64,000 nucleotides of DNA, taken from positions 1 to 64,000 of the forward strand of contig CBDDBZ010000019.1 of NCBI GenBank assembly GCA_965225945.1, written 5' to 3'. Below the pieces are notes generated by a model. It was not told the DNA's origin, searched no databases, and worked only from the letters and a program-made list of their open reading frames with translations. Below are positions 1-64,000 of this stretch, one piece after another (within the stretch, counting starts at the first letter, position 1; each line of letters opens with the position of its first letter). This DNA comes from Alphaproteobacteria bacterium. Lineage in GTDB: Bacteria; Pseudomonadota; Alphaproteobacteria; GCA-2731375. The position numbers and the translations under genes are program-made.

Positions 1-2
1 CC

Positions 3-516
3 ATGGCGAAGAGACTACCCGGAAGCGAGCGCACGCGTGAAGCCTTGAACGACCTGATCGAAGGGCGCGCCCGCGTGGTCGACGCGAAGAGTGAATTGGT
101 GCGGTTGGCGACGCGGTTGATCATCGAGGAAGGCTTGGAGGCCGAGGTGCGCGACGCCCTGGGCCGGGACTATTACGAGCACGGTTCCGAGCCTGGCCGA
201 GGTTACCGGAACGGTTCGCGCGAAGGTCATCTGAAGACGGCCGAGGGGCGGATCAGGTATGCGGCGCCGCAGGTCGCCGGGACGGACGAACCGTTCCGTT
301 CGGATCTGCGAGCGCAGCTGAAGGGTCATTCCGAGGGCCTGGAGGATTTAGCCGTGGAGATGCTGGCGCGCGGTCTCTCGGTGCGCGACATCGAAGATGC
401 CTTCAGGGAAGAAAGTGGGCGCTTGCTGCTGTCGCGCACGGCGGTCTCGGAGATGGGGGAGCGGCTCTGGGCGGACTACCTCGGCTTCGCCAAGCGCGAC
501 CTTAGCGAGTTCGAAG
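3..516 (+). pseudogene. IS256 transposase, N-terminal part
   Basis: Mutator-family motifs; cut at the IS1595 terminal inverted repeat (TIR). Confidence 0.85.
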
Positions 517-590
517 GGGGATTATAAAGACTACTTGACATTAGCTGACTGACTCCCTATATTCCAAGGTGTTGGAAGGGAGACACGGAC

Positions 591-1570
591 ATGACGCAGA
601 AAGCCCCAGGCAAAGCCCATCGCGAAGGCGTTACGCTGGTCCAGCTCATGGACATGTTCCCGGATGAGGCTGCCGCGACGGCATGGTTCGAGTCCGTTAT
701 CTGGCGTGACGGCGAGCGGCATTGCGGCAAGTGCGGGAGCGTTCGGACGCGCGAAGTCCCGAACGCCAAACCGATGCCCTATTGGTGCTCTGACTGCCGG
801 TCGTATTTCAGCGTCCGCACCGGAACGCCGATTGCCCGCTCCAACGTCCCCGCTTCGCAAGTGGGCCATCGCCATCTACTTGTGCCTTACCAGCCTTAAA
901 AGCGTCGCCAGCATGAAACTGTCCCGCGATATCGGCGTATCCCAGCCTACAGCTTGGTTCATGTTGCACCGTATCCGTGAAGCGTGGGCGGGCGAGAACG
1001 GCGAACCTTTCGACGGCCCGGTCGAGGTAGACGAAACTTACTTTGGCGGCAAGCGCAAGAACATGAGCAAGGCCAAGCGCAAAGAGTTGGCGGGCACCGG
1101 ACGTGGTGCAGTTGGCAAGACCGCCGTTGTTGGTATGAAAGACCGCGACAGCAACAAAGTGACGGCCCGTGTCGTTGACGACACAGATGGCCAGACATTG
1201 CAGGGGTTCGTCGCGGATCACGCCGCGTCCGATGCCAAGGTCTACACGGACGATCATGGCTCCTATAAGGGGCTGACTTTCGACCACGAAACCGTCAAAC
1301 ACAGCGTTGGCGAGTACGTTGACGGCATGGCGCATACCAAACGGTATTGAAAGCTTCTGGAGCATGCTCAAGCGCGCCCACAAAGGAACCTTCCACAAGA
1401 TCAGTCCGAAGCCTCTTGACCGTTACGTCCAGGAGTTCGCTGGCAAGCACAACATCCGCGACTCAGGCACTCTTGCCCAAATGCGGGACACTGTTGCCCG
1501 GCTCGTCGGTCGAAACCTTCTCTACCGCGACCTCGTCGCCAGCAACGGGCTTTCCAACGCGGGGCGGTAG
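591..1570 (+). pseudogene. IS1595 transposase (Zn-ribbon + DDE), two apparent frameshifts near 850 and 1340
   Basis: CGKCGS..CSDC ribbon, VEVDETY, VYTDD, NGIESFWS and KGTFHKIS motifs spread over ORFs 591-899, 664-1350 and 1307-1570. Confidence 0.88.
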
Positions 1571-1738
1571 CGGCTCGGTTCGGCGAAAGAGCGCCTTCGC
1601 CAGTTTCTCCGGGGTCGCACCCTTCAGGTGCACCGCCGGGTCGAGAACAGGGACGCCTCGGGTCATTGTGCGGCCCTCCATTCGGCCATCGTCTTGTTGC
1701 CCGTGCTCTGGGCCGCTGGCGAAGTTGGGTCTAGTCAT
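1463..1738 (-). CDS. Small hypothetical ORF antisense to the IS1595 transposase 3' end
   Basis: ORF overlaps the upstream passenger's stop (1731-1738). Likely start at 1666 or 1738. Confidence 0.35.
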   Translation of the reverse strand: MTRPNFASGPEHGQQDDGRMEGRTMTRGVPVLDPAVHLKGATPEKLAKALFRRTEPLPPRVGKPVAGDEVAVEKVSTDEPGNSVPHLGKSA

Positions 1739-2135
1739 CTGATCTGAATCTCAGATTGGGATCTCTCATAATATTCCTCGCCACCTTCAGATTGCCGTCT
1801 TTACATGAATCAATCAGCAGCGCCATATAGTGAAGCCAAATCCTTACCGTGTCGGCGTCTATTTCAGGACAGTCAATGTTAAACGTTCCTGTGATGCGTT
1901 CCACGTCTCGTTTTGCCAAGTAGTGATTATGCGTAAATCCGTCAGGAGAGACGTCAGAACTTTCGAGAACTCGAAATATATCCGCTAGTTTCCATGAGAA
2001 CGTCCAAAAGAGAGTGCGATCGAAACACGGACACCGATGCAGGCGGAGCATTAATAAGAAGCGCCTCACGACCGCCCCCACCTCTTTGACCGTAAATGGG
2101 GAGGGATGCCTCGGTTCCAAACATCCGTCCATCAT
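1731..2135 (-). CDS. Hypothetical passenger protein (134 aa) inside the IS1595 element
   Basis: Uninterrupted lower-GC ORF between the transposase and the right TIR. Confidence 0.6.
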   Translation of the reverse strand: MMDGCLEPRHPSPFTVKEVGAVVRRFLLMLRLHRCPCFDRTLFWTFSWKLADIFRVLESSDVSPDGFTHNHYLAKRDVERITGTFNIDCPEIDADTVRIWLHYMALLIDSCKDGNLKVARNIMRDPNLRFRSDD

Positions 2136-2177
2136 GCGGATTTCCCCGCAGGGCGTCAAGTAGCATTCATAATCCCC

Positions 2178-2729
2178 ATTTGTTTTCCCAGGAGCGCGCG
2201 CCAACGCTGCCTCGCGCACCGGATGAGGAACTTGGCGGCGAAGGTGCCCGAGGATCTCTGGCCGGAGTTCAAGGCCCGCGCCCAAGCGGCCTACCAGGCC
2301 CCCTCGCGCGCCATCGCCCGCGATCTGGCCGAGGGCGTGGTGCGTGACTGGGAGCGCGAGCTGCCCTCGGCGGTGGCCTGTTTCCTGGATGATTTCGAGG
2401 CCTGCATCGCGCACCTGCGCATGCCGGTCAATCACCGCCGGGCGATCCGCACCACCAACCTGCTGGAGAGATTGTTCGGGGAGGAGCGCCGGCGCTTGAA
2501 GATCATCCCCAACGCCTTCGGCGAAAAGGCGGTACTGAAGCTCATGTTCGGTGCCATGAGCCGCGCCGCCGAGCGATGGAAAGCAGTCAAGGTCACCGTC
2601 TTCGAGCGGCGCCAGATGGACGCCGTCAGGAAGGAACTCGATCAGGAATACCAAGCCCAGCTGGAACTACCAGAACAGGCCTCGACGGAGGCAACCCCGG
2701 AGAAAATTCCCAGCAGAATCCGGACTTGA
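2178..2729 (+). pseudogene. IS256 transposase, C-terminal part
   Basis: ICFPRSARQRCLAH...IRTTNLLERLFGEERRR. Confidence 0.85.
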
Positions 2730-2828
2730 CCATCTTCGAGATTGGTCATTGATCTGGACCGAGGATGGTTTTGCCATCGAGGTGCGGCTGGACATAGGAT
2801 CTGATCCGGCACAGAGGTGGAGGGTATC

Positions 2829-3120
2829 ATGGTCGCATTATGCAGTTGGTCTCTTTAAGATGCATGACCGATCGTGGATAGAAGACTACAAGGATCCCGT
2901 GGCGGCATTGATCGCGAAGCATGGGGGACGCTACCTTGCGCGCGCAAGAGACTCGCCGTGGGAGATGTTGGAAGGCACGCAGCCAGATATCACGGCCATC
3001 AATATTATCGAATTTCCTAATATGGAGGCCGCCCGTGCCTGGCATAGCGACATCGAGTACCAGCCCTTCATCAAATTGAGGCAAGGGCTCCCAGATGGAT
3101 ATGATGCTCGTCCAAGGTAG
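2829..3120 (+). CDS. DUF1330-family protein (frameshifted near both ends; pseudogene or sequence error)
   Basis: KHGGRYLAR...IIEFPNMEAARAWHSDIEYQPFIKLR is typical of DUF1330. Confidence 0.75.
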
Positions 3121-3330
3121 CGACGAATAATTCAGTTCGCGGAACTGTCGTTATCTGGATTTCTCGTTTCGGTAGGCGATCAAAACGGTGGTTATCGTGA
3201 ATTCACAAAACCCCTTTCAAAACATAGAGTTATCCACAGATATGGTAAGAGGGGCAAAACCCCGGGCATTTTTTGAGCCGGGGGGATTCTCAGCGGACTC
3301 GAAGTATGAATCAATGGGGCGATGGCCGAA

Positions 3331-4780
3331 GGCGATGTCCCGCCCAATGTTGAAAAGTGCGAGATAGGCATCGTCTGATCGAGAGGCTACGCGGCCACCT
3401 CGATGTCTTCAATGACGGACTTTGCTCCGGCCTTTCTCACCGCCTCCCGCAGGGCGGCGTCAAGGACGGGGAGCTGGCGGTAGGCCTTGAGGCGGCGGAA
3501 GGTCTTTTGCGCCTCCAAGAGGCCGGCGGCGGTCCAACGCAGCGCCATCTCGGCGTTGCGCCAGCGCTTGACGTTCCGCTGCACCGTCCGGACGGTGCCG
3601 ATCGCGTTCTCGATGGCGTTGGTGCAAGCCAGCGAGCGTCGAAGTTGCGGCGGGAGGCCGAGCCGGATCACCGTCAGGATCTCGTCCAGGCCCTCCAGGA
3701 TCGAGCCCGAGACGCCGGGTGCGTCATGCTCCAGACGGCGGGCGAGGTTGCGCAAGAGCCGTTCGGCCTTGGCCGCGTCGTCCTGCTGCCAGGCCTGCCG
3801 CAAGACCTTCCTGACGCCGGCATGGAGGCTCTCGTCCAGCCGGTCCGTGATGTTGCGCCCCTTGTGCACCTGGCAGCGCTGGAGGGCCGCCGCCCGCCCG
3901 AAGGTCCGCCGGATCGCCTTCGAGAGCGCCTTGGCGCCGTCGACGATGTAGAGCCGAGGCCGTTCGGGATCGAGACCGCGCTCGATCAGGTGTCGAGCAT
4001 GGCTTGCACCGTGGCCGCGTTCTCCGTCGCGCCCTCGGCCAGGTCCAGCACGTGCTTCGCGCCGCCGGTGTCGATGCCGATCGCCGCCACCATCAGGTGA
4101 TCGCCGACATGGAGCCCGTCGATCTGGAGCACCACGAGATCGAGATCGTCGAGCGGGCTCGCCAGCCAGGCCTTCAGCTTGCTTCGCGTCAACGCCACGA
4201 AACGGCGCGAGACCGCCGACTTCGAGGTTGCGTCACCCGATGCCGCCGGCAGATCGCCGCCCGCATCGTCCGGCAGGCGCACCGCGCGGGCATACTTGCG
4301 GGTCGAGACGTTGATCACCATCAGATTCATCGCCCAGGCTTGCAAGAGTTCGGGTTCCGACAGCAGCTCCCAACTCGGCAGGCTCATCTCCCGACCCGCG
4401 AAGTCCCGCACCCGAGGGCGCTCGACCTTCACTTTGCCGCCGTGGTAGGCGATCTCGCTCCGGGTCGTGCCCCATCGATGGCCCTTGCGCTCGCCCGAGC
4501 GGGCGTGGCGCGAACCGCACAAGGCTTCCGCGTCCGCCGACATCATCTCGTTCAAAGACTCGAGGCCCGCCAAAAGGCAGAAGCGATCGACGCTCATGCG
4601 CAGATCGTCGAAGGCCTCCGGCATCGATGGCAAGAGCCGACAGGATGGTTCCGAGGAACGGTCGTTGCGTGTAGTCTTGGTCATGGCGTCGTTCTCCTTG
4701 ATGGAATCAGCACCCAGAGCCTAGCGGCTCCAGGCGGACGACGCCTACTTCAGCTTTTCAACAGAGCCCGGGACATCCCC
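3331..4780 (-). mobile_element. IS256-family element (type B), complete, 9-bp TSD ATGGCCGAA
   Basis: Ends GGCGATGTCCCGCCCAATGTTGAAAAG and CTTTTCAACAGAGCCCGGGACATCCCC. TSD at 3322-3330 and 4781-4789. Confidence 0.92.
3387..4684 (-). pseudogene. IS256 type B transposase (frameshifted in this copy)
   Basis: LQIDG, EGATEN and CTNAIEN motifs. The copy at 63263 reads through the site that is shifted here near 3990. Confidence 0.85.
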
Positions 4781-6283
4781 ATGGCCGAATCGCTCCCGGA
4801 TATTGAGGCCCTGAGCCTGGACGACCTCAAGCGGTTGGTGCTCCGGCAATTGGAGGAGGTCGCGCGTCTGCGAGTGGAGAACGCGGCCTTGCGCGAGGAG
4901 ATCGCGCGGCTGAAAGGGCTCAAGGGGCGGCCCAAGATCAAGCCGAGCGGCATGGAGAAGAAGGCGGCCGAACGACGCAAGACCCAAGGAACGGCGCCAA
5001 CAGGCCCGCCGGGGCAAGAAGAACGCGCGGCTGCGTATCGACGAGGAGCGCATCCTTGTGGCCGAGGTTCCGCCGGGCTCGCGCTTCAAGGGCACCGAGC
5101 CCTACGTGGTCCAAGATCTCTTGGTGCGCCCATATACCCTGCGCTACCACCGGCAACGCTGGGTGACGCCGTCGGGAGAGACGGTGATAGCGGCCTTGCC
5201 AGCGGGGGTGAAGGGCCACTTCGGGTCGGAGTTGCGCCGCTTCGTGGTGGACCTCTACCACCAGGGCCAGACCACGGTGGCGCGTCTGGTGGCCTTGCTC
5301 AGCGATATCGGGGTGGCGATCTCCAAGCGCCAGGTGATGCGGCTCCTGAACGAGGACCAGGCGTGCTTCACCGGCGAGGCGGGCGCGGTTCTGCGCGCCG
5401 GCCTGGAGACCGCGGCCTGGGTCAGCGTGGACGACACCGGCGCCCGCCATCGGGGCGCGCAACGGCGTGTGCACGCAGATCGGCAACGACCATTTCGCCT
5501 GGTTCGCCACCGGCTTTTCCAAGAGCCGGCGGAACTTCCTGGAACTGCTGCGGGCCGGTCACGAAGACTACCTGGTCAATGACGCGGCCTTGGCCTACAT
5601 GCGCGAACGCCGTCTCGCCGGCCCCCTCGTCGCCCGTTTGGAAACGGCCCGGGTGCGCCGCTTTGCCGACGAGAGGATCTGGATGAGCCACCTGAAGGCC
5701 TTGGGGATCACGGACCTCGAGGTCCAGCCCGATCCGGTCAAGATCGCCACCGAGGGCGCGCTCTGGGGCTCCCTTACTGACCACGGCCTGCTCAAAGACA
5801 GCGTCATCCTCAGCGACGACGCCGGCCAGTTCAACGTCGGCCATCACGCGCTCTGCTGGGTCCACGCCGAGCGCTTGGTCCATAAGCTGGATTGTTTCAC
5901 TCAGGCGCAGGCGCAAGCGAAAGAACGGATCCGGACCCGGATCTGGTGGCTCTACGCGGACCTCAAGGCCTACCGCGAAGACCCGCGCCGGCGACGAAGA
6001 CGCGAGCTTCGCCGGCGCTTCGACGATATCTTCACCAGGCGCACCGGCTTCGCCACCCTCGATCGCCTGCTCGCCCGGCTCCATGGCAACAAGGAAGAGT
6101 TGCTGCTGGTGCTCGAGCGCCCCGAGGTGCCGCTCAACACCAACGGCTCGGAGAACGACATCCGCTGCCAGGTGACCCGCCGCAAGATCTCCGGCGGCAC
6201 CCGATCCGAGGCCGGCCGCGAGGCCCGCGACGCCTTCCTCGGCCTCATGAAGACCTGCGCCAAACAGGGCATCTCCTTCTGGG
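4781..6283 (+). pseudogene. IS66 TnpC transposase, frameshifted and 3'-truncated
   Basis: VSVDDTGARH, ILSDDAGQF, HALCWVHAER, TNGSENDIR and GGTRSEAG motifs. Confidence 0.88.
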
Positions 6284-7030
6284 TGTGGAACGGCGTGCAA
6301 AGTTGACCCCTGTTGAGGGGTGATCGGCGTCCAAATTTGACCCCCTGAGCCTGGCTAGTCCAAGTCACCTCGTTTTTGGGCGGACGAGGTGGTGGGGGAT
6401 GTTGGTCGTGGAGACGATAGCGCGGATCCGGCGGGAGTATTTCGTCAAGGGAAGCCGATCAAGGAGATCGTGCGGGACGTGAAGGTCTCGGGCAACACGG
6501 TGCGCAAGGTGATCCGTTCGCAGGCGACGGCGTTCACCTACGACCGGCGGGTCCAGCCGATGCCGAAGCTGGGGCCGTGGACGGCCGAGCTGGAGCGGAT
6601 GCTGGAGGCCAACGAGACCAAGTCGAAGCGGGAGCGGCTGACGCTGCTACGGATCTCCGAAGCCCTCGAGGGTCTGGGCTATGGCGGCGGCTACGACGCG
6701 GTGCGGCGCTACGCCAAGGCGTGGCGGTGGCGCCGTTCGGCATCGACGGCGCAGACCTATGTGCCGTTGGTGTTCTCGCCGGGCGAGGCCTATCAGTTCG
6801 ACTGGAGCCACGAGTACGTGGTGCTGGCGGGGGTGACGACCAAGGTCAAGGTCGCGCACGTCCGGCTGTGCCACAGCCGAATGTTCTTCGTCCGCGCTTA
6901 TCCGCGCGAGAGCCAGGAGATGGTGTTCGACGCCCACGACCGGGCATTCCGGCTGTTCCAGGGTGCCTGCCGGCGAGGCATCTACGACAACATGAAGACG
7001 GCGGTGCAGACCGTCCTCATCGGCAAAGGA
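6284..7030 (+). mobile_element. istA: IS21-family left end + 5' istA, truncated by IS256 type C
   Basis: TGTGGAACGGCGTGCAAAGTTGACCCC end with an internal repeat; PGEAYQFDWS and RGIYDNMKTAV motifs. Confidence 0.9.
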
Positions 7031-8370
7031 GGCTTGTGTAGCGTGAGGTCTGGAAATTTGGCTTCGCCCCCGCGCCGGGGTATACCCCGGCGCGGGGCGA
7101 TCCGTCATTTTGGTTATCCATGAAAGCGTCCAAACAAACATGGAGAACCAGTATGCGGAAAGACCAGGATAGCGCTGTCGAGGCTTTGGTGGAACAATTG
7201 ATCGAAGGCGGTAGCGAGAACATGGCGACGGTCTTCGCCGGCCTTTTCAATCTCGCCATGCGGATCGAGCGGGAGAGGTTCTTGGGCGCCGGCCACTATG
7301 AGCGCACGCCCGAGCGGCGGGGATACGCCAACGGCACCAGACCCAAGAAGATCGACACCCCGGCCGGTACGGTGAGGCTCGAGGTTCCCAAGACCGCCGG
7401 TCATGAGGCGCCTTTTTACCCCCAAGCCCTGGAGCGCGGACGGCGCTCCTGCCGCGCTGTCATGCTGGCCGTGGCGGAGATGTATATCAAAGGCGTCTCC
7501 ACCCGTGACGCCGAGGCGGTGATGCGCGAGTTCGGCCTGGAGAGCCTGTCGTCGAGCCAGGTCAGCCGCGCCGCCAAGCTCTTGGATGGGGAGCTGGATG
7601 CCTGGCGCAACCGGCCGCTGGGCGAGATCCGCTACCTGCTCCCTCGACGCGCGCTATGAGAAAGTCCGAGAGGGTGGCGTGGTGCGCGACGCCGCCGTGC
7701 TCTCGGTGATCGGCATCGGCCCCGACCAGCGCCGCCGGGTGCTCGGTGTTTCCTGTGCGCTCTCCGAGGCCGAAGTGCACTGGCGCGCCTTCCTGGAGAC
7801 CCTGGTTGCCCGTGGCATGCGCGGTGTCGCCTATATCGTTTCCGATGATCATCCAGGCCTCGGCGCCGCGCGCAAGGCCGTCCTCGGCGGCGCCGTCTGG
7901 CAGCGCTGTCAGTACCATCTGGCTCAAAACGCCATCCATCACGCCCCCAACCTCGCCATCCGAAAGGCCATCGGCAAGGAGCTGCGCCGGGTCTGGAATG
8001 CCGCCGACGGCAAGGCCGCCGAGGCCGAGCTGGGCCATCTGGTGGCGGCCTACCGCGACAGCGCCCCCAAGCTCGCCGATTGGCTGGAGACGGCGATCCC
8101 CGAGGGCCTCGCCGTCTTCGCCCTGCCCGGCGCCACCAAAAGCGCATGCGAACCTCGAACCCCATGGAGCGATCCATCCAGCAGGAGATCAAGCGCCGCA
8201 CCGTAAAGGTCAGGGTCTTTCCCAACGAGGCCTCGCTCGAACGCCTGGTCACCGCCATCCTCGTCGAAATCGACGAGAAATGGGAAACCACCGAAAACCC
8301 TACATCACTTGGAAAGCAGAGGATGACTGATCAACGCGTTCCGAATTTCCACACATCAGGTTGCTCAATC
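7031..8370 (+). mobile_element. IS256-family element (type C), transposase frameshifted, no TSD
   Basis: Near-identical to 51616-53000. Ends GCTTGTGTAGCGTGAGGTCTGGAAATT and AATTTCCACACATCAGGTTGCTCAATC. Confidence 0.9.
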
Positions 8371-8582
8371 TGCAGGGAATAGCCGAACGGGCCAGCCTCA
8401 TAGCAGAAGTGAAGACGCGCGCCGTCCCGCGACAGCTTCTTGCAGAGCGAATAGAGCGCCGTCGGTCGGTACACGATGGTGCCGAAATAATGAACCGCCT
8501 CTCGCGGATCACCCGGCGCGATCCCGACCGAAATCGTCTCCTTCGAAACATCCAAGCCAACAAAGGTGATATCGTCCGTCAT
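8371..8582 (-). pseudogene. IS110-family recombinase, N-terminal (DEDD/RuvC) fragment
   Basis: FVGLDVSKETISV and FCYEAGPFGY motifs; cut by IS256 type C. Confidence 0.88.
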
Positions 8583-8694
8583 GTCCGTCTCCCATGTATG
8601 AGGGTAGGCACGTAAACGCGTGCAACCCTCGAAACTACATGCTGAGGCGGACACCTGGTCCCGGCGTCGAAACCTCAACGGACATAGGGTCTAT
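8580..8694 (-). ncRNA. Candidate IS110 leader structured RNA (bridge/seek RNA-like)
   Basis: Two interrupted hairpins plus a closing stem directly upstream of the IS110 start codon. Confidence 0.55.
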
Positions 8695-8743
8695 CAATGA
8701 CCGAATCGGCCACCGCGGCCCCGACGGAGACTATACCCCCGAT

Positions 8744-9964
8744 CACAGTACACGACTCGTTCATGCTGCTTTGGCCTGGGCACCTGGACTGGTGGTTTTC
8801 CGGGGACGAGGAAACGAATCAGCTCAATGGCTTGACGCCTGTCGATAGGATTGACGAGCTGTCGCCTTATCCACTCGAAACCGTATCGGAAGATGGATTT
8901 TGCCATCCTTTTGTGGTTTTGAGGCGGATCGGCTCGGCCTCGTGGAGCCAATCGCCGACTTTGTGCGCCCAGCAGAAGGTGATGGAAAGGACGGCGGTGA
9001 GCTTGGAGATGCGCTCCGGGTCGGTCATGTGGGTGTCTTCGAGGTTGAAGCCACGGGTTTTCAAGGCGGCGAAGAGGGTCTCGATTTGCCAGCGCTGGGC
9101 GTAGATGGCCAAGGCCTCCTCGGGCGCGTCGTTGGTCACGACGATCAACAGTTCGCCGGTCTTGAGATGGAGCGCGGCGACGAAGACGGGCCTGGCCTTG
9201 GGTTTTCTGGCCTCCGAGAGGCGCCTGGCGTTGGAGAGGATGCGGCTTTCCCCGGGTTTGAGGTCGCGAAACAGCTCCCTCGCCTTGACCATGCGACCAC
9301 GCGTGTTGGCGATCTTGATGTTGGATCGGATGCGGATGTGAAAGGGGATGGCCTTTTCCTGCAACCATGCCAGCCAGGCGTCGCCGATGAATTCCCGGTC
9401 GGCCAGGAGGCTGGCGATCTTGTCGACCCCGAAGAGCCGGAGGACGTGTTCGAGGATCGCGATCCTCTCCTTGGTATTGGAATTGCCCGCCTTGTCGAGC
9501 ACCCGCCAGCACACGGGAATGGCGATGGCGCGGTTGACGATGCCGATCATCAAGGATGTTGACGTCGCGGCGACCCAGCCGCCAGTTGGTCCGGTCCATG
9601 GTCAGCCGCCACGGCCCCGCCTGGAGCCCCATCATCGCGACCAGGAACTCGGCGAGGCGATCGTAATCGAAATCGACTTGCTCGAAAAACCGTTGCAGGC
9701 GCCGATAGTTGGAGCTGGATCGCGCGCGCCCCGGAAAGTGGCAGGCCAAGTGAGAGAGGTTCACCGTCCGGGCGACGAACACGCCGAAGACCAAGACGCA
9801 AAGGCTCTCAGACGGCTCTTGCGAAAGGCGAAGCCGCATCGTAGCGTCTCACGCAGGGCGTTGATCGGGTTGTCTCGCATGATTTCCCTCTTGACTCGTC
9901 GTGGAGTGAATCGGGAATCCTACAACCCTTTCAACGTTCTACGTAAATGCCGTCGTGTACCATG
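8744..9964 (-). mobile_element. IS4-family element, frameshifted transposase, 9-bp TSD ACCCCCGAT
   Basis: TIRs CACAGTACACGAC and GTCGTGTACCATG. TSD at 8735-8743 and 9965-9973. Motifs LTMDRTNW, LLADREFIG, YAQRWQIETLF. Confidence 0.9.
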
Positions 9965-10009
9965 ACCCCCGATAGAAGACATGGGTGGCCCTCGCCGTGC
10001 CGCGTAAGC

Positions 10010-10110
10010 TCACCCCACCGCCGCACGCCTGCCCGGCAGATGGCGGTAGAGCGTGTTCGACGACACGCCTACCCGCTCCGCCACCTCGGCCACCGAGATC
10101 CCCGTTCGCC
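10010..10110 (-). pseudogene. Resolvase-type C-terminal HTH remnant
   Basis: ISVAEVAERVGVSSNTLYRHLPG. Confidence 0.55.
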
Positions 10111-10237
10111 CCCGGCTTCGAACATTCCCAGCCGGTTCCGTCGGCGACGCGCCGACGTCCGAGGAAATCGCCGGCATGATTTCGGAAACGGCGGCCAACC
10201 CTGCCCGACTCCGATATCGCGGCGGCGAGACGGGCGC

Positions 10238-10858
10238 CTAACCGCGCTTGCTCGCGCCGACTTTCTCGAGCAGCTGCTCCAGAACCTCGTAAGGCTGCGC
10301 GCCGACCACGCTATGACTGCCGGCGGCGAATGTCGGGACACCGGTGACACCGATGGCGCGCGAGCGGTTCCAGTCGGCATCGACCGCTTCGCTGTAACGC
10401 CGCTCCTCGAGCGCATTGCGGGCCTCCTGGGCGTCCAGGCCGACGCTCTGGACGATATCGACCAGGACCTCGATGTCGCCGATGTTTCGCACCTCCACGA
10501 AATAGGCCCGGTAAAGTGCGTCATGCAGGGCGTCGCCGCCCTTCTGCGAATCCGCCCAAACGCCGAGTTCCTGCGCCAGACGGCTGTTGTATGTGTGTGT
10601 CCGCTGGCCATAGGGAAGCCCTTCGGCGTCCATCAAGCCTTTCATGCGCTGATACATGGCATCGATGTCGACACCGCGGCCGGCGAAGAGTTGCTCCAGC
10701 GACTGCCCTTCGGCCGGCGTCTCGGGGTGCAGCGGGAAATGAACCCACTTCACCTCGATGTCGAACGTCTCTTTCAGTTTCTCAACACGCCCGGTGCTGA
10801 GGTAGCACCACGGTCAAACGTAGTCCGTGAAGATCTCCAGGGTTACCGACTCGGTCAT
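10238..10858 (-). CDS. DsbA/FrnE-family oxidoreductase, predicted selenoprotein (UxxC)
   Basis: RBS AGGAG, then MTESVTLEIFTDYV-TGA(10814-10816)-PWCYL, in frame with ORF 10238-10753 (FPLHPETP, GVTGVPTF, VVGAQPYE). Confidence 0.88.
10781..10801 (-). promoter_or_regulatory. Bacterial SECIS-like hairpin
   Basis: CUCAGCAC-CGGGC-GUGUUGAG (8-bp stem with one G-U, G-rich loop) starting 13 nt after the UGA. Confidence 0.7.
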
Positions 10859-10929
10859 CGAGGGACTCCTTTCGACTCCAGTGTTTTCACAGGTCGTCGC
10901 CTTTGGGAAGGCCGGCCCAAAGGTGCACA

Positions 10930-11430
10930 GTTCCGCGGTTTCGGCAACCGCGGCACCGTCGGCGAACAGCCGGTCTATCTCGTCCGGAGAGAGGCCCGCT
11001 TCGGCCAGAACGTCCCGGGTATGTTCACCCAGCAGCGGGGTCGGGCGCCCGGCCGTCGACGCCGTATCGGCGAACTGGACGTAGTTCCATGCCGTCCGCA
11101 TCTTGCCCACTTTCGGATGTTGGCGCGTCGCCACCATTCGGTTCTCCAGCGAATGCGGATCGTCGAGGAACAGTTCGCTATCGCCCGCCTGGGCTTCCGT
11201 TGCCGGTACGCCGGTGGCTTTTAAGCCCGCGATTGTGTCGGCCAGGCGCCTGCCCTGGAAGGCGTTCGCCATCGCACCGTGCGGTGACACGGCCGGGTGC
11301 CCGGTGCCGGCGGACTCCAGATCTGCCAGCCCGAGCCAGTGCCTGAGTGCCGCCTGCTGATCCAGCGCGTCGGCGGCGAGGTAGATCCAGCCGTCCGCGA
11401 GGCGGTACAGCCGGTGGAATGCGTCGGCTC
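10930..11430 (-). pseudogene. CoA-transferase family III (CaiB/BaiF) C-terminal remnant
   Basis: LYRLADGWIYLA...HPKVGKMR...PLLGEHTRDVLAEAGLSPDEIDRL. Confidence 0.7.
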
Positions 11431-11544
11431 AGCGCCGCTAAGACGTGGTCTGGAGCGGCGATCCGATGATGAGGTAGGCGCGCGCGGGGCGCGCATCCGG
11501 ACCCCATGGAAGATGCGGCCGACGAAGATGGGCGCCGATTGCTA

Positions 11545-11874
11545 TTAGGTCACGGTCAGGAGGATCATTCCGATGAGCGTGACGATGCGGGCCGACTCCG
11601 CTAGGGCAGGTTCGCCCTCGTGGCGCTCCGCAGCCCGCCATACCCCCACGAGCGCGACGACGTTGTACGGCACGGACAAGCCATAGCCCACGACAAGGGC
11701 AGCAAGTAGCCAATCCGCTAAAACCAGAATCAAGAACAGCAAGCTCGTGATGAGATTGACGGCAAGTCCTCCGACGACAGCATAGGTCCAAAACGCCTCG
11801 CCGAGAGGCAATCCGCCAGACCAGACGCGACGCAGCTTTGTCACCGAACTGAGTATCGGCCATATCCTCCGCAA
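11545..11874 (-). CDS. Small hypothetical membrane protein (about 3 TM)
   Basis: Hydrophobic segments; WSGGLPLGEAFW and VGVWRAA motifs. Confidence 0.6.
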   Translation of the reverse strand: MRRIWPILSSVTKLRRVWSGGLPLGEAFWTYAVVGGLAVNLITSLLFLILVLADWLLAALVVGYGLSVPYNVVALVGVWRAAERHEGEPALAESARIVTLIGMILLTVT

Positions 11875-12254
11875 GCGCCGATTTTAGCGAACAGCCAGCG
11901 AAGAAATCTATGCGCGTCGCCTCATGGCTATACCCGGGCGTGGATGGCACGGCCTGGCGACGGAGAGTTCACCCCCAATTCCCGACGTACCCGGGATCCC
12001 ACCTGATTCGCTGGCTCAATCTGTCCGCCCATCCGGCACCCTGATGGTTCAGACGGCCGGCTCCACCACGACCCTCCCGCGACCACGGAGCACCGTGTAA
12101 CCGACCACGTCGGCGGAGACGATCGCCGCTAGCCTGCGCTGCGTACCCTCGGACATGGGCGAAGTCTAGCGAAGCTGAACAGACACAGGAATAGCGACCT
12201 CAGATGGTCGAGGCACACCGATACATTAGAAGTGTCGAATGGAAAGTATTGGCT

Positions 12255-12412
12255 GAGGCTGTTGAAAAAGTATTTTGGGTCCTCGCGCTCGAAAGATTGA
12301 TTCGCGCCGGCCAACCCCGACGAAAGATGGCACCAGATCAGGCCCTCCCCCGATTCTTTTCTTTCGCCGAACGCCACCGAGCGGGCGCTTGACCGACTTT
12401 TTCAACAGCCTC
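12255..12412. mobile_element. MITE (158 bp) with IS5/IS1182-like TIRs
   Basis: Perfect 17-bp TIR GAGGCTGTTGAAAAAGT / ACTTTTTCAACAGCCTC; no transposase. Confidence 0.75.
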
Positions 12413-12807
12413 CGGCTAAGTGAGCCTGGAGGCCATGTCCGCTCGACGGCGACCTATGCCCCCAGCAATTGACGTCCATCGGATGCAGGTCCGGAATCGC
12501 CGGGTAACGTTCAGAGGTGCCCCAGGTCCAAGCGTTCCATCAGGGCTTCTTGCCAGGATTGGCGTTGTGATCGAGGTGCCCGATAGCTACGCTGATGACC
12601 AAGCCCGAGGGGCAAGTGGGGAATGCCGGGCCACGAAATGTGCGAATGTGGTGTCATCGGCTCCGCCCCCGCGATTGCAAACCTCGTAGCCCAGCTGCTT
12701 TGCTTGCTCGGGTCCAACACCGACGTTGTGCCCCTCGCCCCAAGCCAGGGACTTGGTTTCAGCTGCGGTTCGGTATGCGCATTGCTCGATGCTGAGGGAG
12801 GGAAGAG

Positions 12808-13569
12808 ATGCGGTTAGAGAATCGGGTCGCCGTCGTCACGGGCGCGGGGAGCGGGATTGGCCGCGGCATTGCGCAACGCTTCGCCGAAGAAGGCGCACGG
12901 GTGGTCTGCGCCGATATCGTCGAAGAAACGGCCAAGGCGACGGTCGATCGCATCGTCCAAGATGGCGGTCAGGCAATTGCAGTCCCGGTCGATGTCACAG
13001 ATCCGGCCCAGGTCGAACAGCTCGTCGCCGCCAGCATCAAAGCGTACGGACAACTCGACATCATGGTCAGCAGCGCAGGTACTGCCAGGTTGACGCCGTT
13101 CCTTGAGACGACACCGGAAGAGTTCCGCGCGATTATGACGCTTAATGTCGAGGGCGTGCTCCATTGCGGTCAGAGCGCGGCACGCGAGATGGTCAAGCGC
13201 GGGTATGGACGGATCATCAATATCGCCTCCATCGCCGGTGAGCGCGCCGCCTTCGGGCGAACCGCCTACGGGACCTCGAAGGCCGCTGTCATTGGTCTCA
13301 CCCGCCAAATGGCGCTGGAGCTGGCGCCGCTAGGCATCACTGCCAACGCCATTGGCCCAGGGCCGATATCGACTCCGCTTTCCGAAGCGGCACTCAGCGA
13401 CGAAGGGCGGGCGGCCTATCTGGAGCTCATCCCCGCTGGTCGCCTCGGCGCTGTCCCCGACATTGCGGACGGCGCGTGTTTCCTCGCCGGCGAGCAGGCT
13501 TCATACGTCAACGGCCAAGTGCTTTTCATCGACGGCGGCTACACTGCTATCGGCGTGCGCAAGGCGTAA
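12808..13569 (+). CDS. SDR-family oxidoreductase (FabG-like)
   Basis: TGAGSGIG, YGTSK and IDGG motifs; RBS GGAAG. Confidence 0.93.
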   Translation: MRLENRVAVVTGAGSGIGRGIAQRFAEEGARVVCADIVEETAKATVDRIVQDGGQAIAVPVDVTDPAQVEQLVAASIKAYGQLDIMVSSAGTARLTPFLETTPEEFRAIMTLNVEGVLHCGQSAAREMVKRGYGRIINIASIAGERAAFGRTAYGTSKAAVIGLTRQMALELAPLGITANAIGPGPISTPLSEAALSDEGRAAYLELIPAGRLGAVPDIADGACFLAGEQASYVNGQVLFIDGGYTAIGVRKA

Positions 13570-14019
13570 CTCAGGCAGCGGTGCGCTCACCGGGGCTTCC
13601 AACCGTTGGTGCCGTCGTAGGGATCCTGATCGCCACGGGCGTCACAGGGCCTTTCCTGGTGTTACTGAGTATCCGGACGGCGCTTACGAGCAATCAGTAA
13701 GGCCTCCCACAGTTGGCAAACCATAGCCTGGGCCGCCGAGTGCTCGGAAAGGGCGCGCAGGTCGGCGCCGGCTTTTTGCGTGCGCTCGATGCCACGGGCT
13801 ACGGCGAAATCACCCGGGGCGCGCCGGTTCGCATCCGCAAGCCCGACGCCTCCGAGACCAGTGAGCAAATAGCCCGCCTGTTCCAGAGCCAGCTGTCGGT
13901 GCGCGGTTTCGGTATCGCCAGTACCGGCATGGCCAACGTGCTCAGCTTTCGCTTCACCAGCGATGTCAGCGCCGATCCCAAGGCCTTTCCGATGGTACAA
14001 ATCGACGACTGTCGGCACA

Positions 14020-14269
14020 ACGTCTCGCCATCTTCAACTCGACCGAGCACGCCGCCGACATATATCGCAACATGGGACCAGGTCGATTGCGTCAGATATA
14101 TGATCGCCGTGCTGAATCGCGCTATGCCGTCCACGAGCAGAGCATCGGATGGGCGAAGAGCGGCCCGCAGCCGTTCCGGATCGCCGGGCGGATTGAGGCT
14201 CGGCGAACCGGAGGGCCGCGTCAGATAGGCCGCCAACAGACTGCCGAAATAGCGACAAACCCGCCTCAT
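14020..14269 (-). pseudogene. YiiX/YebB-like permuted NlpC/P60 protein, N-terminal fragment
   Basis: LRPSDALLVDG..STAIIYLTQSTWSHVAIYVG. Confidence 0.6.
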
Positions 14270-14554
14270 GGAACAGTACGGTCTTCTGCGACTCTTGCGT
14301 CGTTCGGTTATGTTTCCCGAGCGCCGGAAACGACGCGCATGGATGTTCGAGCTGAATGAACAATTCGCCAGACGTCCTCCGACGTAAGACCGTCGCTTAG
14401 CACGAGAGAAATGCAGATCGAATCCGATAAGAAATCGTCTACTGAAGGTTCGGCTGCTTTCGCGCGACCAGGCTTCATTCGTTCCCGCCTCCTTCGTTCG
14501 TATTCAGCTCGGCAGCCCGATGATGGCCTGCGATCGATGCGCTCGTATACCACC

Positions 14555-15694
14555 TAGTGTACCGACTCTAACGCCTGTCGCCCACGAGCGACTTTTTCGA
14601 GTATGGCGGTGGCGGAAGCGGTCCATACGAAGGGTTTTGGATCGGCATTGTGGTGCTCGAGGTATTCCTGAATGGCTGTTTCGAGTTCGGCGACGCTCTT
14701 GAACACGCCGCAACGGATTTGATCGCTGGTGATCAGGCCGAAGAAGCGTTCGACCTGGCTGAGCCAGGAGGCGGATGTCGGAGTGAAGTGCATATGGAAG
14801 CGAGGATGTTTTGCCAACCACGCCTTGACCTTGGGATGCTTGTGGGTGGCGTAGTTGTCGGCGATCAGATGCAGGTCGAGCTTCTTGGGCGTCTCGGCGT
14901 CGATACGGCGCAGGAATTTCAGCCATTCCTGATGGCGGTGCCGCTTCATGCAGTGGCCGATGACCTTGCCGGTGGCGACGTCGAGCGCGGCGAACAATGT
15001 CGTCGTGCCGTGGCGCTTGTAGTCATGCGTCATGGTGCCGGCTCGGCCCTTCTTGATCGGCAAGCCGGCTGTGTGCGGTCGAGCGCCTGGATCTGGCTCT
15101 TCTCGTCGACCGAGAGAACCAGCGCCTTGTCCGGCGGATCGAGATAGAGACCGACGATATCGCGCACCTTCTCGACGAAGTGCTCGTCATTCGACAGCTT
15201 GAAGGTCTTCACCAGGTGCGGCTTGAGGCCGTGCGCCTTCCAGATCCGCTGCACGCTGGTGTAGCTGAGGCCGACGGCACGGGCCATCTTGCGGATGCTC
15301 CAATGCGTCGCCGCCTCCGGCGTCTCGTGCAAGGTCTTATGCACAACCCGCTCGATCACCTCGGCGCTCAGCGGCGGCTTGCGTCCCGGTCGCGTCGCAT
15401 CGCGGCGCAGTCCGGCGATGCCTTTGGCAAGGTAGCGCTCCTGCCAGCGCCACACCGTCACCTTACTTTTGCCGACCAACCGGACGATCGTCATCGTGCC
15501 GATCCCGTCAGCCGACAGCAACACGATCCGTGCCCGCCAAACCAGCTTCTGCGGCGTGTTCCGCCCAGAAACCAACCCTTCCAGCGTCGCCCGCTCCGCG
15601 GGAGACAGCCAGATGCATGCCAATGTCTTCGTCATTCCCCCAGAATCGCAGAACGCAAGCCCTTTGGGAAACTTTTGTTAGGATTGGAACACTA
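14555..15694 (-). mobile_element. IS630-family element (transposase 14554-15635, frameshift near 15065)
   Basis: CTAGTGTACCGA...TTGGAACACTAG ends; [27 protein letters not shown] and SWLSQVER motifs. Confidence 0.92.
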
Positions 15695-16033
15695 GAAGTT
15701 TCTCTTCGACGGCACGGCGGCTTCAGGACGCCTTGGCGGTATGGGTTTGGGTGCGCATGCGAAGCGCCTGTACCAAGCCGTCCATGCCATGGTTCCGGAT
15801 GACCGTCGTGAACTCCGCCCTCTGCGTTGCGGCCATGCTAACACCCTCGACCGCGACGTCGATGATTTTATACTGTCGGTCGATCACCCTGACGAGCCAG
15901 CCGGCCTTGACCCCCGCCGCGGCCCCGATCCCGTGGCCTACATCCTCTCGACCAACATCCACCGCCGCCACATGACCAGGGGCCGGAGGGCAATGGCGGT
16001 GACCTCGGGTGGCAGTGTGCGGTAAACTGCCGA

Positions 16034-16646
16034 GTGTCGTTAGCGAGACTGGAACAGAGACTCGTGCGTCGACCGTATCGGACAAGCATCCTACTTGCCA
16101 TCGCGATCCTCATGGGGGTCACGATGGGCCACGCCGCGCCCCGGGACAGTCCCGACGAGAGCACGAAAATGGGCGCCGCCTTCCTTTACTGGCAAAAGGG
16201 ATACGTTCTCCACTTGCAGGGGCAGTACGAGGCTGCGGCGCGCCATTTCCGCCTGTCGATCGACGCCAGCCCGACCGAGGAAGGACATACCTACCTCGGC
16301 TGGTCGCTGAGCCATCAGGGTCAGACCGAAGAAGCCATAGAGGAATGCAGGAAAGCCATAGCGATCGATCCCGATTACGGCAATCCCTATAACGATATCG
16401 GCGCCTATCTGATCACTCTGGGGCGGGCGGAGGAGGCCATCCCTTGGTTCGAGAAGGCGATCCGGGCCAAGCGCTATTGCTGCTACCAGTTCCCCGCACT
16501 TCAACATGGGTCGGGTCTTGTTGAGACAAGGGCTGATCGAGAAAGTCGAACGCGCCTTCGAGCGTGCACTGTCCCATGAGCCGGACTATCTTCCGGCGCG
16601 GAAGGCGCTCGAATACGTGCGCTCGCTTGCAGGCGAATCCCTTTAA
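16034..16646 (+). CDS. TPR-repeat protein with signal peptide (one-base frameshift near 16493)
   Basis: TPR motifs (AIAIDPDYGNPYNDIGAYL). The alternative frame continues PHFNMGRVL...PDYLPARKALE to TAA at 16646. Confidence 0.8.
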
Positions 16647-16764
16647 GCAGAGGGCTACTCCCTCTCGATAGACCGAAAATTTGCCAACCTCACGCCGCCT
16701 CGCGCACCACCAGCGCGTCGAGGGCGCCCGGGCTCGTCATCCCTCGGCTTGAACGGCGGCTCCC

Positions 16765-17320
16765 TCACCCCCGGACGTGACGGCGCGTTGCCTCACCACT
16801 CCCGCCAGGGATCGGAACCAGGCCCGATCGGGGGCGGACGTTGCCGTCGATCATCTCTCCGAGGCCGGCGGAGCCGTTGATGCCAAAGGCTACACCCGCG
16901 TCCAGATCACCCCGCGTCAGGTATTCGATCCTGTCCGCCATACCCATGCCGTCCAATGCCTTGAGATCGGCCTCGTGATGAAGCCACAGCACCATGCTCA
17001 CTTCCGATCTGTAAGCGCGGCCGTGCTCACGGTGGATCTCTTCCGCCAGCGCCCGGTCAACCGCCCTCCGTTCGATGGCCATCTCGCGGTCCAGCGTATC
17101 GGCGGCCGCCATCAGGCGCTCGGCTTCGGCCCGCATACGACCGGCTTCCGCCTCTTGCTCGTCGAGCTTGCCGTAGATTTCGCGCCAACCTTCGGCTTCG
17201 CGCGCCTGCTCCAGGCGTTCGGGGAACATTGCGCCGGCCTCGTTCGGCTCGACGATAATTTCGGCCCCCGGCTCGCCATTCTTGTGGCGGCCGTATCTGA
17301 GGGTAATCCTCCGGCCGTGA
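16765..17320 (-). pseudogene. Hypothetical coiled-coil protein, 5'-truncated by IS21
   Basis: Open frame that begins at the IS21 boundary. Confidence 0.5.
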
Positions 17321-18042
17321 TGTGGAACGGCGTGCAAAGTTGACCCCTGCTGAGGGGTGATCGGCGTCCAAATTTGACCCCCTGAGCCTGGCTAGTCCAA
17401 GTCACCTCGTTTTTGGGCGGACGAGGTGGTGGGGGATGTTGGTCGTGGAGACGATAGCGCGGATCCGGCGGGAGTATTTCGTCAAGGGGAAGCCGATCAA
17501 GGAGATCGTGCGGGACGTGAAGGTCTCGGGCAACACGGTGCGCAAGGTGATCCGTTCGCAGGCGACGGCGTTCACCTACGACCGGCGGGTCCAGCCGATG
17601 CCGAAGCTGGGGCCGTGGACGGCCGAGCTGGAGCGGATGCTGGAGGCCAACGAGACCAAGTCGAAGCGGGAGCGGCTGACGCTGCTACGGATCTCCGAAG
17701 CCCTCGAGGGTCTGGGCTATGGCGGCGGCTACGACGCGGTGCGGCGCTACGCCAAGGCGTGGCGGTGGCGCCGTTCGGCATCGACGGCGCAGACCTATGT
17801 GCCGTTGGTGTTCTCGCCGGGCGAGGCCTATCAGTTCGACTGGAGCCACGAGTACGTGGTGCTGGCGGGGGTGACGACCAAGGTCAAGGTCGCGCACGTC
17901 CGGCTGTGCCACAGCCGAATGTTCTTCGTCCGCGCTTATCCGCGCGAGAGCCAGGAGATGGTGTTCGACGCCCACGACCGGGCATTCCGGCTGTTCCAGG
18001 GTGCCTGCCGGCGAGGCATCTACGACAACATGAAGACGGCGG
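17321..18042 (+). mobile_element. istA: IS21 left end + 5' istA (17436-18042), truncated by IS256 type B
   Basis: Near-identical to 6284-7003. Confidence 0.9.
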
Positions 18043-18577
18043 GGGGATGTCCCGGGCTCTGTTGAAAAGCTGAAGTAGGCGTCGTCCGCCTGGAGCCGCT
18101 AGGCTCTGGGTGCTGATTCCATCAAGGAGAACGACGCCATGACCAAGACTACACGCAACGACCGTTCCTCGGAACCATCCTGTCGGCTCTTGCCATCGAT
18201 GCCGGAGGCCTTCGACGATCTGCGCATGAGCGTCGATCGCTTCTGCCTTTTGGCGGGCCTCGAGTCTTTGAACGAGATGATGTCGGCGGACGCGGAAGCC
18301 TTGTGCGGTTCGCGCCACGCCCGCTCGGGCGAGCGCAAGGGCCATCGATGGGGCACGACCCGGAGCGAGATCGCCTACCACGGCGGCAAAGTGAAGGTCG
18401 AGCGCCCTCGGGTGCGGGACTTCGCGGGTCGGGAGATGAGCCTGCCGAGTTGGGAGCTGCTGTCGGAACCCGAACTCTTGCAAGCCTGGGCGATGAATCT
18501 GATGGTGATCAACGTCTCGACCCGCAAGTATGCCCGCGCGGTGCGCCTGCCGGACGATGCGGGCGGCGATCTGCCGG
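18043..18577 (+). mobile_element. IS256 type B left part, truncated by IS3
   Basis: Matches the reverse complement of the 5' part of 3331-4780. Confidence 0.9.
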
Positions 18578-18643
18578 TGAGTCGGACCCGATTTCCTTGG
18601 ACACAGAATTGGCTTAATCGAAGTGTCCAAGGAGGACCGGAAC

Positions 18644-19054
18644 ATGACCGACAATTTTGAAAACAAAGTTGCTGTTGATGGGCCTGTGGTAAACGAGGGC
18701 GAGCTTGGCTCGTCCACGTTTTCCCCGGGCCAGGTTTCGCCGGCAGGCCCGCTGGGACTTGGCCAGCGGTGGACGGTGACGCGCAAGCGTGAGGTTGCCC
18801 TGCGGCTTTTGCGTGGCGAGCCGGTGGAACTTTTGTCGCGGCAGTTGGGCGTGGAGATTTTCCGGCTCGAGCAGTGGCGTGAGAAGGCGATCGCCGGGAT
18901 CGATGCCTCGCTCAAGGAACGCAAGGGCGATCCGGTAAAGGCGGAACTGGACATCGCCATGAAGCGGATCGGGGAGTTGATCATGCAGGTGGAACTGCTG
19001 GAGGCCAAGACGGAGACGTCCGGCCCTTTGGGGCGGCGGAGGTCGCGGCGATGA
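18644..19054 (+). CDS. IS3 OrfA (HTH)
   Basis: RBS GGAGG; ATGA overlap with orfB. Confidence 0.88.
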   Translation: MTDNFENKVAVDGPVVNEGELGSSTFSPGQVSPAGPLGLGQRWTVTRKREVALRLLRGEPVELLSRQLGVEIFRLEQWREKAIAGIDASLKERKGDPVKAELDIAMKRIGELIMQVELLEAKTETSGPLGRRRSRR

Positions 19055-19962
19055 GTGCCGCCACCTCTCCCGGCACGGGTTTGGCCTACGGCCTCCAGCG
19101 GGTCTGTGCGGCCTGGGGTTTTGCCCGTTCCTCGTTCTACGCCATGAAATCCCGGCAGCAGGCCACCGCTGAGCGCCCACCAGCAAAGCGCCGGGGACCG
19201 AAGCCCTCGATCTCGGACGAGGCTCTGCTGGTGGCCATCGAGGCCGACCTGGAGGCATCCCCCTGGGAGGGCGAGGGACACCGCAAGGTCTGGGCTCGGC
19301 TTCGGGTCTGTCGTGGCATCCGTGTTTCCCGCAAGCGGGTGCTCCGGGTGATGCGCGAGAACAACCTGCTCTCGCCCCATCGCTGCCGCCGCCGTGGCGG
19401 AAATCCCCATGTCGGTGAGATCATCACCCATGCCCCCAACCTCATGTGGGGCACGGACGGCGTTCGGGTGTTCACGGTGGACGACGGCTGGGGCTGGATA
19501 TTCACCGCCATCGAGCATTGGAACGCCGAGTGCGTCGGCTGGCATGTGTGCAAGCGAGGCGACCGCTTCGCCGCCCTTCAGCCGATCTCCATGGGGCTTG
19601 CGAGGCTGTATGCCTCGACCTCCGCCGGTGCGGCGCGGGGGCTGGCCTTGCGGATGGATCACGGCTCCCAGTATCTGTCGGACCACTTCACCAACCAGAT
19701 CAAGTTCTGGGGCATCCAGCCGTCCTACGCCTTCGTCGAACAGCCCCAGACCAACGGCGTCGCCGAGAGGTTCAATCGCACGCTCAAGGAACAGATCATC
19801 CATGGCCGCATCTACCGCAACATCGCGGAGCTGCGGAACGCCGTCCGCGGGTTCGTCGAACAGTACAATGCCCAGTGGATCGTGGAGAAGAACGGCTACC
19901 TGAGCCCCGCTCAAGCTCGTCAGGCGTGGCACACCGCGATGTCACTCAGGCCCGCCGCATGA
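19051..19962 (+). CDS. IS3 OrfB (rve integrase core)
   Basis: WGTD, DHGSQY and NGVAERFNRTLKE motifs. Confidence 0.92.
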   Translation: MSAATSPGTGLAYGLQRVCAAWGFARSSFYAMKSRQQATAERPPAKRRGPKPSISDEALLVAIEADLEASPWEGEGHRKVWARLRVCRGIRVSRKRVLRVMRENNLLSPHRCRRRGGNPHVGEIITHAPNLMWGTDGVRVFTVDDGWGWIFTAIEHWNAECVGWHVCKRGDRFAALQPISMGLARLYASTSAGAARGLALRMDHGSQYLSDHFTNQIKFWGIQPSYAFVEQPQTNGVAERFNRTLKEQIIHGRIYRNIAELRNAVRGFVEQYNAQWIVEKNGYLSPAQARQAWHTAMSLRPAA

Positions 19963-20145
19963 GACAAACTTGTGTCCAAGGAACCGGGTGCGATACACCC
20001 GCGACAAGCCGTGTCGGCCCGGCGCCATGGCGCGACGCTTCCGAGGTTCGGCCCGGCGGACGACGTGGCGGATTGGCCGCGCCCGCCGCCCGAGTATGAT
20101 ATCGAGCGTGAGTTTCGGCATCGCACGCGCGAAACGGGGTGAGAC

Positions 20146-20823
20146 ATGGAGTGGCGGCGGCGGTTCGATGCGGTCCTCTTCGATCTCGACGGCACCCTGG
20201 TGGAGACGGCACCGGATTTGACGGCGGCGCTGAACCACACGCTGGTTCACGTCGGCCTGCCGCCGGTCGCGCTCGACGAGGTCCGCCACATGATCGGCGA
20301 CGGCGCCCGCGCGCTCCTCGCCAAGGGCATCCAGGCAGCGGGCCGAGCCGCGGACGAGAAGACCTTCGCCGAATGGTTCGATATCTTGCTCGAGCATTAT
20401 TCCCATCACGTCGCCGACGCGAGCCACCCCTTCCCCGACGTCGAGGCCCAGCTCCAGGCGCTCCGGGCCGGCGGCGCCCGCCTCGGGGTCTGCACCAACA
20501 AGCCGATCGCGCTCACCGAAAAGCTGTTGGCGGAACTCGATCTCGCCCGCCATTTCGACGTCCTGATGGGGGGCGACAGCCTGCCCGTGCGCAAGCCGGA
20601 TCCGGCGCACCTGTTGGAGAGCTTGAAGCGAATCGACGTCGCGCCCACGCGCGCGGTGATGGTGGGCGATTCCGGGAACGACGTCCAAGCCGCCCGCAAC
20701 GCCGGTCTGCCGGTGATCGTGGTATCGTTCGGCTACACCGCGACACCGCCCGGCGAGCTCGGCGCCGACATGGTGATCGACGGCTTCGACGAGCTGCCGG
20801 CGGCGCTCTCGGCGCTCGCTTGA
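20146..20823 (+). CDS. gph: Phosphoglycolate phosphatase (HAD)
   Basis: FDLDGTL, CTNK, RKPDP and MVGDS motifs. Confidence 0.85.
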   Translation: MEWRRRFDAVLFDLDGTLVETAPDLTAALNHTLVHVGLPPVALDEVRHMIGDGARALLAKGIQAAGRAADEKTFAEWFDILLEHYSHHVADASHPFPDVEAQLQALRAGGARLGVCTNKPIALTEKLLAELDLARHFDVLMGGDSLPVRKPDPAHLLESLKRIDVAPTRAVMVGDSGNDVQAARNAGLPVIVVSFGYTATPPGELGADMVIDGFDELPAALSALA

Positions 20824-20879
20824 CAGCCCCGGCCGCCGCTCCTATAGCGGGAGCCGGCCATCGCCCGTCGGGCCGATCG

Positions 20880-20956
20880 GGGCGCGTAGCTCAGGTGGTT
20901 AGAGCGCTACGCTCACATCGTAGAGGTCGCTGGTTCGAGTCCAGCCGCGCCCACCA
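20880..20956 (+). tRNA. tRNA-Val (anticodon CAC)
   Basis: Acceptor GGGCGCG/CGCGCCC-A-CCA; anticodon arm CTACG-CTCACAT-CGTAG; T-loop GTTCGAG. Confidence 0.95.
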
Positions 20957-21308
20957 TTTTCGTCTACTTATCAGGCGCCTGAGACGAAATCTTCTTGTCG
21001 AATCCGAGCTTGCGGCGAGCCCCGTCCGGGCTTCGAAGTCTCCATTCCACCGGCCTAGTGTCCCGATTCCGAAGTTCGCATGATTTTCGCCTGCTGTTCA
21101 GCGATTTCGATTGTTCGGAGGCAGAAGCGCTGGATGGCGCCGAGGATGTCATCGGCGGATTTGGTCCATTTGAAGGGTTCGGGGTTCTGGTTTGTCGTGT
21201 CGATGTAGTCGAGGATGGTGCGCTCCAACTCCTTGGTGGAGCGATGGACGCCGCGCCTGATCTGCTTGTCGGTCAGCAGCCCGAACCAGCGCTCGACCTG
21301 GTTCAGCC

Positions 21309-22061
21309 CTTGCCTATCCGGTTATCACACACCCACTATATGTAGTGTGTCTCCTTGGACTGCAGGCAAGGGCCGGCGCAGGCGCATTGAGGAGGCGATC
21401 CGGCTAATTCTTGATTGTTCTGAAAACCGAACCGGAGTTTAATTCACGTCACGTATTTAACATCGGGGGACGGAACGGTGGCGACCAAGGGAAAAACGAA
21501 GAAACCCACGGCCAGACGGGAAGCTGCTGATGAAACGACATCGTCTGAGCGATTGACGGCACTAGTCGAAGAAAGCGACGCGCTGGCACGAATCGTTGCG
21601 AAGAACCCGTCCGCGCCTGTTAGTCTCCTGCGCGTTTTGAGTCGCAGCGAAGACGAAGCGACACGCAAGAACGTGATCCTCAATCCGTTTACTTCATATG
21701 ACGTATTGAGCGAACTTGAAAACCAGTTCACAGAGCTATTTGTGAATAATCCGGCACTCGAATCCTACAATTCAATGAAGCTCTGATTTCCTGGAATATT
21801 CCATCGGTGTCGTTCACCTCCGATTTCAGATAAATTTCAATGAAGTGACGGTCCTTTATGCAACGTGGCGTTTTGCCAAATCCGACTCAATGATTAGGAT
21901 TTCCACCACGCTAAAGTGTCGCCTAAAAGGCGCTACAATGCCGTCCGAGTCCCTGCTCGGCATCGCCGGAGATATCTCCGCTTCGACCTGCACCGAGCTT
22001 TACTCAGGAAAATGGGTGCACACTACATATAGTGGGTGTGGGTGATAACCGGATAGGTAAG
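21309..22061 (+). mobile_element. Non-autonomous IS1595-derived cassette, copy 1 (753 bp), 8-bp TSD GTTCAGCC
   Basis: About 43-bp TIRs starting CTTGCCTATCCGGTTATCA. TSD at 21301-21308 and 22062-22069. Confidence 0.93.
21478..21786 (+). CDS. LRV/HEAT-like repeat passenger protein (102 aa)
   Basis: Repeated xxNPxxP/L units (VAKNPSAP, VILNPFTS, VNNPAL); RBS GGGGA; identical protein in all three copies. Confidence 0.65.
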   Translation: MATKGKTKKPTARREAADETTSSERLTALVEESDALARIVAKNPSAPVSLLRVLSRSEDEATRKNVILNPFTSYDVLSELENQFTELFVNNPALESYNSMKL

Positions 22062-23129
22062 GTTCAGCCAGGAGGCGCTGGTGGGTGTGAAATGGGCCTG
22101 CCAGCGCGGCCGTTTGGCGAACCAGTCGCGGATCGCCTTGGTCTTGTGGGTCCCGTAGTTGTCCATGACGATGTGGATGTCGAGATCAGCAGGGACGTTC
22201 GCCTCGACGAGGTCGAGGAATTTGCGGAACTCTCGGGCCCGATGGCGCGGGAAACATTTGCCGATGATCTCTCCCGTGGCGATGTCGAGGGCCGCGAAGA
22301 GAGAGGTCGTGCCGTGGCGCTTGTAGTCGTGGCTGCGCCGCTCCGCCTGCCCGGGGCGCATCGGCAAGAGGGGCTGGGAACGGTCCAAGGCCTGGATCTG
22401 GCTCTTTTCGTCGACACAGAGAACCAGGGCACGATCCGGCGGCGCCAAATACAGACCGACGATGTCGCGGACCTTCTCCACGAAGAAGGGATCGCTCGAC
22501 AGCTTGAAGGTCTCCGAGCGATGCGGCTGCAAGCCGAAGGCCCGCCAAATGCGATGAATGGTCGAGGGCGCGTTGCCGCTCGCCCGCGCCATCGAGCGAA
22601 GGCTCCAATGGGTCGCGTCCGGCGGCGTCTCTTCCAGCGTCAGCCGGACCGCTTCCGCGATGGCGTCATCGCCGATTTGACGCGGCGCGCCGGGGCGGGG
22701 TTCGTCGTACAGACCGTCGAGGCCCTCCGCCGCATAGCGGCGACGCCACTTGCCCACGGTGTCCGCGCTCGCCTCGAGACGAACGGCGATCTCCTTGTTC
22801 TCCAACCCTTCCGCCGCCGCCAAGACGATCCGAGCCCGCCGCGCAAGCCCCTGCGACGTCTTGCGACGACGAGACAGCGCCTCCAATTCGGCGCGCTCGT
22901 CATCGCTCAAAGAGATCGTCACCGCCACTCTCGCCATCAATCGCGCCTCCTGAAAACAAATAGAGATATAATCATATCAATTTATCGATCAGGACACCAG
23001 TGCATGATACCCTGGCGAGTGACCCAGAGGAGGAGCGGGGCGATCGAGACCGATGTCCATTGGTTTCACGCCACTCGATGACCTTCCGACGAAAAAATAT
23101 GGTCTCGCCTCGTTGAAAGCGAAATTGCG

Positions 23130-23885
23130 GTGTCCCTGAAGCGGATTCGATTCCCTTGGCCCGACGGCGCGGCACGGATCGTCGCGATCCTCCTCGTCTC
23201 GCTTCTCTCCGCATGCACGCCGATCGAGCCGAAACCGAGCGGGTCGCGCCCGCCAACGCCGAGCAAAACCGAAACGACCGACGTCTTGAACGTCGGCACC
23301 GCGATCATGGACGGTTGGCGCCACCTGCCGCTGCGGGGCAGCACGTCCTACGGAATCGTCGCCATGGACGGGACCTTGGTGCTGCGCGCCGAGGGGCGAA
23401 ACTCGGCCTCGGGCCTGCTCCGACGGGTCGAGATCGATCCGGAGGAATGTCCGCATCTGGAATGGTCCTGGCGGGTCGACGCGATGCAGGCGCAAGCGGA
23501 TCTCGAGGTCAAGGAGCGCGAAGACGTCGCGGCTTCGATCATGCTGTTGTTCGGGGATCCGGGGTTCCTTTCCAACCCGGACCCCGTGCCGACGGTGCGC
23601 TACGTCTGGACAAACGAGGCGACGCCGAAAGGCCGAATCGTCGACAGTCCCTACCTCCCGGGCGTGGTGCGGAGCATCGTTCTCGAAAGCGGGATGGGGC
23701 GCGCTCGAACCTGGAAAATCGAGCGCCGCGACATCCGGCGCGATTTCGAAACGGCCTTCGGCCGCCCACCCGACGACAAGGTCCATGCCGTGGTGCTGTT
23801 CACCGACAACGATCAGACCAAGCAAAAAGTCGTGGCCTATTACGGCTGGATTCGGAGCCTGTGCCGAGCGCCGGCCGACGGCTGA
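23130..23885 (+). CDS. DUF3047-like lipoprotein
   Basis: Lipobox LSAC; LEWSWRVD, RYVWT and LFTDND motifs. Confidence 0.8.
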   Translation: MSLKRIRFPWPDGAARIVAILLVSLLSACTPIEPKPSGSRPPTPSKTETTDVLNVGTAIMDGWRHLPLRGSTSYGIVAMDGTLVLRAEGRNSASGLLRRVEIDPEECPHLEWSWRVDAMQAQADLEVKEREDVAASIMLLFGDPGFLSNPDPVPTVRYVWTNEATPKGRIVDSPYLPGVVRSIVLESGMGRARTWKIERRDIRRDFETAFGRPPDDKVHAVVLFTDNDQTKQKVVAYYGWIRSLCRAPADG

Positions 23886-23897
23886 AGGACCGTCCGC

Positions 23898-24461
23898 CTA
23901 ATTGATCCTGAACGCCGCGATCACCAGGACGTCCCGCACCGCTTTGTTGCGAGTGGTGTCCCGGACGATCTTCAGCATGCGGCCCTTGACCTCCGCCAAG
24001 TCGAAGCGGGAGTTGTCGTCCAGGCGCTTGATGGGGATTTGGTGCAACTCGCGCAGCATGGCGTCGCGCAGGCGCGGCATGAAACGTGCCACCGTCTCCT
24101 TCTCGGTCTGATCCGAGATCTCGATCGAAAGCGTCAACAGCACGTTGAAGAGCACCCGGTTGCCCTGAATCACCGGGGCGGCGAGCGGCTTCAGTTCGAT
24201 ATAGGTGGCGGCTTGCACCGGTTCGGGCTCGGCCTCGGGCTCGGGCTCGACCTTGGCCTCGACCTCGACCTCGACCTTGGCCTCGGCCTCGACCTCGGCC
24301 TTGGCCTCGTCGTCGCCACCGTCGCTGCCGCCGACGATACCGAGAGCGAAGAGCGCGCCGGCCCCACCGCCGCCGAACAGCAGCAGTCCCGACACGGCCA
24401 GGATCAGTAGCCTCTTGTTCACGGGCCTCGGCTCCGATGCGACGGCGGTGCGTCCCGTCAT
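23898..24461 (-). CDS. fliL: FliL-family protein with acidic low-complexity linker
   Basis: N-terminal TM with GGGGAG; YIELKPL and MPRLRDAML motifs. Confidence 0.7.
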   Translation of the reverse strand: MTGRTAVASEPRPVNKRLLILAVSGLLLFGGGGAGALFALGIVGGSDGGDDEAKAEVEAEAKVEVEVEAKVEPEPEAEPEPVQAATYIELKPLAAPVIQGNRVLFNVLLTLSIEISDQTEKETVARFMPRLRDAMLRELHQIPIKRLDDNSRFDLAEVKGRMLKIVRDTTRNKAVRDVLVIAAFRIN

Positions 24462-24496
24462 TCACGACCCTGCCATGAATGCCGTTACCAGAAGGT

Positions 24497-25471
24497 TTAC
24501 GCGGGCTCGCGCTCGCCGTCCCGGAAATGGCGCCACCCCGCCCGCCGGATTTCGAGCGGCCGGCCGGCCTCGTCCAGCGCGACCACCCCCTCTCCCGCTT
24601 CGACCCTCCCGATTTCGGTGAAGGCCGCATCCACCGCCTCGCCGGCAGGGGCCGACACCAGCAACTCGTAATCGTCCCCGCCGCCCATCACCCCATCCCA
24701 GAGCGCCGGATCCGCCGCCACCGCGCGCGCGGCCGGGGCCGAGAGCGGCAGCCGCCCCCGCTCCACCACCAGGCGGACGCCGGACGCTCGCGCCATGTGA
24801 CCCGCGTCCTGAATCAACCCGTCGGAGACGTCCATCGCCGCGCTGGCGAGGCCGACCAGGCCCAGGCCCAGCGCGATCCGAGGTTCGGGCAGCCGGTAGC
24901 GCCCCGCCAAGGCCTCCCGGTCCTCGGGCACGAGCAGGCCGTCCAATTCTCCCCGCGCCGCCTTCAATCCCAAGGCGCCATCGCCGAGGCTACCGGTGAG
25001 GTACAGCCGCTCGCCCGGCCGCGCGCCGTCGCGGCGAAGCGCCCGGCCCGCCGCCACCCGGCCCAGAAGCGTCGCCGTGAAGCTCACCGGCCCCGGGGTC
25101 GAGACCGTGTCGCCGCCCAGCAGCGAAAGGCCGAACTCCGCCTGATCGATCGCCAGCCCGCGGGCGAATTCGGCGACCCAAGCCTCGTCCACCGCCCCCG
25201 ACCAAGCCGTGGTCAAGAGATACCCGAAGGGCCTGGCGCCCATGCCCGCGAGGTCCGAGAGATTGACCCTGAGCAGCTTCCGCGCCACCAGGTCCGGCGG
25301 ATCGTCGTGGAGGAAATGCACGCCCTGGACCATGGCGTCGACCGTGACCACGATCTCCTCGCCCGTCTCGGCCTCGATCAGCGCGGCGTCGTCCAACAGG
25401 GCGAGCGCCCCCGGCGCCGTCGCCAGGGGGGCGAAGTGGCGATGGATCAGCTCGAACTCGCCCGCCCTCAT
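24497..25471 (-). CDS. thiL: Thiamine-monophosphate kinase
   Basis: GEFELI, DDAA, NLSDLAGMGARP, DVSDGL and GGDDYELL motifs. Confidence 0.95.
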   Translation of the reverse strand: MRAGEFELIHRHFAPLATAPGALALLDDAALIEAETGEEIVVTVDAMVQGVHFLHDDPPDLVARKLLRVNLSDLAGMGARPFGYLLTTAWSGAVDEAWVAEFARGLAIDQAEFGLSLLGGDTVSTPGPVSFTATLLGRVAAGRALRRDGARPGERLYLTGSLGDGALGLKAARGELDGLLVPEDREALAGRYRLPEPRIALGLGLVGLASAAMDVSDGLIQDAGHMARASGVRLVVERGRLPLSAPAARAVAADPALWDGVMGGGDDYELLVSAPAGEAVDAAFTEIGRVEAGEGVVALDEAGRPLEIRRAGWRHFRDGEREPA

Positions 25472-25962
25472 CGCCCGCCGTTCCGGGGGTCCGGTTCGAA
25501 CTCCTCCCGCCTCAGGGTCCGGGCGATGCGGTCCAACACCGCGTTGGCGAACTTCGGCTCCTCGCCCGAGAAATAGGCGTGGGTCGCCTCGACATATTCG
25601 TTGATGGTCGCGCGGACCGGCACGTCCGGGCGCAGCAGCAGCTCGTAGACGCCACAGCGCAGTATCGCGCGGAGCACCGATTCCAGTCGCTCCAGCCGCC
25701 ACGAGGGGCTGAGCGCGCCGGCGATCCGCTCGTCGACCTCCGCCCGCCGGCGACAGGCGCCCCGCACCAAGTCGGCAAAGAAGTCACCGTCCATTTGGAG
25801 CGTGGTCTCGCATTCGAGCGTCGCGCCCTGGCGGTGACGCAGGAACTCCAGGATCGTGCCCTCGGCCTCGGTGGCCGCGAGCTCGATCTGATAGAGCGCC
25901 TGCACGGCGGCGAGACGCGCGGCGTGGCGCGGGCCGGGCGAGGTCTCCCGGCCCTCCGTCAT
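25468..25962 (-). CDS. nusB: Transcription antitermination factor NusB
   Basis: ARLAAVQALYQ, INEYVE and FANAVLD motifs. Confidence 0.95.
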   Translation of the reverse strand: MTEGRETSPGPRHAARLAAVQALYQIELAATEAEGTILEFLRHRQGATLECETTLQMDGDFFADLVRGACRRRAEVDERIAGALSPSWRLERLESVLRAILRCGVYELLLRPDVPVRATINEYVEATHAYFSGEEPKFANAVLDRIARTLRREEFEPDPRNGGR

Positions 25963-26423
25963 CGGGGGTGGAAACCGAAATGGCGCTTGAGGTCGATCAT
26001 GCGGAGCGCCGCCCGCGCGGCAACCGCGCCCTTGTTCCTGCCGTCGACCCGGGCCCGCTGCCAGGCCTGCTCGCGGGTCTCGGTGGTGAGGATGCCGTAG
26101 CCGAGCGCGATGGTGTATTGCAGCGAGAGATCCATCAGCGCTCGGGCGCTCTGGCCGCAGATATAGTCGTAATGCGTGGTCTCGCCCCGAATGACGCAGC
26201 CGAGGGCGATATAGGCATCGTAGCGCCGGCGCGCGCCCACCAGATGCATGCCCTTGATGGCGAAGCGGATCGCCGCCGGGAGCTCGAAAGCGCCCGGCAC
26301 CGACACTCGCTCGTGGGTGGCGCCCGCGCCCTCCAGTTCGGCGATCGCGCCCTTGACCAACTCGTCCGCGATATCCTCGTAGAACCGCGCCTCGACGATC
26401 AGCACGTGAAGGGTGTCGTCCAT
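25959..26423 (-). CDS. ribH: 6,7-dimethyl-8-ribityllumazine synthase
   Basis: VPGAFELP and GCVIRGETTHYD motifs. Confidence 0.96.
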   Translation of the reverse strand: MDDTLHVLIVEARFYEDIADELVKGAIAELEGAGATHERVSVPGAFELPAAIRFAIKGMHLVGARRRYDAYIALGCVIRGETTHYDYICGQSARALMDLSLQYTIALGYGILTTETREQAWQRARVDGRNKGAVAARAALRMIDLKRHFGFHPR

Positions 26424-26435
26424 TGCCGGCCTCCC

Positions 26436-27551
26436 TCAGCTCTCGTCGATCGGGATCTTGCGGCTGCCGACGACCCTCAGGCCGTAGCCGTCGAGGCCCC
26501 GGATGTCGTAATTGGTGTTGGTCAGGAGTTCCAGCTCCTTGACGCCGAGATCGGAGAGAATCTGCGCCCCGATACCGTAGTCGCGGAGCCTCACCTGGGT
26601 GTCGACCGGCTGGCCCACCTTGCGCCGAACCCTTTCCGAGACCGCGGTCGGCAGCGCCTCGCGGATCAGCACGACGACGCCGCGCTCCTCCTCGCTCAAC
26701 ATCCGCATCGCCGCTTGCAGCAGCCCCGCCTTCCCCGCCTTGTCACCCAGCACGTCGCTCAGCACGTCGAGCGCGTGCATCCGCACCGGCACCGGTCCCG
26801 GCGCCGCGACGTCGCCCTTCACCAGGGCCACGTGTTCCGAATAGGCGACCGTGTTGACGTAGACGATTAGGCGGAACGGGCCGCCGTGGATGCTGTCGAG
26901 CTCCGCCTCCACCTCGCGCACGACATAGGTCTCCGTCGCCCGGCGGTATTGGATCAGGTCGGCGATGGCGCCGATCTTGATCCCGTGGAACTGGGCGAAT
27001 TTCACCAGATCGGGCATCCGCGCCATGGTGCCGTCGTCGTTCATGATCTCGCAGATCACGCCGGCCGGCGCCAGTCCGGCGAGACGCGCGATGTCGACCG
27101 CCGCCTCGGTGTGCCCGGCACGGACCAGCACGCCCCCCTCCCGCGCCAGCAAGGGGAAGACGTGGCCCGGCGTCGCGATCTCGGCTGGGCCGCTCTCGGG
27201 ATCGATGGCGACCTCGACGGTGCGGGCGCGATCGGCGGCGGAGATGCCGGTGGTGATGCCATGGCGCGCCTCGATCGAGGTGGTGAACGCGGTGGCGTGG
27301 CGGGCCTCGTTGCGCCGGCTCATCAGGTCGAGACCGAGCCCCCGAATTCGGTCCTCGGTCATCGCCAGGCAAATCAGGCCGCGCCCGTGCATGGCCATGA
27401 AGTTGACCGCCTGCGCATCGGCCATCTCCGCCGGAATGACGAGATCGCCCTCGTTCTCCCGGTCCTGGTCGTCGACCAGGATGAACATCCGGCCCTTGCG
27501 AGCATCCTCCACGATCTCCTCGACACTCGACAGGTTCTCATGCTCAGTCAT
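26436..27551 (-). CDS. ribB: 3,4-dihydroxy-2-butanone-4-phosphate synthase fused to a degenerate GTP cyclohydrolase II domain
   Basis: DRENEGD, GISAADR, RAGHTEA and RDYGIGAQIL motifs; GCHII zinc cysteines absent. Confidence 0.93.
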   Translation of the reverse strand: MTEHENLSSVEEIVEDARKGRMFILVDDQDRENEGDLVIPAEMADAQAVNFMAMHGRGLICLAMTEDRIRGLGLDLMSRRNEARHATAFTTSIEARHGITTGISAADRARTVEVAIDPESGPAEIATPGHVFPLLAREGGVLVRAGHTEAAVDIARLAGLAPAGVICEIMNDDGTMARMPDLVKFAQFHGIKIGAIADLIQYRRATETYVVREVEAELDSIHGGPFRLIVYVNTVAYSEHVALVKGDVAAPGPVPVRMHALDVLSDVLGDKAGKAGLLQAAMRMLSEEERGVVVLIREALPTAVSERVRRKVGQPVDTQVRLRDYGIGAQILSDLGVKELELLTNTNYDIRGLDGYGLRVVGSRKIPIDES

Positions 27552-28137
27552 CTGGCACCTCCACCAAACGTGCCACGTAGCGCGCGAGAACGTCGATTTC
27601 CAGGTTGACGTGGTCGCCGACGGCGAGCCCTTCGAAGGTCGTGACCTGCCGCGTGTGGGGAATGACGTTGACCCCGAAGCGGGTGCTCTCGACCTCGTTC
27701 ACCGTCAACGATACACCGTCCAAGCAGACCGAGCCCTTGGGCGCGATGAAGCGGGCGAGCGCCGCCGGCACCTCGAAGAGGTAGCGGAGCGAATCCCCCT
27801 CCGCCCGACACTCGACGATTTCCGCGACGCCGTCGATATGGCCCGAGACGATGTGACCGCCCAACTCGTCGCCGACCTTGAGCGCCCGCTCCAGGTTGGC
27901 GCGGTCGCCGGGCCGCCACCCACCGAGCTTGGTCTTGGAAAGCGTCTCGGCCGAGGCCGTGACGTCGAACCAGTCCTCGCCGAGCGCCACCACCGTAAGG
28001 CAGGCGCCATCACAAGAGATGGAGGCGCCGATCTCGATGCCGGCGGTATCGTATGCGGTCTCGATCCGGAATCGGGTGTCGCCACCCGGGGTGATATCCT
28101 TGATCCGACCGACGTCGGTGACAATGCCTGTGAACAT
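27544..28137 (-). CDS. ribE: Riboflavin synthase
   Basis: MFTGI N-terminus; NLERAL and GGHIVSGH motifs. Confidence 0.96.
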   Translation of the reverse strand: MFTGIVTDVGRIKDITPGGDTRFRIETAYDTAGIEIGASISCDGACLTVVALGEDWFDVTASAETLSKTKLGGWRPGDRANLERALKVGDELGGHIVSGHIDGVAEIVECRAEGDSLRYLFEVPAALARFIAPKGSVCLDGVSLTVNEVESTRFGVNVIPHTRQVTTFEGLAVGDHVNLEIDVLARYVARLVEVPDD

Positions 28138-28146
28138 GTCCCTTTA

Positions 28147-29256
28147 TTATGTCGTCGGCGCGAAGGATTCCAGTAGATCGTCGCCGAGCCGCAGCGCGCC
28201 GCGCCGCGCCCAAGCGCCGACGTCCGCCATGCTCTCGACCCCCAGCTCGCCGAGCGCGGCCAGCCCATCCTCGCCGATCAGCGAGGGGGCCCGGAACCAT
28301 TCGATGCGATCGACCAGTTTGGCGCGCAGTAACGCCGTGGCGAGACCGCGTCCCCCTTCCACCATCGCGCGCGTGATCCCGCGCAAGCCGAGGGCGCGGA
28401 GCGCGGCTTCGAGATCGACGTGGCCAGCGCCATCGCCGGCTACCTCGATGAGCTCGACGCCGCGCGAGGCGAGCGCCGCGCGCGCATCGCCGCCGCCGCC
28501 CCGCGTCAGGACCCAGGTCGAGGTTTCGCCCGCGGTCCGGGCGAGCTGGCTGTCAGCCGGCAGGCGGCACGCGCCATCGACCACGACGCGGACGGGCGAG
28601 CGTCGTTCCAGGCCCGGCAGGCGACAGGTGAGCGCGGGATCATCGGCAAGCGCCGTGCCGGAGCCGATCAGAATCGCGTCGTGGCGCGCCCGCATCAAAT
28701 GCGCATGCGCCCGCGCGGCCTCGCCGGTGATCCATCGGCTGGCGCCGGTCCGGCTCGCCATCCGCCCGTCGAGCGTCGTCGCCAGCTTCAGGGTGACGAA
28801 CGGCCGGCCCCTTTCGCGCGCCATGATAAAGCCGGCGTTGAGCTCGCGCGCCTCCGCCTCCAGCACGCCGACCTCGACCTCGATGCCGGCCTCGCGCAAG
28901 CGTCGGATACCGCCACCATGCACGCGCGGGTCCGGATCCTCCGTGGCGACCACTACGCGCGCGACACCGGCCTCGATCAGCGCCTCGGCGCAAGGTGGTG
29001 TCTGGCCATGATGGTTGCAGGGCTCCAACGTCACATGGGCACTCGCCCCTCGGGCAGAGGCGCCGGCGCGGGCCAACGCTTCGAGTTCGGCATGGGGGCG
29101 GCCACCCGGTTGCGTCCAGCCTCGCCCGACCAGGCGCCCGTCCCCCGTCAACACACAGCCGACCGCCGGGTTGGGCCAGACGTTCCCCAGTCCGCGGTCC
29201 GCCAGCGCCAGCGCGTGGCGCATCAGCGACACATCGTCGCGTTCAGGCGTTGCCAT
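28147..29256 (-). CDS. ribD: Bifunctional riboflavin deaminase/reductase
   Basis: [23 protein letters not shown] and VEGG motifs. Confidence 0.96.
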
Positions 29257-29728
29257 CCGGCTCTTGTACGTCACGCTCGTCGGCGCCGAGCCCCTCGAGG
29301 AAATCCTCGAAATCCTTGGCCTCGCGGAAGTTACGATAAACCGAGGCGAAGCGGACATAGGCCACCTGATCGAGGCCGGCGAGCGCGTCCATGACCATTT
29401 CGCCGATCCGGGCCGATGAAACCTCGCTCTCGCCGGTGCTCTCCAGGCGACGCTGGATGCCGTTCACCACGCGGTCGATCCGTTCCGGCTCCACCGGCCG
29501 GCGACGGGTGGCGATCAAGATCGAGCGCAGGAGCTTGTCGCGATCGAAGGGGACGCGCTGGCCGCCGGACTTCAGCACCGCCAGCTCGCGGAGCTGGACG
29601 CGTTCGAAGGTGGTGAAGCGCGAGGCGCATTCGGGACAGGCGCGGCGGCGCCGGATCGCGGCGTTCTCTTCGGCGGGCCGCGAATCCTTGACCTGCGTGT
29701 CGCCATGGCCGCAGAACGGACAGCGCAT
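29243..29728 (-). CDS. nrdR: Transcriptional regulator NrdR
   Basis: MRCPFC, RRRRAC..C..RFTTFER and AYVRFASVY motifs. Confidence 0.96.
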
Positions 29729-30026
29729 CTCTACTCTCCTCCAATAAGTCCCCTGTGAAGAAGTCCTTCGCTTCGCGTCACGTGTACTTTCCCACATTCT
29801 CGGAATTGCGAAACTGCGAAAATGCGGCCCGGGGCGGCCCGGCGCCGCATTTTCTTGTCTTTGTCGATTTGCGAGCTTCAGGGAAGACGTTGCCCAGAAG
29901 CTCGCAAATCCGCCTGCCGAACCGCCTCGAGGGCGGATTTGGTCGAATCAATCCGGGAAAAAGTACCCCGACGCGAAGCCTGGGGACTTTATTCACGATC
30001 GACCAATTATCGCGGACGACGCGGCC

Positions 30027-31337
30027 TCAATCCGTGCGCGCCGGATAGATCGGGTGGCGCGCACAAAGCGCCTCGACCTCGCGGCGGACGGCCTCGATCC
30101 GTTCGTTCTCCCGCCCGTCGCGGAGCGCGTCCAAGACCTCGGCGATCCAGACTGCGATCCCCTCGAAGTCATCAGCCGTGAAGCCGCGCGTCGTGCCGGC
30201 GGAGCTGCCGAGGCGGACGCCCGAGGTGATGGTCGGCTTCTCCGGATCGAACGGGACGCCGTTCTTGTTGCAGGTGATGCCGGCGCGTTCCAGCGCCACC
30301 TCGGCCGCGTTGCCCTTCAGGCCCTGGCGGCGCAGATCGACCAGCAGCAAGTGGGTGTCGGTGCCGCCCGACACGACGTCGTAGCCACGGGCCAGCAGCC
30401 TCGCCGCGAGCGCCCGGGCGTTAGCGACGACGGCGGCCGCGTAGCCGGCGAAGGACGGCTCCAGCGCCTCGGCGAAGGCGACCGCCTTGGCGGCGATCAC
30501 GTGCATCAGCGGCCCGCCCTGCAAGCCCGGGAAGAGCGCCGAGTCGATTCTGCGGCCGATCTCCGCGTCGTTGGCGAGGACCAATCCACCGCGGGGGCCG
30601 CGCAGTGTCTTGTGCGTGGTGGAGGTGACGACATGGGCGTGCGGCAGCGGGCTCGGATGCACGCCGCCGGCGACCAAGCCGGCGAAATGCGCCATGTCGA
30701 CCATCAGGTAGGCATCGACCGAGTTGGCGATCTCGCGGCAGCGGGCGAAGTCGATTTCACGCGGATAGGCAGAGCCGCCGGCGATGATGAGGCGCGGGCG
30801 ATGCGCACTTGCGAGGCGCGCCATTTGCTCGTAGTCGATCTGGCCGTCTTCCGGGCGAACGCCGTAGGCCACCGGCTCGAACCACTTGCCCGAAAGGTTG
30901 ACCTTGGCGCCGTGGGTCAGGTGTCCACCGGCCGAGAGAGCCATCCCCATAAACCGGTCACCCGGGCGCAGCAGCGCCAGGAAGACCGTCTGGTTCGCCT
31001 GGGCGCCCGAATGGGGCTGCACATTGGCGAAGGCGCAATCGAACAGACGACAGGCCCTCTCGATCGCCAGGCGTTCGACGACGTCGACATGCTCGCAGCC
31101 ACCGTAGTAGCGCCGGCCTGGGTAACCCTCGGCGTATTTGTTGGTGAGCAGCGAGCCCATGGCCTCCAGCACCGCGCGGCTGGCAATGTTTTCCGACGCG
31201 ATCAACTCGATCTGGCGATCCTGGCGGCCATATTCGGCCGCGATCACCGCCGCGACTTCCGGATCGACGCGCTCCAAGGGTTCGGCGAAGCGGCCGGAGA
31301 CCCGATCCGAAAGCTTGGCGGTGGCATTCAAGGTCAT
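30027..31337 (-). CDS. glyA: Serine hydroxymethyltransferase
   Basis: [27 protein letters not shown] and GGPLMH motifs. Confidence 0.97.
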
Positions 31338-31439
31338 GCGATGGTCCCCGAATCGGACGTTTCGCCGGGCCCTCGTGCCGACCGGGTCCCGCCGTTCGTT
31401 CATACCATATGCTGAGGAGAGGCGCCAAGCGCCCACAAC

Positions 31440-31525
31440 TCCTCGGGCGGGGAAATCGACGAAATCGCCGGTGGTCGGCGACAAATCGTCGGCCTCGTAG
31501 AGTGCGACCTTCGCCTGTCACGTCG
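31440..31525 (-). promoter_or_regulatory. Possible ZMP/ZTP-riboswitch-like leader of glyA (degenerate)
   Basis: CGACGUGACAGGCGAAGGU...ACCACCGGCGA..CGUCG followed by a CGCC-containing loop; deviates from consensus. Confidence 0.3.
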
Positions 31526-31832
31526 GTGATTCGCCTGCCCAAGTGTTCCGTCGTGCTCGCCCGACTTCTCGGCATATACCTGTTAGGGTATTGAAAACAG
31601 ACGGAGATCCCGTATTTGCGGCGTCCCGGCCACGGTCGTTGGGCAGTCTCCCCCGGGCGGCGACGTCGGCGTTGCAATTGGCGGGGGCTTTTGGCATGTT
31701 CCGCGCCCGACGCGGCGACGCTCGTTCCGCCGCCGCGTCGCGCGCCGAATCGCGTTCCCCGAAGCAATGGCGTTCGCCCCACCAGGGCCACCTCGAGCCG
31801 ATCGAGGGAAATCGAAAACAAAGGATATCGTC

Positions 31833-33917
31833 ATGCCCGCCGGATTGATCTTCGCCATCGTCTGCGGCCTCGTCGCCATCGGCTACGGCGCGTGGGCCGC
31901 CAAATGGGTGATGGCCAACGATACCGGAACCGATCGGATGCGGGAGATCGCGGCCGCCATCCAGGAGGGCGCCGAGGCCTATCTGAAACGCCAGTATCAG
32001 GCGATCGCCATCGTTGGCGTGGTGATCTTCGCCATCCTGTTCCCGGCCATCGGCTGGCACGCGGCGGTGGGCTTCCTCATCGGCGCGCTTTTGTCGGGCG
32101 CGACCGGCTATGTCGGCATGCATGTCTCGGTGCGCGCCAACCTGCGCACGACCGAGGCCGCGCGCCACGGCCTTGGCCGGGGTCTCGAGCTCGCCTTCCG
32201 GGCGGGCGCGGTCACCGGCATGCTGGTCGCCGGCCTGGCGCTGCTCTCGGTCAGCGTCTATTACGCCGTGCTGCTCGGCATCGACGCCAGCGGGCGCGAG
32301 ATCGTCGACGCTCTGGTCGGGCTCGGCTTCGGCGGCTCGCTGATCTCGATCTTCGCCCGTCTCGGCGGCGGCATCTTCACCAAGGGCGCCGACGTCGGCG
32401 CCGACCTGGTCGGCAAGGTCGAGGCCGGCATTCCCGAGGACGACCCGCGCAATCCCGCCGTCATCGCCGACAACGTGGGCGACAACGTCGGCGACTGCGC
32501 CGGCATGGCGGCCGACCTGTTCGAGACCTATGCGGTGACCGTGGTCGCCACCATGGTGCTGGCCTCGATCTTCTTCGTCTCCGATCCCACCCTGCAGACC
32601 AAGATGATGCTCTATCCGCTGGTGATCGGCGGCACCTGCATCATCACCAGCGTGATCGGCACCTTCTTCGTCAAGCTCGGCGCCTCGCAAAGCATCATGG
32701 GCGCGCTCTACAAGGGCTTCATCGTGGCCGCCGTGCTGTCGGCCATCGCGCTTTGGCCGGTGACGGAATGGATTATCGGCTTCTCCACCATGTTGCAGGC
32801 CGGCGGCGCCGAATTCCCGGCCCGCCACCTGTACTATTGCGGCCTCGTCGGCCTGGTGGTGACGGGCCTGATCATCTGGGCGACCGAATATTACACCGGC
32901 ACCGAGTATCGGCCGGTGCAGTCGATCGCCAAGGCCTCGACCACCGGCCACGGAACCAACGTCATCCAGGGCCTGGCGGTCAGCCTGGAAGCGACGGCGA
33001 TCCCGGCACTGATCATCTGCGCCGGCATCATCTGCGCCAATCTGCTGGCGGGCCTGCTGGGGATCGCCATCGCGGCCTCGGCGATGCTGGCGCTCGCCGG
33101 CATGGTGGTGGCGCTCGACGCCTACGGGCCGGTCACCGACAATGCCGGCGGCATCGCCGAGATGGCGGATCTGGAGGGCGACGTGCGCGCCACCACGGAC
33201 GCGCTGGACGCCGTCGGCAACACCACCAAGGCGGTGACCAAGGGCTACGCCATCGGCTCCGCCGGCCTGGCGGCGCTGGTGCTGTTCGGGGCCTATACCG
33301 AGGACCTGAAGCTCTACTTCTCCGATCTCACGATCGACTTCTCGCTCTCCAACCCCTTCGTCGTCGTCGGCCTGTTCTTGGGCGGCATGCTGCCGTTCCT
33401 CTTCGCCGCCATGGGCATGACCGCGGTCGGGCGGGCCGCCGGATCCGTGGTGGAGGAGGTCCGCCGTCAGTTCCGAGAAATTCCGGGGATCATGGAGGGG
33501 ACGGGCAAGCCCGACTATGGCCGCGCCGTCGACCTGCTGACCCGGGCCGCGATCAAGGAGATGATCCTACCCTCGCTGCTGCCGGTGCTGGCGCCGGTGG
33601 TGGTCTATTTCGCGATCAACCTGATCGCCGGTCAGGCCCAGGCCTTCGCCACGCTCGGCGCGATGCTGCTGGGCGTGATCGTCACCGGGCTCTTCGTCGC
33701 GATCTCGATGACGGCGGGCGGCGGTGCCTGGGACAACGCCAAGAAGTATATCGAGGACGGCCATCACGGAGGCAAGGGCTCGGAAGCGCACATGGCGGCG
33801 GTGACCGGCGACACGGTCGGCGATCCCTACAAGGACACCGCCGGCCCGGCGGTGAACCCAATGATCAAGATCACCAACATCGTCGCCCTGCTGCTGCTGG
33901 CGGGCCTGGCGCAATAG
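31833..33917 (+). CDS. hppA: Membrane-bound H+-translocating pyrophosphatase, K+-independent type
   Basis: [11 protein letters not shown] and DNVGDNVGD motifs; GNTTKA (Lys) signature of K+-independent enzymes. Confidence 0.96.
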
Positions 33918-34036
33918 GCGCCGGCGCGATCGGCCGATGGGTTTTCCCGACCGTCCGGAGCGCGGAGGCGGCCATGCCAGAGGGGCCGGACGAGCGAGCA
34001 AGCGCGGCGGACCTTGTGTTTTGTGGGCGTTCGCAG

Positions 34037-35185
34037 TCAGTTCAAGCCGTACAAACCTGCCACGTTGTCGCGCGTGATCTTGCGCCGGACAGAGGGCGGC
34101 AAGCCCGAAAGGTTGCGGTCCAGGATCTTTTTCGATTCCGGCCACAGGCAGTCTGGATGCGGATAGTCGGCACCCCAGATGATGTTGTCCTCGCCGATCA
34201 GCGGCACGATCGGCTCCAAGAACTTGTCCTGCTGGTAAGTGACGTAGCCCTGGCGGCGGAAGTAGTCGCTCGGCTTCATCTTGAAGCCGAGGCTGCGCGC
34301 CCGGTCGTGGTACTCGGTATCGAGCCGGTCGAACACGTAGGGCAGCCAAGTGACGCCGGACTCGCCGAGCACGAAGTTGAAGTCCGGGTACCTCTCGCAG
34401 GCGCCGGAGGCCAGCAGCGAGACCAGCACCTCCATGGTGTCGAGTTGGAAAAGCGCCGAGCGCACCAGCCGGTACTCGGTGAAGTATTCCTTCTCCATCT
34501 CCGGCGTATCGGGCGCGCGCAGCGCCTTGAAGCCGGTCGAATGGAAGGAGATCGGGAATCGGCATTCCGCCGCCGCCTCCCACAGCGCATCCCAGTCGTG
34601 GTGCCAGAGCGGCAGCGACATGCGCTTGAAAGCGAGATCGCCGCCCCGCAGGCCGAGCTTGGCACAGCGCCGCACCTCGGCCGCCGCGGCCTTCGGATCA
34701 TGGTTCGGCACGATAGCGAGCGGGAAAACCCGGCTGGCGTCCGCTCGGCCGGCGAAGTCGGCGACCCAGTCATTGTAGACTTGGTCGGCCCATGAACGCA
34801 TCTCGCCCTCGTCGATCATTTCGTTGATCATCAGGCAGCCGTAGACGATCTCGGCATCGAGCCCGTCGCGATCGAGGTCGGCGATCCGAAGCTCAGGCGT
34901 GGTGGGCCGTGGCCTGGCGCCGCGCTGGTAGTCCCATTCGAAGCCGGCCTCTTTCATCTCGTCGATGTGGCCGAAAGACCCCTTCTGGTACTTCAGAAAG
35001 CCGGGCCCGACACCGTTCCACATACCTTTGTCCTGTCCGTCGACGATCCAGTGCAGCCCGTCTTCGCGCTCCTCGCAGCGCGGCGCCGTCGCCTTCCACT
35101 TCGCTGGCGCCGCGTCCGACCACAACTCAGGCGGGCAGTAGGTCAGGTCGATGTGGTTGTCGCCCGATATCAGTTCGTAGGACAT
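34037..35185 (-). CDS. Amidohydrolase_2-family protein
   Basis: SGDNH, LGESGVTWLP and WGADYPH motifs. Confidence 0.9.
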   Translation of the reverse strand: MSYELISGDNHIDLTYCPPELWSDAAPAKWKATAPRCEEREDGLHWIVDGQDKGMWNGVGPGFLKYQKGSFGHIDEMKEAGFEWDYQRGARPRPTTPELRIADLDRDGLDAEIVYGCLMINEMIDEGEMRSWADQVYNDWVADFAGRADASRVFPLAIVPNHDPKAAAAEVRRCAKLGLRGGDLAFKRMSLPLWHHDWDALWEAAAECRFPISFHSTGFKALRAPDTPEMEKEYFTEYRLVRSALFQLDTMEVLVSLLASGACERYPDFNFVLGESGVTWLPYVFDRLDTEYHDRARSLGFKMKPSDYFRRQGYVTYQQDKFLEPIVPLIGEDNIIWGADYPHPDCLWPESKKILDRNLSGLPPSVRRKITRDNVAGLYGLN

Positions 35186-35236
35186 GGCTTCCCTCTCTCC
35201 GGTCGGCCGTTAGGCAGCGTCACACAGTTTAAAAGA

Positions 35237-35545
35237 CTATCGGGCGATCCGTTCAAGCGAGAACACGGCTTGTCGGATTCGTTCGCGTTCCCGCGAAGCG
35301 CCCCGGTCGCGGATATCCTGGCCGGCGTCGAATACCAAGGTCAAATGCGTGCCGTCGCTCACGACCGCGACGCTCTTCGGTTCGATTTGGTCGGATGTGC
35401 CCGGTTCCGTCGGCACGATGTCGACCGCATGCTTGGCAACCTCCGCCCGCGCCAGCAGACTAAGCGCCAGGACGACGAGGCCGCCGAGCAGAGCATGGCG
35501 CAGATGGGTGAACCGAGATTGGTGAGGCGTCGAATTCCGTTTCAT
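35237..35545 (-). CDS. Hypothetical secreted protein
   Basis: Signal-peptide-like N-terminus; starts 3 nt after the upstream stop. Confidence 0.5.
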   Translation of the reverse strand: MKRNSTPHQSRFTHLRHALLGGLVVLALSLLARAEVAKHAVDIVPTEPGTSDQIEPKSVAVVSDGTHLTLVFDAGQDIRDRGASRERERIRQAVFSLERIAR

Positions 35546-35548
35546 GGA

Positions 35549-37342
35549 TTATCGGACCCCCATGGCTTCCAGCAACGGATCGAGCGAACGCTCGTTGATC
35601 ATGATCTTGCCGTCCGGCTGGGCCGCGATCCGGTAGCGGTAGCTCCCCTGGTCCCCCGTGGGTTCGCCAAGTGCCGTCAGCAGCGCGGTCACGGCCATGA
35701 AACCCGGAGGCGCGCCCATTTGCTCGGCGACGTTGATCACCTCATCCAGGTTGCGCACGACGACAGTGGCGTCGCCGGCGACCAGTAGCGGCGCGGCGGG
35801 GTCGATCCGCGCCTCGCCATCGGCGGTGACACCGGCCACCGGTCCTTCGATGGCAAACCCCCGCAAGGCCAGCGCCGATTTGTTCCGCATCAGGGGATAG
35901 ACCGCCCGCAGCCCACCGATTGCCGCGGCGATGTCTTCATCGCGGGGGCTCTTGGTCAGGTAGTCGATCAGCACGCCCCACAGCTCGGTGAAGGGCGCGC
36001 GTTCCAGGGAAAGGGTGAAACCGGCGCGTTCGGGTAACAATTGCTGAACCGGTGGCGGTAGCTGGCCCTCCGGTACGTGAATGCCGGAAACACCGAATGT
36101 GAAGGCCAGCCGCGCCTGATTTTTGTCGACGTCGGCCACGGTCATGGCGAATTCGATTCCGCCGATGCCACCACCAGCCGCCGGCCCAGCCACCATGAGA
36201 TCACTCGCGGCCTTCATCCCTTCGGCCTTGAGGGTCACCGTGGCAGTGTCGAACGGACGGGCCAACGGTTTCAAGCGGGCGCCGAACAATGCCTGGACTT
36301 CCGCCAACTCCATATTCTCGATGCCCATGAGTTGCGCCATGAAGTCCTTGTCCTGAGCCAGCTTGCGCAATGCCGCGAAGGTCGCGATGTCCATGGCACC
36401 GACGGCGGAGGTCACGCTAAAGCGGGCCAGGTTGAACACGCCCCCGACATTCACCCCGGTGAACTCTGCCTGGCTGTCGATATCGATATGGTCGGGGTCG
36501 GTGTCCTTGCTCCGCGTTTTGAGGCCCACGCGATCGACCTCGAACATGGGCGCGCCGTCGGCCATGCCCTTGACCCGGATGAATTCCCCGTCTAGGGCGG
36601 TGAAAATCTGTAACCTGCGGTCCCACGTTCCGGCAAATTTCCGGCTGCCGATCACAACCTCGATGCTCGGTTGCCCGTTTTCGGTGAGCAGAGTGATCTT
36701 TTCGGGGATCCTCGAGCGCACGGTCAATCTGTGTGCGCTCAGCAGCGAAAACTCGCTCGCCACCGTCCCTATCACCAACCGGTCGCCGCCAAGGATCAAC
36801 GACATATCCGGAATGGTCAGACGAAAGCCGTCACCGGCGGCCTCCAGGGGCAGGTGATGGGGATTGGCGAAGCGGATCGGCAATTCGCCGATACGCAATT
36901 GATCAATCTGACGCATCTGGATGAGCAATTCGTCACGGATGGCGGCTGCGTCCGGGTGGGCCACGGCGAAGGCGCGATCCGCCGCGATGCGTTGGTGCAG
37001 GGCCGCGAGGGAAGCCTCGACCTGGACATCGGCATTGGCGACCTCGCTATCCGGGCAACGCGCCAACACTTGATCGCGAAGCTCTTCGTTCTCGCGGGTG
37101 CCATCGCGGCGGTTCACCAAGACCCGTGATACATCGACGCGGATCAATCGCCCGTCACCGTCGATACGGAGATTTTGCTTCACTTCGAGATAACCCTGGT
37201 CATCGACCATCTCGACCTTTGACGTCATGACGTTACCGTCCAACGAATACCGGCCGGCAAAATACTTGGGAGACGCCGCCCAGGTTCCATCCTGGCGGCG
37301 TCGCGCGCGCCCGATCGCGCCATCGGCGCGGTATTCGTAAAA
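35549..37342 (-). CDS. Large hypothetical (DUF2125/YdgA-like C-terminus), probably 5'-truncated by an IS1595-like end
   Basis: 564-aa ORF with a beta-rich C-terminus ending GKIMINERSLDPLL; upstream sequence is cut at 37343. Confidence 0.55.
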   Translation of the reverse strand, partial: FYEYRADGAIGRARRRQDGTWAASPKYFAGRYSLDGNVMTSKVEMVDDQGYLEVKQNLRIDGDGRLIRVDVSRVLVNRRDGTRENEELRDQVLARCPDSEVANADVQVEASLAALHQRIAADRAFAVAHPDAAAIRDELLIQMRQIDQLRIGELPIRFANPHHLPLEAAGDGFRLTIPDMSLILGGDRLVIGTVASEFSLLSAHRLTVRSRIPEKITLLTENGQPSIEVVIGSRKFAGTWDRRLQIFTALDGEFIRVKGMADGAPMFEVDRVGLKTRSKDTDPDHIDIDSQAEFTGVNVGGVFNLARFSVTSAVGAMDIATFAALRKLAQDKDFMAQLMGIENMELAEVQALFGARLKPLARPFDTATVTLKAEGMKAASDLMVAGPAAGGGIGGIEFAMTVADVDKNQARLAFTFGVSGIHVPEGQLPPPVQQLLPERAGFTLSLERAPFTELWGVLIDYLTKSPRDEDIAAAIGGLRAVYPLMRNKSALALRGFAIEGPVAGVTADGEARIDPAAPLLVAGDATVVVRNLDEVINVAEQMGAPPGFMAVTALLTALGEPTGDQGSYRYRIAAQPDGKIMINERSLDPLLEAMGVR

Positions 37343-37370
37343 CGGAATTTCCTAGTTTAAGGTCGGCCTT

Positions 37371-37589
37371 TCATCGATTCTCGTAGGCGTCCTTTATGCG
37401 GCGGGCCTTATCTTTGACCGCATCTTCGACACCTTCCCGCATGTCCCCTAACCATTCCTTGGTATCCCCTACGGGATTGCCAACAAGGAAAGCTATGAGA
37501 TCCACTCCGATCCAGAATTCAACGATCAGCAACGCGACGACAAGCAGAACAATTATCCAGAAAAGGCACCCCAAGAAATTATCAGCCAC
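37371..37589 (-). CDS. Small single-TM hypothetical protein
   Basis: GTG start overlaps the upstream TGA; long hydrophobic stretch, charged tail. Confidence 0.55.
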   Translation of the reverse strand: MADNFLGCLFWIIVLLVVALLIVEFWIGVDLIAFLVGNPVGDTKEWLGDMREGVEDAVKDKARRIKDAYENR

Positions 37590-37761
37590 GTCGGCGTCTC
37601 CGTAAATCGATCCAGCAGCACCAGACGAAGCTGCCGACAATCATGGCTCCTATCACACGCCCTGGATCGTCCATTCCAAGAACCAGAGCACCGCCAACTC
37701 CCATGAAGCTGCCGACGACAGCATGGCAACCCCATACAAAGAGCTTCTTAACGGTGCTCAT
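37582..37761 (-). CDS. 59-aa two-TM protein (below the ORF-track cutoff)
   Basis: RBS AGGAAAG; MSTVKKLFVWGCHAVVGSFMGVGGALVLGMDDPGRVIGAMIVGSFVWCCWIDLRRRRRG. Confidence 0.55.
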   Translation of the reverse strand: MSTVKKLFVWGCHAVVGSFMGVGGALVLGMDDPGRVIGAMIVGSFVWCCWIDLRRRRRG

Positions 37762-37788
37762 GGCCGCTTTCCTGTCCGACAGAGTCGC

Positions 37789-38361
37789 TCACTCATCGTC
37801 TCCCAGCGCTAGGGGAATCTGTTCACGCATCTTCGGGTACGCGCGTTGCAGGCTACGGTAGAAGGAAGTCCAGTTCGGCGCCGCGCGCATCAGCGCCATG
37901 ACGCCTGCCAAGTGCTCCTTGAGCCTTAGGTCGCCAAAGTCGGGAGTGAACCATTGATGGTGCCGACTCTTTCGGTATCCGGCTGGCAGCTTCGGGTTTT
38001 TGCGTCGCAGTTCAGCAAGCACGCCAGGGGCGAGCCGAGCATAAACGAAGTCGTTGGTGTAGTGGCCGATAACGGATGGACGCTTCACGCCGTCCGGTCC
38101 AGGCCATCCCTTGAGCCTGAATATCTGATCGTAGAACTCGTAGGGGAATGTCCTGGTCCAGGGTTGGAGTTCCTTTGCGATGAAGTTTTCAAGGATCGTC
38201 GCGAGTGCGCGGAGTGCTCGGATTTTCTGATACCCGGTCGCTTCATCGACCAAGCCGATGATTCCGACCCGCCGTAGGCCACGATTGAGGGCATGTGCCC
38301 TCTGAACGATATTGGCGTTCCGTACTGGCAGCGCCCCTGCTTGTTGGGCATCGATGATAAC
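37789..38361 (-). pseudogene. P63C-domain protein, 5'-truncated
   Basis: LVDEATGYQ, ELQPWTRTFP, RPSVIGHYTNDFVYARL and HHQWF motifs. Confidence 0.85.
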
Positions 38362-38644
38362 GGCTTGTGTAGCGTGAGGTCTGGAAATTTGGCTTCGCCC
38401 CGCGCCGGGGTATACCCCGGCGCGGGGCGATCCGTCATTTTGGTTATCCATGAAAGCGTCCAAACAAACATGGAGAACCAGTATGCGGAAAGACCAGGAT
38501 AGCGCTGTCGAGGCTTTGGTGGAACAATTGATCGAAGGCGGTAGCGAGAACATGGCGCCGGTCTTCGCCGGCCTTTTCAATCTCGCCATGCGGATCGAGC
38601 GGGAGAGGTTCTTGGGCGCCGGCCACTATGAGCGCACGCCCGAG
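38362..38644 (+). mobile_element. IS256 type C left part, truncated by IS3
   Basis: Matches 7031-7314. Confidence 0.9.
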
Positions 38645-40064
38645 TGTATCGCACCCGGTTCCTTGGACACAAGTTTGTCTCATGCGGCGGGCCTGAGTGA
38701 CATCGCGGTGTGCCACGCCTGACGAGCTTGAGCGGGGCTCAGGTAGCCGTTCTTCTCCACGATCCACTGGGCATTGTACTGTTCGACGAACCCGCGGACG
38801 GCGTTCCGCAGCTCCGCGATGTTGCGGTAGATGCGGCCATGGATGATCTGTTCCTTGAGCGTGCGATTGAACCTCTCGGCGACGCCGTTGGTCTGGGGCT
38901 GTTCGACGAAGGCGTAGGACGGCTGGATGCCCCAGAACTTGATCTGGTTGGTGAAGTGGTCCGACAGATACTGGGAGCCGTGATCCATCCGCAAGGCCAG
39001 CCCCCGCGCCGCACCGGCGGAGGTCGAGGCATACAGCCTCGCAAGCCCCATGGAGATCGGCTGAAGGGCGGCGAAGCGGTCGCCTCGCTTGCACACATGC
39101 CAGCCGACGCACTCGGCGTTCCAATGCTCGATGGCGGTGAATATCCAGCCCCAGCCGTCGTCCACCGTGAACACCCGAACGCCGTCCGTGCCCCACATGA
39201 GGTTGGGGGCATGGGTGATGATCTCACCGACATGGGGATTTCCGCCACGGCGGCGGCAGCGATGGGGCGAGAGCAGGTTGTTCTCGCGCATCACCCGGAG
39301 CACCCGCTTGCGGGAAACACGGATGCCACGACAGACCCGAAGCCGAGCCCAGACCTTGCGGTGTCCCTCGCCCTCCCAGGGGGATGCCTCCAGGTCGGCC
39401 TCGATGGCCACCAGCAGAGCCTCGTCCGAGATCGAGGGCTTCGGTCCCCGGCGCTTTGCTGGTGGGCGCTCAGCGGTGGCCTGCTGCCGGGATTTCATGG
39501 CGTAGAACGAGGAACGGGCAAAACCCCAGGCCGCACAGACCCGCTGGAGGCCGTAGGCCAAACCCGTGCCGGGAGAGGTGGCGGCACTCATCGCCGCGAC
39601 CTCCGCCGCCCCAAAGGGCCGGACGTCTCCGTCTTGGCCTCCAGCAGTTCCACCTGCATGATCAACTCCCCGATCCGCTTCATGGCGATGTCCAGTTCCG
39701 CCTTTACCGGATCGCCCTTGCGTTCCTTGAGCGAGGCATCGATCCCGGCGATCGCCTTCTCACGCCACTGCTCGAGCCGGAAAATCTCCACGCCCAACTG
39801 CCGCGACAAAAGTTCCACCGGCTCGCCACGCAAAAGCCGCAGGGCAACCTCACGCTTGCGCGTCACCGTCCACCGCTGGCCAAGTCCCAGCGGGCCTGCC
39901 GGCGAAACCTGGCCCGGGGAAAACGTGGACGAGCCAAGCTCGCCCTCGTTTACCACAGGCCCATCAACAGCAACTTTGTTCTCAAAATTGTCGGTCATGT
40001 TCCGGTCCTCCTTGGACACTTCGATTAAACCAATTCTGTGTCCAAGGAAATCGGGTCCGACTCA
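38645..40064 (-). mobile_element. IS3-family element, intact copy 2 (orfA 39588-39998, orfB 38680-39591)
   Basis: Near-identical reverse complement of 18578-19997. Confidence 0.93.
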
Positions 40065-40160
40065 CGGCTTGTCGCGGGAAAGGATTTTGCGCCCCGCCGT
40101 CGACTGTGGCATGGTCCGCCGAGAATCGTCGATAGATATTGTCGGACAAAGAGTTAGCCG

Positions 40161-41537
40161 ATGAATGATTGGCGCGCCATCGTTTTGGCGGCCGGCCGGG
40201 GGACGCGCATGAAGTCGGCGCACGCGAAGCCGCTGCATGAGCTCGCGGGCGTGTCGATACTGCATCACCTGCTCTCCACCTTGAAGGCGGCGGGTCCCTC
40301 CGGGACCATCCTCGTGGCCTCGCCGGAGAATCACGAGGTCCTGGCACGGGCGGCGCCGGCGGCGACGGTCGTCGTGCAGGAACGCCCGCGCGGCACCGCT
40401 GATGCGGTGATGGCGGCGCGCGACCGGCTCGAGGGCTTTGCCGGCGACGTTTTGGTGCTCTTTGCCGACACGCCGCTGGTCGAGCCCGAAACCATCGAGC
40501 GGATGCGTCGGGCCCGTCATGGGGCGAGCGATCCCGCCGTCGTCGTGCTCGGCTTCGAGCCGGCGGACCCGGCAGAATACGGCCGTCTCATCCTCGATCC
40601 CGACGGCGCGCTCGAGGGCATCGTCGAATATGGCGAGGCCGACGCGGGCGAGCGCGAGGTCGGCCTTTGCAACTCCGGCTTGATGCTGATCGACGGCCGA
40701 ATCCTGCCGGATCTACTCGACGCCATCGACGACGACAACGCCAAGGGCGAATTTTATCTCACCGACGTGGTCGGCGCGGCGCGGGCGCGGCGGCGGACGG
40801 TGGCCGTCGTCGTCGCCGACGAGGACGAGGTGATGGGGATCAACTCGCGGGCGGACCTGGCGGCGGCGGAGGCGATCGTGCAACGCCGCCTCCGTGCCCG
40901 GGCGATGGCGGCGGGCGCGACACTGGAGGATCCCGACTCCGTCCACCTCTGCCACGACACGCGCCTCGGCCGCGACGTGGTGATCGAGCCCAACGTCTAT
41001 TTCGGTCCCGGCGTCGAGGTCGGCGACGACGTGCGCATCCGCGCCTTCAGTCATCTGGAGGGCTGTCGCATCGAGAACGGCGCCTCGATCGGCCCCTTCG
41101 CCCGATTGCGGCCGGAGACGGAGATCGGGGAGGGCGCCCGCATCGGCAATTTCGTCGAGGTGAAGAAGGCGCAGATCGAGGCCGGCGCCAAGGTCAACCA
41201 CCTCAGCTATATCGGCGATGCCCGTGTCGGGGCCGGGGCCAATGTGGGGGCGGGCACGATCACCTGCAATTTCGACGGTTATGGTAAGAACTTCACCGAT
41301 ATCGGCGAGGGCGCCTTCATCGGCTCCAATACGGCGTTGGTGGCCCCGGTTCGCGTCGGCGCCGGCGCCATCATCGGGGCCGGCAGCGTGGTCGCCAAGG
41401 ATGTCGCCGAGAACGACTTGGTGTTGACCCGGGCCAAGGGAACCACGATACCCGACTACGCCACTCGCCGGCGCGGGAGAAAGGCCGAGGAGGCGCGCGG
41501 CAAAACGGGCAAGCGCGCGCTCGGCGACAAGTCCTGA
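40161..41537 (+). CDS. glmU: Bifunctional UDP-GlcNAc pyrophosphorylase/acetyltransferase
   Basis: LAAGRGTRMKS, EFYLTD, GPFARLRP and GAGTITCNFDG motifs. Confidence 0.97.
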   Translation: MNDWRAIVLAAGRGTRMKSAHAKPLHELAGVSILHHLLSTLKAAGPSGTILVASPENHEVLARAAPAATVVVQERPRGTADAVMAARDRLEGFAGDVLVLFADTPLVEPETIERMRRARHGASDPAVVVLGFEPADPAEYGRLILDPDGALEGIVEYGEADAGEREVGLCNSGLMLIDGRILPDLLDAIDDDNAKGEFYLTDVVGAARARRRTVAVVVADEDEVMGINSRADLAAAEAIVQRRLRARAMAAGATLEDPDSVHLCHDTRLGRDVVIEPNVYFGPGVEVGDDVRIRAFSHLEGCRIENGASIGPFARLRPETEIGEGARIGNFVEVKKAQIEAGAKVNHLSYIGDARVGAGANVGAGTITCNFDGYGKNFTDIGEGAFIGSNTALVAPVRVGAGAIIGAGSVVAKDVAENDLVLTRAKGTTIPDYATRRRGRKAEEARGKTGKRALGDKS

Positions 41538-41556
41538 AAGCAACGGAAACGATGCA

Positions 41557-43380
41557 ATGTGCGGCATTATCGGAATACTCGGTTCGGGCGACGTATCGGC
41601 GTCTATCCTCGAGGGACTTCGACGTTTGGAGTATCGTGGTTATGATTCCGCGGGCATCGCCACGCTCGTCAACGGTCGCATCGAACGGCGGCGGGCCAAA
41701 GGCAAGCTCGATTGCCTGGCGGATCGGCTGGCCGAAGCGCCGCTGGCGGGCGACGTCGGCATCGGCCATACACGCTGGGCCACCCATGGCGCGCCGAACG
41801 AGATCAACGCCCACCCCCATGCCACCGATCGCGTCGCCATCGTCCACAACGGCATCATCGAGAACTTCCGCGAGATTCGCGAGGCGCTGATCGCCCGGGG
41901 CAGCAACTTCGCTTCCGAGACCGACACCGAGGTCGTGGCGCACTTGATCTCGGCGAACCTGGACGATGGGCTGGACCCGGTGGCGGCCGCCGGCGAGGCT
42001 TTTTCGCGGCTGGAGGGGGCGTTCGCCCTCGCCGTCATCTTCAACGGCCACCACGACCTGATGATCGGTGCGCGGCGCGGCAGCCCGCTGGTGGTGGGCC
42101 ACGGCGAGGGCGAGATGTATCTCGGCTCCGACGCGCTGTCGCTGGCCCCGCTCACCCGCCGGGTCAGCTATCTGGAGGACGGCGACTGGGTCGTGCTGCG
42201 CCGCGACGGCGCGCGGTTCCACGATAGCGCCGGTGGCGAGGTGGGGCGCGATACGAAGGTCATGAACGAGGCGTCCGGTCTTTCCGGCAAGGGCAATCAT
42301 CGCCATTACATGCTGAAGGAGATCCATGAGCAGCCGACGGTGATCGGCGATACGCTGCAATCCTTCGTCAACACCGCCGAGCGACGGATTTCGCTCCCCG
42401 ATCTCTCAATCGTGCTCGACGAGGTCGAACGGGTGAACCTGGTGGCTTGCGGTACCTCCTATTACGCCTGCCTGGTGGCGCGATATTGGTTCGAGGGCCT
42501 GGCGAGAATTCCCGTCGACGTCGACATCGCGTCGGAATTCCGCTATCGCGAGCCGCCGCTGGCGGCCGGCGGCGTGTCGCTCTTCGTCTCGCAGTCCGGC
42601 GAGACGATGGACACGCTGGAGGCGCTGCGCCTGGTCCGGCGATCCGGCCAGCCGATCCTGAGCATCGTCAACGTGCCGCACAGCTCCATGGCGCGCGAGA
42701 GCGACGCCGTGCTGGTGACCCACGCCGGACCGGAGATCGGCGTCGCCTCGACCAAGGCCTTCACCACGCAGTTGACGACGCTGCTGTGTCTCGCCCTCGC
42801 CATGGGCCGGGCGCGCGGCGCGCTCACGGCGGAGCGCGAGGCGGAGTTGGTCCACGCGGTGAGCGAAGTGCCGGCGCGGGTCGCCGAGTTCCTGGCCGAC
42901 GACGCGGCGTTGCGGGCCTTGGCGCAAGAGCTGAGCCGGGCCCGCGACGTGCTCTATCTCGGGCGCGGCACCAACTACCCGATCGCCATGGAAGGCGCGC
43001 TCAAGCTCAAGGAAATCTCCTATATCCACGCCGAGGGCTATGCCGCCGGCGAGATGAAGCACGGACCGATCGCGCTGATCGACGAGGACGTGCCGGTGGT
43101 CATCGTGGCGCCGCCGGACGCCTTGCTCGAGAAGACGATCGGCAACGTCCAGGAGGTGGCGGCCCGGGGTGGCCGGGTCGTGTTGTTGAGTGACGCCGCG
43201 GGAATCGCCGAGGTCGGAGAGGCGGCCTGGGCGACGATCGAGTTGCCGGCCGTCGATCCCGTCGTGGCGCCAATTCTCTATGCCGTGCCGGTGCAACTGC
43301 TCGCCTACCACGTCGCCGTGGTCAAAGGCACGGACGTGGATCAGCCGCGCAATTTGGCCAAATCCGTGACGGTGGAATAG
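41557..43380 (+). CDS. glmS: Glutamine--fructose-6-phosphate transaminase
   Basis: MCGIIG, HTRWATHG and PRNLAKSVTVE motifs. Confidence 0.98.
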   Translation: MCGIIGILGSGDVSASILEGLRRLEYRGYDSAGIATLVNGRIERRRAKGKLDCLADRLAEAPLAGDVGIGHTRWATHGAPNEINAHPHATDRVAIVHNGIIENFREIREALIARGSNFASETDTEVVAHLISANLDDGLDPVAAAGEAFSRLEGAFALAVIFNGHHDLMIGARRGSPLVVGHGEGEMYLGSDALSLAPLTRRVSYLEDGDWVVLRRDGARFHDSAGGEVGRDTKVMNEASGLSGKGNHRHYMLKEIHEQPTVIGDTLQSFVNTAERRISLPDLSIVLDEVERVNLVACGTSYYACLVARYWFEGLARIPVDVDIASEFRYREPPLAAGGVSLFVSQSGETMDTLEALRLVRRSGQPILSIVNVPHSSMARESDAVLVTHAGPEIGVASTKAFTTQLTTLLCLALAMGRARGALTAEREAELVHAVSEVPARVAEFLADDAALRALAQELSRARDVLYLGRGTNYPIAMEGALKLKEISYIHAEGYAAGEMKHGPIALIDEDVPVVIVAPPDALLEKTIGNVQEVAARGGRVVLLSDAAGIAEVGEAAWATIELPAVDPVVAPILYAVPVQLLAYHVAVVKGTDVDQPRNLAKSVTVE

Positions 43381-43393
43381 GGCTCGAGCGATC

Positions 43394-44611
43394 ATGAGGA
43401 CGGCGTCGACCTGGCCGACGCCCGTCGTGGCGTTGATCGCCGGTGGCCTGGTCCTCTTGCTCTCGATCGGCTCGCGCCAGTCTTTCGGCCTCTTCTTGGT
43501 GCCGATGAGCCTCGACCTCGGTTGGGGACGCGAGACTTTCGCGCTGGCGATTGCGATCCAGAACCTCGTCTGGGGTCTCTCGCAGCCGGTTCTCGGCTAT
43601 TTCTCCGACCGCATCGGCGCGAGCAGGATCATCATCGCTGGTACGTTGTTCTACGTCGCCGGTGTTTATCTGATGGCTCTGACCGGGGGCGAAGGGGCGT
43701 TCTATTTCAGCGCCGGAGTCTTGGTGGGGCTCGGACTCTCGGGCACCAGCTTCGCCGTCGTGCTGGGTGCGGTCGCTCGAGTCGTCCCGGCGGAGAAGCG
43801 AAGCATGGCACTCGGCCTTGTAAGCGCCTGCGGATCCGTCGGGCAATTCGTCATGGTGCCGATCGGCCATGAGCTTATCGGCGCCCACGGCTGGGCCGGC
43901 GGGCTCACGGTCCTGGCCGGGATCGTCGCCATGATGGGCATTTTCGCCCTCGGTTGCGCCGGCCGGCCCGCCGAGCCCGCGGCCGGGCGGGCGAGCCCCG
44001 GTCGTGCCATCGGCGTCGCGCTCGGCCACGGAGGCTACTTGCTGCTGACGATCGGTTTCTCGGTCTGCGGCTTTCAAATCACCTTCATCATCACCCATCT
44101 CCCGGCCTACCTGGGCGATCAGGGGCTGACGGCGACGGAGGCGGTGCGGGCAGTGGCGCTGATCGGCCTCTGCAATATATTCGGCACGCTCGCCTGCGGC
44201 GCGCTCGGCCAGCGTTTTGCCAAGAAATCGGTGTTGAGCGTGCTCTATGCCGCCCGGAGCGTTGTCCTCGTCGCCTTTCTCCTGATTCCGCCGAGTGCCA
44301 CTTCGGCCTATCTCTTCGCGGGCTCCATGGGCTTGCTCTGGCTCGGCACGGTGCCGTTGACCGGCGCGCTCGTGGCCCAGATCTTCGGGCCCCGCTACAT
44401 GGCGACGCTCTTCGGCGGCGTGTTTTTCGCACATCAGGTCGGCGCCTTTCTCGGCGTCTGGCTCGGCGGCCGACTCTACGACGCGACCGGCGGCTACGAG
44501 GTCGTCTGGTGGACCTGCATCGCCCTCGGCGCGATCTCCGCCCTGCTTCACCTCCCCATCGACGAACGTCCCGTGTCTCTCGCGAAACCCGCCAGAGCCA
44601 CGACGTGGTAG
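43394..44611 (+). CDS. MFS transporter
   Basis: About 12 TM segments; SDRIGASR motif A-like; HQVGAFLGVWLGG. Confidence 0.92.
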   Translation: MRTASTWPTPVVALIAGGLVLLLSIGSRQSFGLFLVPMSLDLGWGRETFALAIAIQNLVWGLSQPVLGYFSDRIGASRIIIAGTLFYVAGVYLMALTGGEGAFYFSAGVLVGLGLSGTSFAVVLGAVARVVPAEKRSMALGLVSACGSVGQFVMVPIGHELIGAHGWAGGLTVLAGIVAMMGIFALGCAGRPAEPAAGRASPGRAIGVALGHGGYLLLTIGFSVCGFQITFIITHLPAYLGDQGLTATEAVRAVALIGLCNIFGTLACGALGQRFAKKSVLSVLYAARSVVLVAFLLIPPSATSAYLFAGSMGLLWLGTVPLTGALVAQIFGPRYMATLFGGVFFAHQVGAFLGVWLGGRLYDATGGYEVVWWTCIALGAISALLHLPIDERPVSLAKPARATTW

Positions 44612-44924
44612 GGCCGCTCATTCCAAGGTTTCGGCGCCGCCACCTCGTCAACATTCGCCACCCACTTGGTCCATTGGCCCAGGTTGCCGGTCGATGCACA
44701 GATGGCGAGCAATGGCTCGTCAAGGGACCTCATGGCGTGCGGTTGGTTCGATGCGTGGACGAAGCTCTCGCCTGGCCGCCGGGTCGGCCACGGCTCGGTG
44801 CCGCGCTTCCATTCGGCCGTGCCCGCGAGCTTCACACCAATCGCGCGGCCTCCGCGTCCCCTTCCGAGGGAGGAGGCATTTCGCCCACTCGTCGTTCGAT
44901 CTCCAGTACCTCGCGCGGGATATC

Positions 44925-45377
44925 TCAACGCCGCAGGTCCGGCGCCGCCGAATTCGACGCCGCCTCGCCGTCGAAGCGGCCCTCATAGATCGGGCGGGCG
45001 CCCGTGCTGGGGCCGGGGTATTGCATGAAGACGATCGTGCAGCCGGTCTCGGTGTACATCTCGGGCTCGTAATGCGGATCTTCCATGTAGACCATGTCGC
45101 CGGCCCCGAGCGTGCGGGTGCCGAAGCGGCACTCGCCTTCCAGCACGTACCAGAGCTGCGCGAAGTCGTGCATGTGGCGGGGAAAGCCGGCGCCGGGTCG
45201 ATAGGTGATAATGCCGGCATTCGGCTCGCTCGGATGCTCGGCCGTCGGGTGGAAGACCATCCGCGTGACGTTGCCGAAGCGCCCCGTCTCGCCCGGGTGA
45301 TCCGCCGGCCGGCGGACGATCGGCGCGTGATGGGTGGCGCGGGCCTCGGTCTCGCTCGGGCGCTCGGTCTCAGACAT
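44925..45377 (-). CDS. Cupin-domain protein (paralog 2)
   Basis: HMHDFAQLWYVLEG..DPHYE. Confidence 0.8.
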   Translation of the reverse strand: MSETERPSETEARATHHAPIVRRPADHPGETGRFGNVTRMVFHPTAEHPSEPNAGIITYRPGAGFPRHMHDFAQLWYVLEGECRFGTRTLGAGDMVYMEDPHYEPEMYTETGCTIVFMQYPGPSTGARPIYEGRFDGEAASNSAAPDLRR

Positions 45378-45807
45378 CCAACCGCTCCTGCGAAAGCGGC
45401 CGTCGCTCGGCGAGGTTGAAGCGATCCTCGTAGATCGGCCGGCCGCCGGTCGTCGGGCCCGGATACTGCACGAACAGCATCGTGCCGCCCGTCTCCGTCG
45501 CCAGCTCCTTCTCGTAGTGGGGATCGGGATGGAAGATCATCGTGCCGGGGCCGAAGGGCTCGCCGCCGATGGTGAACTCGCCGTCCAGGATGTACCAGAC
45601 CTGGGCGAAATCGTGCCGGTGCATCGGGTGGTGCGCCCCCGGCTCGTAGCGAATGAGACCGGCGTTGGGCTCCGTCGGCCGCGCCTCGCGCGGGTGGAAC
45701 AGCATCTTCGAGAGCTGGCCCGGAAAGCGCAGCGTTTCCCAGTCCATGTCGTTCTCGTGGATCGCCTCGAAGGCATGATCGCCGGGCTTGCGTCGCACGC
45801 TGGTCAT
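45370..45807 (-). CDS. Cupin-domain protein (paralog 1)
   Basis: HRHDFAQVWYILDG..DPHYE; RBS GGAGG. Confidence 0.85.
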   Translation of the reverse strand: MTSVRRKPGDHAFEAIHENDMDWETLRFPGQLSKMLFHPREARPTEPNAGLIRYEPGAHHPMHRHDFAQVWYILDGEFTIGGEPFGPGTMIFHPDPHYEKELATETGGTMLFVQYPGPTTGGRPIYEDRFNLAERRPLSQERLDV

Positions 45808-46010
45808 GGTGCTACCTCCGCTGATCGGATCGCTCTCCGCTCGGCGCCCGAAATCGCGCGGGCACGACGGCCGATAGCGAGCTTACAGCAAACGCCCCCT
45901 GCGCGGTCGTGCACATTTTCCCTTGGCCGGCGCCTCTGGCATAATTCGATGCTCTGGACCGACGCCAAAGGATGACGATGAACCAGACCGCACACTCGCT
46001 CGCTGGTGTT

Positions 46011-47183
46011 ATACCAATCGGCATTAATCAGAACTCATGCGCCCATTTACGCCGCCCGATGGACGTGATGTTCCATGGTTGATCGATGAGCTTGTTCCAG
46101 GCTTCGCAGCAGGAGGTGATGATCTGCTCGTCGGATTGGAAGACCAAGTTGGACAGCCAGTTGTCGCGCATGAACTGCCAGATGTTTTCGGTCGGATTGA
46201 GCTCCGGCGAGCGTGGTGGCAGGGGCAGGAGGGTAACGTTGGCGGGGATCTTCAGCTTGTCCGTGGTGTGCCAACCCGCCTGATCGAGGAGCAGGAGGGC
46301 ATGCGCGCGCGCGCCTACCCGGGAGGAGATCTCCTCCAGATGCAGCTGCATGGCCTGGGTGTCGCAGTGGGGGAGCACGAGGGCGGCGCCGACGCCGCGT
46401 TCGGGACAGATGGCGCCGAAGATATAGGCTGATTTGGTGCGCTGGTCATGCGGTGCGCGGGGCCGGGTTCCGCGCCGCGCCCAGCGCCGAGTGATCTTGT
46501 TCTTCTGGCCGACACGGGCTTCGTCCTGCCACCAGATTTCTATCTCGGTGCCGTCGGGCAGGCGCCGGCGAGCTTGCGCCACCAGCTCGGGGAATTTTTT
46601 TTAAAATCCTCGATGACGCCCTCCTCCTGGGCATGGTGGCGCGGACGCGCCGTCATCTTCGTGAAGCCCGTCGCCTTCAATTCCCGGCTCACCGTGGTCT
46701 CGTCGAGCGAGATCGCGAACATATCCCGGATCCAGCCCGCCAGATCCTTCAGCCGCCAGCGCACCACGCCGTCGACCGCCGGGTTCGGCCCCGCATCGAC
46801 GCGTGCCCCCAGCGCCTGGCGTTGTGCATCGTCGAGCTTCGCCACCGCACCGGGCGCCTTGCGATCGATCAAGCCGTCCGGGCCCTCGGCGTTGAAATGC
46901 AACACCCAATCTCGGATCACCTGAAGCCCCACGTGGCCGGTCCGTGCCGCATCCGTCCGCCGCCCACCGTCATAGATCACCGCGAGAGCCAAGAGCCGGC
47001 GGCTCTGGCCGGCATCCTTGGAAAGCTTCGCCAAGCGACGCAGCTCCGCCGCATCGAAATCCTCTCGTAACCCGATCGCCGCTCCCATGGTGAACCTCCT
47101 CAACTCCGAATCACCGGAATTGAGTCAGAAATCATCCACCATGGGAATCCTCAAAGTGAGTCTCCCTCAAGGCCGATTGGTAT
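46011..47183 (-). mobile_element. IS630-family element; two-ORF transposase (47088-46540 and 46028-~46600) with slippery A-run
   Basis: TIR ATACCAATCGGC / GCCGATTGGTAT; TTTTAAAAAAAATT at the ORF overlap; QDEARVG, DQAGWH and SPELNPTE motifs. Confidence 0.92.
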
Positions 47184-47293
47184 TAGCCGACACGCTTTCG
47201 GTATACGCGCCGGAGGCCCGCGATCCCTGGGACGAACGGATCGCCCGCGCGGTCCTCGACACGCGGCCATGAGGGGGGGGAGGAACTCGACCG

Positions 47294-48472
47294 ATGCGCG
47301 CCCTCCTCGTCGCCCTCGGCTTTCTTCTGTCGCTGTCGGCGGCTCCCGCTTCTGTCGCTGTCGGCGGCTCCCGTGCGCTTCTGTCGCTGTCGGCGGCTCC
47401 CGTGCTCGCCGATGCCCGGGCGGATTTCGAGCGGGCCAAGCGCGCGGTCCGGGCCGGCGAGCATGATCAAGCCGTCGGCTATTACACGAATATCATCAGG
47501 TCCCGGGAGCTCGGGGGCGAAGCCCTGGCCGTGGTGTACCAGAACCGGGGCCACACCTTCCTCATGCTGAAGCACTTCGACGGCGCCATCGGCGACTTCA
47601 CCACGGCCTTGCGCATAAAACCCGATTATGCCGAGGCACACTACGGTCGGGGCGTCGGACTGGTGGCGAAGCGGCGGAGCGAGGCGGCGCTCCGGGATTT
47701 TGACGCCGCCATCGCCTTGAAACCGGAGTTCGCCCCCTCGCATGGCGAGCGGGGGCGGCTCAAACTCCAACTGGGACGGCACACGGAGGCGCTGGCCGAC
47801 CTGGAAGAGGCGATCCGCCTCGGCTCGGCTGACTGGCGGTTCTACAACGACCGGGGCATCATCATGTTGGCTTGGGGCGATCTGGAGAATGCCTTCCTTT
47901 CCTTCGACGCGGCGATCGGCATCTCCTTCGACGCGGCGATCGGCATCGATCCGAAATCCAACGTCGCCTACCGCAACCGCGGACTGATATATTTCCTTGC
48001 CAAAAAGATGCCGGAGGCGAGCTTCGACTTCACCCAGGCTCTGGATCTGGCGCCTGGCGACATGGAAACGCTCCTGTGGCAGACGATCTACAACACCTAT
48101 GTCGCCCTCGACGTCGGTCCCGATATCGCCAAACGCGTCAATGCCGAGCAAATGTTGAACTGGCCCGGGCCGTTGTTGGAACTGTTCCTCGACAAGGACG
48201 TGCCAGCAGCGGTGCTCAGGATCGGCGAGACGCAGTTCGCCGGCGGGCCGGCGAAGCTCTTGGCCCAGACCCGTTACTCGGTGGGCGTCTACTACCTGAG
48301 TCGGGGCGAATTGGAGGCGGCGCAATTCCTCTTCGAGAAAGTGGTCTCGATGCGGGCGACGACGCTGATGGAGTACCACGCCGCGTGGATGGCGCTCGAA
48401 TGGATGGGCGTCACCGAGCCGGTGCCAGCGGAATCCTCCACCGTCGCGCCCGCCGACGAGAAGAAGGAATAG
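47294..48472 (+). CDS. Secreted TPR-repeat protein (NlpI-like C-terminus)
   Basis: Signal peptide, repeated YxNRG TPR motifs, WPGPLLELFL. Confidence 0.88.
   Translation: MRALLVALGFLLSLSAAPASVAVGGSRALLSLSAAPVLADARADFERAKRAVRAGEHDQAVGYYTNIIRSRELGGEALAVVYQNRGHTFLMLKHFDGAIGDFTTALRIKPDYAEAHYGRGVGLVAKRRSEAALRDFDAAIALKPEFAPSHGERGRLKLQLGRHTEALADLEEAIRLGSADWRFYNDRGIIMLAWGDLENAFLSFDAAIGISFDAAIGIDPKSNVAYRNRGLIYFLAKKMPEASFDFTQALDLAPGDMETLLWQTIYNTYVALDVGPDIAKRVNAEQMLNWPGPLLELFLDKDVPAAVLRIGETQFAGGPAKLLAQTRYSVGVYYLSRGELEAAQFLFEKVVSMRATTLMEYHAAWMALEWMGVTEPVPAESSTVAPADEKKE
47324..47402 (+). repeat. Three copies of the 25-nt unit CTTCTGTCGCTGTCGGCGGCTCCCG
   Basis: 47324-47348, 47349-47373 and 47378-47402. 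Confidence 0.95.
47900..47947 (+). repeat. 24-nt tandem duplication (SFDAAIGI x2)
   Basis: TCCTTCGACGCGGCGATCGGCATC twice. Confidence 0.95.
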
Positions 48473-48539
48473 CCGCCTCGGAGCGGTGGCAGCGGCGAGG
48501 GGAGCGCGAGTGCATGGTGAACATCGAGTGGGGACCGTG

Positions 48540-50171
48540 ATGAGCGAGGCGGCGACGCGAGCGAACGGCAACGGTAAGGCGCGGGACGGCGAGTTCGATG
48601 TCATCGTGGTCGGGGCCGGCTTCGCCGGCATGTACCTGCTGCACCGCCTGCGCGGGATGGGGTTCCGGACGCGGGTGCTGGAAGCGGGCGGCGGCGTCGG
48701 CGGGACCTGGTATTGGAATCGCTATCCGGGCGCGCGCTGCGACGTCGAGAGCGTGCAGTATTCCTACCAGTTCTCCGATGAGCTGCAGCAGGAATGGGAC
48801 TGGTCGGAGAAATATTCGCCCCAGCCGGAGATTCTGAGCTATGCCAACCATGTCGCCGATCGCTTCGACCTGCGACGAGACATCCAATTCGACACCCGCG
48901 TCGTCGTCGCCCGGTTCGACCACCAGGCCGCGCGGTGGCGGATCGAGACCGAGGCGGGCGAGCAATTCGGCGCCCGCTTCTGCGTCATGGCCACCGGCTG
49001 TCTCTCGGCCTCCAACACGCCGGCGTTCGAGGGCATCGACAGCTATCGGGGCGAGCGCTACCACACCGGGCATTGGCCGCACGAGGGCGTCGACTTCACC
49101 TCCAAGCGGGTCGGCATCATCGGCACCGGTTCCTCCGCCATCCAGGCGATTCCGCTGATCGCCGAGGAAGCCGAACACCTCTACGTCTTTCAACGAACCC
49201 CGAACTACACCGTGCCCGCCCACAACGCGCCGCTCGACCCGGCGACGATTCTGGCGGTGAAGGCGGATTACGCCGGCATCCGCGCGCGGGCGAAGCAAAC
49301 CGCCCCCGGCCTCGACTTCGTATTCAACACGGGCTCGGCCGTCGAGGCCACGGAGGAGGAGCGACACAGCGAGTTCAGATCGCGTTGGGACTATGGCGGC
49401 GTCACCTTCATGGGCGCCTTCGGCGATCTTCTGTTCGATCCTCGGGCGAACGATCTCGCCGCCGAATTCGTGCGCTCCGAGATCCGCGAGCTCGTCGACG
49501 ACCCCGGGGTCGCCGAATTGCTTTGTCCCGACAACGTCATCGGCTGCAAGCGACTGTGTGTCGATACGGACTACTGGAAGACCTACAACCGGGCGAACGT
49601 CACGCTGATCGACGTCGCGGGCGTGCCGATCGAACGTCTGACCCCGGCCGGCATCCGGGCCCGGGGGCAGGAATACCCCCTCGATGCCATCGTCTTCGCG
49701 ACCGGCTTCGATGCCATGACCGGGGCCCTGAGCCGAATCGACATTCAGGGCGTCGGGGCTGAACGGCTGGCCGAGAAGTGGCATGGCGGCCCGCGCGCCT
49801 ATCTCGGATTGGCCACCGCCGGCTTTCCCAATCTCTTCATGATTACCGGGCCCGGCAGCCCCTCGGTGTTGACCAACATGCTGCCCTCGATCGAGCAACA
49901 TGTGGAATGGGTGAGCGATTGTCTCGGCTGGCTCCGCGAGCGGGGTCACGCTTCGATCGTGCCGACGCGCGAGGCGGAGGACGAATGGGTCGCCCACGTC
50001 AACGAGATCGCGGACGGAAACCTCCGCTCGACCTGTAGTTCCTGGTACGTCGGCGCCAACGTCGCCGGCAAGCCCCGGGTGTTCATGCCCTATATCGGCG
50101 GCTTCCCGGCCTATCTGCAGAAATGCGCCGAGGTCGTCGCCGACGACTACGCCGGCTTCACCTGCGCTTGA
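48540..50171 (+). CDS. Type I Baeyer-Villiger monooxygenase (CHMO/PAMO-like)
   Basis: GAGFAG, GGTWYWNRYPGARCD, YRGERYHTGHWP fingerprint, GTGSS, ATGF. Confidence 0.95.
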   Translation: MSEAATRANGNGKARDGEFDVIVVGAGFAGMYLLHRLRGMGFRTRVLEAGGGVGGTWYWNRYPGARCDVESVQYSYQFSDELQQEWDWSEKYSPQPEILSYANHVADRFDLRRDIQFDTRVVVARFDHQAARWRIETEAGEQFGARFCVMATGCLSASNTPAFEGIDSYRGERYHTGHWPHEGVDFTSKRVGIIGTGSSAIQAIPLIAEEAEHLYVFQRTPNYTVPAHNAPLDPATILAVKADYAGIRARAKQTAPGLDFVFNTGSAVEATEEERHSEFRSRWDYGGVTFMGAFGDLLFDPRANDLAAEFVRSEIRELVDDPGVAELLCPDNVIGCKRLCVDTDYWKTYNRANVTLIDVAGVPIERLTPAGIRARGQEYPLDAIVFATGFDAMTGALSRIDIQGVGAERLAEKWHGGPRAYLGLATAGFPNLFMITGPGSPSVLTNMLPSIEQHVEWVSDCLGWLRERGHASIVPTREAEDEWVAHVNEIADGNLRSTCSSWYVGANVAGKPRVFMPYIGGFPAYLQKCAEVVADDYAGFTCA

Positions 50172-50181
50172 GCCTTCCCGG

Positions 50182-51051
50182 CTATTCGTCGAGCGTGCGA
50201 CCGGCGCCCTGGACGCGGGTCTGGCGCATATGGCGGCGGTAGCGGTCGGCGTCGTAGCCGGCGCCTCGGTGCAAGAGACAGCGGTTGTCCCAGATCACCA
50301 GGTCGCCCGGCCGCCAGGCGTGCGAATAGACGTGCGCGTCGGCCGTGGCGCGGGCCTGGAGATCGTCGATCAGCTCCCGGCTCTCCGCCTCTCCCCAGCC
50401 CTCGATCGTCTTGGCATGGGAGCCGATATAATAATTCTTGCGCCCCGATCTGGGGTTCTGGCGCACCAGTTTTTGCCGCACGGGTGGCAGCGATCGGGCG
50501 TGCGAGGGCGTGACCGCGTCGGGCGCCACCTTGGCGCGCGAGTAGACGTAGTCGTGGATCGAGATCAACGGGTCGATCGCGGCCTTCTCGTCGCCCGATA
50601 GCCGGTCGTAGGCCGCGCGCTGGCTGACGAAGAGCGTTTGTCCGCCTTCCTCGGGCACCTCATGGGCACAGGTGATCGAGACCAACGCGGGGACCTCGCG
50701 GAACGAGGAGTCCGAATGCCACATATTGTTGCCGGTGAGGAAGATCGTCTTCTTGTGATCGTTTCCGATTGCCGTGCCGTCGGCCTGCACGTTGCCGATG
50801 GTGCCGAAGTATTCGATCCGCCCTTCCTGGCCGAGGACGACGTGGTTGGCCTCCGGCTCGCCGAGCAAGCAGGTGAAGGCGAGCTGGCGCTCGTCGTCGA
50901 AGGGCTGGTCGGGAAAGCAGAGCAAGGAATATTCGTCGATCGCTTGCCGGATCTCCTCGACGGCCGCCGAGTCGAGCGGCCGGCGGAGATCGATGCCGGT
51001 GACGCGCGCGGCGAAGTCCTCGTGCAGCGCCTCGATGTTCAATCCGGCCAT
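50182..51051 (-). CDS. TauD/TfdA-family 2OG-Fe(II) dioxygenase
   Basis: WHSDSS and WDNRCLLHR motifs. Confidence 0.93.
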   Translation of the reverse strand: MAGLNIEALHEDFAARVTGIDLRRPLDSAAVEEIRQAIDEYSLLCFPDQPFDDERQLAFTCLLGEPEANHVVLGQEGRIEYFGTIGNVQADGTAIGNDHKKTIFLTGNNMWHSDSSFREVPALVSITCAHEVPEEGGQTLFVSQRAAYDRLSGDEKAAIDPLISIHDYVYSRAKVAPDAVTPSHARSLPPVRQKLVRQNPRSGRKNYYIGSHAKTIEGWGEAESRELIDDLQARATADAHVYSHAWRPGDLVIWDNRCLLHRGAGYDADRYRRHMRQTRVQGAGRTLDE

Positions 51052-51092
51052 GTTTCGCTCCGCCTCCTCGGTTTCGATCCTCGCCCGTCCGA

Positions 51093-51410
51093 CTAGGCGT
51101 CGGACATCACGTGGATCACGCGGGCTTCGATCATGTCCTTGGTCTTGGCGGCGTAGGCGGCCATGTGGGGGGACGTGGCATGGGCCTTCAAGGCTTCCAG
51201 GCTCGCCCATTTCTCGACCACGACAAAACTCTCCGCGCCAAATTTGGTCTGGAAGCCGCCGACACCCTCGGCGTCGACCGTGGCATCATATTCGATGCAG
51301 CCGTCCTCGGCGTGGACGGCCGCCACGTTGGCCTTGAAAGCCGCCAGGATCTCGTCGCGCTTGCCGGGCTTCGCCGTGATCACCGCGATGACATGGACTC
51401 TCGACATCAT
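51093..51410 (-). CDS. ABM-family putative quinol monooxygenase (YgiN-like)
   Basis: EDGCIEY and VVEKWASLEALKAH motifs. Confidence 0.9.
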   Translation of the reverse strand: MMSRVHVIAVITAKPGKRDEILAAFKANVAAVHAEDGCIEYDATVDAEGVGGFQTKFGAESFVVVEKWASLEALKAHATSPHMAAYAAKTKDMIEARVIHVMSDA

Positions 51411-51479
51411 CCCTCTCCCCTGTTGGATCCCTCGCTCTCGGGCCGAATTGTTCCATTTTCCGTGCGTCCGGCAAAGTCC

Positions 51480-51615
51480 CTAGTGTACCGACTCTAACGC
51501 CTGTCGCCCATGAGCGACTTTTTCGAGTATGGCGGTGGCGGAAGCGGTCCATACGAAGGGTTTTGGATCGGCATTGTGGTGCTCGAGGTATTCCTGAATG
51601 GCTGTTTCGAGTTCG
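51480..51615 (-). mobile_element. IS630 right-end fragment, truncated by IS256 type C
   Basis: Near-identical to 14554-14690. Confidence 0.9.
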
Positions 51616-53000
51616 GATTGAGCAACCTGATGTGTGGAAATTCGGAACGCCGTTGATCAGTCATCCTCTGCTTTCCAAGTGATGTAGGGTTTTTCGGTGG
51701 TTTCCCATTTCTCGTCGATTTCGACGAGGATGGCGGTGACCAGACGTTCGAGCGAGGCCTCGTTGGGAAAGACCCTGACCTTTACGGTGCGGCGCTTGAT
51801 CTCCTGCTGGATGGATCGCTCCATGGGGTTCGAGGTTCGCATGCGCTTTTGGTGGCGCTCGGGCAGGGCGAAGACGGCGAGGCCCTCGGGGATCGCCGTC
51901 TCCAGCCAATCGGCGAGCTTGGGGGCGCTGTCGCGGTAGGCCGCCACCAGATGGCCCAGCTCGGCCTCGGCGGCCTTGCCGTCGGCGGCGTTCCAGACCC
52001 GGCGCAGCTCCTTGCCGATGGCCTTTCGGATGGCGAGGTTGGGGGCGTGATGGATGGCGTTTTGAGCCAGATGGTACTGACAGCGCTGCCAGACGGCGCC
52101 GCCGAGGACGGCCTTGCGCGCGGCGCCGAGGCCTGGATGATCATCGGAAACGATATAGGCGACACCGCGCATGCCACCGGCAACCAGGGTCTCCAGGAAG
52201 GCGCGCCAGTGCACTTCGGCCTCGGAGAGCGCACAGGAAACACCGAGCACCCGGCGGCGCTGGTCGGGGCCGATGCCGATCACCGAGAGCACGGCGGCGT
52301 CGCGCACCACGCCACCCTCTCGGACTTTCTCATAGCGCGCGTCGAGGAGCAGGTAGCGGATCTCGCCCAGCGGCCGGTTGCGCCAGGCATCCAGCTCCCC
52401 ATCCAAGAGCTTGGCGGCGCGGCTGACCTGGCTCGACGACAGGCTCTCCAGGCCGAACTCGCGCATCACCGCCTCGGCGTCACGGGTGGAGACGCCTTTG
52501 ATATACATCTCCGCCACGGCCAGCATGACAGCGCGGCAGGAGCGCCGTCCGCGCTCCAGGGCTTGGGGGTACGTTCCGCGGCAGGAGCGCCGTCCGCGCT
52601 CCAGGGCTTGGGGGTAAAAAGGCGCCTCATGACCGGCGGTCTTGGGAACCTCGAGCCTCACCGTACCGGCCGGGGTGTCGATCTTCTTGGGTCTGGTGCC
52701 GTTGGCGTATCCCCGCCGCTCGGGCGTGCGCTCATAGTGGCCGGCGCCCAAGAACCTCTCCCGCTCGATCCGCATGGCGAGATTGAAAAGGCCGGCGAAG
52801 ACCGTCGCCATGTTCTCGCTACCGCCTTCGATCAATTGTTCCACCAAAGCCTCGACAGCGCTATCCTGGTCTTTCCGCATACTGGTTCTCCATGTTTGTT
52901 TGGACGCTTTCATGGATAACCAAAATGACGGATCGCCCCGCGCCGGGGTATACCCCGGCGCGGGGCGAAGCCAAATTTCCAGACCTCACGCTACACAAGC
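51616..53000 (-). mobile_element. IS256 type C, full-length ORF 51657-52913 with an internal in-frame duplication
   Basis: LDARYEK, VSDDHPGL, QRCQYH and RTSNPMER motifs; YPQALERGRRSCR occurs twice. Confidence 0.93.
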
Positions 53001-53008
53001 GGCATTAG

Positions 53009-54894
53009 CGGCATTCCGGCTGTTCCAGGGTGCCTGCCGGCGAGGCATCTACGACAACATGAAGACGGCGGTGCAGACCGTCCTCATCGGCAAGGAGCGC
53101 GCGTTCAACCGGCGCTTCGTGCAGATGTGTGGCCACTACCTGGTCGAACCGACAGCATGCACGCCGGGAGCGGGATGGGAGAAGGGGCAGGTCGAGAACC
53201 AGGTCGGGATCATCCGCGGTCGGTTCTTCACCCCGCGGCTGCGCTTCAAGACCTACGACGAGCTCAACGCCTGGCTCTTGGACCAGTGCGTCGCCTACGC
53301 CCGGCGTCATCCCCACCCGGTGTTCAAGGACAGGACTGTCTGGCAGGTGTTCGAGGACGAGCGTCCGTCCCTGGTCGGCTATCGCGGGCCGTTCGACGGC
53401 TTCCACGCGGTCCCGGCGTCGGTGTCGAAGACCTGCCTGGTGCGCTTCGACAGCAACAAGTACAGCGTGGCGGCGCGCGCCGTCGGCCGTCCGGTCGAGG
53501 TCCATGCCTACGCCGATCGCATCGTCATCCGCCAGGACGGCGAGATCGTCGCCGAGCATGCCCGGCGCTTCGGCCGCGACCAGACCGTCTATGACCCGTG
53601 GCACTACGTGCCCGTGCTGGCGAGGAAGCCCGGTGCGCTTCGTAACGGCGCGCCGTTCAAGGACTGGGCGCTGCCCGGCGCCCTGGGTCGCGTGCGCGTC
53701 CGGCTCGCCGGCCACGACGACGGCGACAGGCAGATGGTCGAGATCCTCACCGCCGTGCTGGCGGATGGGCTGGCGGCGGTGGAGGCCGCCTGTGCCGAGG
53801 CGCTCGCTGGCGGCGTGTGCAGCGCCGACGTCGTGCTCAACATCCTCAATCGTCGGCGCCAGCCGTCCGAGACGGCGCCGATCCCGACGCCCGCGAACCT
53901 GCGTCTTCGCTTTGAGCCGGTGGCCGATTGCACCCGCTACGACCGCTTGAGGGGGGTCGGCCATGGAGCGCCATGAGGTCCTGGAGATGATGGCCGCACT
54001 CAAGCTCGCCGGCATGCGCGACGCGTTCGACGAGGTGCTCGCCGACGGCCTCAAGCGCCAGCATCCGATGCAGCGAATCATCGGCGAGCTGTTGAAGGCC
54101 GAGATCGCCGACAAGCAGGCGCGATCCATCAAGTACCAGATGAGTGGCGCCAAGCTGCCGCTGGCCAAGGAGCTGGCCGACTTCGACTTCACCGACACCC
54201 CGGTCAACGAGCCGCTGGTCCGCGAGTTGGCGGTCGGCGGCTTCCTGGCCAACCAGCGCAACGCCGTGCTGATCGGCGGCACCGGCACCGGCAAGAGCCA
54301 TCTCGCCGTCGCCATCGCGCGGGCCTGCATCCGCGATGGCGCCCGGGGCCGCTTCTTCAACGTCGTCGACCTGGTCAACCGGCTCGAGGCCGAAGCCCGC
54401 GCCGGCCGCCAGGGCCGGCTCGCCGATCAGCTGGCCCGGCGCGACCTCGTCATCCTCGACGAGCTCGGCTACCTGCCCTTCGCCCAAACCGGAGGCCAGC
54501 TGCTGTTCCACCTCGTCAGCCGGCTCTACGAGCGCACCTCGATCATCGTCACCACCAACCTGACCTTCGGCGAATGGCCGTCCGTCTTCGGCGACGCCAA
54601 GATGACCACCGCGCTCCTCGATCGTCTGACGCACCACTGCGAGATCATCGAGACCGGAAACGACTCCTGGCGCTTCAAGAATCGGTCCTAAAGGCAACCG
54701 ATCCACCTGCCGCCCGGTCGCCCAGGTGGGCCCACAGGAACCTCCCACGCGCGGTCCGCCGCCAGCCGCGTGGTGGGCGCGTCGGCCCGCGCGCGGGCCC
54801 CTCCTATGGACTACCTGTACGACCTCCGCCGTGCATCCCCAAAGGGGTCAACATTGCACGCCGATAGGGGGTCAATGTTCAACGCCGATTGACA
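53009..54894 (+). mobile_element. IS21 right part: 3' istA (to 53976), istB and right end
   Basis: GWEKGQVEN motif; right end GGGGTCAA repeats ending ...CGCCGATTGACA. Confidence 0.92.
53963..54691 (+). CDS. istB: IS21 helper ATPase IstB
   Basis: [16 protein letters not shown] and LLDRLTHH motifs. Confidence 0.95.
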
Positions 54895-55087
54895 GGACGG
54901 AAGCCGCAAAACCACGAAATCGTCGTATTCGGCCGTATGTCCTCGGCGAGCCGACAAGACTTTCATCGGGCGGATCGAAGGGGGGTTGATGTCCTCGGCT
55001 ATCACCTCCGGCAGGCCGGCGAGGAAGGGGTAGACGTCCGGCTCGCCGAAAAGGCGCGCGACCGCCCGCCACCGCTCCCAGCTCTTC

Positions 55088-56743
55088 TCAGCTCGTGTGC
55101 CAGCCGAACTGCTGTGGCTTGCGGCCGGCCGCGTGGTGCAGGCGGACATTGACCAGCGCCGGGCCGTCGAAGGCCATCGCCTCGTCCAGCATGCCGCGCA
55201 GGTCCTTCGGATCCTCGATATAGGCACCGAAGCCGCCGAAGGCCTCCATCATCTTGTCGTAGCGGGCGCCGATGCCGACGACGTGGGGCGGGATCTGGCC
55301 CTCGCTGGGATAAGCCTCGATGCCCCGCCCGATCCCGCCGTTATTCAGCACGACGATCTTCACCGGCAGCTTGTAGCGGCAGACGGTCTCCATCTCCATG
55401 CCGGAAAAGCCGATCGCGCTATCACCGGAGACGGAGATGATCGCCCGCTCGGGGTGCACGACCGCGGCCGCGATGGCGAAGCCCATGCCGACCCCCATGG
55501 TGCCATAGCTGCCGGCATCGAGCCTGAGGCGCGGTTGCTTGTTCGGCAACTGGGTCCGGCCGATATCCATGGTGTTGGCGCCCTCGCCGACGATCACCGA
55601 GTCCTCGCCGGCCCATTCGCGAATATCGCGCAAGGCGCGGTAGTAGTTGGTGGGCGCGGAATCGTCCTCCGTCATCGCCCGGATCGCCTCGGCGTTGGCG
55701 GCCGCCTTCTCGGCCATCGCGGCGTGCCAGGGGGTGTCGTCGGGATAGAACCACTGCCGGCCCTCCAGCGAGCGGTTGAGCTGTCCGACGATCGCCTTGC
55801 CGTCGCCGACCAGGGCCACCGCGGCCGGCACGTTGTTGCCGATCGCCTCGGGCGAGATGTCGAGCTGGATGACGCGAACGTCCTTGTCGAAGCGCGGCGG
55901 GCGACCGAAGTGCATGATCCAGTTGAGCCGCGCGCCCATCAGAAAGACGACGTCCGCTTCCCTGAGCGCATGGCTCCGGGCCGCGCCCACCGAGAGCGGA
56001 TGGTCGTCGTCCAGGACGCCCTTGCCGAGTGGCGAGGCGAGGAAGGGGAGGCGGGTCCGCTCGATGAAGGCGCGCACCTCATCCTCCGCGCGGGACCAGG
56101 CCATGCCCTTGCCGACGATGACCAACGGCCGTTTCGCCGACTCCAAGGCGTCGAGCGCCGCCTCGACGTCTTCCTGCATGGCCTGCGTGCGGGGCGGTTC
56201 GCCGACCGTCGCCACCGGGGGCGCATCGTCTTCCTCGACCTCGGCCCCGATGATGTCGTCCGGCATGTCGAGATAACAAGCGCCGGGCCGCCCGAAGATC
56301 GACTGGCGGACCGCCATTTCGACGTAGAAGGGGATGCGATGGGTGTGCTCGACCGCGTGGGCGAACTTGCAGAAGGGCGAGGCGATCTGCACCTGCCGCT
56401 CCTCCTGGAAGGCGCTCATGGCGTTCTGATAGGTCGCCGAGGCGCCACCGATCATCAACATCGGCCAGAAATTCTGCTGCGCGTTGGCGAGGCCGGCGAG
56501 GCCATGCACGACGCCCGGGCCGGAGACGGTGAGGCAGACGCCCGGCCGGCCGGTCATGTAACCCGCGGCTTGGGCGGCATAGGAGGCCGCCTGTTCGTTC
56601 CGCATGCCGATATAGGTGATGCCGAACTCTTGCGCCGCGACCGCGATGGGCGTCACGGGAAAGCCGACGACCCCGAACATGTAGTCGACGCCCTGTTGTT
56701 TGAGGCTCCGTGCCATCAACGTGGCGCCAGTGACCTTAGCCAT
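55088..56743 (-). CDS. ThDP enzyme of the 2-hydroxyacyl-CoA lyase / oxalyl-CoA decarboxylase family
   Basis: GVVGFP, MRNEQAA, AFQE, EGANTMDIGR, GDSAIGFSGME..NNGGI; C-terminal RKPQQFGW. Confidence 0.92.
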   Translation of the reverse strand: MAKVTGATLMARSLKQQGVDYMFGVVGFPVTPIAVAAQEFGITYIGMRNEQAASYAAQAAGYMTGRPGVCLTVSGPGVVHGLAGLANAQQNFWPMLMIGGASATYQNAMSAFQEERQVQIASPFCKFAHAVEHTHRIPFYVEMAVRQSIFGRPGACYLDMPDDIIGAEVEEDDAPPVATVGEPPRTQAMQEDVEAALDALESAKRPLVIVGKGMAWSRAEDEVRAFIERTRLPFLASPLGKGVLDDDHPLSVGAARSHALREADVVFLMGARLNWIMHFGRPPRFDKDVRVIQLDISPEAIGNNVPAAVALVGDGKAIVGQLNRSLEGRQWFYPDDTPWHAAMAEKAAANAEAIRAMTEDDSAPTNYYRALRDIREWAGEDSVIVGEGANTMDIGRTQLPNKQPRLRLDAGSYGTMGVGMGFAIAAAVVHPERAIISVSGDSAIGFSGMEMETVCRYKLPVKIVVLNNGGIGRGIEAYPSEGQIPPHVVGIGARYDKMMEAFGGFGAYIEDPKDLRGMLDEAMAFDGPALVNVRLHHAAGRKPQQFGWHTS

Positions 56744-56880
56744 GTTCTTCCTCCCATCTTGGCTCCGGCGCCGGACGGCGCCTCATGCTTAGCGTTGGCC
56801 GTTTGTTTAGCGGTCGGGTCCATGCTCTGTCAAAAGCCGGCCGCACGGCGATTCCGGCGCGCCTCCGCGCGCGGTTTCGC

Positions 56881-58918
56881 TCAGTCGTTTGCTAGCTCCC
56901 CCAACGCGGATTGCAATCGCGTCCAGGCCCCCTCGATCGAGGCTTCGTCGGCCGAGAGATCGGTTTCGCCGGCCTTGAGCGCCGTCTCGATCCGGCCGAA
57001 GAGGGCGCCGAACTCACCCGCGCCTGCATTTCTCGACGATCCAGCGAGGCTATGGGCGGCATCGGCGGCGAGCTCGATGTCGCCGTCGGCCCGCGCCGTC
57101 CGATATCGCGCCAACGCCTCCGCCGCCGTGCTTCCATAGAGCGCCAGCATTTCCTTGGCCTCGTCGTCCAAGGCGCCGAACAGTTCCGCGATGCGGGAGG
57201 TGTCGAGCACGACGTCGTCATCGCCCTCGCCGCCGGCCACGATCGAGATCGTGTCGTATCCGGACTTCATCGTTGCCGGTATCCAGCGTTCGAGCGCGCT
57301 CGACAGCACGGCGATATCGATGGGCTTGCCCAGGTAGTCGTCCATACCCGCGTCCAGATAGTGCTGCCGGTCGTCTAGTTGGACGTGCCCGGTCATCGCG
57401 ATTACCGGCGTCCGGCGTTCCGACCCCGCTTCCCACGACCTGAGGCGTTCCAGGAAGGTCAAGCCATCCATTTTGGGCATGGTGATATCGACCAGAACGA
57501 CATCGATGCCTCCGGCCCGCGCCATCTCCAACGCAACTTCCCCGTTCTCGGCGAGGCGGCAGGCGATGCCGAGCTTTTCGAGCTGCTTTCGCGCGAGGAT
57601 TCGATTGGCTTCGTCGTCGTCGACGACGAGCGCGGTCGCGCCGTCGTAATCCAGCGGTGCTCTCGGACGGTCGTCGGTCAGTCGCGCGAGCGTGTCCAGC
57701 AACCCGTCGGCCCTGACCGGCTTGGTCAACACGACATCCATGCCCGCCTGGAGGCAAGTCTCGAGCTCGGCCTCGATCACGCTCGCCGTTATCCCGACGA
57801 TCGGAAGATCGGACCACGGCGGGCCCATCCGACGGATCCGTCCCGTCGCTTCCAGACCGTCCATGATCGGCATGTGCCGATCCATCAGGATGATGTCGAA
57901 GCGTCCCGCCCGGGTCGCCTCGAGCGCCTCGACTCCGTTCTCGGCTTCGACCACCTGGTGGCCGGCGCGAAGCAACATTTGGTTGACGACCCGTCGATTG
58001 GTCGCGTTGTCCTCCACGTGCAGGATCGACAGCGGCCGCTTCGGCTCGGACGACGGCGCGAAGCGGGGAAAGCCGGATCGCGAGCTCTCGGAGGCTTCGG
58101 CGAGATCGTCGGCGGAGCTAATGGGGAAGCGGGCGGTGAAACGGAACGTGCTGCCCGTGCCCAGCTTGCTCTCCAGCGCGATCTCGCCGCCCATCATGGC
58201 GACCAGGTGGCGGCAGATCGACAGGCCCAGGCCGGTCCCGCCAAATTGGCGCGCGACGTCGAGGGATTCCTGACTGTAGGCAGAGAACAGCTTGGCCTGT
58301 GCGTCCTCGGCAATCCCCTTGCCGGTATCGACGACGGCGAATTCCAGCAGCGCGGTCTTATCGTCCGAGTCGGCGAGTCCGACCTCGACGCGGACCGAGC
58401 CCTGGTCGGTGAACTTGATCGCATTGCTGAGCAGATTGAGGACCACTTGGCGGAGACGATACGGATCGCCCGAGAGCACGTCCGGCACCTCCGGCGCGAT
58501 TTCGCCGGTCAACACCAGCCCACCTTCCAGGGCGCGCGGTTCCAAGAGGCGCACCGCGTCGGCGACGACACTTGCGACCTCGAAGGGGATCCGTTCCAAC
58601 TCCAGACCCTCCGCGTCCAGGCGCGCCATGTCGAGGAGATCGTCGACGACCCGCAGCAACGCACGGCCGGAAGTGACGATCACCTCGACACATTCGCTGC
58701 TCTCCTTGTCGAGCTTCATGTCTTGCAGGAGCTGAGCCATGCCCAGTACGCCGTTCATCGGCGTGCGGACCTCGTGACTCATCATGGCCAGGAACTCGGA
58801 CTTGGCTCGATTGGCCTCGTCGGCGCGCAGGCGCGCCGTTTCCTCGCCGGCATAGGACGTGCCCTGCGCGCTGGTGAAGACGAAGAAGATCATGACCACC
58901 GGCGCGATCGGATCGAAC
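56881..58918 (-). pseudogene. Hybrid sensor kinase (HisKA-HATPase-REC-REC-Hpt), separated from its N-terminal sensor/TM region
   Basis: MSHEVRTP, NLLSNAIKF, GGTGLGL, two REC domains, AHSLAGSS. Upstream TM part at 63039-63166. Confidence 0.9.
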
Positions 58919-59673
58919 CTTGCCTATCCGGTTATCACCCACACCCACTATATGTAGTGTGTCTCCTTGGACTGCAGGCAAGGGCCGGCGCAGGCGCATT
59001 GAGGAGGCGATCCGGCTAATTCTTGATTGTTCTGAAAACCGAACCGGAGTTTAATTCACGTCACGTACTTAACATCGGGGGACGGAACGGTGGCGACCAA
59101 GGGAAAAACGAAGAAACCCACGGCCAGACGGGAAGCTGCTGATGAAACGACATCGTCTGAGCGATTGACGGCACTAGTCGAAGAAAGCGACGCGCTGGCA
59201 CGAATCGTTGCGAAGAACCCGTCCGCGCCTGTTAGTCTCCTGCGCGTTTTGAGTCGCAGCGAAGACGAAGCGACACGCAAGAACGTGATCCTCAATCCGT
59301 TTACTTCATATGACGTATTGAGCGAACTTGAAAACCAGTTCACAGAGCTATTTGTGAATAATCCGGCACTCGAATCCTACAATTCAATGAAGCTCTGATT
59401 TCCTGGAATATTCCATCGGTGTCGTTCACCTCCGATTTCAGATAAATTTCAATGAAGTGACGGTCCTTTATGCAACGTGGCGTTTTGCCAAATCCGACTC
59501 AATGATTAGGATTTCCACCACGCTAAAGTGTCGCCTAAAAGGCGCTACAATGCCGTCCGAGTCCCTGCTCGGCATCGCCGGAGATATCTCCGCTTCGACC
59601 TGCACCGAGCTTTACTCAGGAAAATGGGTGCACACTACATATAGTGGGTGTGGGTGATAACCGGATAGGCAAG
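58919..59673 (+). mobile_element. Non-autonomous IS1595-derived cassette, copy 2 (755 bp)
   Basis: Perfect 43-bp TIR; passenger ORF 59090-59398. Confidence 0.93.
59090..59398 (+). CDS. LRV/HEAT-like passenger protein, copy 2
   Basis: Same protein as 21478-21786. Confidence 0.65.
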   Translation: MATKGKTKKPTARREAADETTSSERLTALVEESDALARIVAKNPSAPVSLLRVLSRSEDEATRKNVILNPFTSYDVLSELENQFTELFVNNPALESYNSMKL

Positions 59674-59700
59674 GAATGAAGATTTCATGTAAGATCGAAT

Positions 59701-60821
59701 CTTGCCTATCCGGTTAACGCCCATGACCGCTACATGTAGGGTGCCGCCACTCTCCCGAGTAAAGCTCGGCATAGGTTGGAGCAGAGGTGTCGCCCGCGAT
59801 GCCGAGCAATGAGCGGAAGGCGTTGAACGGGTAGAACCGCCTGTTGAAGCGGAAGGTGAACTCGTTGAGGTAGGCTTGTAGGTGCTGGTGGCTAACGCCG
59901 TGGTGGATACCGATCAGCCACGTCTTCAGGTTGGCGAAAACCAGATGGATGATCGGCAGGTATTGCTCGGCAACCTCTGGATCACCACACTCGGCAACAG
60001 CGAAGTGCTCATAGCCGCGCTTACCGAGGCCAGCATAGCCGCTCCAATCGTCAGTAACGATCAGCGATCCCGGCGCGACGGTGCTCTCGACGAACCCACA
60101 GAGCGACTCGGCGCTACGGTCGAGCACGACGGCGAGCCGAACGCGTCCGGCATAGCGTCCGTCTTTCCGGTTGTCGAGCTTGGTGCCCGGCTTTCGATGA
60201 CGCACCTCGATGGCACAGGAGACGAGAACCTTGTGGTGAACACCACGGCCTTCCCCACGCGTTCGCCCGCCAACCCAGGTTTCGTCCACCTCAACATGGT
60301 TCTTGGGCTGTCCACCGATCCTGTCTTGGTTGGGCCGCACCATGCCCGAGCGGAGCTTGTGGAGAATTTGAAAGGCCGTCTCGTAGCGCGAAAGACCAAG
60401 TTGCCGCTGAAACTGCACGGCGGACATGCCGGGCGTCTGACTGGCGACCAGATAAGCGGCCCAGAACCAGACGTTCAGCGGAGTGTGGCTACGCTCCATC
60501 ACTGTTCCCACCGTCAGCCCGGTGTTCTGGCGGCACTTGCGGCAGCGCAGGACGCCAGGGCGGTTTTCAAAGTGGAACGGCTCTCCCGCCGTGCCGCAGT
60601 GCGGGCAGGCAAAGCCGTCTCCCCAGCGGGCTTTCTCCAGGTAGGCGGCGCAGGCCGCATCATCGGGGAAAAGTCGCTGGAACTCGGGTACCCGTTCAAC
60701 GCCTTCCGCTCATTGCTCGGCATCGCGGGCGACACCTCTGCTCCAACCTATGCCGAGCTTTACTCGGGAGAGTGGCGGCACCCTACATGTAGCGGTCATG
60801 GGCGTTAACCGGATAGGCAAG
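59701..60821 (-). mobile_element. IS1595 derivative with two right ends (133-bp IR), start-less transposase, 8-bp TSD GATCGAAT
   Basis: IR 59701-59833 / 60689-60821; TSD 59693-59700 and 60822-60829; CPHCG..CRKC, VEVDET, VTDD and YLNEFTFRFNRR motifs. Confidence 0.92.
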
Positions 60822-61219
60822 GATCGAATCTTAGGCCATCTATTCGCTGAATGCTGTGATGGCCATCACATGCCGGCCATGGAATCGTGAAATTCGCCGT
60901 CGCGCGCCAGGCGGTCCGGCCGGTTGGGCCTGGGGCTGGGCGGCGACTTCGACCTAATTTCCGGGCGCGGGGACCGACTCGGCGGCGCGTCGAGGCCAGC
61001 GCGACGCGAACCGGGAAACCACCAATGGACATATCCCTCGCCCTCGTCCCGAAGCTACCATGCCCCGCCGGGTTGGCCGGGGAAGCGGGTGGCCGGTCGA
61101 TTCCGCGCCGGCGGATCACGCTCACAAGGAGGGATATCGTGCCCGAGGGACGCATCGTCTTCACCCGGATGGAGCGCTCTTCACCCGGATGGAGCGCGTG
61201 ATCTTCGGCCGGGCGGCGC

Positions 61220-61445
61220 CACGCTCGCCCGCGAAACCGACGAGGTCGACCGGATCCGCGCCGCGCTGGGCGACCGCTTCGCCGGCCTGGGCTTGCTGCG
61301 GAGCCTGGCCGAGGTCGGTGTCGGGCGGCACGACTTCGAGCTCATCGCGCGCAACACGATGAACGATTCCTGGACCTATTCGAACCCGAGGAAGATCGCC
61401 GGTCCCGAGGACGTGATGGGGATCCTCCACGCCGCCGCCGGGTAG
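61220..61445 (+). pseudogene. Iron-containing ADH / maleylacetate reductase C-terminal remnant
   Basis: GLLRSLAEVGV...YSNPRKIAGPEDVMGIL. Confidence 0.6.
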
Positions 61446-61453
61446 CCGCCCCG

Positions 61454-62283
61454 CTAGTCGTCCGCTTGCGCTAGCAGGGTGGCGTTGCCGCCGGCCGCCG
61501 TGGTGTCGATGCAGAGCACCTGCTCGTGGACGAAGGGGCGGAGATCGCCGCCCGTCTCCAGCGCGACGATTCCGCCCTCGCGCGCCGCCAGCGCGCGGCG
61601 CAGCGCCGTCAAGGGCCCCGCCTCGCCGCGCGCGACGAGACCGGCCAGGTGCGGCAGCGCGACCAGGTCGGCGGGGTCGAGCGGACCGGCGCGCGCGACC
61701 ACGGGCAAGCCGGCCTCCCCGAGACGGCTGGCGAGCGGCCCCGGGGGATCGATCATCAGCACCGCGTTGGCCAGCGCCAGCGCCCCCACCATCGCGGCAT
61801 CGTCGCCCAGGACCAGAAACACGCCACGCGGCCGTAGCGAAATCCGGTTGCTCTCTCCGGTCGGACCGGGGAGCTCGGCGGGCGCATCGAGCAGGGCCTG
61901 GGCGGCCTCCAGCGCGGCCGAGGGTTCCGCCATGGGGCTGCCCAGCAACGCCCGGAGCAGAGCCGGTCGATCCCCCCGCCGGGCCCAGTCCGGTTGCAGC
62001 AGGGCGAGACGCGCCATCTCGTGCCCGAGCGTCGCCGCCTCCGACAGCGTTCCGAGCACCAGGGCGATCCCGGGCCGGCAATCCGGGCGGCGGCGAAAGC
62101 GCGGCAGATAGTTGGGCCCGCCCGCCTTCGGCCCGGTGCCGGAGTTGCCCCGCCCGCCGAACGGTTGCGAGCCGACGACGGCGCCGATTTGGTTGCGATT
62201 GACGTAGAGGTTGCCGGCCTGGATCCGCTCGACCACCCGCTGCACCCGGCGGTCGACCCGGGTGTGGAGGCCGAAGGTCAGGC
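61454..62283 (-). pseudogene. putA: PutA C-terminal fragment
   Basis: LTFGLHTR, GNLYVNRNQIGAVVGSQPFGG, GTGPKAGGP, LPGPTGESN and IDTTAAGGNA motifs; cut at cassette copy 3. Confidence 0.92.
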
Positions 62284-63038
62284 CTTGCCTATCCGGTTAT
62301 CACCCACACCCACTATATGTAGTGTGCACCCATTTTCCTGAGTAAAGCTCGGTGCAGGTCGAAGCGGAGATATCTCCGGCGATGCCGAGCAGGGACTCGG
62401 ACGGCATTGTAGCGCCTTTTAGGCGACACTTTAGCGTGGTGGAAATCCTAATCATTGAGTCGGATTTGGCAAAACGCCACGTTGCATAAAGGACCGTCAC
62501 TTCATTGAAATTTATCTGAAATCGGAGGTGAACGACACCGATGGAATATTCCAGGAAATCAGAGCTTCATTGAATTGTAGGATTCGAGTGCCGGATTATT
62601 CACAAATAGCTCTGTGAACTGGTTTTCAAGTTCGCTCAATACGTCATATGAAGTAAACGGATTGAGGATCACGTTCTTGCGTGTCGCTTCGTCTTCGCTG
62701 CGACTCAAAACGCGCAGGAGACTAACAGGCGCGGACGGGTTCTTCGCAACGATTCGTGCCAGCGCGTCGCTTTCTTCGACTAGTGCCGTCAATCGCTCAG
62801 ACGATGTCGTTTCATCAGCAGCTTCCCGTCTGGCCGTGGGTTTCTTCGTTTTTCCCTTGGTCGCCACCGTTCCGTCCCCCGATGTTAAGTACGTGACGTG
62901 AATTAAACTCCGGTTCGGTTTTCAGAACAATCAAGAATTAGCCGGATCGCCTCCTCAATGCGCCTGCGCCGGCCCTTGCCTGCAGTCCAAGGAGACACAC
63001 TACATATAGTGGGTGTGGGTGATAACCGGATAGGCAAG
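62284..63038 (-). mobile_element. Non-autonomous IS1595-derived cassette, copy 3 (755 bp, inverted)
   Basis: Reverse complement of 58919-59673. Confidence 0.93.
62559..62867 (-). CDS. LRV/HEAT-like passenger protein, copy 3
   Basis: Same protein as 21478-21786. Confidence 0.65.
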   Translation of the reverse strand: MATKGKTKKPTARREAADETTSSERLTALVEESDALARIVAKNPSAPVSLLRVLSRSEDEATRKNVILNPFTSYDVLSELENQFTELFVNNPALESYNSMKL

Positions 63039-63166
63039 GTTCGAACATCCATTGGTAATGCACGAAGGCGAGCCACGAGCCGGCCACGACAAAGGCCGTG
63101 CCGATGGCGGCGATCGCCAGACCCGCGTAAGCGCCGAAGCGCCGTAACAACACGATCAGGAGCAGG
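63039..63166 (-). pseudogene. TM segment of the split sensor kinase (CHASE2-type TM region)
   Basis: LLIVLLRRFGAYAGLAIAAIGTAFVVAGSWLAFVHYQWMF joins in frame to DPIAPVVMIFF at 58918. Confidence 0.8.
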
Positions 63167-64000
63167 GGGGATGTCCCGGGCTCTGTTGAAAAGCTGAAGT
63201 AGGCGTCGTCCGCCTGGAGCCGCTAGGCTCTGGGTGCTGATTCCATCAAGGAGAACGACGCCATGACCAAGACTACACGCAACGACCGTTCCTCGGAACC
63301 ATCCTGTCGGCTCTTGCCATCGATGCCGGAGGCCTTCGACGATCTGCGCATGAGCGTCGATCGCTTCTGCCTTTTGGCGGGCCTCGAGTCTTTGAACGAG
63401 ATGATGTCGGCGGACGCGGAAGCCTTGTGCGGTTCGCGCCACGCCCGCTCGGGCGAGCGCAAGGGCCATCGATGGGGCACGACCCGGAGCGAGATCGCCT
63501 ACCACGGCGGCAAAGTGAAGGTCGAGCGCCCTCGGGTGCGGGACTTCGCGGGTCGGGAGATGAGCCTGCCGAGTTGGGAGCTGCTGTCGGAACCCGAACT
63601 CTTGCAAGCCTGGGCGATGAATCTGATGGTGATCAACGTCTCGACCCGCAAGTATGCCCGCGCGGTGCGCCTGCCGGACGATGCGGGCGGCGATCTGCCG
63701 GCGGCATCGGGTGACGCAACCTCGAAGTCGGCGGTCTCGCGCCGTTTCGTGGCGTTGACGCGAAGCAAGCTGAAGGCCTGGCTGGCGAGCCCGCTCGACG
63801 ATCTCGATCTCGTGGTGCTCCAGATCGACGGGCTCCATGTCGGCGATCACCTGATGGTGGCGGCGATCGGCATCGACACCGGCGGCGCGAAGCACGTGCT
63901 GGGCCTGGCCGAGGGCGCGACGGAGAACGCGGCCACGGTGCAAGCCATGCTCGACAACCTGATCGAGCGCGGTCTCGATCCCGAACGGCCTCGGCTCTAC
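63167..64000 (+). mobile_element. IS256 type B, runs off the window (transposase from 63263)
   Basis: Same left end as at 18043 and 4780. Confidence 0.92.

Follow-up and report, generated by a model that had tools for sequence, protein, structure and literature searches.

A transposase-less cassette with IS1595-type ends and an LRV_2 gene, present in 69 full-length copies in one bacterial genome

Cassette copies in the window

Three near-identical copies of a cassette lie in the window (the whole stretch of 64 000 nucleotides analysed here), at positions 21309–22061 (copy 1, forward strand), 58919–59673 (copy 2, forward strand) and 62284–63038 (copy 3, reverse strand). BLAST, alignment and a check of the open reading frames (ORFs) confirmed what had first been read from the letters alone, namely that these copies have 43-bp inverted ends and no transposase. 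Copies 2 and 3 are identical across 755 bp, and copy 2 serves as the reference; in the alignment, copy 1 (753 bp) has lost 2 bp of its left repeat and carries two substitutions, one of them in the right tip, and BLAST gives it 99.47% identity with copy 2. In the latter the left terminal inverted repeat (58919–58961, 43 nt) is 100% complementary to the right one (59631–59673), and a family-type left arm continues to about position 58984. From left to right, the cassette consists of a genuine left end (the 43-nt repeat plus around 23 nt of family-typical subterminal sequence), a leader of ~125 nt, a gene of 309 nt whose product is a cytoplasmic helical-repeat protein of LRV_2 type, ~170 nt of no assigned origin, the last ~31 codons of an otherwise lost transposase gene and the right end. 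The cargo ORF, of 102 codons plus stop, occupies 59090–59398 on the forward strand of copy 2, 21478–21786 (forward, with a GTG start) in copy 1 and 62559–62867 (reverse) in copy 3, and its product, as stated earlier, is identical in all three. The only other ORF has 66 codons, and the last 31 residues of its product resemble the C-terminus of IS1595-family transposases.

This transposase 3′ remnant is confined to the right arm (59566–59673, forward strand), which comprises the ~31 codons and the right inverted repeat. In tblastn comparisons the arm matches the transposase at 39% over 79 amino acids and at 69–75% over the last 24–32, and its DNA is 78.7% identical over 108 nt to the right end of ISx, an IS1595-family element resident in the same genome (see below). 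The G+C content of the cassette is 51.0%, against 66.3% for the genome, and we count this as support for a foreign origin. A search of 58800–60900 with Rfam gave no score near any gathering threshold, the hits being hairpin artefacts at abutting ends.

Copy 1 is inserted in an IS630-like transposase gene on the reverse strand (21061–22940), of which the N-terminal part (22062–22940) carries DDE_3 and HTH_32/29/28/23 domains and the C-terminal part (21061–21300) continues the frame at 21300. Identical 8-bp target-site duplications flank it at 21301–21308 and 22062–22069. The clean duplication claimed for copy 1 inside the IS630-like gene thus stands; copies 2 and 3 have none of their own.

Copies 2 and 3 are the two inverted members, left and right, of a 4120-bp composite (58919–63038) around 2610 bp of other DNA, and the outer 8-mers (58911–58918 and 63039–63046) match at 7 of 8 positions. 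Its interior holds 27 bp, a derivative of ISx, a C-terminal fragment of an Fe-ADH gene and a C-terminal fragment of an aldehyde-dehydrogenase gene that is cut by copy 3. The composite splits a hybrid histidine-kinase gene on the reverse strand (56881–63153; HisKA, HATPase_c, two receiver domains and Hpt), leaving the N-terminal membrane segment at 63039–63153 and the rest at 56881–58918; when the composite and one 8-mer are removed in silico, a single continuous frame results. Two more cassette pairs, at C24:55786–61169 and C33:252803–254713, have outer 8-mers that match at all eight positions and members without duplications of their own. From these arrangements, two cassettes appear able to form the two ends of a composite transposon that carries chromosomal DNA.

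Copies and insertion sites across the genome

A genome-wide BLAST search, proposed earlier as a check on copy number and duplications, found 69 full-length cassettes, 26 of which are 100% identical; together the cassettes make up 0.83% of the 6.27-Mb genome. Perfect 8-bp duplications flank 47 of the 69 and duplications with one mismatch a further four. The remaining 18 show no duplication at the boundaries derived from BLAST; six of these belong to composites, and several are nested insertions or have truncated ends. Such a combination of copy number and duplications is far beyond chance. Insertion seems to favour sites starting with GTTC, the beginning of 10 of the 47 perfect duplications in a count by eye.

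Empty sites were sought with a probe made of the flanks of copy 1 and one copy of its duplication, which found at least 24 uninterrupted IS630-like copies that are 96–99.6% identical across the junction. The 8-bp duplications, the empty sites and the fact that three genomes have nearly the same cassette at differing positions show that it is mobile. The earlier description of a cassette that descends from IS1595, is non-autonomous and was active recently is upheld.

Resident IS1595 elements

ISx is 1105 bp long and encodes a transposase of 339 amino acids, for which the genome has seven uninterrupted frames. The protein is 81.7% identical to the transposase of ISAcr1 from Acidiphilium cryptum JF-5 (NC_009468.1; 1080 bp long and flanked by a perfect duplication of 8 bp) and has the features of the IS1595 family, an N-terminal zinc ribbon and an ISXO2-like DDE domain (Pfam PF12760, 52.1 bits; PF12762, 128.3 bits; NCBIfam NF033547, 192.8 bits with a cut-off of 75). 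Standalone ISx copies at C26 and C34 have 8-bp duplications, as do ISx derivatives and ISAcr1. By eye, the tip of the element fits the end consensus of the ISSod11 subgroup of the IS1595 family, to which it may belong.

The copy inside the composite (59701–60821, reverse strand), which had been taken for an intact IS1595 element ending at about 60819, is a defective 1121-bp derivative of ISx that ends at 60821. Although DDE_Tnp_IS1595, Zn_ribbon_IS1595 and NF033547 are all recognized in it, the initial 14 codons of its transposase frame are missing, no start codon is present, and its 133-bp perfect inverted ends are two right ends, without a left one. The element has its own 8-bp duplication (59693–59700 and 60822–60829), and the 1121-bp form exists at two sites with different duplications. 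Further derivatives of 1631 and 1658 bp, also made of two right ends, have terminal inverted repeats identical for 195–505 bp (nominally 505 bp) and own duplications. ISx transposase can therefore use two right ends, and ISx already moves transposase-defective derivatives of itself.

The 16 terminal bases of the cassette are those of ISx, in agreement with the earlier observation that they equal the end of the copy at 59701. ISy, a further IS1595 group with ~18 copies, has 14 of these 16 bases in common with the cassette.

The cassette family and its LRV_2 gene

The passenger protein had been called LRV/HEAT-like from its sequence, and the LRV assignment holds: Pfam LRV_2 (PF25591) matches residues 12–64 with 34.1 bits (cut-off 27; E = 2.6e-8). 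The LRV repeat PF01816 scores 19.4 bits on this protein, below its cut-off of 21.6, and is present in some homologues, most of which have precomputed PF25591 matches. The relatives form 234 protein clusters of 74–99% identity, nearly all of 102 amino acids and mostly on contigs of 0.5–1.5 kb.

Cassettes of 0.53–0.76 kb, always with the same LRV_2 gene, are widespread. Six complete short ones (529–546 bp) were found in alphaproteobacterial metagenome-assembled genome (MAG) records, and the labels of the family's MAG records are varied (for example Stellaceae, Rhodoplanes and an ocean-station bin). Among eight short MAG cassettes a perfect 8-bp duplication flanks one (L076) and 7 of 8 bases match in two (L072 and L073), while L068–L071 and L075 show none at the boundaries set. 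The genome G221, of another bacterial family, has six full copies of 99–100% identity, all six with perfect duplications, together with a 99%-identical ISx; a 684-bp variant in G002 also has a perfect duplication. The 755-bp form is probably one branch of an older and widespread cassette family, whose members of ~540 bp consist of an end, a leader, the same gene and another end.

The cassette might be a mere vehicle and the LRV_2 protein useful to the host cell, perhaps in its life with an animal host, so that selection on the host keeps the gene. Purifying selection and constant length fit this explanation, and the public runs that best hold cassette DNA carry the label sponge metagenome. A 357-bp ORF-less derivative of a related IS, found at several contig ends in G017, indicates in addition that the cargo is not needed for mobilisation, so that movement without it is possible. 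Nevertheless, the family also occurs under the Stellaceae, Rhodoplanes and ocean-station labels, no signal peptide was seen on the protein by eye, cargo matches were obtained in only three of 401 genomes in a sample of the class, and benefit to the cell hardly accounts for a single gene being intact in 58 copies. We regard a host function as possible but rather unlikely.

The mobilising transposase

Judged from end similarity and co-occurrence, the enzyme that moves the cassette is most likely borrowed in trans from the resident ISx. Over the first 34 bases the ISx ends agree with those of the cassette at 27–30 positions (30 for the left end), whereas the ISy ends agree at only 15–18. ISx at 98–99% amino acid identity was found in every checkable genome with a cassette of at least 99% identity, namely G000, G221 (~24 copies) and G037 (>150 copies), and accompanies the cassette across two families; in G002 only a partial ISx copy is present. 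Because G037 has >150 ISx copies and only cassette fragments, the abundance of ISx does not predict that of the cassette.

With no more than 78.7% identity between the right-arm remnant and ISx, the cassette must have had another parent, and it is conceivable that the mobilising transposase is another one, either that of ISy, with its 14 shared terminal bases and ~18 copies, or that of an unseen exact parent, absent or unassembled. G017 points in the same direction, with cassettes of 99–100% identity and only a weak best ISx-like match (E = 4e-54), but its assembly is fragmented into 360 contigs with repeats at their ends. Against ISy stand its poorly matching ends, and against another parent in this genome the end census (see below), in which no transposase gene is joined to a cassette-type end. 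With ISx present alongside the cassette in both families, we consider a different enzyme unlikely.

Status and possible role of the cargo protein

The cargo gene would be a functionless hitch-hiker, or no real gene at all, if its conservation came only from recent spread or from constraint on the DNA. Searches by profile, structure and family indeed assigned no function to it. A sequence-profile search of the PDB gave no match with E below 0.37, and Foldseek with the AlphaFold model, which is all-helical and of modest quality (pLDDT 66), gave none in the PDB at E ≤ 0.001; in a wide structure comparison with VIA-align the best Z was 4.2, on a single long helix. No family was found in NCBIfam, PADLOC or PHROGs, and only LRV-type clusters in a protein atlas. 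The promoter scan upstream of the ORF found no site, and the one site at 59485–59512 is within chance expectation; a block of the leader looks conserved by eye. The cassette is covered by RNA-library contigs of three studies (one in X7, for example, is 729 nt long with a depth of 50), and in X1, from the same sample as X7, the DNA depth over the cassette is ~600; the RNA contigs are thus compatible with DNA carry-over. The ORF is disrupted in 11 of the 69 genome copies, and the 10 variant proteins encoded within the genome all have amino-acid changes.

However, the pattern of variation argues against this possibility, as does the LRV_2 score above the curated Pfam cut-off. Of the 69 copies, 58 have an intact ORF. 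Among six sequences of the family, each of the 15 pairs has a dN/dS of 0.20–0.59, at dS values reaching 0.9, although values of 0.2–0.6 signify only moderate constraint. The 234 clusters hold the length of 102 amino acids down to 74% identity, and the start codon varies (ATG, GTG or TTG) at a fixed position, preceded by a conserved purine-rich stretch. These comparisons indicate that purifying selection keeps the gene across the cassette family, and we consider a functionless hitch-hiker or a spurious ORF very unlikely. The cargo is not decaying; decay across copies in an untranscribed ORF would have told against the earlier proposal.

What the protein does can be proposed only as a committed guess. 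We infer that this basic-tailed protein is not a random passenger and acts at the level of the element, on the borrowed transposase or on the ends. One form of this idea, speculative and to our minds improbable as it stands, is that the cassette encodes a factor of its own which captures an ISAcr1-type transposase or tunes it, for example by recruiting it to the cassette ends or by damping it. A complex prediction for the ISx transposase with the cargo gave a score of 0.10, against a mark of 0.32. If the proposal were true, the cassette would be a protein-coding hyperparasite of an insertion sequence, which would explain both the selection on one gene across many lineages and the ~70 copies.

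Origin of the two ends

The sequence-only reading took the cassette for a symmetric element built from two IS1595 right ends, its left repeat being a duplicated right end. Half of this survives. On the right, the arm does represent a genuine right end that includes a transposase remnant, and its bases 44–66 match the right ends of ISx at 18 of 23 positions, of ISAcr1 at 16 and of the short cassette L075 at 22. The left arm, on the other hand, matches left ends. Its identity to the cassette's own right arm stops exactly at base 43, with only 9 of 23 matches over bases 44–66. Past base 43 it agrees at 16 of 23 positions with the G017 left end, which runs into transposase 5′ coding sequence, and at 17 and 20 of 23 with the left arms of other cassettes, but at only 5–11 of 23 with right arms. 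In the short cassette L068, moreover, the two arms keep separate variants, the left arm corresponding to the left end and the right arm to the right end of a G024-type element.

The main argument for duplication had been that the left repeat contains the last transposase codons. This loses its force, because the left ends of autonomous relatives, which have inverted ends of ~40 bp, natively mirror those codons: the two ends of one element are identical at 31 of 43 positions in ISx, 34 in ISAcr1, 37 in the G024 element and 38 in a G017 deletion derivative. Compared with the ends of these relatives, the cassette repeat agrees at 35–39 of 43 positions in ISAcr1 (39 for the right end), at 35 at each end in ISx and at 32–36 in the G024 element. 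An autonomous parent with natively the same left repeat, named beforehand as the finding that would overturn the proposal, is in substance represented by these elements; the exact parent was found neither in the genome nor in 60 relatives. A search for longer proteins with the remnant yielded read-through chimeras, the fragment P0127 (a longer transposase remnant) and full transposases only 70–71% identical over the remnant. In a census of ends in the genome, 142 were of the cassette type, 21 of the ISx right-end type and 10 of the ISx left-end type, and no cassette-type end was found on any other element or beside any transposase gene.

A two-right-end origin would account for the complete identity of the 43-nt arms (31–40 of 43 in the imperfect ends of relatives) and for the last codons within the repeat, and has true parallels in the ISx derivatives of this genome, but the sequence comparisons do not support it and we hold it to be highly improbable.

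Comparison with known mobile elements

The cassette has the inverted ends of an IS family, no transposase, a passenger gene and 8-bp duplications at many sites. The passenger is unrelated to transposition by its LRV_2 domain and by a comparison of its profile with that of the transposase (probability 0.2, no relation). The cassette probably belongs to the mobile insertion cassettes (MICs) and descends from an IS1595-family element resembling ISAcr1. On this reading, a cassette of ~540 bp would have gained a new right arm from the 3′ end of an IS, giving the 755-bp form; the 1105-bp ISx would supply the enzyme that moves it in trans; two cassettes flanking chromosomal DNA would make a mobile unit, as at 58919–63038; and the LRV_2 protein might modulate the borrowed transposase or the ends.

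Here a cassette that codes for a protein but has no transposase is caught in a burst of copy number, as a clean example from nature, with one small gene intact in 58 copies. The empty sites, the composites, the defective IS derivatives moved in trans and the near-identical copies in another bacterial family serve as internal controls. The case also shows cassettes breaking genes (the hybrid histidine kinase and other IS elements) and carrying chromosomal fragments. Should the cargo act on transposition, it would be an accessory factor of a kind new to DDE insertion sequences; should it have no such role, the cassette would be a well-documented but ordinary MIC. A search of the full-text literature found no paper on an LRV-carrying IS1595 cassette.

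In the relevant parts of two articles (PMC3129680 and PMC3281130), MICs are described as transposase-less units with the inverted ends of a resident IS and a passenger gene, moved in trans. The present cassette is like MICs of this kind in having no transposase, boundaries made of IS ends, a passenger gene and, as we infer for it, movement in trans. MIC231 of Bacillus cereus, which shares all of these traits, is derived from IS231 of the IS4 family. The cassette differs from it in belonging to IS1595, in having 69 full copies and in keeping one passenger conserved across a diversified family.

In both ISAcr1 and the cassette, the last transposase codons lie within the right repeat. ISAcr1, however, is autonomous and has no LRV gene, and its ends are alike at only 34 of 43 positions, so the parent of the cassette is a different element. 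Siguier, Gagnevin and Chandler reportedly described in 2009 IS1595-family elements with passenger genes inside their ends ('transporter IS'). Such elements belong to the same family and likewise carry passengers inside the ends, but they keep the transposase, of which the cassette retains only ~31 codons. The cassette resembles MITEs (miniature transposable elements with inverted repeats) in its non-autonomy, high copy number, duplications and resident-IS ends, and differs from them in its length of 755 bp and in coding for a conserved protein. As in composite transposons, two cassettes bracket, and appear to have moved, 0.4–3.9 kb of DNA between outer duplications, whereas here the flanking modules are themselves non-autonomous.

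Structure of the cassette and its copies

The sequence-only reading had placed three near-identical copies of an element without transposase in this region, and all three are real: copy 1 at 21309-22061, copy 2 at 58919-59673 and copy 3, on the reverse strand, at 62284-63038. Copies 2 and 3 are the same over all 755 bp, and copy 1, slightly shorter at 753 bp, lacks 2 bp of the left repeat and carries two substitutions. The terminal inverted repeats are, as had been read, 43 nt long, and they are 100% complementary. Two ORFs are contained in the cassette. The product of the first, a passenger protein of 102 amino acids that is the same in the three copies, is LRV-like, being assigned to LRV_2 by Pfam (PF25591, 34.1 bits; cut-off 27). 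The second, of 66 amino acids, had no match in a Pfam search. Over its last 31 residues it is similar to the transposase C-terminus of the neighbouring IS1595 element (59701-60821), and the right arm has 78.7% DNA identity over 108 nt to the end of that element, which bears out the likeness noticed earlier. On either side of copy 1 lies an exact 8-bp duplication (21301-21308 and 22062-22069), and the gene that this copy splits is, again as proposed, IS630-like; it encodes a transposase in which DDE_3 and HTH domains are present.

Copies 2 and 3 have no duplications of their own, and their outer 8-mers match at seven of eight positions. When 58919-63038 and one 8-mer were removed in silico, a 38-residue membrane segment became continuous, in a single frame, with a hybrid histidine kinase. 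The inner 2610 bp of this composite consist of a defective derivative of ISx, the resident 1105-bp IS1595 element, and two gene fragments. Two other cassette pairs in the genome likewise lack individual duplications, and their outer 8-mers are identical (8/8). A fourth, 100% identical copy, flanked by a perfect 8-bp duplication, lies beyond the window, 1.7 kb from copy 3, at 64710-65464 of the same contig.

Mobile DNA is very abundant in the window. Other repeat pairs with 99–100% identity (6284-6748/17321-17786, 18041-18340/63165-63464, 7068-7314/38398-38644 and 14553-14690/51479-51616) are presumably other insertion sequences.

Copy number and mobility

A BLAST search of the cassette against its own genome (a 6.27-Mb assembly in 39 contigs, here C1 to C39, with the window at C19:1-64000) gave 313 HSPs. 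Counting as full-length those with 700 nt or more aligned, there are 69 copies, of which 26 are 100% identical and 15 differ by a single mismatch; the 69 together make up 0.83% of the genome. A further 29 HSPs come from partial or interrupted copies, 21 are the 108-nt match to resident IS ends, and one is a degenerate solo end. The G+C content of the cassette is 51.0%, compared with 66.3% for the genome. The 102-aa ORF is identical in 48 of the 69 copies, retains its length with substitutions in 10, and is disrupted or unlocatable in 11.

With boundaries derived from BLAST, a perfect 8-bp duplication flanks 47 of the 69 copies; the two flanking 8-mers differ at one position in four copies and at two or more in 18. 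Six of these 18 form the three composite pairs, and several others contain nested insertions or have truncated ends. Ten of the 47 perfect duplications, counted by eye, begin with GTTC, which points to a target preference. A probe made by joining the flanks of copy 1 in silico with one copy of the duplication matched the IS630-like element in at least 24 copies that are not interrupted, with 96–99.6% identity across the junction; these matches are as good empty-site evidence for copy 1 as sequence allows.

Nature of the two cassette ends

It had been proposed that the cassette was built from two IS1595 right ends, its left repeat being a duplicated right end. Three lines of comparison argue against this: the cassette has one left and one right end.

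First, long inverted ends are native to autonomous relatives, whose left end mirrors the final codons of the transposase. ISAcr1 of Acidiphilium cryptum, so named in RefSeq, is a 1080-bp element with a perfect 8-bp duplication, and its transposase shares 81.7% identity with the ISx enzyme; its left and right ends match at 34 of 43 positions. The corresponding values are 37/43 for an element of genome G024 (transposase 78% identical) and 38/43 for a 357-bp deletion derivative in G017. The latter (L061:1082-1438, on G017 contig C52) is ORF-less and MITE-like, and derives from a related IS1595 element; its right end also occurs at several G017 contig ends and in RNA and DNA contigs of public runs.

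Second, the identity of the cassette arms ends at base 43, and bases 44-66 match at only 9 of 23. Over these bases the left arm matches the left arms of the G017 derivative (16/23), the short cassette L068 (17/23) and the long cassette L075 (20/23), and right arms at only 5–11/23, whereas the right arm matches right ends at 16–22/23 and left ends at 4–11/23. The left end of the G017 derivative runs on into sequence homologous to the 5' coding region of the transposase. Third, just inside the shared repeat, L068 has the G024 left-end variant on its left side and the G024 right-end variant on its right.

Left and right repeats match at 43/43 in the present cassette, at 39–40/43 in related cassettes and at 31–38/43 in IS elements. 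The complete identity could come from a parent with perfect ends or from end homogenization; the exact autonomous parent was not found in the same genome, in 60 relatives or by protein search.

ISx and its derivatives

Two-right-end elements do exist in this genome, as derivatives of ISx. The element at 59701-60821 had been taken for an IS1595 element; it is IS1595-derived but not intact. Its right side recurs, inverted, in place of a left side, so that this 1121-bp element has perfect inverted ends of 133 bp, both of them right ends, and no left end. The transposase frame enters the inverted copy, lacking a start codon and its first 14 codons. A second 1121-bp derivative occurs at C34:188810-189930; each has an 8-bp duplication, and the two differ, so this defective element was mobilized in trans.

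Intact ISx encodes a 339-aa transposase with Zn_ribbon_IS1595 and DDE_Tnp_IS1595 (NF033547) domains, and its two ends differ from each other, matching at 31 of 43 bases. The frame is uninterrupted in seven copies. Four copies stand alone, two of them with perfect duplications. Six lie within 1631/1658-bp forms (C14:57696-59326, C1:44070-45700, C15:7573-9203, C33:95821-97478, C38:177697-179354 and C27:160123 to the contig end), in which a complete ISx is followed by 20 bp and then, in inverted orientation, by 505 bp copied from its own 3' end, which take the place of the outer left end. The resulting inverted ends of about 505 bp are perfectly identical over 195–505 bp, depending on the copy, and the duplications lie at the outer right ends. 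In two places, C26:1261-3128 and C32:60181-62048, exactly 8 bp separate a cassette from a stand-alone ISx; in the C26 pair one 8-mer occurs before the cassette, between the two and after ISx, as if one target had been used twice.

A family of cassettes defined by the cargo

Relatives of the cargo protein were found in 234 of 251 candidate clusters (E ≤ 0.001; 74–99% identity). Nearly all are exactly 102 aa long, and most lie on contigs of 0.5–1.5 kb, the signature of a collapsed repeat. In an alignment of 29 sequences, 20 columns do not vary, and three 'NP' repeat units are present.

When species-representative genomes were scanned, 12 of the 80 candidate stretches were confirmed. In six (L068-L073) both ends were located, delimiting elements of 529–546 bp with no transposase remnant, in the order repeat, leader of about 125 nt, gene, about 20 nt, repeat. 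L074, L077 and L078 are partial; insertions interrupt L075:500-1527 (about 264 bp, inside the ORF) and L076:2330-4303 (about 1.4 kb); and L079, a weak 32% match, is probably unrelated. L075 and the present cassette share about 210 nt of extra segment 3' of the gene, ending in the transposase remnant. Because the database fragment P0127 joins this segment to a longer transposase piece, the comparison suggests that the 755-bp form arose from a short cassette that gained an IS 3' end, later whittled down.

Among six coding sequences (the present genome and L068-L072, leaving out L073, a duplicate of L072, and partial loci), dN/dS is 0.20–0.59 in all 15 pairs, with dS of 0.31–0.91. Profile, structure and family searches gave no assignment beyond an LRV_2 helical repeat whose N-terminal tail is basic. 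RNA-library contigs of three studies cover the cassette, though such contigs may include DNA carry-over. We prefer the reading that the cargo protein acts on the element's own transposition, on the single argument that a gene kept under selection throughout a non-autonomous family is probably of benefit to that family.

Distribution and candidate helper

Among 60 relatives, three genomes match the cassette body: G002 (same genus) has a 684-bp variant with a perfect duplication and a partial copy at 100% identity, G017 (another genus) has pieces with 99–100% identity at contig ends, and G037 (another family) has one partial copy at 99% identity and a variant at 83%. Of 401 genomes sampled evenly across the class, three contained the cargo, namely the present one, G037 and G221. 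The last, of the same family as G037, has six full cassettes at 99–100% identity, all with perfect duplications, together with about 24 intact ISx copies at 99% amino-acid identity.

ISx thus accompanies the cassette from one family to another, and mainly for this reason it is the candidate helper. The relation is not simple, since the complete 5.0-Mb genome of G037 has more than 150 ISx transposase matches at 97–99% identity and hardly any cassette. G037 is a case of extreme IS expansion; many of its ISx forms are recurrent truncations (residues 4-266, for example, about twenty times). Over the first 34 bases of the cassette repeat, ISx ends match at 27–30 positions and those of ISy, a second resident IS1595 group, at 15–18. 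ISy (about 18 copies; transposase 36% identical to that of ISx) was seen only as an invader of a cassette right repeat, with its own 8-bp duplication (C4:70811-71888). It also adjoins cassettes at two more loci, near C32:287126-288022 and C39:239526-240422.

Comparison with known elements

In the features tested, the element is an IS1595-family mobile insertion cassette, with putative mobilization in trans. This kind of element is already known; of those with a name, ISAcr1 is the closest relative. The present case is unusual in its copy number, in having a cargo-defined family and composites bounded by cassettes, and in its clear transfer across families.
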